This document shows positions 1 to 32,000 of a stretch of DNA of 32,000 bases, piece by piece. The DNA is from Kineococcus radiotolerans SRS30216 = ATCC BAA-149 (GTDB lineage Bacteria; Actinomycetota; Actinomycetes; Actinomycetales; Kineococcaceae). A model generated the notes under the pieces. The model was not told the DNA's origin. It did no database searches and worked only from the letters and a program-made list of their open reading frames with translations. Position 1 is the first letter of the stretch, and every line of letters begins with the position of its first letter. Position numbers and translations under genes: made by a program. The DNA lies in NCBI RefSeq assembly GCF_000017305.1, contig NC_009664.2, positions 3,420,001-3,452,000 on the forward strand, in the 5' to 3' direction.

Positions 1-732
1 GGCCTGCGCGTCGACCACGTCCTCGGGCTCTTCCGGCTGTGGTGGATCCCGCAGGGCGCCCCGCCCTCGGAGGGCACCTACGTCCGCTACGACCACGAGG
101 CCCTCATCGGGATCCTCGCCCTGGAGGCCCAGCGCGCCGGCGCCGTCCTCGTCGGCGAGGACCTCGGCACCGTCGAGCCCTGGGTGCGCGACTACCTCGC
201 CGACCGCGGCATCCTCGGCAGCGCCGTCCTCTGGTTCGAGTACGACGGCAAGGAGCCGAAGGCCCCCGAGGACTTCCGCGAGCTCGCCCTGGCCAGCGTC
301 ACCGTCCACGACCTGCCCCCCACCGCGGGCTACCTCGCCCAGGAGCACGTCGCGCTGCGCGACCGGCTCGGCCTGCTGACCCGCCCGGTCGCGGAGGAGC
401 GGGCCGCCGACGCCGCCGAGCAGGAACGCATCCTCGGCCTCGTCCGCGACCGCGGGCTGCTGGCCCCCGGGGCCGACGAGCGGAGCACCGTCGAGGCCCT
501 GCACCGCTACCTCGCGCTGTCGCCCTCGCTCATGGTCGGGGTCTCCCTCGTCGACGCCGTGGGCGACCGCCGCACCCAGAACCAGCCGGGCACGTCCTCG
601 GAGTACCCCAACTGGCGGATGCCGCTGACCGGACCCGACGGCGAGGTGGTCCTGCTCGACGACCTCCCCGGCCACGCCCGGGCGCGGTCGCTGGCCCGGA
701 CCGTCCAGGAGGCGCTCGCCGAGCGCGACTGA
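1..732 (+). CDS. malQ: 4-alpha-glucanotransferase (amylomaltase, GH77), C-terminal part; 5' end lies upstream of the window
   Basis: Frame 1 is open from nt 1 (GLRVDHVLGLFRLWWIPQG...GEDLGTVEPWVRDYL) and runs into track ORF 184..732. The motifs RVDHxxGLFRLWWIP, GEDLGTV, HDLP and NQPGTxxEYPNWR are GH77 signatures as I recall them. Stop TGA at 730-732. Confidence 0.85.
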   Translation, partial: GLRVDHVLGLFRLWWIPQGAPPSEGTYVRYDHEALIGILALEAQRAGAVLVGEDLGTVEPWVRDYLADRGILGSAVLWFEYDGKEPKAPEDFRELALASVTVHDLPPTAGYLAQEHVALRDRLGLLTRPVAEERAADAAEQERILGLVRDRGLLAPGADERSTVEALHRYLALSPSLMVGVSLVDAVGDRRTQNQPGTSSEYPNWRMPLTGPDGEVVLLDDLPGHARARSLARTVQEALAERD

Positions 733-739
733 CGCGGCC

Positions 740-767
740 GGGACGGTTCCCCCCCGGGCACCGTCCC
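740..767 (+). terminator. Stem-loop 8 nt after the malQ stop (gggacggt / accgtccc, C7-containing loop); possible intrinsic terminator or first hairpin of a C-rich-loop RNA
   Basis: Perfect 8-bp inverted repeat at 740-747 and 760-767 with loop tcccccccgggc. No U-tail, which is common in high-G+C actinobacteria. Confidence 0.4.
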
Positions 768-855
768 GACCGGTTCCGCCCGGGCCGGGACCCGCTTCCC
801 CCCGGAACGGGCCCCGGCGCTCCCCCCTCGGGCAGGACCACCGTGGCAGGTGCGC

Positions 856-876
856 CTTGCGGCGGGCTTGCGAGAC
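856..876 (+). promoter_or_regulatory. Copy A of a shared 21-nt element cttgcggcgggcttgcgagac (CTTGCG direct repeats 11 bp apart), upstream of the SARP regulator gene
   Basis: Exact 21/21 identity with 4453-4473, same orientation. It lies 52-72 nt upstream of the proposed SARP start at 928. Confidence 0.45.
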
Positions 877-915
877 CCTCTCCGCGGACCCGCCCCGCGC
901 GGGCGGCCGGGTCGC

Positions 916-921
916 TACGGT
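916..921 (+). promoter_or_regulatory. -10-like hexamer TACGGT placed 6 nt before GTG 928 (leaderless-type layout)
   Basis: TANNNT hexamer, 6-nt spacer gtgccc, then in-frame GTG. The same geometry occurs at three other genes in the window. Confidence 0.35.
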
Positions 922-927
922 GTGCCC

Positions 928-3900
928 GTGCGCTCCGGGGTCGCGGTGCGGGTGCTCGGCGCCCTCGAGGTCGGTTCATCCACGCAGGCGTCCGTGCTGC
1001 CGCCCACGCTGCGCACCGTGCTGGCCGCGCTCGTGGTCGACGCCGGGCACGTCGTGCCCGCCTCCGTGCTCGCCGAGCGGGTCTGGGACGAGGCGGGGAT
1101 CCGGCCGGCCACCTCCACGCTGCACAGCTCCGTGTCCCGGCTGCGCCGGCTGCTCGAACCCGGCGCCGGCCCCTGGCAGGTGCTGGTCACCCGCGCCCCC
1201 GGCTACCGGCTCGCCCTGGCGCCGGAGGCCCTGGACGCCGCCCGCTTCGAGCAGCTGCTGCGCCGCGCGCTGGCCGCCGCGGACACCGACCCGGGCGGGG
1301 CGCGCGCCGACGTCGCCGACGCGCTGGCGCTGTGGCGCGGCCCGGCCTACGCCGACGTCGAGGCCGGCTTCGCCCGCCAGGAGGCCCGTCGCCTGGAGAA
1401 CCTCCGGCTGGAGGGCCTGGAGCTGGCCGCCCGCCTGGACCTCGTGCTCGGCCGGCACCGGGAGGTCGTCCCCGACCTCGAGGAGCTGGTGCTGGCCCAC
1501 CCGCTGCGCGAGGAGCTGCGCGCCGCGCTCGTGCTCGCGCTCTACCGGTGCGGGCGCCAGGCCGACGCCTTGCAGGCCTTCGAGGACGGCCGGCGGCTGC
1601 TCGCCGACGAGCTGGGCATCGACCCCGGCCCGCAGCTGCGCCGGCTGCACGAGGCGGTGCTGCGCCAGGACCCCGCGCTGGAGGCCCCCGTCGTCCCGGC
1701 GGCCGACCCCCCGTCCCCGCCGTCGTCGCCGTCGTCCCCGGGGGCCGGGGACGACGGCGACGTCCCGGCCCGCACCCCGGTGCGCACCTCCACGAGCGCG
1801 CTGCCGCTAGCCACCACCGAGCTGCTCGGGCGCGCGGAGGACCTGCAGCGGCTGCTGGAGCTGCTGGAGCAGGCGCGGCTGGTGACGCTCACCGGCACCG
1901 GGGGCGTGGGCAAGACCCGGCTGGCCGCCGCGGCCGCCGAAGCCGCCGCCGAGCGCTTCGAGGGCGGCACCGTCCTGGTGCCGCTGGCTACCCTCGACGA
2001 CGCCCGGGCCGTGCTGCCCGCCGTCGTGCGGGCGCTGGGGCTGCCCGACGAGGCGGGGGCGGGCGCGCTCGACGCCGTCGCCGCCCACGTCGCGGACTCG
2101 CGGACCCTGCTGGTGCTGGACAACCTCGAGCACCTGCTGGACGCCGCCGCGGACGTCGCGGCCCTGGTGCGCCGCTGCCCGCGGCTGGTCGTCCTGGTCA
2201 CCTCCCGCGCCCCGCTGCGCGTCAGCGGGGAGGTCGAGCACCGGGTCGAGCCGCTCGGCCTGCCCGCCACCGGCGAGGACGTCCTGGGCTCCCCGGCCGT
2301 GCAGCTGTTCGCCGAGCGGGCGCGGGCCGTCGCGCCCGGCTTCGCCGTCAGCGCGCGCAACGCCGCGGTCGTCGCCGACATCTGCCGCGCCCTCGGCGGG
2401 ATCCCGCTGGCCCTGGAGCTGGCGGCCCCCCGCATCCGCGTCCTGGACCCCGCCGAGCTGCTCCGCCGCCTCGACCACGCCCTGACCTCCGGGCCGCGCG
2501 ACCTGCCCGCCCGCCAGCGCACCATGCGCGCCACCCTGGACTGGAGCTACGGGCTGCTCGACGCCCCCACCCGGCGGCTGTACCGCCGGCTGTCCGTCTT
2601 CACCGGGGGCTGGACCCTGCCGGTGCTGGAGGACGTCGAGGGCCCCGGCGTGCTGGAGCAGCTCGAGGCGCTGGTGGAGATGTCGCTGGTCACGGTGACC
2701 TTCTCCCGGGGCCGGCCGCGCTACGCGATGCTCGTGCCCACGCAGCAGCACGCCCGTCGCCTGCTCGAGGAGGACGAGCTCGCGGAGGTCTCCCGCGCGC
2801 ACGCCGAGGCCCACCTGCGGCTGGCCGAGCGGGCCGCCCCGCACTACCGCGGCGAGGGGCAGGTCGAGTGGCTGGAGCGCGTCGAGCTGGAGCACGCCAA
2901 CCTGCTCGCGGCCTTCGAGTGGGCGATGGGCGCCGGGGAGCACGCCACCGCCGCCCGCCTGACCTGGGCGACCTGGTTGTTCTGGTGGTTGCGCGGGCAC
3001 GTGCTCGTCGGCCGCCGCTGCGCGCGCGCCGCCGTGGACGCCACCGCCGACAGCCCGCTGGAGGGCCCCGCCGCGCTGGTCCCGGTGCGGGCGCGGATCG
3101 CGCTGGCCGCGATGGCCTTCGCCCAGGGCGACTTCGCCGCGGCCGACGAGGGGTGGGCCCGGGCCTGCGCCGACGCCGAGCGCGCCGTCGGCGTCGACCC
3201 CGTCGAGCGCGACGAGGCGCGGGCGAACTGCACCGCCGGGGCGGGCATCTGCGCCCAGGTGACCGGGGACCTCGCGGCCGCCGCCGACGCCCACCGGCGG
3301 GCGATCGCGCTGGCCCGGACCCTGCCCGAGGACACCTACGGGCCGTGGATCGTGCGGCTGAACCTGGTGTGGCTGGGCACGGTGCACTGGCGCGCCGGGG
3401 AGGCCGGCCCGGCCCGTCGCCAGGCCGAGGAGGGGCTGGCGCTGGCCCGCCGCGACGGCGACCGGCTGGCCACCTTCCTCGCCCTCTACAACCTCGCGCA
3501 GGCCGAGGCCGCCCCCGCCCCCGCCCGGGCGCTGCGCCACCTGCAGGAGGGCATCGAGCTGTCCGAGCAGATGGGCGACCTGGCCAACCTGGCCTACTTC
3601 CTGGAGGCGCTGGTGGTGCTGCGCGCCGCCGGCGGGCGGGCGGGCGACGACGGGGACCACGGGGACCACGGGAACGAGGCGGACGACGCGGCGGCGCTGG
3701 TGCGCCTGCTGGGGGCGGCGAGCGCGGCGCGCGAGACCGTCGGCTTCGAGGTCCACAACTACTACCTCCGCGACAGCGTGGGCCGCGCCGAGGCCGAGGC
3801 CCGCCTGCGCGCGCAGCTGGGGGAGCAGCGCTACGCGCGGGAGCTGGCCGCCGGGCGGCGGGCGCCGGTGGCCGAGTCCGTGCGCACCGCCGTCCGCGTG

Positions 3901-3945
3901 CGGCCGGTCACGGTTCCCCCGACCGCGCCCAGTCCCGCCAGCTGA
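928..3945 (+). CDS. Large SARP/AfsR-family transcriptional regulator (OmpR-type winged helix + BTAD + NB-ARC P-loop ATPase + TPR region)
   Basis: Track ORF 850..3945. N-terminus VRVLGALEV...LRTVLAALVV...YRL is a winged-helix DNA-binding domain. The BTAD-like segment runs ALALWRGPAYADV...LRRLHEAVLRQD. Walker A is LTGTGGVGKTRLA and Walker B is LLVLDNLEH. The C-terminus is helical-repeat (TPR-like). The start is uncertain (in-frame GTGs at 850, 922, 928, 946); 928 was chosen from the -10 spacing. Confidence 0.85.
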   Translation: MRSGVAVRVLGALEVGSSTQASVLPPTLRTVLAALVVDAGHVVPASVLAERVWDEAGIRPATSTLHSSVSRLRRLLEPGAGPWQVLVTRAPGYRLALAPEALDAARFEQLLRRALAAADTDPGGARADVADALALWRGPAYADVEAGFARQEARRLENLRLEGLELAARLDLVLGRHREVVPDLEELVLAHPLREELRAALVLALYRCGRQADALQAFEDGRRLLADELGIDPGPQLRRLHEAVLRQDPALEAPVVPAADPPSPPSSPSSPGAGDDGDVPARTPVRTSTSALPLATTELLGRAEDLQRLLELLEQARLVTLTGTGGVGKTRLAAAAAEAAAERFEGGTVLVPLATLDDARAVLPAVVRALGLPDEAGAGALDAVAAHVADSRTLLVLDNLEHLLDAAADVAALVRRCPRLVVLVTSRAPLRVSGEVEHRVEPLGLPATGEDVLGSPAVQLFAERARAVAPGFAVSARNAAVVADICRALGGIPLALELAAPRIRVLDPAELLRRLDHALTSGPRDLPARQRTMRATLDWSYGLLDAPTRRLYRRLSVFTGGWTLPVLEDVEGPGVLEQLEALVEMSLVTVTFSRGRPRYAMLVPTQQHARRLLEEDELAEVSRAHAEAHLRLAERAAPHYRGEGQVEWLERVELEHANLLAAFEWAMGAGEHATAARLTWATWLFWWLRGHVLVGRRCARAAVDATADSPLEGPAALVPVRARIALAAMAFAQGDFAAADEGWARACADAERAVGVDPVERDEARANCTAGAGICAQVTGDLAAAADAHRRAIALARTLPEDTYGPWIVRLNLVWLGTVHWRAGEAGPARRQAEEGLALARRDGDRLATFLALYNLAQAEAAPAPARALRHLQEGIELSEQMGDLANLAYFLEALVVLRAAGGRAGDDGDHGDHGNEADDAAALVRLLGAASAARETVGFEVHNYYLRDSVGRAEAEARLRAQLGEQRYARELAAGRRAPVAESVRTAVRVRPVTVPPTAPSPAS

Positions 3946-4429
3946 TGTCCAGGCCCACGAAGCGCGGCCGGGTGAACGGCCAGCACCGGCGCACCCAGGT
4001 CACCACGGCCGCGGTCAGCAGGTGCTCCACCTCCCCGCCGCGCAGGGCGTCGACCACCCACCAGGTGACGTCCACGTCCGCGTCGCGGGTGCCGCCGCGG
4101 GGCGGGTCCAGGTACACGCAGCCCAGCAGCTCGCTCTCCACCTCGTCGAGGAGGGCGTAGGAGAAGGACAGGCCCTCGGCCATCTCCCGCTCCTGGCGCT
4201 GCAGGTCGCAGAGGTCGTCGGCCGCGGCCAGCTCCGCCGGCGGCCAGCCCCACGCCTCGCCGAAGCAGGACCACAGGTGCTCGCGCGCCCCCCGCACGGC
4301 GGGCAGGTCCAGGTCGAGGTCCAGGGCGCGCAACGGGCGCAGGTGGTGCCCGGAGGGCAGCTCGAGGCGGGTGGGGTGCCGGAACCAGGACGGCAGCCAG
4401 GGGTCAGCACGGGTCGCGGGGTCGGCCAT
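3908..4429 (-). CDS. Putative GNAT-family N-acetyltransferase (173 aa)
   Basis: This is the C-terminal part of track ORF 3908..4882, starting at ATG 4429 (MADPATRADPWLP...). GGAGG lies just upstream of the ATG. The segment FSYALLD..ELLGCVYLDP...VTWWV...WPF resembles small GNAT acetyltransferases as I recall them. The family call is by pattern only. Confidence 0.55.
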   Translation of the reverse strand: MADPATRADPWLPSWFRHPTRLELPSGHHLRPLRALDLDLDLPAVRGAREHLWSCFGEAWGWPPAELAAADDLCDLQRQEREMAEGLSFSYALLDEVESELLGCVYLDPPRGGTRDADVDVTWWVVDALRGGEVEHLLTAAVVTWVRRCWPFTRPRFVGLDISWRDWARSGEP

Positions 4430-4452
4430 GCCCTCCACGGTCGCGCGGCGCG

Positions 4453-4473
4453 CTTGCGGCGGGCTTGCGAGAC
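4453..4473 (+). promoter_or_regulatory. Copy B of the shared 21-nt element, in the 127-bp divergent GNAT / whiB7-like intergenic region
   Basis: Identical to 856-876. It lies 24 nt from the GNAT start codon (opposite strand) and 84 nt upstream of the whiB7-like GTG. Confidence 0.45.
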
Positions 4474-4504
4474 GCTGCCGGGTGCGGCCCGCGGGGAGGG
4501 GGTC

Positions 4505-4531
4505 GGCGCGGGCCGGGCGCGGGCCGGGCGC
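4505..4531 (+). repeat. 11-nt tandem repeat ggcgcgggccg x ~2.5 in the whiB7-like leader
   Basis: Direct reading: the unit repeats at 4505-4515 and 4516-4526, with a partial third copy to 4531. Confidence 0.6.
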
Positions 4532-4556
4532 AAGGCCGGCGGACCACGCTGGAGCC

Positions 4557-4814
4557 GTGTTCGACCCCGAGACCCTTGAGAACCTCCCCTGCACCCGGGT
4601 GCCCCCGGAGCTCTTCTTCGTCGAGCGTCCCGACCAGGTCGCCGTGGCCAAGGCGCTGTGCGTGGGGTGCCCCGTGCGCACCGCCTGCCTGGCGGGCGCC
4701 CTGGAGCGCCGCGAGCCCGTCGGGATCTGGGGCGGTGAGCTCTTCGTCGACGGCGTGGCCGTCGCCGCCAAGCGCGGCCCCGGCCGCCCGCGCAAGGTGC
4801 CCGTCGCCGTCTGA
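4557..4814 (+). CDS. whiB7: WhiB7-like Fe-S transcription factor with C-terminal AT-hook (85 aa)
   Basis: The four Cys are spaced as in WhiB proteins (LPC...CVGCPVRTAC), followed by the G(I/V)WGGE turn (EPVGIWGGELF) and a C-terminal AT-hook KRGPGRPRK. The protein aligns by eye along its whole length with mycobacterial WhiB7 as I remember it. The start is uncertain: GTG 4557 has GGAG only 2 nt upstream, and an in-frame ATG at 4428 would add an Arg-rich extension. Confidence 0.85.
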   Translation: MFDPETLENLPCTRVPPELFFVERPDQVAVAKALCVGCPVRTACLAGALERREPVGIWGGELFVDGVAVAAKRGPGRPRKVPVAV

Positions 4815-4847
4815 GCGGCGGGGACCCCGCGCGGGCGGGGAGGACGG

Positions 4848-7403
4848 CTAGGAGGCGTCGCGCTCCTGCGCGCGCAGCGCACGGGCCACCCCGTCGCGGT
4901 TCTCCAGCACGAGGCGTCGCAGGGCCGGCGGGGCGTCGGTCTCCTCGGCCAGCCACCGGTCGGTGCGCTCCAGCAGGGCGGCGTCGGCGAGGTCCAGCGG
5001 GTACAGCCCCGTCACGATCTGCTGGGCCATCTCGTTGGTCCGCTCGGCCCACACCCCGCGCAGCGCCGCGAAGTACGGCTCCACGAAGGGCCGCAGCAGG
5101 GCCTCGTCGTGCGCGCGGCCGAAGCCGGCGATGACGGAGGCCTGCACCGCGTTGGGCAGGTCGCCGCGCTCGACGACGTCGGCCCACGCCCGCTGCTTGG
5201 CCTGCGCCGTGGGGACGGCCGCCCGCGCGGCCGCGGCCGAGCGCTGCCCGGTGGCGGTGGCGTCGCGGGCCAGCTCGGCCTCGACGGCCTCCGCCCCGAG
5301 CGCGCCCCCGGCCACGAGGGCGGTCAGCAGCGCCCAGCGCATGTCGGCGTCGACCTCGAGCCCCTCGATGGCCCGGGTGCCGTCGTAGAGCCCCCCGACG
5401 ACGGCGAGGTGCTCCTCGCTGCGGGCGAAGGAGGCGAAGGCGCGGGCGAACTGCAGCTGGGTGTCGCTGCCGGGGGCCGCGGCCCGCAGCAGCTCCAGCA
5501 GCGTCGTGGCCGTGCGGGTGCGGACCTCCTCGCGCCGGGCCGGGTCGGTGTAGAGCTCCACCGTCGTCGTCAGCTGCCGCAGCAGCACCAGGGCCACCGT
5601 GGAGTCCTCGGTGGCGGCGTTCCCGGGCAGCAGGGTGCTCAGCAGCAGGTCGACGTAGTCGCGAGCGGGGGACTCCCCGTCGCGGGTCATGTCCCACAGC
5701 GCCGCCGAGACCAGCGAGCGGGGCAGGGAGTCGCGGAACGCGTCCAGGTGCTGCAGCGCCGCGGTCAGCGAGCTCTCGTCGAGCCGGATCTTGGCGTAGG
5801 CGAGGTCGTCGTCGTTGACCAGCAGCAGGTCCGGGCGCTTGCGCCCCACCAGCTGCGGCAGGTCGGTGCTGGCGCCCGCGGCGTCCAGCTCGATCCGCTC
5901 GGTGCGCTCGAAGGTGCCCCCGACGAGGTCGTAGCAGCCCAGGGCGATGCGGTGCGAGCGCAGGTGCGGGTGCTCCGCGGGGGCCTCCTGCCGCAGCGAC
6001 GCCGCGGTGACGGTGCCGTCCGCGTCGGTGGTCAGCACCGGGCGCAGGGTCGCGACGCCGGCGGTCTCCAGCCACTCCCGGGACCAGGCGCTCAGGTCGC
6101 GGCCGGAGGTGGTCTCCAGCTCGCGCAGCAGGTCGACGAGCTCGGTGTTGCCGAAGGCGTGGCGGGCGAAGTAGGCCCGGACCCCGGAGAGGAACTCCTC
6201 GCGGCCCACGTAGGCGACGAGCTGCTTGAGGACGCTGGCGCCCTTGGCGTAGGTGATGCCGTCGAAGTTGACCTCGACGTCCTCGAGGTCGTTGATCTCG
6301 GCGACGATCGGGTGCGTCGTGGGGAGCTGGTCCTGGCGGTAGGCCCAGGACTTCTCCAGGGAGTTGAAGGTCGTCCACGACCCCACCCACTCGGTGGCCT
6401 CGGCCGCGGCGAGCGTGGAGGCGAACTCCGCGAAGGACTCGTTGAGCCACAGGTCGTTCCACCAGCGCATGGTCACCAGGTCGCCGAACCACATGTGCGC
6501 CAGCTCGTGCAGCACGGTGACGACGCGGCGCTCGACGGTGGCCCGGGGGACCTTGGAGCGGAAGACGTAGCTCTCCACGAAGGTCACCGCCCCGGCGTTC
6601 TCCATGGCCCCGGCGTTGAACTCCGGCACGAACACCTGGTCGTACTTGGCGAAGGGGTAGGGGCGGTCGAACTCGCGCTCGAAGAACTCGAAGCCCTGCT
6701 TGGTGGCCCGGACGACGTTGTCGGCGTCGAGGTGCTGCACGAGGGACTTGCGGCAGTAGATGCCCAGCGGGATCGTGCGGCCGTCGGCGGAGACGAGGGA
6801 GTCCTCCGACCCCTCGTAGGGCCCGGCGATGACCGCCGTCACGTAGGACGACAGCCGCGGGGTCTTCTCGAAGGTCCAGCGGGTGCCGGCCTCGACCGGG
6901 TGCTGCACGGCGACGGGGGCGTTGGAGACGACCCGCCAGTGCGCCGGGGCGGTGACGGTGAAGGTGAACTCGGCCTTGAGGTCCGGCTGCTCGAACACCG
7001 CGTAGACGCGGCGGGAGTCGGCGACCTCGAACTGGGAGTACAGGTAGACCTCGTCGTCGACGGGGTCGACGAAGCGGTGCAGCCCCTCGCCGGTGTTCAT
7101 GTAGCGGCAGTCGGCGACCACGAGCAGCTCGTTCTCGGCGGCCAGGCCGTCGAGGGCGATGCGCGCCTCGTCGGCGACGGCGGCCGGGTCGAGCGCGGTC
7201 CCGTTGAGGACCACCTCGTGCACCCGGGCGCTGATGAGGTCGATGAAGGTGGAGGCGCCGGGGGTGGCGGTGAAGCGCACCGTCGTCGTGGAGCGGAACG
7301 TCTCCGGCCCGGTCGTCAGGTCCAGGTCGACGTCGTAGTGCTCCACGGCCACGAGCGCCGCACGGGCCCGCGCCTCCTCGCGCGTCAGGTTCTCGCCGGG
7401 CAC
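4848..7403 (-). CDS. pepN: Aminopeptidase N (M1 family), 851 aa
   Basis: N-terminus VPGENLTREEARARAALV is typical of actinobacterial PepN. GAMEN is present (EFNAGAMENAG), as is the zinc motif HELAHMWFGDLV...WLNESFAEF. AAGGA lies 7 nt upstream of GTG 7403. The longer track ORF (to 7931) is an upstream artefact. Confidence 0.93.
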   Translation of the reverse strand: MPGENLTREEARARAALVAVEHYDVDLDLTTGPETFRSTTTVRFTATPGASTFIDLISARVHEVVLNGTALDPAAVADEARIALDGLAAENELLVVADCRYMNTGEGLHRFVDPVDDEVYLYSQFEVADSRRVYAVFEQPDLKAEFTFTVTAPAHWRVVSNAPVAVQHPVEAGTRWTFEKTPRLSSYVTAVIAGPYEGSEDSLVSADGRTIPLGIYCRKSLVQHLDADNVVRATKQGFEFFEREFDRPYPFAKYDQVFVPEFNAGAMENAGAVTFVESYVFRSKVPRATVERRVVTVLHELAHMWFGDLVTMRWWNDLWLNESFAEFASTLAAAEATEWVGSWTTFNSLEKSWAYRQDQLPTTHPIVAEINDLEDVEVNFDGITYAKGASVLKQLVAYVGREEFLSGVRAYFARHAFGNTELVDLLRELETTSGRDLSAWSREWLETAGVATLRPVLTTDADGTVTAASLRQEAPAEHPHLRSHRIALGCYDLVGGTFERTERIELDAAGASTDLPQLVGRKRPDLLLVNDDDLAYAKIRLDESSLTAALQHLDAFRDSLPRSLVSAALWDMTRDGESPARDYVDLLLSTLLPGNAATEDSTVALVLLRQLTTTVELYTDPARREEVRTRTATTLLELLRAAAPGSDTQLQFARAFASFARSEEHLAVVGGLYDGTRAIEGLEVDADMRWALLTALVAGGALGAEAVEAELARDATATGQRSAAAARAAVPTAQAKQRAWADVVERGDLPNAVQASVIAGFGRAHDEALLRPFVEPYFAALRGVWAERTNEMAQQIVTGLYPLDLADAALLERTDRWLAEETDAPPALRRLVLENRDGVARALRAQERDAS

Positions 7404-7548
7404 CGCCACGTCCTTTCGTCGGAGGGGTCGTCGGCGGTGGCCCGTCGGCGACCCGTGGCACTCTGCCACGCCGCGGGGACGCGGGGACGGGGCACCCTCG
7501 GCCGGTGCCCGCCGGGTGGGCGCCGGGGAGCGGGAGCAGGATGGGCCC

Positions 7549-8163
7549 ATGACTGCGACGACCCCCGCCACCGCCGACTTCTGGTTCGACCCGCTGTGCC
7601 CCTGGGCCTGGATGACCTCGCGCTGGATGCTCGAGGTGGAGCGGGTGCGCGACATCAGCGTGCGCTGGCACGTGATGAGCCTGTCGGTCCTCAACGAGGG
7701 GCGCGACCTGCCGGAGGAGTACCGGGAGCTGATGACGAAGGGGTGGGGCCCGGTGCGCGTGGTGACCGCCGCCCGCCTGCTGCACGGCGAGGAGGTCGTG
7801 CTGCCGCTGTACACCGCGATGGGCACCCGCATCCACCCGGGCGGGGACAAGGACTTCGACGCGGTCATCGAGCAGGCGCTGGCCGAGGTCGGCCTGCCCG
7901 CGGACCTCGCCGCCGCCGCGCACAGCGGCACCTACGACGCGGAGCTGCGCGCCTCGCACCTGGAGGGCATCACCAAGGTCGGCGAGGAGGTCGGGACCCC
8001 CGTGGTGGCCTTCGGCGACACCGCGTTCTTCGGCCCCGTCGTGACCCCGGCGCCCAAGGGCGAGGACGCGGGCCGGCTGTGGGACGGCTGCGTGCTGGTG
8101 GCCTCCACGCCGGGCTTCTTCGAGCTCAAGCGCACCCGCACCCAGGGTCCCGTCTTCGACTGA
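7549..8163 (+). CDS. DsbA-fold thiol reductase, Rv2466c-like (mycothiol-dependent reductase family), with CPWA instead of CPWC
   Basis: ADFWFDPLCPWAWMTSRWMLEV...WHVMSLSVLNEGRD...GTPVVAFGDTAFFGPVVTPAPKGEDAGRLWDG...FFELKRTRT matches M. tuberculosis Rv2466c end to end from memory. It is divergent from pepN, as in mycobacteria. ATG 7549 is preferred over track start 7516. Confidence 0.85.
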   Translation: MTATTPATADFWFDPLCPWAWMTSRWMLEVERVRDISVRWHVMSLSVLNEGRDLPEEYRELMTKGWGPVRVVTAARLLHGEEVVLPLYTAMGTRIHPGGDKDFDAVIEQALAEVGLPADLAAAAHSGTYDAELRASHLEGITKVGEEVGTPVVAFGDTAFFGPVVTPAPKGEDAGRLWDGCVLVASTPGFFELKRTRTQGPVFD

Positions 8164-8189
8164 CCCGTCCTCGACCGACCCGGCCCGGC

Positions 8190-8885
8190 TCAGACCACGA
8201 TCCGCTGGGGGAGCCCGCGCTCGTCGGGCTCCCCGCCCAGGACGTCGGCCTCCCCGCGCACCCAGCGCAGCGCGGACCACGCGCACGCCGCCGCGTCGAG
8301 GTGGTCGTCGCCGGGCGGCGCGGGCGGTCCCTCCAGCCACCCGGCGAGGGCGGCGACCCGCGCCGCCCGGCCCGGGCCGGTCTTCTTCGACGGCAGGACC
8401 GCCCCGGTCATGGCCGCGAAGGACAGCTCCGGGTGGGTCTCCACGGCGTGCTCGCGGGCCCAGGCGTCCTCGGCCAGCGCCTCGTCGACGGCGAGGACGG
8501 GACCGCGCAGGCCCCAGGTCTGCGCGGAGAGCCCCTTGCCGCCCAGCACCTCCCGCGACCGCGCGCGGGCGGTGGCGTAGTCCGGGGCCCGCAGCACCGC
8601 GCGGGGCGGGACGAGGAAGACGCGGGCGTGGGCGGCGCCGAGGACCCGCTTGGCCAGCCGGTCGGCGGGTCGCCAGTCGTCGTGGGGGAGCCCGATCGGC
8701 ACGTCGAGGCCGACGGCGGCGGATCCCGCGGCGCGGGTGAGGCCGAAGAGGGCGCCGGGGTCGAGGGCGGGCAACCGCTGCCACGCCAGCGACCGCGCCC
8801 GGTCGGGGTTCCCCGCCACCACGGCGACCGCCCAGCCGCCGCGGGCGCCGTCCACCCCGACGACGACGTGCTCCCCGGACCCCAC
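8190..8885 (-). CDS. DUF429-family protein (RNase H-like fold, function unknown), 231 aa
   Basis: GTG 8885 (VGSGEHVVVGVDGARGGWAV...GLDVPIGLP...ETHPELSF...DDHLDAAACAW) fits the DUF429 pattern as I recall it. AGGA lies 7 nt upstream. The rest of track ORF 8190..9575 is antisense to rpiB. Confidence 0.65.
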   Translation of the reverse strand: MGSGEHVVVGVDGARGGWAVAVVAGNPDRARSLAWQRLPALDPGALFGLTRAAGSAAVGLDVPIGLPHDDWRPADRLAKRVLGAAHARVFLVPPRAVLRAPDYATARARSREVLGGKGLSAQTWGLRGPVLAVDEALAEDAWAREHAVETHPELSFAAMTGAVLPSKKTGPGRAARVAALAGWLEGPPAPPGDDHLDAAACAWSALRWVRGEADVLGGEPDERGLPQRIVV

Positions 8886-8921
8886 GGCGCGATCCTGGCA
8901 GGGGGCTGCCAAGCTTGCGCC

Positions 8922-9410
8922 ATGCGCGTCCACGTCGGTACCGACCACGCCGGTTTCGAGCTCAAGGAGCACCTCGTCGCCCACCTGCGCGAGCAGGGCC
9001 ACGACGTCGTCGACCACGGGGCGCCGGTGTACGACGCCGCCGACGACTACCCCCCGTTCGTCCTGCGCGCGGCCGCGGGGGTGGCCGGCGACCCGGGCAG
9101 CCTGGGCATCGTCATCGGCGGTTCGGGCAACGGCGAGCAGATCGCCGCCAACGTCGTCCCCGGCATCCGCTGCGCCTTGGCCTGGTCGGTGGACACCGCC
9201 CGCCTGGCCCGGGAGCACAACGACGCCCAGGTCGTGGGGATCGGGGCCCGCATGCACACGCTGGAGGAGGCCACCCTGCTGGCCGACACCTTCCTGGCGA
9301 CGCCGTTCTCGAACGACCCCCGCCACGTGCGGCGCATCGAGATGCTCGACGCCTACGCGCGCACGGGGGAGCTGCCGCCGCTGCCGGCGGGCGCCGCCGA
9401 CCAGGGGTGA
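8922..9410 (+). CDS. rpiB: Ribose-5-phosphate isomerase B
   Basis: MRVHVGTDHAGFELKEHL...GIVIGGSGNGEQIAANVVPGIRCALAW...AREHNDAQVVGIGARM is the canonical RpiB/LacAB signature. It forms the last 162 aa of artefactual track ORF 5109..9410. Confidence 0.92.
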   Translation: MRVHVGTDHAGFELKEHLVAHLREQGHDVVDHGAPVYDAADDYPPFVLRAAAGVAGDPGSLGIVIGGSGNGEQIAANVVPGIRCALAWSVDTARLAREHNDAQVVGIGARMHTLEEATLLADTFLATPFSNDPRHVRRIEMLDAYARTGELPPLPAGAADQG

Positions 9411-9420
9411 CGGCCGGCTG

Positions 9421-10218
9421 ATGCCGGAGGGGCACAGCGTCCACCGCAGCGCCCGCGACCTCCTCGCCCGGTTCGGGGGAGGGGTCGTCCTGGTGGGCAG
9501 CCCGCAGGGCCGCTTCGCGGAGGGCGCCGCCCTGCTCGACGAGCGCGCGCTGGTGGCGACCGAGGCGCACGGCAAGCACCTGCTCGCCCGCTTCGAGGGC
9601 GGGCGGACCCTGCACGTCCACCTCGGGCTCTACGGGCGCTGGACCTTCGGCGAGGGTGCGCCGGAGGCCCCGCGCGGGCAGGTCCGGTTGCGGCTGGAGG
9701 GCGAGCGGGCCTGGGCGGACCTGCGCGGGCCCACGGCCTGCGAGGTGCTGGACCCCGCGGGCGTCGCCGCGCTGCACGCGCGGCTGGGGGAGGACCCGCT
9801 GCGCCCCGACGCCGACCCGGGCGCGGCCCACGCCCGCATCTCCCGGTCCCGGGTGGGCGTGGGGGCCCTGCTCATGCAGCAGGAGGTCGTCGCCGGGGTG
9901 GGGACGACCTTCCGGGCGGAGGTCCTGTTCCGCAACGGCGTGGACCCCTTCCGGCCCGGGCGCGAGCTGGCGCGGGCGGAGTGGGACGCGGTCTGGGCCG
10001 ACCTCGTGCGGCTCATGGCGGCGGGCGTGCGGGCCGGGCGCATCGTCACCACCCGCCCCGAGCACCGCTCCCGGCGGGGGAGCCCGTCGCGGGCGGACTC
10101 GTTCTACGTCTACGGGCGCGCGGGCCAGCCGTGCCGGGTGTGCTCGACACCCGTGGAGGCGACGCTGGTGGCCGGTCGTCACCTCATGTGGTGCCCGACG
10201 TGCCAGCCCCGGAAATGA
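9421..10218 (+). CDS. nei: Fpg/Nei-family DNA glycosylase (endonuclease VIII-like)
   Basis: The MPEGHSV N-terminus provides the catalytic Pro2/Glu3. An H2TH region (FRAEVLFRNGVDP) and a C-terminal zinc finger (CRVC...CPTCQ) are present. It starts 10 nt after the rpiB stop. The same rpiB-nei adjacency occurs in mycobacteria. Confidence 0.88.
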   Translation: MPEGHSVHRSARDLLARFGGGVVLVGSPQGRFAEGAALLDERALVATEAHGKHLLARFEGGRTLHVHLGLYGRWTFGEGAPEAPRGQVRLRLEGERAWADLRGPTACEVLDPAGVAALHARLGEDPLRPDADPGAAHARISRSRVGVGALLMQQEVVAGVGTTFRAEVLFRNGVDPFRPGRELARAEWDAVWADLVRLMAAGVRAGRIVTTRPEHRSRRGSPSRADSFYVYGRAGQPCRVCSTPVEATLVAGRHLMWCPTCQPRK

Positions 10219-10256
10219 CCACTGTGGGTCAGGTACTTTCTACGCAGGGTGACGAC

Positions 10257-10262
10257 TAGGCT
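10257..10262 (+). promoter_or_regulatory. -10-like hexamer TAGGCT placed 6 nt before GTG 10269 (leaderless-type layout)
   Basis: TANNNT followed by gtcgcc and then GTG. It sits in the least G+C-rich stretch of the nei / PP2C intergenic region. No Shine-Dalgarno sequence is present. Confidence 0.4.
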
Positions 10263-10268
10263 GTCGCC

Positions 10269-11387
10269 GTGCCCCGGTCGAACACCACGCCGCCCGGTGC
10301 GGGGTCGCGACCGGTGCGGTTCCTCGACCCCGCCCGGCGCGACGCCCTGCGCCGCCTCGTCACCCGCCCGCCCCAGGCGGTGGCGCTGGCCGTCCTCGCC
10401 GTGCTCGTCCTCGCCGTGGGTCTCGCCTCGGGGCTCACCTCGTGGGTGCCGCTGACCGCCTTCGTGCCCGTCGTCCTCGTCGGGGCCCTGGTCCTGCGGG
10501 TGTCGCGGATGACGGTCCTGTGCGGGCTGACCGTCGTCGCCGTCGTCGTCGCGGCCGCCCTCCGCGGCGGCGAGCGCCCCGTCGCGCCGAGCCTCGTGGT
10601 CGTCCTCGCGATCACCGCGGGCATGGCCCTCGTCTTCGCCCGCGGCCGCGACCAGCTGGGCCTGACCGGCTACCTGGGCGAGGCCATGCTCGTCGAGCTG
10701 CGCGACCGCCTCCTCGCCCAGGGCGACCTCCCGCCGCTGCCGCCCGGCTGGCACGCCGAGGCCCTGCTGCGTCCCGCCCACGGCGACGCCTTCTCCGGCG
10801 ACGTGCTCCTGGCCTCCCTCGTCCCCGGCACCGACCGCTTCGAGGTGGCCCTGGTCGACGTCTCGGGCAAGGGGCAGGACGCGGGCAGCCGCGGGCTGCT
10901 GCTGTCGGGGGCGCTCGGCGGGCTGCTCGGGGCGGTGGCCCCGCACGACTTCCTGCCCGCCGCCAACCGCTACGTCCTGCGCCAGGACTGGGACGAGGGG
11001 TTCGCGACGGCCGTGCACCTCTCCGTGGACCTGACCTCGGGCGAGGCCGTCGTCTCCTCCGCCGGGCACCCGCCCGCCGTCCACGTCCGCGCCGGCTCCG
11101 GCGCCGACGTGCTGGACTCCGCCTCCGGCCCGCTGCTCGGGGTCGTCCCCGGGGCGGGGTTCCCCCCGCTCACCCTGACCCTCGAACCCGGCGACGCGCT
11201 GCTCGTGTACTCCGACGGGGTCGTCGAGCAGCGCGACGTGGACCTCGGCGAGGGCATCGGCTCCCTGGTCCGGCGGCTGGTGGCGCTGACGCCGGCGCAA
11301 CGGGCGGGCGCCCTGCCGCGGCTGGTCGAGGAGGGCGCCGACGGCGAGGCCGACGACCGCACCGCCCTGCTGCTCTGGCGGGACTGA
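10269..11387 (+). CDS. Membrane-anchored PP2C/SpoIIE-family serine phosphatase
   Basis: The N-terminal third has about 4 hydrophobic helices (AVALAVLAVLVLAVGL, FVPVVLVGALVL, LCGLTVVAVVVAAAL, VVVLAITAGMALVF). The C-terminal part has PPM/SpoIIE motifs (GDAFSGDV...ALVDVSGKG...AGHPP...LLVYSDGVVE...DDRTALLL). Confidence 0.8.
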   Translation: MPRSNTTPPGAGSRPVRFLDPARRDALRRLVTRPPQAVALAVLAVLVLAVGLASGLTSWVPLTAFVPVVLVGALVLRVSRMTVLCGLTVVAVVVAAALRGGERPVAPSLVVVLAITAGMALVFARGRDQLGLTGYLGEAMLVELRDRLLAQGDLPPLPPGWHAEALLRPAHGDAFSGDVLLASLVPGTDRFEVALVDVSGKGQDAGSRGLLLSGALGGLLGAVAPHDFLPAANRYVLRQDWDEGFATAVHLSVDLTSGEAVVSSAGHPPAVHVRAGSGADVLDSASGPLLGVVPGAGFPPLTLTLEPGDALLVYSDGVVEQRDVDLGEGIGSLVRRLVALTPAQRAGALPRLVEEGADGEADDRTALLLWRD

Positions 11388-11392
11388 CCCGC

Positions 11393-12586
11393 TCAGCGCC
11401 CGCCCGCGACCCGGGCCCCGTGCTCGGCGCCGAGGTCCCGCGCCAGCCGGTGCAGGAGGGGGCCGGCCTCGCGCACGCAGACCCGCGGATCGGGTTCGAG
11501 GTCGGTCAGCGACCGGGCGTCGGCGAAGCCGGCCGCCCGCCAGCGCTCCTCGGGCAGCTGCCGCCGCCCGCTGAGCACCACGACGGGCACCCCGCGGCGC
11601 GCCGCCGCGGCCGCCACCCCGACGGGGGTCTTGCCGCCGAGCGACTGCTCGTCGAAGCTGCCCTCCCCGGTGATGACCAGGTCGGCGCCGGTGGCCCGCC
11701 GCTCCCAGCCCACGAGGTCCAGGACGACCTCGACACCGGGCCGGCGCGCCGCGCCGAAGAGCCCGAGCGCGACCAGCCCCGTCCCGCCGGCCGCCCCGGC
11801 CCCGGGGGTGTCGCGCGCGTCGTGACCGGTCGTGGCGGCCAGGACGTCGGCGAAGCGGGTCAGGGCGCGGTCGAGCAGGGCCACGTCGTCGGGGGAGGCG
11901 CCCTTCTGGGGGCCGAAGACCGCCGCGGCGCCCCGGGGGCCGAGCAGGGGGTTGTCGACGTCGGCCGCGAGCGTCCAGCGCGCCGCCCGGGCGCGCGGGT
12001 CGAGGCCGGACAGGTCGATCCGGTCGAGGTCCAGCAGTGCCGCCCCGCCGTCGGGCAGGTCCCGGCCCCGGGCGTCGAGCAGGCGCGCCCCGAGGGCGGC
12101 GAGGATCCCGGCCCCGCCGTCGGTGCCGGCGCTGCCGCCCACGGCGAGGACGACCTCGCGGGCCCCGGCGTCGAGGGCGGCGCGGACGAGCTGGCCGGTG
12201 CCGCGGGTGCCGGCCGTCAGGGGGGCGGGGGTGCCGCCGGGCAGGCGGTCCAGCCCCGAGGCCTGGGCCATCTCGACCAGGGCGACGTCGCCGTTCCGGG
12301 CGGAGGTGGCCTCCACGAGGTCCCCCGTCGGTCCCGCCACCCGGGTCGTGACGGCCTCGAAGCCGGCCGAACGCAGGGCGGCCTCGACCGTCCCCTCGCC
12401 CCCGTCGGCGACGGGGATCTCGGTCGACTCCACCGCGGGCACCGGGCCGCCCGGGCCGGTGGGCGCCGGGAGGGCGGCGAGGAAGCCCTCGCGGAAGCCG
12501 TCGGCGATCGTGCGCGCGACCTCGGCCGCGCTCAGCGACCCCTTGAACTTGTCCGGCGCCACGACGACGTGGAAGGGGGACGACAT
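11393..12586 (-). CDS. Glycerate kinase
   Basis: The N-terminus VVVAPDKFKGSLSAAEVA and the segments ADGGEGT, LAVGGSAGTDGGAG and ITGEGSFDEQSLGGKTP are glycerate kinase family signatures. It is convergent with the PP2C gene, with only 5 nt between the stops. Confidence 0.9.
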   Translation of the reverse strand: MSSPFHVVVAPDKFKGSLSAAEVARTIADGFREGFLAALPAPTGPGGPVPAVESTEIPVADGGEGTVEAALRSAGFEAVTTRVAGPTGDLVEATSARNGDVALVEMAQASGLDRLPGGTPAPLTAGTRGTGQLVRAALDAGAREVVLAVGGSAGTDGGAGILAALGARLLDARGRDLPDGGAALLDLDRIDLSGLDPRARAARWTLAADVDNPLLGPRGAAAVFGPQKGASPDDVALLDRALTRFADVLAATTGHDARDTPGAGAAGGTGLVALGLFGAARRPGVEVVLDLVGWERRATGADLVITGEGSFDEQSLGGKTPVGVAAAAARRGVPVVVLSGRRQLPEERWRAAGFADARSLTDLEPDPRVCVREAGPLLHRLARDLGAEHGARVAGGR

Positions 12587-12592
12587 GCCCGG

Positions 12593-12598
12593 ACCCTA
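12593..12598 (-). promoter_or_regulatory. -10-like hexamer TAGGGT (minus strand) 6 nt before ATG 12586 (leaderless-type layout)
   Basis: The minus strand reads ggTAGGGTccgggcATG. No Shine-Dalgarno sequence is present. Confidence 0.4.
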
Positions 12599-12647
12599 CC
12601 GAGCGCCCCGCGCGGTGGGCGGGGACGACGCGGTGGCCGGGGACGAC

Positions 12648-12680
12648 GCAGCGGCCGCCCCCCGGGGGAACGGCCGCTGC
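12648..12680 (-). terminator. Strong GC hairpin immediately 3' of tRNA-Gly (10-bp perfect stem)
   Basis: gcagcggccg (12648-12657) pairs with cggccgctgc (12671-12680); the loop is ccccccgggggaa. It sits 2 nt beyond the tRNA-Gly 3' end and upstream of the glycerate kinase promoter. Confidence 0.55.
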
Positions 12681-12682
12681 GG

Positions 12683-12756
12683 TGGAGCGGGCGACGGGAA
12701 TCGAACCCGCGTAGCTAGTTTGGAAGACTAGGGCTCTACCATTGAGCTACGCCCGC
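12683..12756 (-). tRNA. tRNA-Gly (anticodon UCC), CCA encoded
   Basis: The reverse complement GCGGGCGTAGCTCAATGGTAGAGCCCTAGTCTTCCAAACTAGCTACGCGGGTTCGATTCCCGTCGCCCGCTCCA folds by hand into a 74-nt cloverleaf. It has a 7-bp acceptor stem, GCTC/GAGC D stem, CTAGT/ACTAG anticodon stem with loop CTTCCAA, and a GTTCGATTC T-arm. Confidence 0.93.
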
Positions 12757-12859
12757 GAGACGGCGCGCGTCACCCTCGGGGGATCGCCCTGGCGCCTCGG
12801 GGGACAGCGTAACGGGTCCGGAGCGGTAGCCTGCTCCCGTACCGCCGCACGGCGGTGCG

Positions 12860-12933
12860 CGGGGTGTGGCGCAGCTTGGTAGCGCGTCCGCTTTGGGAGC
12901 GGAAGGCCCCCGGTTCGAATCCGGGTACCCCGA
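12860..12933 (+). tRNA. tRNA-Pro (anticodon UGG)
   Basis: CGGGGTGTGGCGCAGCTTGGTAGCGCGTCCGCTTTGGGAGCGGAAGGCCCCCGGTTCGAATCCGGGTACCCCGA folds by hand into a 74-nt cloverleaf. The anticodon stem is TCCGC/GCGGA with loop TTTGGGA, and the T-arm is CCCGG-TTCGAAT-CCGGG. CCA is not encoded. Confidence 0.93.
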
Positions 12934-13088
12934 CGGACACGCGGGTGTCGCTCGTCCAGCGACACTCGTCCAGGAAAGAGCCCCGACGCGGACGGCTAGC
13001 ATCTCGCGGTGCGCCGGGGCTGACCGGCGTGCCGCACGCCTGACCACGACCTCCGCACGACGCGGAGAGACCCCAGGAGATCCCCGCT

Positions 13089-14504
13089 GTGAAGAGCGAC
13101 GTCGAGACCCTCAACCCGACCCGGGTGAAGTTCACCGTCGAGGTCGGCTACGACGAGCTGAAGCCCAGTCTCGACAAGGCCTACAAGACGATCGCCGGTC
13201 AGGTCCAGGTGCCGGGCTTCCGCAAGGGCAAGGTGCCCCCGCGCGTCATCGACCAGCGCTTCGGCCGCGCCGCGGTGCTGGAGGAGGCCGTCAACGACGC
13301 GCTCCCGAAGTTCTACCAGCAGGCCGTGGAGGCCTCGGACTTCCTGCCGCTGGGCCAGCCCACGGTGGACGTCTCCCAGGCGCCGGACCCCAAGGACGGC
13401 GGTGACCTCAAGTTCTCCGTCGAGGTCGACGTGCGCCCCGTGCTGGAGCTGCCCGACCTCGAGTCGATCGCCGTGACGGTGGACGACCTGCAGGTGCCGG
13501 AGGAGGAGGTCGAGACCCGCCTCACCGCGCTGCGCGAGCGCTTCGGCACCCTGACCGGTGTCGACCGCCCCGCCGCCGACGGCGACTTCGTCTCCATCGA
13601 CCTGCGCGCCGAGATCGACGGCGAGGAGATCGAGACCGCCAAGGGCATCAGCTACCGCATCGGCCAGGGCAACATGATCGAGGGCCTGGACGAGGCGCTG
13701 ACCGGTGTCGCGGCCGAGGGCTCCACGACCTTCACCGCCCCCCTCGCCGGTGGCGAGCGCAAGGGCCAGGACGCGAGCATCACCGTGACCGTGCAGTCGG
13801 TCAAGGAGCGCGTGCTGCCCGAGGCCGACGACGACTTCGCCCAGCTGGCGAGCGAGTTCGACACCCTCGAGGAGCTGCGCGCCGACCTGCTCTCCCAGGT
13901 CGAGCAGTCGAAGAAGTTCGAGCAGGGCCTCCAGGCGCGCGACAAGGTCCTCGAGAAGCTGCTCGAGACCGTCGAGGTGCCGGTGCCGGAGTCCCTGGTC
14001 GAGGCCGAGATCCACGCCCACCTCGAGCGCGAGAGCCGCCTGGAGGACGCCGAGCACCGCGCGGAGATCGAGGACTCCACCCGCCAGGCCATCCGCAGCC
14101 AGCTGCTGCTGGACGCCCTCGCCGACCGCGAGGAGATCGGCGTCGAGCAGGGCGAGCTGATCGAGTACCTGGTCGGCCAGGCCCAGCAGTACGGCATGGA
14201 GCCCCAGCAGTTCGTCCAGATGGTCGACGGGGCCGGCCAGGTGCCGTCCATGGTGTCGGAGGTCCGTCGTCGCAAGGCGCTGGCCGTGGCGATGGAGAAG
14301 GCCACCGTGACCGACGCCTCCGGCAACCCGGTGGACCTGGAGGAGCTCGTGGGCGGCACCGAGGAGGACGACGTGACCGAGGACGCGACCGAGGACGTGA
14401 CCGAGGACGCGGCGCCCGCCGAGGAGGGCCAGACCGTCGACCCGACCGGCGACGACGAGCAGGCCGCCGCCGAGGCGACCGCCGAGGACCCCGCGAAGAG
14501 CTGA
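13089..14504 (+). CDS. tig: Trigger factor (ribosome-associated chaperone / PPIase) with acidic C-terminal tail
   Basis: [19 protein letters not shown]...[13 protein letters not shown] is the trigger-factor N-terminal signature. AGGAG lies upstream of GTG 13089. It sits upstream of clpP1P2-clpX, as in most actinobacteria. Confidence 0.95.
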
Positions 14505-14512
14505 TCCCCGCC

Positions 14513-14547
14513 GCTGTGGGCGCACCGCCGCGCGGTGCGCCCACAGC
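14513..14547 (+). terminator. Intrinsic-terminator-like hairpin after tig (15-bp perfect stem)
   Basis: gctgtgggcgcaccg (14513-14527) pairs with cggtgcgcccacagc (14533-14547); the loop is ccgcg. It starts 9 nt after the tig stop. Confidence 0.6.
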
Positions 14548-14604
14548 GAAAAGGCCCCCGTCCCGACATGGTCGTCGGGGCCTGCGGGTTAGGGTCGATC
14601 GAGA

Positions 14605-14623
14605 TCGGCGGATCATCCGCCGA
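14605..14623. promoter_or_regulatory. Perfect palindrome TCGGCGGA-tca-TCCGCCGA upstream of clpP1 (operator candidate or small hairpin)
   Basis: 8-bp arms with a 3-nt spacer, 58 nt upstream of the clpP1 GTG at 14681. Confidence 0.3.
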
Positions 14624-14680
14624 CCCTCCCGGACCAGTCCGGGGTGGGGGGTCGACGCCAGGAGAGGGCCAGGGAACAGC

Positions 14681-15322
14681 GTGAGCGAGATCTTGAGCGC
14701 ACCGGGACTGGTGACGCCGCAGCAGGCCCGCACGGGCACGCCGGGGATGGGCCTCGACGACAACGTCTACCAGCGGCTCCTGCAGCAGCGGATCATCTGG
14801 CTCGGGACCGAGGTCCGGGACGACATGGCCAACGCCATCTGCGCGCAGCTGCTGCTGCTGGCCGCGGAGGACCCGGACGCGGACATCTTCATGTACATCA
14901 ACTCGCCCGGCGGATCGGTGTCCGCGGGCATGTCGATCTACGACACCATGCAGTACATCAAGCCGGACGTGGCGACGATCGCCACCGGCATGGCCGCGTC
15001 GATGGGGCAGTTCCTGCTCTGCGCCGGGGCCGCGGGCAAGCGCTCGGCGCTCCCGCACGCGAAGATCATGATGCACCAGCCGCTGGGCGGTCTGGGCGGT
15101 TCGGCCAGCGACATCAAGATCCTCGCCGAGCAGATCATCGCCACCAAGAAGCAGATGGCCGAGCTCATCGCGCAGCACTCCGGCCAGACCTTCGAGACGA
15201 TCACCCGCGACTCCGACCGCGACCGCTGGTTCTCGGCGCAGGAGGCCAAGGAGTACGGGCTCATCGACCACGTCGTCGGTCACACCAGCGAGGTCGAGGG
15301 CGGGGGCGGCACCGATGCCTGA
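14681..15322 (+). CDS. clpP1: ATP-dependent Clp protease proteolytic subunit 1
   Basis: [55 protein letters not shown]...GMAASMG...IMMHQP contains the catalytic Ser/His context. AGGGA lies 5 nt upstream of GTG 14681. The start is uncertain. Confidence 0.92.
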
Positions 15323-15365
15323 GCTGTTCCGCCCCCCGTTCGACGCCCAGATGGGAGACCGCCCG

Positions 15366-16022
15366 ATGATGACCCCGCAGTCGCGCCCGAACCCGGCGCA
15401 CGGCCCGTCCGCGCGCTACGTGCTGCCGCAGTTCGAGGAGCGCACGTCCTACGGGATGAAGCGCTCGGACCCGTACACCAAGCTCTTCGAGGACCGCATC
15501 GTCTTCCTCGGCGTGCAGGTGGACGACGCCTCGGCGGACGACATCATCGCCCAGCTCATCGTCCTGGAGTCCCAGGACACCGAGCGCGACATCATCATGT
15601 ACATCAACTCCCCGGGCGGGTCGTTCACGGCCCTCACGGCGATCTACGACACCATGCAGTACATCCGTCCGGACATCCAGACGTACTGCATGGGCCAGGC
15701 GGCGTCGGCGGCGGCCGTGCTGCTGGGTGCGGGGGCTCCCGGGAAGCGCTTCGCGCTGCCCAACTCGCGCATCCTCATCCACCAGCCGGCGATGGCCGGC
15801 GGCGACTACGGGCAGGCCTCCGACCTGGAGATCCAGGCCAACGAGATCCTGCGCATGCGCTCCTGGCTGGAGAGCACGCTGGCCTTCCACTCCCACCGCA
15901 CCGCCGACCAGGTGCGCGAGGACATCGAGCGCGACAAGTTCCTCACGGCCCGCGAGGCCGTGGAGTACGGCTTGATCGACGAGGTCCTCACCAGCCGCAA
16001 GGCGTCGGCTCCGCCGCTCTGA
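15366..16022 (+). CDS. clpP2: ATP-dependent Clp protease proteolytic subunit 2
   Basis: ARYVLPQFEERTSYG...RIVFLGVQVDDASADDIIAQLIVLESQD...[12 protein letters not shown]...GQAASAAAVLL...ILIHQP is close to mycobacterial ClpP2 from memory. ATG 15366 has GGAG 8 nt upstream and gives an N-terminal length like ClpP2. Track start 15315 (8-nt overlap with clpP1) remains possible. Confidence 0.92.
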   Translation: MMTPQSRPNPAHGPSARYVLPQFEERTSYGMKRSDPYTKLFEDRIVFLGVQVDDASADDIIAQLIVLESQDTERDIIMYINSPGGSFTALTAIYDTMQYIRPDIQTYCMGQAASAAAVLLGAGAPGKRFALPNSRILIHQPAMAGGDYGQASDLEIQANEILRMRSWLESTLAFHSHRTADQVREDIERDKFLTAREAVEYGLIDEVLTSRKASAPPL

Positions 16023-16034
16023 ACACTCAGCGTC

Positions 16035-16058
16035 ACTCATGCGCAGCAGCGCGTGAGT
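16035..16058 (+). terminator. Hairpin 13 nt after the clpP2 stop (10-bp stem with one G-U pair); possible terminator/attenuator before clpX
   Basis: actcatgcgc (16035-16044) pairs with gcgcgtgagt (16049-16058); the loop is agca. Confidence 0.35.
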
Positions 16059-16225
16059 TGCGGACGAGCACCCGGGGGGCCCGGTCTGGCACCGTGTCCC
16101 CCGGGGGCGTCTAATGAACCGGGCGAGGGGTACCCGGCAGGTAGCGTGGAGGACACGCGGCGCGTCCGGTCCGTTCGCCGGCCCGAGGGGTCGCGTTCCA
16201 GCAGCACGAGGAGAGGAATCCGTCG

Positions 16226-17518
16226 GTGGCACGCATCGGTGACGGTGGCGACCTGCTGAAGTGCTCGTTCTGCGGCAAGAGCCAGAAGCAGGTCAAGAAG
16301 CTCATCGCGGGCCCTGGCGTCTACATCTGCGACGAGTGCATCGACCTCTGCAACGAGATCATCGAGGAGGAGCTCGCCGAGGCCAACGACCTGGGCCTGG
16401 TGGAGCTGCCGAAGCCGAAGGAGATCTTCGACTTCCTCGACCAGTACGTCATCGGCCAGTCCTCGGCGAAGAAGTCCCTCGCCGTGGCCGTCTACAACCA
16501 CTACAAGCGCATCCAGGTCGGCGAGCCCTCGACGAAGGGCCGCGAGGACGCCGTCGAGATCTCCAAGTCCAACATCCTGCTCATCGGCCCCACCGGCTGC
16601 GGCAAGACGTACCTGGCGCAGACGCTCGCCAAGATGCTCAACGTCCCCTTCGCCATCGCCGACGCCACGGCGCTGACCGAGGCCGGCTACGTGGGCGAGG
16701 ACGTCGAGAACATCCTCCTCAAGCTCATCCAGGCCGCTGACTACGACGTCAAGAAGGCCGAGACGGGGATCATCTACATCGACGAGGTCGACAAGATCGC
16801 CCGCAAGTCGGAGAACCCCTCCATCACCCGCGACGTGTCGGGGGAGGGCGTCCAGCAGGCGCTGCTGAAGATCCTCGAGGGGACCACGGCCAGCGTCCCG
16901 CCGCAGGGCGGGCGCAAGCACCCCCACCAGGAGTTCATCCAGATCGACACGACGAACGTCCTGTTCATCGTGGGCGGGGCCTTCGCCGGTCTGGACCGCA
17001 TCATCGAGGCGCGCTCGGGCAAGCAGGGTCTGGGCTTCGGCGCCCAGCTGCGCTCGACGACGGAGAAGAAGGCCGAGCCGTCCTTCGCCGACGTCATGCC
17101 CGAAGACCTCATGAAGTTCGGGCTCATCCCCGAGTTCATCGGCCGCCTGCCGATCATCACCTCGGTCGAGAACCTCGACCAGGAAGCCTTGGTGCAGATC
17201 CTCACCAAGCCGCGCAACGCCCTGGCCAAGCAGTACCAGCGGATGTTCGAGCTGGACGGGGTGGAGCTGGAGTTCACCGACGACGCCCTCGAGGCCGTCG
17301 CCGACCAGGCCATCCTGCGCGGCACCGGGGCCCGCGGTCTGCGCGCGATCATCGAGGAGGTCCTCCTCCCGGTGATGTTCGACGTGCCCAGCCGCGACGA
17401 CATCGCCCGCGTCGTGGTGACCCGCGAGGTCGTCCTGAAGAACGTGAACCCCACGCTGGTGCCCCGCGAGGCCCCGGCCCGCAAGCCCACCCGGGAACGG
17501 CGCGAGAAGTCGGCCTGA
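16226..17518 (+). CDS. clpX: ATP-dependent Clp protease ATP-binding subunit ClpX
   Basis: The N-terminal zinc-binding domain is [41 protein letters not shown]. Walker A is GPTGCGKT and Walker B is [19 protein letters not shown] lies upstream of GTG 16226. Confidence 0.96.
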
Positions 17519-17536
17519 CCCCGGTCCGGGCACGAC

Positions 17537-17570
17537 GAAGGGCCCCGCACCTCGAGGTGCGGGGCCCTTC
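17537..17570. terminator. Bidirectional terminator hairpin between convergent clpX and the YceI-fusion gene (34-nt perfect palindrome)
   Basis: gaagggccccgcacctcgaggtgcggggcccttc is fully self-complementary, giving a ~15-bp stem with a tcga loop. It lies between the stops at 17518 and 17597. Confidence 0.7.
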
Positions 17571-17596
17571 GCCGTGCCCGGCCCGGGCGGGTGGGG

Positions 17597-18454
17597 CTAC
17601 TGCTGCAGGACGGTCTGGACGTCGATGGCGACCTTGAGGGTGGTGCCGAAGACGGCGACGCCGATGCCGACGGCCTGGTTCCAGTTCATCTTGAAGTCGT
17701 CGCGGTGCAGCTCGGTGGTGGCCGAGAACGCCGCGCGGGTCCCGCCCCAGGGGTCCGGCCCGCTGCCGGCGTAGGACAGCTGCAGCTGCACCGGACGGGT
17801 GGTGCCCAGCAGGGTGAGGTCCCCGGCCAGCACCCACCCCTCGGCGCCGCGCTGGACCCCGGACGCGCTGAAGGTCAGCGTGGGGAACCGGGCGGTGTCG
17901 AGGAAGTCGGGGGAGCGCAGGTGCTCGTCGCGCTGGGCGTTGCCGGTGTCGATGGAGGTCGCGTCGATCTCGACCTGCACCGTCGAGCGGGTCACGTCCT
18001 CGGGGACGGTGACGACCCCGGAGAAGTTCGTGAACCGCCCGTGCACCGCGGACAGGCCGAGGTGGTGGGCGGTGGCGGAGATGGTGGAGTGGGTGACGTC
18101 GATGGCCCAGACCCCGGGGGGCGGGACGTCGCTGCCGCCCTGGCGGCGCAACCGGACCTCGCCGACGGACCACGCCCCGGCCGCGGGGACGACGACGCTG
18201 GTGGCGCGCGGGTCGTGGGCGGGGGCGGCGACCAGCATGGTCGCCGCGCCCGCCGGGACCCCGAGGAGGGTGAAGGTCCCGTCGCCACCGGTCACCGCGC
18301 GGGCGACCTGCGACCCGTCGGCGCCGAGCAGGGTGACCGAGGCGCCGGTGACGGGCCAGCCCTCGCGGGTCAGGACCCGCCCCTCGCCCGTCACCGCGGC
18401 CTGCGCGCCGGCCGCGGGGTCGGCGCGCAGGTCGGTCTCGCGGTCGGGACTCAC
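17597..18454 (-). CDS. Fusion protein: N-terminal carboxypeptidase-regulatory-like beta-sandwich domain + C-terminal YceI-like (polyisoprenoid/lipid-binding) domain; no signal peptide seen
   Basis: Residues ~21-104 (VTGEGRVLTREGWPVTGASVTLLGADGSQVARAVTGGDGTFTLLGVPAGAATMLV...) fit the CarboxypepD_reg-type pattern. Residues ~115-285 (WAIDVTHSTISATAHHLGLSAVHGRFTNFSG...IDTGNAQRDEHLRSPDFLDTARFPTLTF...GDLTLLGTTRPV) are a YceI signature. The GTG start overlaps the pump's TGA stop (GTGA at 18451-18454). Confidence 0.85.
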   Translation of the reverse strand: MSPDRETDLRADPAAGAQAAVTGEGRVLTREGWPVTGASVTLLGADGSQVARAVTGGDGTFTLLGVPAGAATMLVAAPAHDPRATSVVVPAAGAWSVGEVRLRRQGGSDVPPPGVWAIDVTHSTISATAHHLGLSAVHGRFTNFSGVVTVPEDVTRSTVQVEIDATSIDTGNAQRDEHLRSPDFLDTARFPTLTFSASGVQRGAEGWVLAGDLTLLGTTRPVQLQLSYAGSGPDPWGGTRAAFSATTELHRDDFKMNWNQAVGIGVAVFGTTLKVAIDVQTVLQQ

Positions 18455-21003
18455 CGGCGGTCCTCGCCGACCCGGGAGGTGTCCTCGAAGCGGGTGAGGT
18501 CCAGCGTCGAGGGGGCGTCGCCGGAGCCCAGGGTGATCTGCGCGGCGGACACGGTGTCCTCCTCGATGTCGACGCTGGTGGCGACCGGGGCGAAGCCGGC
18601 CGCGGTCAGGGTGTAGTGGCCCCCGGCCAGGTCCTCGAAGGAGTAGCTGCCGTCGGCGCCGGTGAGGACCGAGCCGACGACCTCGCCGGAGGAGTCGACG
18701 AGGGTGACCGCGGCCTCCTTCAGGACCCGCCCGTCGCTGGCGGCGACGACCGTGCCGGTGAGGCGGCCCCCGCCGGTGAGGACGAGGTCGCAGGCCAGGG
18801 CCCCGGAGTCGGGGACCTCGACGCCGCGGGCCAGCGGCCGGTGCGACTCGCTCTGGGCGGTCAGCACGTAGCTGCCCCCCATGAGCTGGTCGAAGGCGTA
18901 GCTGCCGCCCCCGTCGGTGCGGGTGGAGCCGACGACCTCACCGGTGACGTCGGTGAGGGTCACCAGGGCGCCGCGCACCCCGTGGTGGTCGCCGGCGTCG
19001 ACGTCGCCGGTGACCTCGTGGGCCAGCACCCGGCCGGTGATGGCCGAGCGGCCCGAGAGGGTCACGTCGCGGGTGATCGAGGTGTCGCCGACCCCCACGA
19101 GCGTCGCGGAGGGGGCCACGTGGGCCGCGGCGACGATCAGCAGGTAGGTGCCGCCGGTCGGCAGGGCGAGGCGGTAGGAGCCGTCCGCGCCGGTGGAGGT
19201 GCGCGAGACCTGCTGACCTGACTGGTCGGCCAGGGTCACCACGGCGCCGGCGAGCGGGCGCTGGTCGTGGTGGCGCACGGCGCCGGACAGCGAGAGCCCG
19301 GTGTCGGTGCGGGTGGGCTGGGCGGGCACGCTCGTCGTCTCCTCCCGGTCGGGGCGCGCGGCGCCGTGGGCCCCGGGGGTGCCGGTGGTCGTGGCGGCGA
19401 CGCGGTCGGGCGAGCTGGTCGTCGCCTCCGCGACATCCTGGCCGGTGCCGTCGTCGCTGCGCAACGCGCGCTCCTTGAAGAAGAGCGTGATGACGAACGC
19501 GATGAGGGCGAAGGGGGCCGCGAGGAGGAACACGTCGGCGATGGAGGAGCCGTAGGCGGCCTGGACGACCGCGCGCAGCGGCGCGGGGATGGCGTCGAGG
19601 TCGGGGACGCCGGTGCTGGAGCCCAGGGCGCTCGTGGCGGCGGCCGGGTCGATGCCAGCGGTGCTCAGGCCGGTCTCGAGGTGGCTGGTGACGCGGTGGC
19701 CGAGGACGGCGCCGAGCGCGGAGACGCCGATCGCCCCGCCGAGGCTGCGGGCGAAGGCGACGAAGGAGCTGGCCGAGCCCATGTCGCGGGCGTCGGCGAC
19801 GTTCTGCACGGCGAGCACGAGGTTCTGCATCATCATGCCGACGCCGAGGCCGATGAGGGCCATGTACGGGGCGACGACCCAGTAGTTCGTGTCGTACTCG
19901 ATGGTGCCCATGAGGGCGAGCCCGGCGGTGAGCAGGACGCCCCCGACGACGAGCCACGCCTTCCACTTCCCGGTGCGGGTGATGGCCTGCCCGGCGACGG
20001 TGGAGGCCAGGAAGAGCCCGGCGATCATCGGGATCGTCATGACCCCGGCCATCGTGGGCGACTCGTGGCGGGCGAGCTGGAAGTACTGGCTGAGGAAGAT
20101 CGTGGCGCCGAACATGGCGACCCCGACGAAGAGGCTGGCCGCGGCGGAGAGCGCGATCGTGGGGTTGCGGAAGAACTTCAGCGGGACGATCGGCTCCTTG
20201 GCCCGGTGCTCGGCCAGGACGGCCAGGGCCAGGAAGACGACACCGGCGGCGACCAGCGCCACGGTCCACCAGGACGCCCAGTCGAACTCGGTGCCGGCCA
20301 GGGAGACCCAGATGAGCAGGGCGGAGATGCCCAGGGCCAGCAGGATCGCGCCGAGGTAGTCGATCGACACCTCGCGCCGGGGCTGCTCGGGCAGCTTGAG
20401 CTTGAACTGGAGGACGAAGAAGGCGATGACCGCGAACGGGACGCCGACGTAGAAGCACCAGTGCCAGGACAGGTGCTCGGTGAGCACGCCGCCGATGAGC
20501 GGACCGCCCACGGTGGCCAGGGCGAAGGTGGCCCCGAGGTAGCCGGAGTAGCGGCCGCGCTCGCGCGGGCTGACCATCGAGGCGAGGATCACTTGGGCGA
20601 GGGCGAGCAGGCCGCCGCCGCCGAGGCCCTGGAACACGCGCAGGGTGATGAGCATCCCCATGCTGGTGGACAGCCCGGCGATGGCGGAGGCCACGACGAA
20701 GATGACCAGGGCGATCTGGACGAGCAGCTTCTTGGAGAAGAGGTCGGCCAGCTTGCCCCAGATGGGCGTGGAGATCGTGGTCGCGAGCAGCGCCGCGGTG
20801 ACGACCCAGGTGTAGCCGGACTCGGTGCCGTGGAGGTCGTTGACGATCCTCGGCAGGGCGTTCGAGACGACCGTCGACGACAGGATCGCGACGAACATGC
20901 CGAGCAGCAGGCCGGACAGCGCCTCGAGGATCTCCTTGTGGGACATCTTCGGCGCGACGCCCGGGGCGGGCTGGGTCGAGGTGGTGGGGGTCGTGGTGCT
21001 CAT
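18451..21003 (-). CDS. DHA2-type (EmrB/QacA-like, 14-TMS) MFS transporter with a ~280-aa C-terminal extension of three tandem carboxypeptidase-regulatory-like repeats (850 aa)
   Basis: ATG 21003 (MSTTTPTTSTQPAPGV...). I count 14 hydrophobic segments by eye. MFS motifs are present (GKLADLFSKKLL, LRVFQGLGGGG). After TMS14 (IADVFLLAAPFALIAFVITLFF) comes a ~60-aa low-complexity linker, then three repeats of 85-104 aa. Each repeat has G.V....G.P..GA.VTL.D..G..V....T...G.Y.......G.Y.L. The rest of track ORF 18451..22188 is an artefact. Confidence 0.88.
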   Translation of the reverse strand: MSTTTPTTSTQPAPGVAPKMSHKEILEALSGLLLGMFVAILSSTVVSNALPRIVNDLHGTESGYTWVVTAALLATTISTPIWGKLADLFSKKLLVQIALVIFVVASAIAGLSTSMGMLITLRVFQGLGGGGLLALAQVILASMVSPRERGRYSGYLGATFALATVGGPLIGGVLTEHLSWHWCFYVGVPFAVIAFFVLQFKLKLPEQPRREVSIDYLGAILLALGISALLIWVSLAGTEFDWASWWTVALVAAGVVFLALAVLAEHRAKEPIVPLKFFRNPTIALSAAASLFVGVAMFGATIFLSQYFQLARHESPTMAGVMTIPMIAGLFLASTVAGQAITRTGKWKAWLVVGGVLLTAGLALMGTIEYDTNYWVVAPYMALIGLGVGMMMQNLVLAVQNVADARDMGSASSFVAFARSLGGAIGVSALGAVLGHRVTSHLETGLSTAGIDPAAATSALGSSTGVPDLDAIPAPLRAVVQAAYGSSIADVFLLAAPFALIAFVITLFFKERALRSDDGTGQDVAEATTSSPDRVAATTTGTPGAHGAARPDREETTSVPAQPTRTDTGLSLSGAVRHHDQRPLAGAVVTLADQSGQQVSRTSTGADGSYRLALPTGGTYLLIVAAAHVAPSATLVGVGDTSITRDVTLSGRSAITGRVLAHEVTGDVDAGDHHGVRGALVTLTDVTGEVVGSTRTDGGGSYAFDQLMGGSYVLTAQSESHRPLARGVEVPDSGALACDLVLTGGGRLTGTVVAASDGRVLKEAAVTLVDSSGEVVGSVLTGADGSYSFEDLAGGHYTLTAAGFAPVATSVDIEEDTVSAAQITLGSGDAPSTLDLTRFEDTSRVGEDRR
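18454..19299 (-). other. Region encoding the three tandem beta-sandwich repeats of the pump tail (protein-level repeats, diverged at DNA level)
   Basis: Repeat 1 runs GLSLSGAVRHH...VTLSGRS. Repeat 2 runs AITGRVLAHE...LVLTGGG. Repeat 3 runs RLTGTVVAAS...ITLGSG plus a short tail. Boundaries come from hand counting (282 aa). Confidence 0.7.
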
Positions 21004-21509
21004 GCGTTGCCCTGCAACTGCTTCTCCCGGGTGTGGGTCGTGGTGTCCGGCGACGTCGCCGCTGGTCCGGTGCGGGCGCACCCGCCGCCGGTGGCGGTGG
21101 CGGTGGCCGTGGTGGCGAGCCGGTCGAGGAGGCGGGTGAGGTCCCCGACCTCCTGGTCGGGCCAGTCGGAGAGCCGCTCGACGAGCTTGTCGACGAGGTC
21201 GCGGCGGGTCCGGCGCAGTTCCCCGGTCCCCTCGGCGCTGACGGTCAGCCGCTGGGAGCGGCCGTCGTCGGGGTCGGGGGAGGAGTCGAGGAACCCCTTC
21301 TGGCGCAGGTGGGCGACCTGGCGGCTGACCGTGGAGAGGTCGAGGGAGAGGTGCTCGGCGACCTCGCTGATGCGCATCGAGCCCCGCTGGTGCACGACGG
21401 CGAGCGTCGCGACGGCGGGGGTGCTCAGCGCGCCGACGAGCGCGCGGCGTGCCCGGAGCAGGTCCGGGAACACGTCGACGAGCGCGGCGCACGCGTGGGG
21501 TGTGGCCAT
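21000..21509 (-). CDS. MarR-family transcriptional regulator (MarR-1) with a low-complexity Thr/Ala C-terminal tail
   Basis: ATG 21509 (MATPHACAALVDVFPDLL...). The winged helix-turn-helix is MRISEVAEHLSLDLSTVSRQVAHLRQKGFLD...DGRSQRLTVS. GAAGG lies 5 nt upstream. Its TGA overlaps the pump ATG (ATGA at 21000-21003). Confidence 0.85.
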   Translation of the reverse strand: MATPHACAALVDVFPDLLRARRALVGALSTPAVATLAVVHQRGSMRISEVAEHLSLDLSTVSRQVAHLRQKGFLDSSPDPDDGRSQRLTVSAEGTGELRRTRRDLVDKLVERLSDWPDQEVGDLTRLLDRLATTATATATGGGCARTGPAATSPDTTTHTREKQLQGNA

Positions 21510-21525
21510 GTCGACCTTCGAGCTC

Positions 21526-21575
21526 GGTTGGTGTGTGCAAGCAACCATATCTCCGGATGGTTGCACCATGCAACC
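21526..21575 (-). promoter_or_regulatory. Promoter (minus strand TTGCAT-18 nt-TATGGT) overlapped by GCAACC/GGTTGC half-site palindromes; candidate MarR operator(s)
   Basis: On the plus strand there is a perfect inverted repeat, gcaaccat (21541-21548) - 8 nt - atggttgc (21557-21564). A further GCAACC lies at 21570-21575 and a degenerate ggttgg at 21526-21531. On the minus strand the -35 TTGCAT is 21573-21568 and the -10 TATGGT is 21549-21544. Confidence 0.5.
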
Positions 21576-21608
21576 CGAGCTGCCGGTGCGCCCCCGCGGG
21601 CGGAGGGC

Positions 21609-22037
21609 TCAGATGAGGGCGTTGAGGCGGCCCAGCAGCGCGGCGAGCTGGGTCATGTCCTCCTCCGGCCACCCCTCCAGGCGGGAGTGCAGGCGCTGGC
21701 GGCGGGCCGCGCGGGCGGCGTGCACCTTCTCCAGACCCTCGGCGGAGAGGGTCAGGCGCACGGCGCGGCCGTCGGTGGGGTCCGCCTCGCGGGTGACCAG
21801 GCCCAGGCGCTCCAGGAGCTGGACCTGGCGGGACAGCGTCGGCTTGCCGATGCCGAAGAACGTCGCCAGGTCCGAGGGGCGGGTCTCGCCGACGTCGTCG
21901 AGGCGGACCAGCAGGCTGTAGGCCTCCGGCTCCAGGTCGGGGTGGACGCTGCGCGCGGTCTCCCGGTTGATCGCCCGCGAGCGCCGCAGCAGGACGGCGA
22001 GCTCGCGCTCCAGCGCTTCGGCAGGACCCGTGACCAT
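21609..22037 (-). CDS. MarR-family transcriptional regulator (MarR-2), 142 aa
   Basis: Track ORF 21609..22037. The winged helix-turn-helix is TRPSDLATFFGIGKPTLSRQVQLLERLGLVTREADPTDGRAVRLTLS. Confidence 0.88.
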   Translation of the reverse strand: MVTGPAEALERELAVLLRRSRAINRETARSVHPDLEPEAYSLLVRLDDVGETRPSDLATFFGIGKPTLSRQVQLLERLGLVTREADPTDGRAVRLTLSAEGLEKVHAARAARRQRLHSRLEGWPEEDMTQLAALLGRLNALI

Positions 22038-22043
22038 CCCAGG

Positions 22044-22049
22044 AACCTA
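22044..22049 (-). promoter_or_regulatory. -10-like hexamer TAGGTT (minus strand) 6 nt before ATG 22037 (leaderless-type layout)
   Basis: The minus strand reads ggTAGGTTcctgggATG. No Shine-Dalgarno sequence is present. Confidence 0.4.
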
Positions 22050-22126
22050 CCGGTCCGCCCGCGGGGGCGGGGGAGCGGTCGCCGACGCGCCGGGGCGGAA
22101 CGCTCGACGTGCGCGCCCCGGCCCCG

Positions 22127-22161
22127 TACTGTCCATCCCGATGCATCGAACCGATGCATCG
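22127..22161 (+). promoter_or_regulatory. -10-like TACTGT followed by two tandem copies of CCGATGCATCG (each containing the perfect 10-nt palindrome CGATGCATCG); candidate PadR operator
   Basis: TACTGT is at 22127-22132. The copies are at 22138-22148 and 22151-22161 (13-nt period). The second copy ends 16 nt upstream of the PadR GTG at 22178. Confidence 0.5.
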
Positions 22162-22177
22162 GGACGGAGGGGAACCG

Positions 22178-22774
22178 GTGGTCCGCAAACGGGGTGACGT
22201 CCTGCTGCTCGCGGTGCTCGCCCTGCTGGCCGACGGGCCGCTGCACGGCTACGAGGTGCGCAAGCGCCTCGACCTGCGGCTGGGGGTCTTCCGGGCCCTG
22301 TCCTACGGGACGCTCTACCCGGCGCTGCGGGCCCTGCAGGCCGGTGGCTGCATCACCGAGACGACCCAGGAGCGCCTGCCGGGCACGGTGAGCCCCAAGC
22401 GCGCCCGCGTCGTCTACGAGATCACCGCCCACGGCCGGGACCGCCTGGCCGCGATGCTCGACGAGTCCGGTCCCGAGGCGTGGGAGGACGACGCCTTCGG
22501 GGTCCACTTCGCCCTCTTCACCCGGGTGGCGCCGCGCACCCGGCTGCGCATCCTCGAGGGCCGCCGAGCCCGGCTGCTCGAGCGGCTGGAGCAGATGAAC
22601 CGCTCCATCGACCGCACCCAGGCCCAGCTCGACTCCTACGCCCTCGAGGCGCAGCGGCACGGCGTGGAGACCGTCCGCAGCGAGGTCGACTGGCTCGACC
22701 GCCTCATCACCGCCGAGCACCACCCGCAGCCGACCCTGCGGACCACCCCGAGCAACCCAGAGGAGAACCCCTGA
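22178..22774 (+). CDS. PadR-family transcriptional regulator
   Basis: [23 protein letters not shown]...[19 protein letters not shown]...[11 protein letters not shown] is a PadR winged helix, followed by a C-terminal coiled-coil-like domain. GGAGG lies 7 nt upstream of GTG 22178. Its stop overlaps the ino1 ATG (TGATG). A PadR-like gene also precedes ino1 in mycobacteria, as I recall. Confidence 0.85.
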
Positions 22775-23856
22775 TGGCAGGTCCCATCCGCGTCGCGATC
22801 GTCGGCGTCGGCAACTGCGCCGCCTCCCTCGTGCAGGGCGTGCAGTACTACCGCGACGCCGACCCGGCCCAGTCGGTCCCCGGCCTCATGCACGTCCAGT
22901 TCGGGGACTACCACGTCCGCGACATCGAGTTCGTCGCCGCCTTCGACGTCGACGACAAGAAGGTCGGCACCGACCTCGCCGACGCCATCGGCGCCAGCGA
23001 GAACAACACCATCAAGATCTGCGACGTCCCCACCACCGGGGTGACCGTCCAGCGCGGGCACACCCTCGACGGCCTCGGCAAGTACTACCGCGAGACGATC
23101 ACCGAGTCCGCGGCCGAGCCCGTCGACGTCGTCGCCGCGCTGCGCGAGGCGCGGGCCGACGTCCTCGTCTGCTACCTGCCCGTCGGGTCCGAGGACGCGG
23201 CGATGTTCTACGCCCAGGCCGCCATCGACGCGAAGGTCGCCTTCGTCAACGCCCTGCCCGTCTTCATCGCCGGCACCCCCGAGTGGGCGCAGAAGTTCAC
23301 CGACGCCGGGGTGCCGATCGTCGGCGACGACATCAAGTCCCAGGTCGGGGCGACCATCACCCACCGCGTCCTGGCCAAGCTGCTCGAGGACCGCGGCATC
23401 CAGCTGGAGCGCACCTACCAGCTCAACGTCGGCGGCAACATGGACTTCAAGAACATGCTGGAGCGCGACCGCCTGGAGTCGAAGAAGATCTCCAAGACCC
23501 AGGCCGTCACCAGCAACGTGCACGCCGACTTCGGCACCCGCAACGTCCACATCGGTCCCAGCGACTACGTCCAGTGGCTCGACGACCGCAAGTGGGCCTA
23601 CGTCCGCTTGGAGGGCAAGGCCTTCGGCGGGGTCCCGCTGAACCTGGAGTACAAGCTCGAGGTGTGGGACTCCCCGAACTCCGCCGGGGTCATCATCGAC
23701 GCCGTCCGGGCCGCCAAGATCGGCCTGGACCGGGGGATCGGCGGCCCGCTGCTGTCCGCCTCGGCCTACTTCATGAAGTCCCCGCCGCAGCAGCGCGACG
23801 ACGAGACCGGCCGCGCCGGCGTCGAGGCCTTCATCGCGGGCACCGTCGACCGCTGA
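22774..23856 (+). CDS. ino1: Inositol-3-phosphate synthase (myo-inositol-1-phosphate synthase)
   Basis: [26 protein letters not shown]...[11 protein letters not shown]...[12 protein letters not shown]...[14 protein letters not shown]...[11 protein letters not shown] are actinobacterial Ino1 signatures. GAGGAG lies upstream of ATG 22774. Confidence 0.95.
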
Positions 23857-23867
23857 CCCCGACGCGC

Positions 23868-23902
23868 GGAGGCCCCCACCAGCAGCGCTGGTGGGGGCCT
23901 CC
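23868..23902. terminator. Bidirectional terminator hairpin between convergent ino1 and valS
   Basis: ggaggcccccaccagc (23868-23883) pairs with gctggtgggggcctcc (23887-23902), giving a 15-16-bp perfect stem. It lies between the stops at 23856 and 23920. Confidence 0.7.
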
Positions 23903-23919
23903 GTCGTCCCGGGTGCGGG

Positions 23920-26541
23920 TCAGGCGGTGGGGGCGATCTCCGCCTGCGCGGTCAGGGTCTCCGCGCCCTCGACGACCGCCCACGCGATCGACGCCGCGCG
24001 GGAGGCGGCGAGGAGGTCGGCCTCGGCCCGCTCGGCGGCCCGCACCAGGGCCGCCGGCCCGGACACCGTCGCCGCGGTGAGCGGGGTCTTCTGCGACACC
24101 TTGGCCTCGCTCTTCACCTTCCGCAGCGCCGACAGCGCCTGCCCCGCCGCGGGCAGCACCCCGCGCGCGCCCTCGTCGACGGCCCCGAGGTCCTCGACCA
24201 GCGGCCACGGCGCGGTGTGCACCGAGCCGTCCTGCCACCACGACCAGACCTCCTCGGCCGCGTAGGGCAGGAACGGGGCGAACAGCCGCAGCAGGGTCCG
24301 CAGCGCCAGGGCCGCGGTCGCGCGCGCCGAGGCCGCCGGGGCCTCCCCGCGCGAACCGTAGGCCCGGTCCTTGACCAGCTCCACCCAGTCGTCGCAGAAG
24401 TTCCAGAAGAACTTCTCGGTCACGTCGAGGGCGGAGGCGTGGTCGTAGCGCTCGAACGCCTCCGTCGCCTGCCGCACCACGACGGCGAGGTCGGCGAGCA
24501 CGCTGGCGTCGACGGCCTCCGTCACCGCGGCCGGGTCGGCGGCCGTGCCGCGCTCCACGCCCAGCCCCAGGACGAACTTGGAGGCGTTGAGCAGCTTCAT
24601 CGCCAGCCGGCGCCCGATCTTCATCTGGCCGGTGTCGAAGGTCGCGTCCGTGCCCAGGCGCGAGGACGCGGCCCAGTAGCGGACCGCGTCGGAGCCGAAC
24701 TCCTCCAGCAGCGCCAGCGGGGTCACGACGTTGCCCTTGGACTTCGACATCTTCTTGCGGTCCGGGTCGAGGATCCAGCCCGACAGCGCCGTGCGCGCCC
24801 AGGGCAGCCCGCCGAACTCCAGGTGCGAGCGCACCACGGTGGAGAACAGCCAGGTGCGGATGATGTCCTGGCCCTGCGGGCGCAGGTCCATCGGGTAGAC
24901 GCGGGAGAAGAGGTCCTCGTCGCGCTCCCAGCCGCTCACCAGCAGCGGCGTCAGCGACGACGTGGCCCAGGTGTCCATGACGTCGGGGTCGGCGGCGAAA
25001 CCGCCCGGCACCCCGCGCTGGTCCTCGGTGAAGCCGGGGGCGGCCTCGGCGGCCGGGTCGACCGGCAGCGCCGCCTCGTCGGGGACGATCGGGGCGTCGT
25101 AGACGGGCTCGCCGTCGGCGTCCAGGGGGTACCAGACCGGGAACGGCACCCCGAAGAACCGCTGGCGCGAGATCAGCCAGTCCCCGTTGAGCCCGGACAC
25201 CCAGTGGTCGTAGCGGTGCTTCATGTGCTCGGGGTGCCAGGTCAGCTCGCTCCCGCGCCCCAGCAGCGCCGAGCGCAGGTCGGCGTCGCGCCCGCCGTTG
25301 CGCAGGTACCACTGACGGGTCGAGACGATCTCGAGGGGGCGGTCGCCCTTCTCGTAGAACTTCACCGGGTGGGTGATCCGCTTCGGCTCCCCGACCATGT
25401 CGCCGGAGGCCTGCAGCGCCTCGACGATCGCCTTCTGCGCGCTGAACACCGTCGCACCGGCGATCGAGGCGTAGAGCTCCGCGCCCGGGCCCTCGCCCAG
25501 CCACGCCGGGGTCTCGCGCAGCAGCCGGCCGTCGCGCCCGACGACCGCGCGGTTGGGCAGCTGCAGCTCCCGCCACCAGGTGACGTCGGTGGTGTCGCCG
25601 AAGGTGCAGATCATCGCGATGCCGGACCCCTTCTCGGGGTCGGCCAGCGGGTGCGCCACGACGGGCACCTCGACGCCGAACAGCGGCGTGCGGACCGTCT
25701 GCCCGAACAGCGGCTGGTACCGCGCGTCGTCGGGGTGGGCCACCAGCGCCACGCACGCCGGCAGCAGCACCGGGCGGGTCGTCTCGATGAACACGGGGTC
25801 CCCGCCGGCGGTGGGGGTGAACCCGATCCGGTGGTAGGCGCCCTCGGTCTCGCGGTCCTCCAGCTCCGCCTGCGCGACGGCCGTGCGGAACGTCGTGTCC
25901 CACAGCGTCGGCGCCTGCGCGGAGTAGGCCTCGCCGCGGGCGAGGTTGCGCAGGAACGCCCGCTGCGCCGTGGCGCGCGAGGACTCCGAGATCGTCGAGT
26001 ACGTGTGCGACCAGTCCACCGACAGGCCCAGGCGGCGCCACAGCGACTCGAAGACCTGCTCGTCCTCGGCGGTCAGGCGGTCGCACAGCTCCACGAAGTT
26101 GCGCCGGGAGACCTGCACGAAGTCGCGGTCGCTCTTGGGGGCCTTCTCCGGCGGCACGAACGAGGCGTCGTAGGGCAGCGTCGGGTCGCAGCGCACGCCG
26201 TAGTAGTTCTGCACGCGCCGCTCGGTGGGCAGGCCGTTGTCGTCCCAGCCCATGGGGTAGAAGACCGACTTGCCGCGCATCCGCTGGAAGCGGGCGACGA
26301 CGTCGGTGTGGGTGTAGCTGAAGACGTGCCCGACGTGCAGCGAGCCGGAGACCGTGGGCGGCGGGGTGTCGATGGAGTAGACGTCGGCGCGCTCGGCGGT
26401 GCGGTCGAAGGCGTAGGTGCCCTCCTGCTGCCACGCGGGGGACCAGCGCTCCTCCAGCCCGTCCACGGTGGGACGGTCGGGTACCTCGACGCCGGGCGCG
26501 ACGTGGGTCTGGAACGGCGAGGCGGGGGTGGCGTCGGACAT
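23920..26541 (-). CDS. valS: Valine--tRNA ligase (class I aaRS, actinobacterial long form)
   Basis: The HIGH-type motif is SGSLHVGHVFSY. The KMSKS motif is RKKMSKSKGNVV. GWDDNGLPTE and DTWATSSL are also present. The N-terminus (VPDRPTVDGLEERWSPAWQQEGTYAFD) is typical of this ValS type. The start is uncertain among ATGs at 26541, 26550 and 26553. Confidence 0.92.
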   Translation of the reverse strand: MSDATPASPFQTHVAPGVEVPDRPTVDGLEERWSPAWQQEGTYAFDRTAERADVYSIDTPPPTVSGSLHVGHVFSYTHTDVVARFQRMRGKSVFYPMGWDDNGLPTERRVQNYYGVRCDPTLPYDASFVPPEKAPKSDRDFVQVSRRNFVELCDRLTAEDEQVFESLWRRLGLSVDWSHTYSTISESSRATAQRAFLRNLARGEAYSAQAPTLWDTTFRTAVAQAELEDRETEGAYHRIGFTPTAGGDPVFIETTRPVLLPACVALVAHPDDARYQPLFGQTVRTPLFGVEVPVVAHPLADPEKGSGIAMICTFGDTTDVTWWRELQLPNRAVVGRDGRLLRETPAWLGEGPGAELYASIAGATVFSAQKAIVEALQASGDMVGEPKRITHPVKFYEKGDRPLEIVSTRQWYLRNGGRDADLRSALLGRGSELTWHPEHMKHRYDHWVSGLNGDWLISRQRFFGVPFPVWYPLDADGEPVYDAPIVPDEAALPVDPAAEAAPGFTEDQRGVPGGFAADPDVMDTWATSSLTPLLVSGWERDEDLFSRVYPMDLRPQGQDIIRTWLFSTVVRSHLEFGGLPWARTALSGWILDPDRKKMSKSKGNVVTPLALLEEFGSDAVRYWAASSRLGTDATFDTGQMKIGRRLAMKLLNASKFVLGLGVERGTAADPAAVTEAVDASVLADLAVVVRQATEAFERYDHASALDVTEKFFWNFCDDWVELVKDRAYGSRGEAPAASARATAALALRTLLRLFAPFLPYAAEEVWSWWQDGSVHTAPWPLVEDLGAVDEGARGVLPAAGQALSALRKVKSEAKVSQKTPLTAATVSGPAALVRAAERAEADLLAASRAASIAWAVVEGAETLTAQAEIAPTA

Positions 26542-26637
26542 GGCCCCCATCATTCCAGCCGCCGGACGCGCCCCCGGTCGTGCACCCGATCCGGTGGCTG
26601 CGCTGAAGGTCGGGGCGCGGGCGTCCGATGCTGCGGT

Positions 26638-28101
26638 GTGGACTCCCTGCACCGCCTGCTGCCCTGGCAGGTCTTCACCGCCTGCGGCGCGGCCCTGGTG
26701 CTCCTGTGCCTGTTCCTGCCCGACGGCCTGGTCCGCGCCGTCCTGGTGGCGGGGGTCAGCGTCGCCTCCGCGGTGGCGACCACCGTCGGCGCGCGCCTGC
26801 ACCGCCCGCAGCGGGCGTCGGCGTGGTGGCTGCTGGCGGCCGGGCTGATGGCCTGGGCGCTGGGCGACGTGTCCTACACCGTCTGCTACACCTGGCTGGG
26901 CTGGGACACCTACCCCAGCGTCCCCGACGTCTTCTACGTGCTGGCCTACCCCCTCATCGCGGCCGCGCTGCTGCGGATGGCCCGCCAGGCCCGGCCCGGG
27001 GCCGACCGCGAGGGCGTCATCGACGCCGCCATCCTCGCCGTCGGCTTCGGCCTGCTGTCGTGGACGTTCCTCGTGCGCCCGGCGCTGGCCTCGCTGCCCG
27101 AGGACCTGTTCGCCGGGCTGGTCGCGCTGGCCTACCCCGTCGGCGACGTCGTCGTCCTGGCCATGCTGGTGCGGGTCTTCGCCGCCGCCGGGCACGGCTC
27201 GCGCGCCTTCGGCCTGCTGGCCGGGGCCGCGGTCTTCATGCTCCTCGCCGACGCCCTGTGGCAGTACGCCGACGCCTACGCGGGTCTCGACGACAGCTGG
27301 ATCGACCCCGTCTTCATGACCTCCTACGTGCTGTGGGGGGCGGCCGCCCTGCACCCGTCGATGCGGCGGCTGTCGGACCCCTCGCCCAGCAGCCGGCACG
27401 AGTTCAGCCCCCTGCGCCTGGCCGTCCTCACCGCCGCCAGCCTGCTCTCGCCGGGCACCCTGGGCCTGCAGCTCGCCCTCGGCCAGCAGCCGCAGGGCTG
27501 GGCCGTCGTCATCAGCTCCGCGGTCCTGTTCCTGCTCGTGGTGGCCCGCATGTCGGCGCTGCTGGGCCGGTTGCGCGAGCAGACCGCCCTGCTCGGCGAC
27601 CTCGCCCGCACCGACCCCCTCACGGGCCTGCTCAACCGCCGCAGCGCCGACGCCGCGCTGGAGCGGGTCCGGGAGCGGACCCGGCGCGAGGGCACGGCCC
27701 TCGTCGTCGCCCTGCTCGACCTCGACCGCTTCAAGGACTTCAACGACACCCGCGGCCACCCCGCCGGGGACCGCCTGCTCGTCGGGGCCGCCTCGGCCTG
27801 GGGTGCGGTGCTGGCGGGGACGGGGATCCAGCTCGCCCGCTGGGGCGGGGAGGAGTTCCTCCTCGTGGCCTCCGGGTGGGAGACCGGTCGCGTCGAGCAG
27901 CTGCTCGACGACCTGCGCGCCGTCGTGCCCGAGGGGCAGACGTTCTCCGCGGGCCTGGCCCGCTGGGACGGGCAGGAGGCGACCGACCGGCTCGTGGCCC
28001 GCGCCGACGAGGCCCTCTACGCCGCCAAGCACGCCGGGCGGGCCTGCTCCCGCACCGCGGCGCTGCGCCGGGAGGGGGAGCCCGTCCACCCCGCGGGGTG
28101 A
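26638..28101 (+). CDS. Integral-membrane diguanylate cyclase (about 10 TM segments + GGDEF domain, motif GGEEF)
   Basis: This is the last ~487 aa of track ORF 24217..28101. About 10 hydrophobic helices are followed by DPLTGLLNRR...ALLDLDRFKDFNDTRGHPAGD...ARWGGEEFLL...ADEALYAAKHAGR. GTG 26638 is the only plausible start before TM1, but no Shine-Dalgarno or -10 sequence was recognised. Confidence 0.82.
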   Translation: MDSLHRLLPWQVFTACGAALVLLCLFLPDGLVRAVLVAGVSVASAVATTVGARLHRPQRASAWWLLAAGLMAWALGDVSYTVCYTWLGWDTYPSVPDVFYVLAYPLIAAALLRMARQARPGADREGVIDAAILAVGFGLLSWTFLVRPALASLPEDLFAGLVALAYPVGDVVVLAMLVRVFAAAGHGSRAFGLLAGAAVFMLLADALWQYADAYAGLDDSWIDPVFMTSYVLWGAAALHPSMRRLSDPSPSSRHEFSPLRLAVLTAASLLSPGTLGLQLALGQQPQGWAVVISSAVLFLLVVARMSALLGRLREQTALLGDLARTDPLTGLLNRRSADAALERVRERTRREGTALVVALLDLDRFKDFNDTRGHPAGDRLLVGAASAWGAVLAGTGIQLARWGGEEFLLVASGWETGRVEQLLDDLRAVVPEGQTFSAGLARWDGQEATDRLVARADEALYAAKHAGRACSRTAALRREGEPVHPAG

Positions 28102-28153
28102 GGCGTGAGAAGCTCCGGGGACCACGCGGCCGACGACGTCTGCAGGAGCACCG

Positions 28154-29671
28154 ATGAGCAGTCCCACCACCTTCGCGGGGGCGGTCGCCGAGCACGCCCG
28201 CACCCGCCCGGACGGCGTCGCCGTCCGCCTCGACGAGCACGTCCTGACCTGGCGCGAGCTCGACGACGCCACCGCCCGCGTCGCGGCCCTGCTGCGCGCG
28301 CAGGGCGTCCGGCCCGGCGACCGCGTCGCGCTGGTCCTGCCCAACGTCCCGCAGTTCCCGGTGCTCTACCACGGGATCCTGCGGGCGGGCGCGGTCGTCG
28401 TCCCGATGAACCCCCTGCTGCGCGGGCGGGAGGTCAACCACCACTTCGCCGACTCCGGCGCGGTCCTCGCCCTCGTCTGGCACGCCGTCGCCGACGCCTC
28501 CCACGCCGGCGCGGTCGGCACCGGCACCCGGGTCGTCGTCGTGGAGCCCGGGGCCACCGCCGCCCTGCTCGCCGGGGTGGACCCCGACCCCGCGGTGCAC
28601 GTCCCCGACCCCGGCGACACCGCCGTCATCCTCTACACCTCCGGCACCACCGGGGCCCCCAAGGGCGCCGAGCTCAGCCACCGCAACCTGCTCAGCAACG
28701 CCCTCACCTCCCAGGAGCGCCTCATCCGCCTCGGCGGGGACGACGTGATCCTCGGGGCCCTGCCCCTGTTCCACGCCTTCGGGCAGACGTGCGCCATGAA
28801 CACCGCCGTCGTCGCCGGGCGCACCCTCAGCCTGCTGCCCCGCTTCAGCGCCGCCGCGGCGCTCGCCGTCGTCGAGCGCGACCGGGTCACCCACTTCGCG
28901 GGCGTGCCGACGATGTACGTCGCGCTGCTCAACGAACCCGGGGCGGAGGAGTTCGACCTCTCGTCGTGGCGCTCTTGCGTCTCCGGCGGGGCGTCGCTGC
29001 CGGTGGAGGTGCTGCGCGGCTTCGAGGCCCGCTTCGGGGTGCAGATCCTGGAGGGCTACGGGCTGAGCGAGACCTCCCCGGTCGCCTCCTTCAACCACCC
29101 CGACGCCGTCCGCAAGCCCGGCACGATCGGCGTCCCCGTCCGCGGCTGCGAGATGGACCTGCGCGGCGCCGACGGCACCCCCGTCACCGAGGGGGTGGGG
29201 GAGATCGTGGTCCGCGGCGAGAACGTCATGACGGGCTACTGGCGCAACGAGGCGGCCACGGCGGCCGCGTTCACCGCCGACGGCTGGTTCCGCACCGGCG
29301 ACCTCGCCACCCGCGACGAGGACGGCTACTACGCGATCGTCGACCGGGCCAAGGACATGATCGACCGCGGCGGCTACAACGTGTACCCGCGCGAGGTCGA
29401 GGAGGTCCTCCACGAGCACCCCGCGGTCGAGCAGGTCGCCGTCGTCGGCTTCCCCGACCCGCTGGTCGGGGAGGAGGTCGGGGCGGCCGTCGTGCTCAAG
29501 GAAGGCGCCTGCGCGACGCCCGAGGAGCTGCAGCAGCACGTCAAGGACGCCCTCGCCGCGTACAAGTACCCCCGCCGGGTCTGGATCGTCTCCGAACTGC
29601 CCAAGGGGCCCACCGGCAAGATCCTCAAGCGCGAGATCCACCCACCCCTGGAGAGGACCAGCGAATCGTGA
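28154..29671 (+). CDS. AMP-dependent acyl-CoA synthetase / fatty-acid--CoA ligase
   Basis: The AMP-binding motif is ILYTSGTTGAPKGAELSH, with GYGLSE, FRTGDLATRDEDGYYAIVDRAKD and PKGPTGKILKRE also present. AGGAG lies 6 nt upstream of ATG 28154. Confidence 0.88.
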   Translation: MSSPTTFAGAVAEHARTRPDGVAVRLDEHVLTWRELDDATARVAALLRAQGVRPGDRVALVLPNVPQFPVLYHGILRAGAVVVPMNPLLRGREVNHHFADSGAVLALVWHAVADASHAGAVGTGTRVVVVEPGATAALLAGVDPDPAVHVPDPGDTAVILYTSGTTGAPKGAELSHRNLLSNALTSQERLIRLGGDDVILGALPLFHAFGQTCAMNTAVVAGRTLSLLPRFSAAAALAVVERDRVTHFAGVPTMYVALLNEPGAEEFDLSSWRSCVSGGASLPVEVLRGFEARFGVQILEGYGLSETSPVASFNHPDAVRKPGTIGVPVRGCEMDLRGADGTPVTEGVGEIVVRGENVMTGYWRNEAATAAAFTADGWFRTGDLATRDEDGYYAIVDRAKDMIDRGGYNVYPREVEEVLHEHPAVEQVAVVGFPDPLVGEEVGAAVVLKEGACATPEELQQHVKDALAAYKYPRRVWIVSELPKGPTGKILKREIHPPLERTSES

Positions 29672-30849
29672 CCACGCTCCCGGAGTCCCCCCGCGGATCC
29701 GACTACTTCGACCTCGCCGCCGACCTCACCGACCACGAGCGGGAGGTGTGGGCGCAGGTCCGCGCCTTCGTCGACGAGGAGCTGATCCCGGTCGCCGGCG
29801 GGTACTGGGAACGCGCCGAGATGCCGCTGGACCTGCTGAAGGAGTACGGGCAGCTCAACCTCGTCGGCGACGCCCTGGAGGGACCGGGGGTCCCGCGGCT
29901 CAGCCACACCGCCGCCGGGCTGGTGACGATGGAGCTGTCCCGCGGCGACGGCAGCTTCGCCACGATGCTCGGGGTCCAGGCCGGCCTCGCCATGCGCTCC
30001 ATCGCCTTCCTCGGCTCGCAGGAGCAGAAGGAGCGCTGGCTGCCGCCGATGGCGCGGCTGGAGGTGCTGGGCGCGTTCGGGCTGACCGAGCCCGACCACG
30101 GCTCCGACGCCGTCGCGCTGGCCACCACCGCCCGACGCGAGGGGGACGAGTACGTCCTCGACGGGGCCAAGCGGTGGATCGGCTTCGGGACGGTTTGCGA
30201 CGTGTGCGTGGTGTGGGCCCGCGGCGAGGACGGCCAGGTCCAGGGCTTCCTCGTCGAGCGGGGGACCCCGGGGTTCGAGGCGAGGGTCATCGAGGGCAAG
30301 GCGTCCCTGCGCGCCATCCACAACGCCGACATCACCCTCACCGGCGTGCGGGTCCCCGCCGCGAACCGGCTGCCCGGGGCGAACAGCTTCCGCGACACCG
30401 GACGGGTGCTGTCCGCCACCCGCGCCGGGATCGCCTGGGGGGCGCTGGGGCACGCCACCGCCGCCTACGAGACCGCGCTGGCCTACTCCCTGGAGCGGAA
30501 GCAGTTCGGCCAGCCCCTCGCCTCGTTCCAGCTCGTGCAGGACAAGCTGGTGCAGATGCTCGCCGAGGTCACCGCGATGCAGCTGTTCTGCGTGCGGGTC
30601 GGCAAGCTCGCCGACGAGGGGCGGCTCACCGACACCCAGGCCTCGCTGGCCAAGGTGAACTCCACCCGCAAGGCCCGCGCCGTCACCGCGATGGCGCGCG
30701 ACCTGCTCGGCGGCAACGGGATCCTGCTCGAGCACCGGGTGGCCCGGCACATGGCCGACGTCGAGGCGCTGCACACCTACGAGGGGACGGAGTCGATCCA
30801 GACCCTCATCGTCGGGCGCCACCTCACCGGGATCTCCTCCTTCACCTGA
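29668..30849 (+). CDS. Acyl-CoA dehydrogenase (glutaryl-CoA dehydrogenase-like)
   Basis: This is the last 393 aa of track ORF 28105..30849. The motifs are GAFGLTEPDHGSD, KRWIG, RKQFGQPLASFQLVQ and YEGTESIQTLIVGRHLTG. Its GTG start overlaps the ligase stop (GTGA at 29668-29671), suggesting translational coupling. Confidence 0.9.
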   Translation: MTTLPESPRGSDYFDLAADLTDHEREVWAQVRAFVDEELIPVAGGYWERAEMPLDLLKEYGQLNLVGDALEGPGVPRLSHTAAGLVTMELSRGDGSFATMLGVQAGLAMRSIAFLGSQEQKERWLPPMARLEVLGAFGLTEPDHGSDAVALATTARREGDEYVLDGAKRWIGFGTVCDVCVVWARGEDGQVQGFLVERGTPGFEARVIEGKASLRAIHNADITLTGVRVPAANRLPGANSFRDTGRVLSATRAGIAWGALGHATAAYETALAYSLERKQFGQPLASFQLVQDKLVQMLAEVTAMQLFCVRVGKLADEGRLTDTQASLAKVNSTRKARAVTAMARDLLGGNGILLEHRVARHMADVEALHTYEGTESIQTLIVGRHLTGISSFT

Positions 30850-30881
30850 GGGTCCGCGACGGCCGGCCGCTCACCCGGGGC

Positions 30882-32000
30882 TCACACCTTGAAGCGGCCG
30901 ACCAGCGCCCGCACGTGCTCGGCCGACCCCGCCACCTGGCGCGAGCACGCGTCGGTCTCGGCGGCGCTGGCGGTGGTGCGCTCGGCGACCCGGGCGACCT
31001 CGCCGATCGTCCCGGCGATCGTCCGGGTGGCCGACGCCGCGCGCGACACCCCGCTCGCGAGGTCGCCGGTCACCGCGGACTGCTCCTCCACGGCCGCCGC
31101 GACGGTCGCCTGGATCTCGTCGAGGCGGTCGATGACGGTGCCGATGTGCGCCACCGAGCCCGAGGCCTGCGAGACGCTGCCCTGCAGCGCCTCGATCTTG
31201 CGCTCGATGTCCTCGGTGGCCCGCGCGGTCTGGAGGCTGAGCTCCTTGACCTCCCCGGCCACGACGGCGAAGCCCTTGCCCGCGTCGCCGGCCCGGGCGG
31301 CCTCGATCGTGGCGTTGAGGGCCAGCAGGTTGGTCTGCTGCGCGATGGAGGTGATGGCGGCGACGATCTCGCTGATCTCGGCCGAGCTGGAGGACAGCTC
31401 GGCGATGACCCGCTCGGTGGAGCGGGCGGTGTCCACGGCCTCGGCGGCGATCCGGGAGGCCTCGTGGGTCCCGCGGGCGATCTCGGAGATGCTCGCGCCC
31501 ATCTGCTCGGTCGCGGCCGAGATCCCGGTGACCTCGCCGCTGGCGGTGTCGGCCTGCTCGGCGACGACGCCGGAGCGCTGCGCGGTGTCCTGCACGTCCT
31601 CCCCGAGGCGCCGGCTGGTCTCGTCGAGGGTGGAGGCCGCCCGGTCGAGGGTGGCGGCCTCGACGGAGACCTCGCGGACGGTGGCGGCGATGGTCTCGGC
31701 GAACCGGTTGAAGGCCCCGCCGAGCTCGCCGAGCTCGTCGCGGCGGGTCTCGTCGACGCGCTTGGTCAGGTCGCCGTCGCCGTCGGCGATGTCGGTCAGG
31801 CTGTCGCGCAGCCGCCGGATCGGGCGGCCGATCCCCGTCCCGATGACCCAGGTCACGATCCCGGCCACGAGGACGGCGAGCAGGCCCAGCAGCAGGGTCG
31901 TGGTGCGCAGCGAGTGGCTGGCGGCCAGCGCGGCGGAGCGGGGGGCGCTCACGAGCAGGGTCCAGGTCTGCTCGCCGGTGACGGCCACGGGGGCGACGGC
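30882..32000 (-). CDS. Methyl-accepting chemotaxis protein (TM2 + HAMP + signalling domain); N-terminal sensor part lies beyond the window
   Basis: The HAMP region is [24 protein letters not shown]...[11 protein letters not shown]. The highly conserved MCP hairpin tip is [37 protein letters not shown]. The frame stays open to nt 32000, so the track's start at 31988 is probably not the true start. Confidence 0.88.

Follow-up and report, generated by a model that had tools for sequence, protein, structure and literature searches.

A candidate SARP-type activator box at three predicted promoters around an AfsR-like regulator gene of Kineococcus radiotolerans

A 21-nucleotide sequence that occurs twice around a large regulator gene of Kineococcus radiotolerans is probably, at a rough estimate of 60%, the core of a “SARP-type” activator box serving three promoters, with the adjacent AfsR-like SARP-NOD-TPR protein as its likeliest binder. 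The window, by which is meant the whole stretch of DNA that was analysed, is 32 kb long, and the argument concerns the following features within it.

725-832, minus strand: predicted non-coding RNA, transcribed leftward and lying between the malQ stop codon and box A
840-845, minus strand: -10-like hexamer CACGGT, 10 nt downstream of box A
856-876, minus strand: box A (copy A of the 21-mer), read as GTCTC-GCAAG-CCCGCC-GCAAG; proximal pentamer the reverse complement of 856-860, distal pentamer that of 867-871
878-882, minus strand: third repeat of box A, degenerate (GAGAG), 11 bp from the distal pentamer
916-921, plus strand: the SARP gene's own -10, TACGGT, followed by 6 nt and GTG 928
928-3945, plus strand: AfsR-like large SARP (Trans_reg_C, BTAD, NB-ARC/AAA, TPR), the candidate binding protein
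3908-4429, minus strand: GNAT-like acetyltransferase gene, whose relatives carry Acetyltransf_3
4437-4442, minus strand: -10-like hexamer GACCGT of the GNAT promoter, 7 nt before the ATG at 4429-4427
4453-4473, minus strand: box B (copy B of the 21-mer); proximal pentamer the reverse complement of 4453-4457, distal pentamer that of 4464-4468
4475-4479, minus strand: third repeat of box B (GGCAG), upstream
4508-4534, plus strand: whiB box, GCGGG (4508)-N6-GCGGG (4519)-N6-GCAAG (4530-4534), in tandem 11-bp units
4545-4550, plus strand: -10-like hexamer CACGCT for whiB, separated by 10 nt from GCAAG and by 6 nt from GTG 4557
4557-4814, plus strand: Wbl gene (Pfam Whib), WhiB7-like, with an AT-hook-like C terminus

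The sequence CTTGCGGCGGGCTTGCGAGAC is present as exact copies at 856-876 (A) and 4453-4473 (B), both on the plus strand; the same-strand 21/21 identity described in an earlier sequence-only reading of the window is thereby confirmed, as are the two CTTGCG motifs with a period of 11 bp that it had noted in each copy. Local hairpins and the clpP1/clpP2 paralogue pair aside, the window has no longer distant exact repeat; the runners-up are 18-mers, and no further copy of the 21-mer is found at up to 3 mismatches. The earlier estimate of the probability of such a repeat by chance, about 10^-2, was right: among 32-kb sequences simulated from Markov models of the window (200 for each order), a distant exact repeat of at least 21 nt arose in 0%, 2.5%, and 5.5% at orders 1, 3, and 5, respectively. 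The distances given with it are likewise correct, with copy A lying 52-72 nt 5′ of GTG 928 and the GNAT-whiB intergenic region measuring 127 bp (4430-4556). That both copies are non-coding holds if the SARP gene starts at GTG 928, as on the NCBI records L001 and L012, and fails if it starts at GTG 850, as in the Logan contig calls, which would make the gene cover copy A. Conservation of TAnnnT-N6-8-GTG in six species favours the start at GTG 928.

Comparison of orthologous loci shows that the 21-mer as such is not the conserved unit. Conservation across seven Kineococcus genomes or contigs is confined to two pentamers spaced by 11 bp, which are kept at both positions. The constant geometry lies on the minus strand, contrary to the plus-strand orientation first assigned to the element, and takes the form [GGCAG-like]-N6-GCAAG-N6-GCAAG-N10-nAnnnT. 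GCAAG-N6-GCAAG is found at boxes A and B in most Kineococcus loci (the proximal pentamer of box B is GCAGG in K. arenarius), usually with the third, weaker GGCAG-like repeat 11 bp upstream of the distal pentamer. In each Kineococcus locus examined, the SARP gene has a box on either side, with the core kept at the two orthologous positions while the flanks diverge. A gap-free alignment as GCAAG-N6-GCAAG-N10-nAnnnT, with diverged spacers, is obtained for 13 instances drawn from eight sources, namely six Kineococcus genomes or contigs, Nocardioides anomalus, and the Kineococcus-like metagenome contig L146; the hexamer begins 10 nt after the end of the proximal pentamer in 13/13, and its A at position 2 and T at position 6 are invariant.

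This geometry is also specific to these sites. GCAAG-N10-nAnnnT occurs 3 times in the window against 0.76 expected, in each case at one of the three box sites, and the same motif followed by N6-7 and a start codon occurs twice, both times at a gene start, against 0.03 expected; in the other Kineococcus loci the motif is confined to the homologous sites. When the window was scanned with a matrix whose construction included the window's own sites, the three boxes scored 39.5, 38.8, and 26.8 bits, the next best site scored 2.5, and the top score in 100 composition-matched random sequences was 16.6. A search for a sigma-70-like -35/-10 pair in 650-4900 found none, which fits dependence on an activator. 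A first-position T is absent from all of the box-associated -10 hexamers, as it is from CACTGT of afsS; the absence is also counted as a point against the SARP-box reading.

Box B is followed in Kineococcus by nAnnnT, then N6-7, then the start codon of the GNAT gene, which converges on the SARP gene, the 3′ ends of the two overlapping by 38 nt; the GNAT mRNA is predicted to be leaderless. In four loci that lack whiB (those of K. sp. SYSU DK003, K. aurantiacus, K. rhizosphaerae, and metagenome contig L146), copy B still lies 22-23 nt from the GNAT start. Because this position is kept where whiB is absent, copy B appears to be the promoter box of the GNAT gene and not that of whiB, so that of the GNAT/whiB7 pair once placed under its control only the GNAT gene is retained.

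A different arrangement is seen at box A, where a leftward nAnnnT hexamer stands at the equal spacing of 10 nt in 6/6 species, whereas the distance from the box to the SARP gene's -10 is 33, 44, 44, 47, 59, and 128 nt across species. Since the one distance is fixed and the other varies, box A does not behave as a canonical autoregulatory site, and the proposal that the SARP autoregulates through copy A is not supported; copy A more probably serves a leftward promoter, with transcription predicted to start at about 832-833. At its own promoter the SARP gene shows a good TAnnnT -10 and lacks a GCAAG box, and its mRNA is also predicted to be leaderless. The predicted leftward transcript contains two strong hairpins, and within 725-832 no conserved ORF, Rfam match, or conserved consensus structure was found. 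That this promoter would have no recognisable product is likewise counted against the box-promoter interpretation.

The third box lies on the plus strand upstream of the WhiB7-like gene, whose GNAT neighbour recalls eis of the mycobacterial WhiB7 regulon. With one perfect and two degenerate pentamers it is weaker than boxes A and B, and K. arenarius whiB has the same arrangement as K. radiotolerans (GCAAG-N10-CACGCT-N6-GTG); here too the mRNA is predicted to be leaderless. The idea that the WhiB7-like gene is under SARP control thus survives in altered form, through this box of its own (4508-4534) and not through the 21-mer. Its occurrence in three genomes only, two of them close relatives, is counted against it, and the finding of a GCAAG box upstream of whiB in 0/80 metagenomic WhiB relatives suggests that it is specific to Kineococcus.

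The encoded protein has a Wbl fold (Pfam Whib, E=1.6e-15) with four Cys spaced as C-X22-C-X2-C-X5-C. Its C terminus, KRGPGRPRK, has a GRP core, not RGRP; that of the K. arenarius protein, KRGRGRPRK, is a canonical AT-hook. The likeness to WhiB7 of Mycobacterium and Streptomyces lies in a Wbl domain with an AT-hook-like RGPGRPRK and an EPxGxWGG turn, but the EPW triplet used as a criterion for WhiB7 is EPV here and EPA in K. arenarius (PMC10245118). Unlike the autoregulated WhiB7 promoter (PMC10245118), the 127-bp upstream region is without an A-tract or AT-rich WhiB7 site, there being no A/T run anywhere in 4430-4556, and in place of a long leader or upstream ORF it has a SARP-type box and a predicted leaderless start. 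The Kineococcus gene also differs in being missing from this locus in several species.

On the regulator beside the boxes Pfam places Trans_reg_C, BTAD, AAA_22/NB-ARC, and TPR_12, giving a SARP + NOD + TPR organization, and its residues 24-614 align to AfsR (PDB 8k60) with E=1.7e-41. As it scores 193.7 bits with the NCBIfam AfsR equivalog NF053617, for which the cut-off is 1430, it is best described as a large AfsR-type SARP and not as an AfsR orthologue. The recognition helix LHS(S/Y)VSRLR is common to five Kineococcus SARPs and that of Nocardioides sp. C4-1, with LHAVVSRLR in N. anomalus; all differ from VRTYASRLRK of AfsR, consistent with a shared DNA specificity distinct from that of AfsR. 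In N. anomalus a GNAT gene comes after a SARP with 45% identity and has GCAGG-N6-GCAAG-N10-GACGCT-N7-ATG in front of it, and Nocardioides sp. C4-1 has a convergent SARP/GNAT-like pair with GCCAG-N6-GCAAG-N6-GCCCG-N10-CACCGT-N6-ATG. Linkage of SARP and GNAT genes together with a GCAAG box is thus found in two Nocardioides species as in Kineococcus.

Published SARP promoters carry direct repeats spaced by 11 or 22 bp, the 3′ one lying 8 bp from the -10; the “afs box” extends from -40 to -19, overlapping the -35 beside a weak CACTGT -10 (PMC10936776, PMC11301090). If transcription starts at the GNAT start codon, as predicted, the two pentamers fall near -39 to -35 and -28 to -24. The features by which SARP promoters are recognized, namely 11-bp repeats, placement over the -35 (as judged from the predicted starts), and a poor -35 with a suboptimal -10, are all present, so that the SARP-site anatomy beside an AfsR-like SARP-NOD-TPR gene that was recognized from the start is supported; the published 8-bp distance is matched only when the unit is taken as the heptamer GCAAGnn, the gap from the pentamer being 10 nt.

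AfsR and its target afsS in Streptomyces coelicolor (PMC10936776, PMC11301090) offer the closest parallels: a large SARP with SARP, NOD/NB-ARC, and TPR regions, 11-bp direct repeats on one DNA face over the -35 and by a weak -10 (CACTGT at afsS; CACGGT, GACCGT, and CACGCT at the Kineococcus locus), and target genes, predicted ones in Kineococcus, that adjoin the regulator gene. In contrast, the Kineococcus repeat is GCAAG, the recognition helix is LHSSVSRLRR, the mRNAs are predicted to be leaderless, the protein is presumed to bind the box, and the predicted targets are the GNAT gene, the WhiB7-like gene, and a leftward transcript instead of afsS. The small cluster-situated SARPs (ActII-ORF4, DnrI, RedD) follow the same spacing rule (11 or 22 bp between repeats, about 8 bp from the 3′ one to the -10), and their heptameric repeats, like the Kineococcus boxes, often come in threes. 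The Kineococcus locus, however, belongs to no recognisable biosynthetic cluster and is situated among the housekeeping genes malQ, pepN, rpiB, tig, clpP, and clpX.

Other explanations of the repeat have to be weighed against this one. The plus-strand model of the sequence-only reading, in which the SARP would autoregulate through copy A and control a divergent GNAT/whiB7 pair through copy B, draws on the location of both copies upstream of plus-strand regulator genes in K. radiotolerans and on the SARP-like 11-bp repeat, and a protein bound at copy A might yet influence the SARP promoter, which starts 44 nt away. It is nonetheless distinctly unlikely, as SARP boxes need a fixed position by the -10 and box A keeps none relative to the SARP gene, no -10-like hexamer follows either copy at the right spacing on the plus strand, and control of whiB through copy B is at odds both with the persistence of its GNAT-relative position in four species or contigs without whiB and with whiB having its own box. 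The same geometry might instead be bound by a winged-helix activator encoded elsewhere (another SARP or an OmpR/PhoB-type response regulator), leaving the AfsR-like gene a co-regulated bystander; 11-bp direct repeats are indeed typical of the entire OmpR/PhoB winged-helix class. This is judged unlikely, given that the box, the GNAT gene, and this SARP subfamily are found together in two orders of Actinobacteria even though the layout has changed from convergent to tandem, that the box is absent from a GNAT homologue with no SARP next to it (L147), and that a box over the -35 by a weak -10 is a hallmark of SARPs.

Explanations without an activator fare worse. A chance repeat, or a dispersed family of REP/MITE type with no regulatory role, might be entertained from the frequency of comparable repeats in composition-matched windows (up to 5.5%), but pentamers, spacing, and -10-like hexamer are kept in all Kineococcus loci and in Nocardioides as the flanks diverge, and this conservation largely refutes it. 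Copies other than the orthologous ones number 0 in the 32-kb window and 0 in about 95 kb of related loci, and the 21-mer has neither terminal inverted repeats nor a hairpin of its own, leaving such an origin very improbable. A post-transcriptional element is equally hard to credit, whether as a leader peptide from TTG 857/4454 (MRRACETL...) or as an RNA motif in the transcript 5′ ends. The TTG frames do encode the same 8 residues in copies A and B, the two codons beyond the 21-mer being synonymous; however, the copies of K. sp. SYSU DK002 show non-synonymous substitutions (E to G, T to P), and the spacer, hence the peptide, is not conserved in other species. As for an RNA motif, the minus-strand box is upstream of the predicted transcription start and so outside the RNA, and no Rfam match was found.

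On the favoured reading, the 21-mer forms the core of an activator box of SARP type that would act on the non-template strand, over the -35 region, ending 10 nt before a weak -10 (nAnnnT). By analogy with AfsR at the afsS promoter, two or three SARP domains may sit side by side on one DNA face, making up for the absent -35 contact and bringing in RNA polymerase. In this way box B would drive the leaderless GNAT acetyltransferase mRNA on the minus strand, box A a leftward transcript diverging from the SARP gene, and the third, weaker plus-strand box the leaderless WhiB7-like gene. The sequence geometry, its conservation, and its restriction to these sites are observed directly, whereas it is inferred where transcription starts, that the boxes activate and do not repress, and which protein binds them. 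More tentatively, a STAND-type signal-sensing SARP in Kineococcus and Nocardioides might directly switch on a non-biosynthetic module made up of the GNAT gene, the leaderless WhiB7-like regulator where present, and a short divergent RNA, with activated GNAT transcription crossing the overlapping SARP gene in antisense and so building in a feedback. The feedback is suggested because two of its own boxes bracket the SARP gene, firing against or away from it. Were this true, a WhiB7-type resistance regulator would stand under an ATPase/TPR sensor and not under the usual ribosome-stalling leader.

Large AfsR-type SARPs outside Streptomyces are essentially uncharacterised as to their DNA sites and targets. 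This locus supplies a concrete candidate box, GCAAG repeats at a fixed spacing from the -10, together with a minimal predicted regulon, conserved in two actinobacterial orders, and a recognition helix of distinctive sequence that might be paired with the box. If confirmed, the proposed system would mean that SARPs control genes unrelated to antibiotic biosynthesis, that a WhiB7-like regulator has been rewired to a different input, and that, in very GC-rich genomes where the usual promoter scans find nothing, the SARP promoter rule allows regulons to be predicted from the sequence alone.

The 21-mer CTTGCGGCGGGCTTGCGAGAC occurs in the window as two exact copies, at 856-876 (copy A) and 4453-4473 (copy B), both on the + strand as the sequence-only reading had reported, and no third copy is found in the window at up to 3 mismatches. 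With local hairpins and a 26-mer from the clpP1 and clpP2 genes set aside, no distant exact repeat in the window exceeds it in length, and 18-mers come next. The earlier estimate that such a repeat would arise by chance with a probability of order 10^-2 agrees with sequences simulated under Markov models of order 1, 3 and 5 derived from the window (200 sequences each), of which 0%, 2.5% and 5.5%, respectively, contain a distant exact repeat of at least 21 nt. Taken alone, the repeat is suggestive and not compelling. Other repeats in the window include the exact 26-mer common to the adjacent ClpP paralogue genes (14934-14959 and 15640-15665), the sole distant exact repeat to surpass the 21-mer, and a 113-nt unit present three times at 18602-19245 (61-73% identity, spacing 255-276 nt), which may represent a repeated protein domain.

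The genes surrounding the two copies are as follows.

ending at 732, + strand: malQ
928-3945, + strand: large SARP gene (Trans_reg_C, BTAD, NB-ARC/AAA and TPR domains)
3908-4429, - strand: GNAT-like acetyltransferase gene, with a 38-nt overlap with the SARP 3' end
4557-4814, + strand: Wbl gene with an AT-hook, WhiB7-like (whiB)
from 4848, - strand: pepN

Farther along the window lies a divergent tRNA gene pair, at 12686-12756 (- strand) and 12860-12933 (+ strand).

Orthologous loci were compared from Kineococcus sp. SYSU DK002 (L012), K. sp. SYSU DK003 (L021), K. aurantiacus (L022), K. rhizosphaerae (L023), K. arenarius (L025) and a metagenome contig (L146). Conservation of both copies, proposed earlier as a check, holds for the core CTTGC-N6-CTTGC, which is kept at both orthologous positions, and fails for the complete 21-mer. 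Outside the pentamers, copies A and B are the same at 11/11 positions in K. radiotolerans, 9/11 in SYSU DK002 and 3-7/11 elsewhere, and the 21/21 identity peculiar to K. radiotolerans points to local homogenisation and not to a functional requirement. A scan of a genome collection used the 17-mer CTTGCGGCGGGCTTGCG; the matches listed were largely chance occurrences in unrelated high-GC genomes, and among them only the SYSU DK002 locus corresponded to the window. A leader peptide starting from TTG at 857 or 4454 (MRRACETL) is rejected, since a close relative differs non-synonymously and the spacers are not conserved.

The arrangement of the boxes in these loci bears directly on their orientation. 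The sequence-only reading took them as SARP sites acting on the + strand, with autoregulation of the SARP gene and control of the GNAT/whiB7 pair; the kind of site stands, while the strand and the targets do not. An AT-hook whiB gene lies between pepN and GNAT in K. radiotolerans, SYSU DK002 and K. arenarius and is missing there in SYSU DK003, K. aurantiacus, K. rhizosphaerae and the metagenome relative, in which pepN directly abuts GNAT; there, too, 22-23 nt separate copy B from the start codon of GNAT. Copy A lies at a variable distance from the conserved -10 of the SARP gene (TAnnnT-N6-8-GTG), namely 33, 44, 44, 47, 59 or 128 nt, whereas an opposite-strand -10-like hexamer lies at a constant distance of exactly 10 nt from it. 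Because copy B keeps its spacing to GNAT without whiB and the distance between copy A and the SARP -10 varies, the + strand reading is overturned. In minus-strand orientation, the sites give a gap-free alignment of the form (GGCAG-like)-N6-GCAAG-N6-GCAAG-N10-hexamer, the hexamer being CACGGT, GACCGT, GAGAGT, CAGGCT, CACCGT or GAGCGT and followed at copy B, after 6-7 nt, by the GNAT start codon. Across the 13 aligned instances, the hexamer always has A as its second and T as its sixth base, and a G stands two bases 5' of it in 10, with diverged spacers. In the promoter of the SARP gene itself, neither box A nor a GCAAG-like repeat occupies the canonical position; unlike the boxed promoters, this one has a good -10, TACGGT, and no box.

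This geometry can be set beside that of known SARP promoters. SARP targets carry repeats in direct orientation at a spacing of 11 or 22 bp, and 8 bp separate the 3' repeat from the -10. The AfsR box at afsS extends from -40 to -19; it overlaps a poor -35, the neighbouring -10 (CACTGT) is weak, and a pair of adjacently bound SARP domains replaces the -35 contact (PMC10936776, PMC11301090). Reading the unit of the Kineococcus boxes as a heptamer, GCAAGnn, gives a corresponding distance of 8 nt, and if transcription starts at the GNAT start codon, the GNAT pentamers would occupy roughly -39 to -35 and -28 to -24. A generic promoter scan of 650-4900, a region of 74% G+C, found no sigma-70-type -35/-10 pair. 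In SARP, GNAT and whiB alike, an nAnnnT hexamer precedes the start codon by 6-7 nt (916-928, 4427-4442 and 4545-4559) with no convincing Shine-Dalgarno spacing, and their mRNAs are predicted to be leaderless. Transcription is predicted to begin at about 928 (+), 4429 (-), 4557 (+) and, leftward from box A, 832-833 (-), with SARP dependence expected of the last three. At the sequence level the boxes have every mark of a SARP-dependent promoter, with binding as a prediction.

The pattern is also specific to these positions. On both strands of the window, GCAAG-N10-nAnnnT occurs 3 times versus 0.76 expected, and with a start codon 6-7 nt farther on it occurs twice versus 0.03 expected, both times at annotated gene starts; in all other Kineococcus loci it is found at homologous sites only. 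A weight matrix, built with the window's own three sites included, gives these sites 39.5, 38.8 and 26.8 bits, compared with 2.5 for the next best position in the window and a maximum of 16.6 in 100 composition-matched random sequences. In 80 metagenomic loci of WhiB relatives (261 kb; identity at most 72%), which serve as a negative control only, GCAAG-N6-GCAAG was found in 0/80.

The third window site, on the + strand 5' of whiB, reads GCGGG(4508)-N6-GCGGG(4519)-N6-GCAAG(4530)-N10-CACGCT(4545-4550)-N6-GTG(4557). Its two degenerate upstream units are the two copies of GCGGGCCGGGC in an exact 11-bp tandem duplication at 4505-4531 (with an exact 16-mer at 4505 and 4516); the SYSU DK002 box has GCGAG as its middle unit. 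In K. arenarius, whiB is preceded in frame by GCAAG-N10-CAGGCT-N7-GTG within an otherwise diverged intergenic sequence. Because of this third site and the similar arrangement in K. arenarius, whiB is probably under the same control, through its own weaker box and not the 21-mer. The encoded protein has the Wbl cysteines, an EPxGxWGG turn and an AT-hook-like tail, RGPGRPRK versus the canonical RGRGRPRK in K. arenarius. It differs from WhiB7 in having EPV or EPA in place of the EPW triplet, and its gene in lacking the AT-rich upstream site and long leader. "WhiB7-like" is a fair label, with membership of WhiB7 proper no more than putative. A literature search found no report of a link between WhiB7 and a SARP.

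Co-occurrence makes the adjacent SARP the best candidate to bind the boxes, which lie on either side of its gene in all Kineococcus loci. Nocardioides anomalus has a SARP gene (45% identity) and, in tandem behind it, a GNAT gene preceded by GCAAG(7890)...GCAGG-N6-GCAAG-N10-GACGCT-N7-ATG. In Nocardioides sp. C4-1, the SARP gene (52% identity) is convergent with a GNAT-like gene preceded by GCCAG-N6-GCAAG-N6-GCCCG-N10-CACCGT-N6-ATG, and a perfect GCAAG-N6-GCAAG stands 5' of a CbiX-like gene at a distance of about 1 kb from SARP (L228 3979-3994, minus strand), with no clear nAnnnT at N10; the CbiX-like gene may be a further regulon member in Nocardioides. The box is missing from L147, where a GNAT homologue occurs with no SARP gene next to it. 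Binding by a regulator encoded elsewhere is possible. The adjacent SARP aligns with AfsR (PDB 8k60) at E=1.7e-41 over residues 24-614; it scores 194 bits against the NCBIfam AfsR equivalog, far below the cut-off of 1430, and is therefore AfsR-like in architecture and not an AfsR orthologue. Its recognition helix, LHS(S/Y)VSRLR in five Kineococcus SARPs and Nocardioides sp. C4-1 and LHAVVSRLR in N. anomalus, differs in all of them from that of AfsR, VRTYASRLRK: the base-contacting Arg is retained, Arg87 is replaced by His, and Thr88 by Ser or Ala.

The product of the box A promoter is harder to assign. Leftward, only about 100 nt separate it from the malQ stop codon, a stretch that folds into two strong hairpins (z = -2.8). 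The leftward transcript has no conserved small ORF, Rfam match or alignable conserved structure; the consensus fold is weak (-7.8 kcal/mol) and the hairpins species-specific. The promoter may yield a short RNA, a transcript antisense to the 3' end of malQ, or no useful product. The interval from the malQ stop codon to box A holds, at 738-815, two GC-rich hairpins that lack U-tails; an analogous GGGACG...CGTCCC hairpin occurs in each Kineococcus species. They are probably the malQ terminator and would also halt the leftward transcript. Elsewhere, a probable bidirectional terminator lies directly after a clpX-like ORF: a near-perfect palindrome without a loop at 17520-17587, whose 34-nt arms are 94% complementary.

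In every Kineococcus locus, SARP and GNAT share 38-47 nt at their 3' ends (3908-3945 in the window), so that transcription driven from box B would run antisense into the SARP gene; feedback on the SARP gene by this route is possible, if speculative, and the N. anomalus pair is tandem rather than convergent. The best-supported reading is that SARP-type boxes, with binding predicted, would drive transcription of GNAT from box B and a leftward transcript from box A and, separately, of whiB from its own weaker + strand box.

Follow-up and report, generated by a model that had tools for sequence, protein, structure and literature searches.

Why a membrane exporter and the soluble protein encoded next to it should carry the same accessory domain is the question raised by a gene module of Kineococcus radiotolerans, which was analysed within a 32,000-nt stretch of the chromosome (the window). 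Four minus-strand genes, all found where the initial annotation had placed them, encode two MarR regulators, a 14-helix DHA2 MFS pump and a beta-sandwich–YceI fusion:

21609..22037, minus strand: MarR-2 CDS, 142 aa, with its own upstream region (PF12802, 51.1 bits)
21000..21509, minus strand: MarR-1 CDS, 169 aa, putative autoregulator, SAV4189/SCO4032 orthologue (PF01047, 56.5 bits)
18451..21003, minus strand: DHA2 MFS pump with C-terminal tail, 850 aa (translation; TIGR00711)
17597..18454, minus strand: beta-sandwich–YceI fusion CDS, 285 aa (Pfam PF13620 and PF04264)

Both regulators exceeded the MarR-family Pfam cutoffs, and the MarR-1 start at 21509 was backed by alignment of the upstream region with that of K. 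aurantiacus. The pump protein gave a 100% match to a K. radiotolerans EmrB/QacA subfamily transporter, and its proposed domain content was confirmed by Pfam, with MFS_1 (E 3e-54) and PF13620 in three stretches (E 1e-35; 122 bits, cutoff 32). NCBIfam TIGR00711 (DHA2) scored 244.8 bits against 230.2, with model positions 4–484 of 485 covered. The AlphaFold2 model comprised 14 TM helices, a disordered linker and three beta-sandwiches:

19474..20946, minus strand: 14-helix DHA2 transporter core, aa 20–510 (AlphaFold2 model and TIGR00711)
19300..19473, minus strand: disordered, predicted cytoplasmic linker from TM14 to the tail, ~aa 511–568 (AlphaFold2 pLDDT, alignment)
18529..19296, minus strand: tail of three tandem transthyretin-like beta-sandwiches, aa 570–649, 651–742 and 746–825 (PF13620)

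Linker residues 519–565 were modelled with pLDDT < 50, and this segment was weakly conserved in a 66-sequence alignment, which also showed residue 20 to be a second conserved Met. The three tail sandwiches reached pLDDT > 90, and exactly three repeats were present in 118 of 120 homologues. With 14 TM helices the pump should have its C-terminus in the cytoplasm, and the tail is predicted to lie there. Because the solved relatives of the tail fold (TIE protein, pilins, SdrD, SusC N-terminal extension) are extracytoplasmic without exception, a cytoplasmic role for this fold would be without precedent.

The downstream protein gave a 100% match to a K. radiotolerans YceI family protein, of which RefSeq also holds a 265-aa version starting 20 codons downstream. 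Here too Pfam bore out the predicted domains, with PF13620 at residues 24–94 (41.7 bits, cutoff 32.3) and PF04264 at residues 116–280 (154.9 bits against 23.7, E 2.6e-45), and AlphaFold2 (pLDDT 88.9) gave one beta-sandwich and a YceI barrel:

18143..18391, minus strand: N-terminal transthyretin-like beta-sandwich ('fourth copy'), aa 22–104 (PF13620, structure match)
17615..18109, minus strand: YceI lipocalin-like 8-stranded barrel, aa 116–280 (PF04264 and Foldseek)

Using Foldseek, the barrel was matched to 1y0g (E. coli YceI; TM 0.90), 7bwl (0.91), 1wub (0.85) and BcnB (0.89), and the N-domain was similar to the carboxypeptidase D transthyretin-like domain 5aq0 (TM 0.82). The barrel matches include YceI structures solved with polyisoprenoid (1wub; also 2x32/2x34) as well as YceI proteins described as antibiotic binders (7bwl, BcnA/BcnB; PMC5350466). 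The accessory domain said to be common to pump and partner is real as a type, the N-domain being 30–35% identical to the tail repeats; identity within each repeat class is 50–58%, and by this measure the N-domain is a class of its own with no special closeness to any single repeat. No Sec/Tat-like signal or hydrophobic N-terminal segment was detected in ~114 fusion proteins, and the YceI fusion is therefore predicted to be cytoplasmic.

The marR-1–pump–yceI operon, downstream of MarR-2, has its own promoter and operators, as read from the sequence:

21561..21573, minus strand: candidate operator site 1, TTGCATGGTGCAA, overlapped by the promoter (TTGC-N5-SCAA pattern)
21544..21573, minus strand: putative marR-1–pump–yceI promoter
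21528..21540, minus strand: candidate operator site 2, TTGCACACACCAA, 19 nt upstream of the MarR-1 ATG (TTGC-N5-SCAA pattern)

The putative promoter consists of a -35 element TTGCAT (21573–21568), an 18-nt spacer and a -10 element TATGGT (21549–21544). It was not called by a strict sigma-70 scan; TAnnnT hexamers stand at the matching place in K. gynurae, K. aurantiacus and Saccharopolyspora. The TTGC-N5-SCAA pattern occurs in the window only at 21528–21540 and 21561–21573 (chance expectation 0.19), site 2 is kept in K. aurantiacus, and five other genera likewise have operators of this type in front of their MarR-1 orthologues.

The S. avermitilis orthologues of MarR-1 and pump are SAV4189 and SAV4190 (SCO4032 and SCO4031 in S. 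coelicolor); gene order and relative orientation agree, and in both species 13-bp TTGC...CAA palindromic operators of one type overlap the promoter. We take the Streptomyces counterpart to be sav_4189–sav_4190 plus an unnamed downstream YceI gene, in a region presumably numbered SCO4032–SCO4030. PMC6036246 reports that sav_4189–sav_4190 is co-transcribed and autorepressed, that its operators lie over the -35/-10 elements of a mapped promoter, and that hygromycin B and thiostrepton induce it 70- to 140-fold. The orthology leads us to expect autorepression and drug-triggered derepression in Kineococcus as well; autorepression by MarR-1, shown for the S. avermitilis orthologue, we infer from the conserved operators. 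Just upstream of the MarR gene, nearly every Streptomyces locus carried 1–3 copies of the footprinted SAV4189 motif TTGCCYKHRSCAA, which occurred nowhere else within those ~15-kb loci. The Streptomyces MarR–pump(tail)–YceI cassette sits in a sigma-factor/upp/ANTAR/STAS neighbourhood, and SCO4031 and SCO4032 are among the genes up-regulated on rapid chromosome relaxation (PMC6637917). Kineococcus differs from SAV4189–SAV4190 in its second MarR, its 4-nt gene overlaps and operator half-sites that diverge at central positions. SAV4190 is treated as an ordinary efflux protein in PMC6036246, which mentions neither tail nor downstream YceI gene; its accessible text describes no resistance phenotype for the sav_4190 deletion. 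The initial annotation knew of no characterised MFS system of this kind. As regards architecture this stands, no description of an MFS tail with a beta-sandwich–YceI protein having been found in the searchable literature, but regulator and pump have orthologues in an operon already studied.

The start–stop overlaps are real: ATGA at 21000–21003 is common to the MarR-1 stop and pump start, and GTGA at 18451–18454 to the pump stop and YceI start. A 4-nt overlap is also kept in Kineococcus, Microlunatus, Cellulomonas and one metagenome contig, whereas the pump and YceI genes of Streptomyces loci lie ~15–300 nt apart. Co-translation in fixed stoichiometry was accordingly an over-reading, since the overlaps are lineage-specific and missing in most Streptomyces loci; translational coupling, as judged from gene spacing, is a lineage-specific trait. 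MarR-2 orthologues precede the module in Kineococcus and Saccharopolyspora and follow the YceI gene in Cellulomonas and Sphaerisporangium, a MarR-2-like gene adjoins the module in four other genera, and none was found in the Streptomyces loci; on these gene neighbourhoods MarR-2 is a recurrent extra outside the core. The double MarR control proposed for the module was likewise an overstatement: the putative promoter and operators of the operon lie downstream of MarR-2. The module regulator is of MarR or TetR type depending on lineage, and because the two are interchangeable the regulators fall outside the conserved core.

The 3' end of the module is marked by a hairpin:

17520..17587 (approx.), no strand assigned: long GC-rich hairpin where the clpX and YceI-fusion genes converge

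Its predicted folding energy was -74.9 kcal/mol (z -9.2; equally good folds in 0/200 shuffles), and Rfam returned just sub-threshold, miRNA-like chance matches. A bidirectional terminator had been proposed at 17537–17570; the hairpin after the last gene is real and longer than claimed, but it has no T-run and was for that reason missed by a consensus terminator scan. It is likely a bidirectional, U-tract-less terminator.

The pairing of pump and YceI fusion was very strongly conserved, as the proposed partnership predicts: in each of the 79 informative genome loci that carry the fusion, the gene immediately before it, in the same orientation, encodes a tail-bearing pump. Further inspected loci, from Microlunatus, Cellulomonas, Kineococcus spp., Sphaerisporangium and one metagenome contig, have this arrangement too; in Kutzneria the two are separated by genes for a MarR regulator and a free triple-sandwich protein. 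Even tail pumps with DHA2 cores just 26–32% identical to that of the Kineococcus pump are accompanied by the fusion, and across these divergent cores tail and YceI keep 32–59% identity. Tail and YceI protein are probably a functional pair. Several genomes encode tail pumps without any YceI gene, so the role of the tail must extend beyond docking YceI, and in Pseudonocardiales (Kutzneria, Amycolatopsis) genes beside tail pumps encode a colinear counterpart of the tail as a free-standing protein.

Our preferred reading of the whole, combining YceI barrel, tail docking and pump, is given a probability of about 0.5. MarR-1 would bind the two TTGC-N5-SCAA operators over the -35/-10 and repress marR-1, pump and YceI gene until a ligand freed it from them. 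The pump would act as a 14-helix DHA2 proton antiporter bearing, behind a flexible linker of ~50 residues, three cytoplasmic sandwiches. At the cytoplasmic membrane face the YceI barrel would bind a drug or an isoprenoid- or quinone-like lipid, in either case a hydrophobic or amphipathic compound, and the beta-sandwich of the fusion would tether the barrel to the tail, so that substrate would be locally concentrated around the inward-facing pump. The tail may be a general docking platform with the YceI fusion as one optional client and the free-standing triple-sandwich proteins as a possible second. The comparative data fit docking of YceI on the tail through like-with-like contacts, as the initial annotation proposed, but fall short of proof; physical docking with substrate hand-off is, taken by itself, rather less likely than not. 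Against docking stand the separate class of the N-domain, the tail pumps that have no YceI gene, the extracytoplasmic relatives of the tail fold, the spacing of the two genes in Streptomyces and the fact that no single-polypeptide pump–YceI protein turned up among the 120 best pump and 150 best YceI relatives.

Known systems resemble parts of this scheme. The nearest solved structures to the pump core are EmrB, EfpA, MHAS2168 and QacA; EmrB, QacA and EfpA share the 14-helix DHA2 core (TIGR00711; TM 0.81–0.84 to 8zal, 7y58 and 8ufd), but EmrAB-TolC, QacA and EfpA are without a C-terminal beta-sandwich array, and the EmrB accessory is a periplasmic adaptor, for which the Kineococcus module has no gene. 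In mycobacteria LprG–Rv1410c (P55) likewise couples, in one operon, an MFS exporter to a soluble-fold partner that binds hydrophobic ligands, and the Rv1410 homologue is the above MHAS2168. LprG is a lipoprotein on the external face of the membrane with a fold unlike YceI, whereas Kineococcus has a signal-less YceI barrel with beta-sandwich and a pump with cytoplasmic tail. SusC-type TonB-dependent transporters (9hfj, Foldseek rank 50) also carry an appended transthyretin-like (CarboxypepD_reg-like) N-terminal sandwich, but there it is one periplasmic domain of an outer-membrane barrel in Bacteroidota, and no partner bears the same domain. BcnA/YceI, genetically coupled to the membrane protein cytochrome b561 (LcoA/YceJ), has the same barrel fold; antibiotic stress induces it, and its ligands are hydrophobic antibiotics or lipids (PMC9113575, PMC5350466). 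It differs in being secreted or periplasmic, in lacking a beta-sandwich domain and in a partner that is not a transporter.

Rather doubtful is the alternative that the YceI fusion is an independent cytoplasmic sponge, sequestering or protecting against hydrophobic toxic compounds by itself and merely co-regulated with the pump, the common beta-sandwich reflecting shared ancestry or a third partner (e.g. the membrane surface). YceI-family lipocalins do serve as stand-alone antibiotic binders (BcnA, PMC5350466; 7bwl), and cytoplasmic stand-alone YceI proteins are common, since signal peptides are likewise missing from the majority of close plain YceI relatives. Pump and YceI genes are not translationally coupled in Streptomyces, and no single-polypeptide pump–YceI fusion was found among the best 120 pump or best 150 YceI relatives. 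Co-regulation, however, leaves unexplained why the fusion form was never found apart from a tail-bearing pump and why YceI follows the tail across divergent pump cores and MarR/TetR regulators.

Endogenous lipid or isoprenoid handling, which is compatible with the preferred reading, is unlikely as the primary function; the pair would export or flip a polyprenyl compound, quinone, oxidised lipid or metabolic intermediate, with YceI as lipid chaperone and drug induction secondary. Besides the polyisoprenoid ligands of YceI structures, it draws on detoxification of lipid-derived radicals by BcnA and its membrane partner (PMC9113575) and on the avermectin titre, raised 56–67% by sav_4190 deletion and credited by the authors to precursor export (PMC6036246). 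Among the nearest solved relatives of the pump are lipid-bound EfpA and an Rv1410 homologue described as a triacylglyceride transporter, and the Streptomyces cassette is located in the conserved chromosome core; against this, the S. avermitilis MarR answers to hygromycin B and thiostrepton supplied from outside, the regulators are of drug-sensing type and differ between lineages, and the best NCBIfam partial matches are antibiotic exporters such as Tcr3, OtrB and TcmA.

That tail and YceI protein act outside the membrane, on the cell-envelope side, is highly improbable: CarboxypepD_reg, SdrD-B and YceI domains are usually found there, and every solved structural relative of the tail, or of YceI (E. 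coli YceI, BcnA, HP1286), is extracytoplasmic, but the even TM number (14) and full-length DHA2 match place the pump C-terminus on the side of the N-terminus, Lys/Arg residues stand just after TM14, and the fusion proteins carry no export signal.

The locus is very probably, taking operon identity and regulation together, the Kineococcus form of a widespread actinobacterial xenobiotic-responsive efflux operon, whose regulator and pump have already been studied in Streptomyces and in which the three-domain tail of the pump, predicted to be cytoplasmic, and its YceI partner are new ground.

The four open reading frames claimed in the initial annotation were re-read from the window sequence, and the start-stop overlaps between MarR-1 and the pump and between the pump and the YceI gene are legible directly in it. 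Family matches are given below with their cutoffs in brackets.

Features of the module, with family-model matches
22037-21609, minus strand: MarR-2, regulator; PF12802, 51.1 bits (cutoff 27)
21561-21573 and 21528-21540: two operator-type sites, located after the MarR-2 stop and before the MarR-1 ATG (21509)
21509-21000, minus strand: MarR-1, regulator; PF01047, 56.5 bits (cutoff 24.6)
21003-18451, minus strand: pump, 850 aa, DHA2 core and C-terminal tail; MFS_1, E 3e-54; TIGR00711 (DHA2), 244.8 bits (cutoff 230.2), model positions 4-484 of 485; PF13620 in three stretches, E 1e-35, 122.2 bits (cutoff 32.3)
18454-17597, minus strand: YceI fusion, one beta-sandwich (N-domain) and a YceI barrel; PF13620, 41.7 bits (cutoff 32.3); YceI PF04264, 154.9 bits (cutoff 23.7)

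Both regulators pass the Pfam gathering score for a winged-helix MarR domain, and the pump and YceI fusion are 100% identical to annotated K. radiotolerans SRS30216 proteins. The module sits on the minus strand with clpP1-clpP2-clpX to one side and a PadR/inositol-1-phosphate synthase/valS group to the other, and K. aurantiacus and K. gynurae have these four genes at the equivalent position. Very long open reading frames running through or opposite the module (18451-22188; the minus strand has one of 1245 aa, the plus strand one of 884 aa) are expected at 70-77% G+C; they lack gene evidence and were rejected as genes.

Membership of the pump in the DHA2 (EmrB/QacA) family is indicated by the family-model score and by the presence of 14 TM helices. 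The AlphaFold2 model, built from 66 homologues, has these helices at residues 22-506, a disordered linker at 519-565 and three confident beta-sandwiches, in agreement with the domain composition first described; at a pTM of 0.64 it does not fix where the tail lies with respect to the core. The nearest folds to the core are the 14-TMS pumps EmrB, EfpA and QacA, with an Rv1410 homologue also among the closest structures. By family and fold the pump is thus classed as a probable DHA2 exporter, and proton-coupled drug export is predicted. Exactly three tail repeats were counted in 118 of 120 pump homologues. Unlike a tripartite EmrAB-type system, which has an adjacent HlyD/EmrA membrane-fusion adaptor gene, neither the window module nor any inspected related-locus gene table contains one.

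The YceI fusion was modelled with pLDDT 88.9 as one beta-sandwich followed by an 8-stranded lipocalin-like barrel, so that both the Pfam matches and the folds bear out the fusion described initially. The barrel matches E. coli YceI (1y0g) at TM 0.90, with TM 0.85-0.91 across 1y0g, 7bwl and 1wub, and superposes on a P. aeruginosa 'antibiotic sequester' entry, T. thermophilus TT1927b and Burkholderia BcnA/BcnB; the N-domain superposes on the carboxypeptidase D transthyretin-like domain (5aq0, TM 0.82). The protein falls below the cutoff of the E. coli YceI equivalog NF002994 (132.8 vs 232 bits) and, whereas that equivalog is secreted/periplasmic, has no signal peptide and carries the extra N-terminal domain. 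Exactly one beta-sandwich is present in 119/119 YceI-fusion homologues. It forms a class of its own, 30-35% identical to each tail repeat, and so is related to the repeats without being a recent copy of any.

Orthologous loci were collected by a scan of one genome per species, which gave ~589 fusion-encoding loci, of which 80 were fetched and 79 were informative. At 78 of the 79, MarR, DHA2 core, tail and YceI fusion follow in order on one strand; at the remaining locus, from Actinomadura, the DHA2 core is divergent and no gene matches MarR. In Streptomyces the pump, tail included, has 849 aa and precedes a 273-aa YceI fusion, and the cassette adjoins two sigma-factor genes, upp, ANTAR regulators and a STAS protein. 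We take this cassette to be SCO4030-4032 of S. coelicolor, SCO4030 presumably being the YceI gene; sav_4191 is our guess for its S. avermitilis counterpart. Most of the fetched Streptomyces loci also carry, ~2-5 kb 3' of the YceI gene on the opposite strand, a second, tail-less DHA2 pump (~27% identical), which has an adjacent TetR gene in one further inspected locus (L089).

According to Guo et al. 2018 (PMC6036246), the S. avermitilis regulator SAV4189 binds three 13-bp palindromes, TTGCCYKHRSCAA, overlapping the promoter; hygromycin B and thiostrepton release it, with 70- to 140-fold induction (shown for S. avermitilis only), and deletion of the pump gene raised avermectin yield by 56-67%. 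SCO4031 and SCO4032 are among the genes up-regulated on rapid chromosome relaxation (PMC6637917). In nearly all Streptomyces loci (~15 kb each), one to three exact copies of the SAV4189 motif lie just 5' of the MarR gene and none elsewhere, which confirms orthology with the SAV4189 operon. In the window, the relaxed pattern TTGC-N5-SCAA occurs only at 21528-21540 and 21561-21573 in 32 kb (chance expectation 0.19), and by our own count these sites agree with the strict Streptomyces consensus at 11/13 and 10/13 positions, respectively. They overlap a promoter read from the sequence (-35 TTGCAT, 18-nt spacer, -10 TATGGT). Site pairs of this kind, enclosing a TAnnnT hexamer, lie 5' of the MarR-1 orthologues of K. 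gynurae, K. aurantiacus, Cellulomonas marina, Saccharopolyspora thermophila, Streptacidiphilus and Sphaerisporangium. MarR-1 shares two features with the SAV4189/SCO4032 group, operators at its own promoter and a co-oriented MarR-pump arrangement with the same pump architecture. We put at about 0.9 the probability that the window holds an orthologous, drug-inducible, MarR-autorepressed DHA2 operon, its regulation here being predicted from the conserved operators. The SCO4121/SCO4122 system (MarR-activated MFS pump, Nag and Mehra) was rejected as the orthologue; its published intergenic sequence is that of a divergent pair and matches nothing in the 80 loci.

Given the position of the operators and promoter between MarR-2 and MarR-1, the operon is predicted to have a promoter of its own, autoregulated and placed 3' of MarR-2. 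Genes resembling MarR-2 recur beside the module: in Kineococcus and Saccharopolyspora the gene precedes it, in Cellulomonas and Sphaerisporangium it comes after the YceI gene, and the Streptomyces loci do not have it. In other lineages a divergent TetR replaces MarR. One regulator can thus stand in for another, and pump and YceI fusion together make up the conserved core. In the divergent intergenic region between MarR-2 and PadR, a 10-bp palindrome, CGATGCATCG, occurs twice, 3 nt apart (22139-22161). The pair is present in K. aurantiacus, which has PadR, and absent in K. gynurae, which is without it, so it is probably a PadR operator rather than a MarR-2 site. Immediately 5' of the MarR-2 ATG lies GGACCGGTAGGTTCCTGGG (22040-22062), identical in K. 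aurantiacus; it includes a TAGGTT hexamer 7 nt from the ATG, a hint that MarR-2 is transcribed without a leader.

Consensus promoter and terminator scans called nothing in the module region, and the promoter and the hairpin 3' of the YceI gene were identified by reading the sequence, comparing relatives and folding. The hairpin, proposed earlier as a terminator, is real and larger than first given (dG -74.9 kcal/mol, z -9.2); it has no T-run, which is why the consensus terminator scan passes over it. Rfam returned no true family at the module, the hairpin alone drawing chance miRNA-like matches.

The 4-nt overlaps are kept in Kineococcus, Microlunatus, Cellulomonas and a metagenome contig, whereas the Streptomyces pump and YceI genes are ~15-300 nt apart. 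Translational coupling is therefore a lineage trait, and the co-translation in fixed stoichiometry proposed in the initial annotation does not hold as a general feature; a 4-nt overlap is insufficient to establish fixed stoichiometry. The YceI fusion is annotated publicly in two lengths, 285 aa (start 18454) and 265 aa (start 18394). The shorter would abolish the GTGA overlap with the pump, and the 285-aa start is favoured because the 4-nt overlap is kept in other genera.

Co-conservation of the two proteins was borne out, with a tail pump at 79/79 informative fusion loci. In Microlunatus, Cellulomonas, three Kineococcus species, Kutzneria, Sphaerisporangium and the metagenome contig, too, a tail pump always accompanied the fusion. 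Tail pumps without a YceI gene occur as a K. rhizosphaerae paralogue, in Arsenicicoccus and Amycolatopsis, and as one member of a tandem pump pair on the metagenome contig. This asymmetry suggests that the tail is a general platform and the fusion an optional client. Identity to the window proteins in Actinomadura, Kutzneria and the metagenome contig is 26-32% for the DHA2 core, 32-53% for the tail and 54-59% for the YceI barrel; the Streptomyces values are ~62%, ~38% and ~56%, respectively. By these values the fusion tracks the tail rather than the transporter core. Neither the best 120 pump homologues nor the best 150 YceI representatives included a natural pump-YceI fusion polypeptide; the longest of the latter has 526 aa.

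A word-index search with the tail alone returned mostly fragments, yet exposed free-standing 250-aa triple-sandwich proteins beside tail pumps in Kutzneria and Amycolatopsis, colinear with the tail and 42-45% identical repeat by repeat. Their genes directly follow the pumps (Kutzneria locus L086, 6001-6756; Amycolatopsis deserti locus L087, 6001-6753); L087 has no YceI gene, and its next genes resemble a conservon-type set (HATPase, Robl_LC7, DUF742, ATP_bind_1). On the metagenome contig (L085) the tandem tail-bearing DHA2 pumps (1074-3575 and 4428-7004) each have their own TetR, and the YceI fusion, here 368 aa with a long Pro/Ala-rich N-terminal extension, follows the second only. A SLAC1/TehA-type transporter with a C-terminal PF13620 domain and an adjacent divergent TetR is encoded in Streptomyces sp. 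NPDC058964 (L088, 3875-5275), suggesting that the domain is a more general transporter appendage, not restricted to MFS proteins. Four Kineococcus-like proteins (P0016, P0022, P0217, P0263; 73-81% identical) are deposited under a Janthinobacterium lividum MAG or Paenibacillus sp. TRM 82003; contamination or mislabelling of these assemblies is the probable cause.

With fourteen helices and a DHA2 match over its full length, the pump is placed with its C-terminus, and hence the tail, in the cytoplasm. No signal-like hydrophobic N-terminus was found among ~114 fusion proteins, and most of the closest plain YceI relatives likewise have none. Tail and partner are both predicted to be cytoplasmic, an unusual location, since all relatives of these folds with solved structures are extracytoplasmic. 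The cytoplasmic tail and the cytoplasmic YceI partner are a conserved pair. In LprG-P55, by contrast, the partner is a secreted lipoprotein with signal peptide and lipobox, whereas the window partner has the YceI fold and no hydrophobic N-terminus; in BcnA-LcoA a cytochrome b561 gene is adjacent to YceI, whereas the window fusion adjoins an MFS pump and clpX.

In the mechanism proposed, the YceI barrel would bind a hydrophobic ligand and the fusion would be held at the pump through beta-sandwich contacts with the tail. Tentatively, the pair may belong to an unrecognised actinobacterial class of cytoplasmic accessory systems for DHA2 exporters, in which the tail array recruits soluble proteins of the same fold for hydrophobic substrate hand-off. 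The recruited proteins would be the YceI lipocalin in most lineages and the free triple-sandwich proteins in Pseudonocardiales, and would pick up hydrophobic substrates from the cytoplasm or the inner leaflet and pass them to the inward-facing pump. It is doubtful that the YceI fusion acts instead as an independent cytoplasmic sponge. Handling of endogenous lipid, isoprenoid or quinone cargo by the pair, to which YceI structures with polyisoprenoid bound, the closeness of the pump to EfpA (solved with lipids) and the Rv1410 homologue, and the avermectin phenotype of the S. avermitilis pump deletion (PMC6036246) would point, is unlikely. An extracytoplasmic tail and partner are highly improbable, being opposed by the 14 helices, the full-length DHA2 match and the missing signal peptide.

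The initial annotation knew of no characterised MFS system of such architecture. Regulator and pump are in fact already characterised as SAV4189/SAV4190, while the tail-YceI pair stands as undescribed: Guo et al. 2018 (PMC6036246) mention neither the tail nor the downstream YceI gene. No published experimental or structural statement on tail or partner, and nothing relevant linking YceI with MarR/MFS or Streptomyces efflux or CarboxypepD_reg with MFS, was found in the literature searched. The 'yceI' of sulfonamide-degradation papers is an apparently unrelated transporter gene of the same name. The accessory pair is an undescribed, widespread variant of the known regulator-pump system, its cassette occurring in Streptomyces species numbering in the hundreds and in nine or more further actinobacterial genera.

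In the usual view, MFS exporters take substrates unaided from the cytoplasm or inner leaflet; a soluble ligand-binding protein, conserved, cytoplasmic and tethered to the pump, would feed or gate an exporter in a new manner. The accessory class, if real, would parallel, on the cytoplasmic side, periplasmic adaptors and LprG-type lipid carriers. In S. avermitilis the pump is already of consequence for avermectin yield, and its regulator responds to antibiotics of foreign origin; the published SAV4189-SAV4190 system gains two candidate components, the tail and the YceI gene, in genetically tractable hosts, and the pair is directly testable in model Streptomyces. The finding also suggests that this beta-sandwich fold, known elsewhere from extracellular proteins, has a general role in the cytoplasm.
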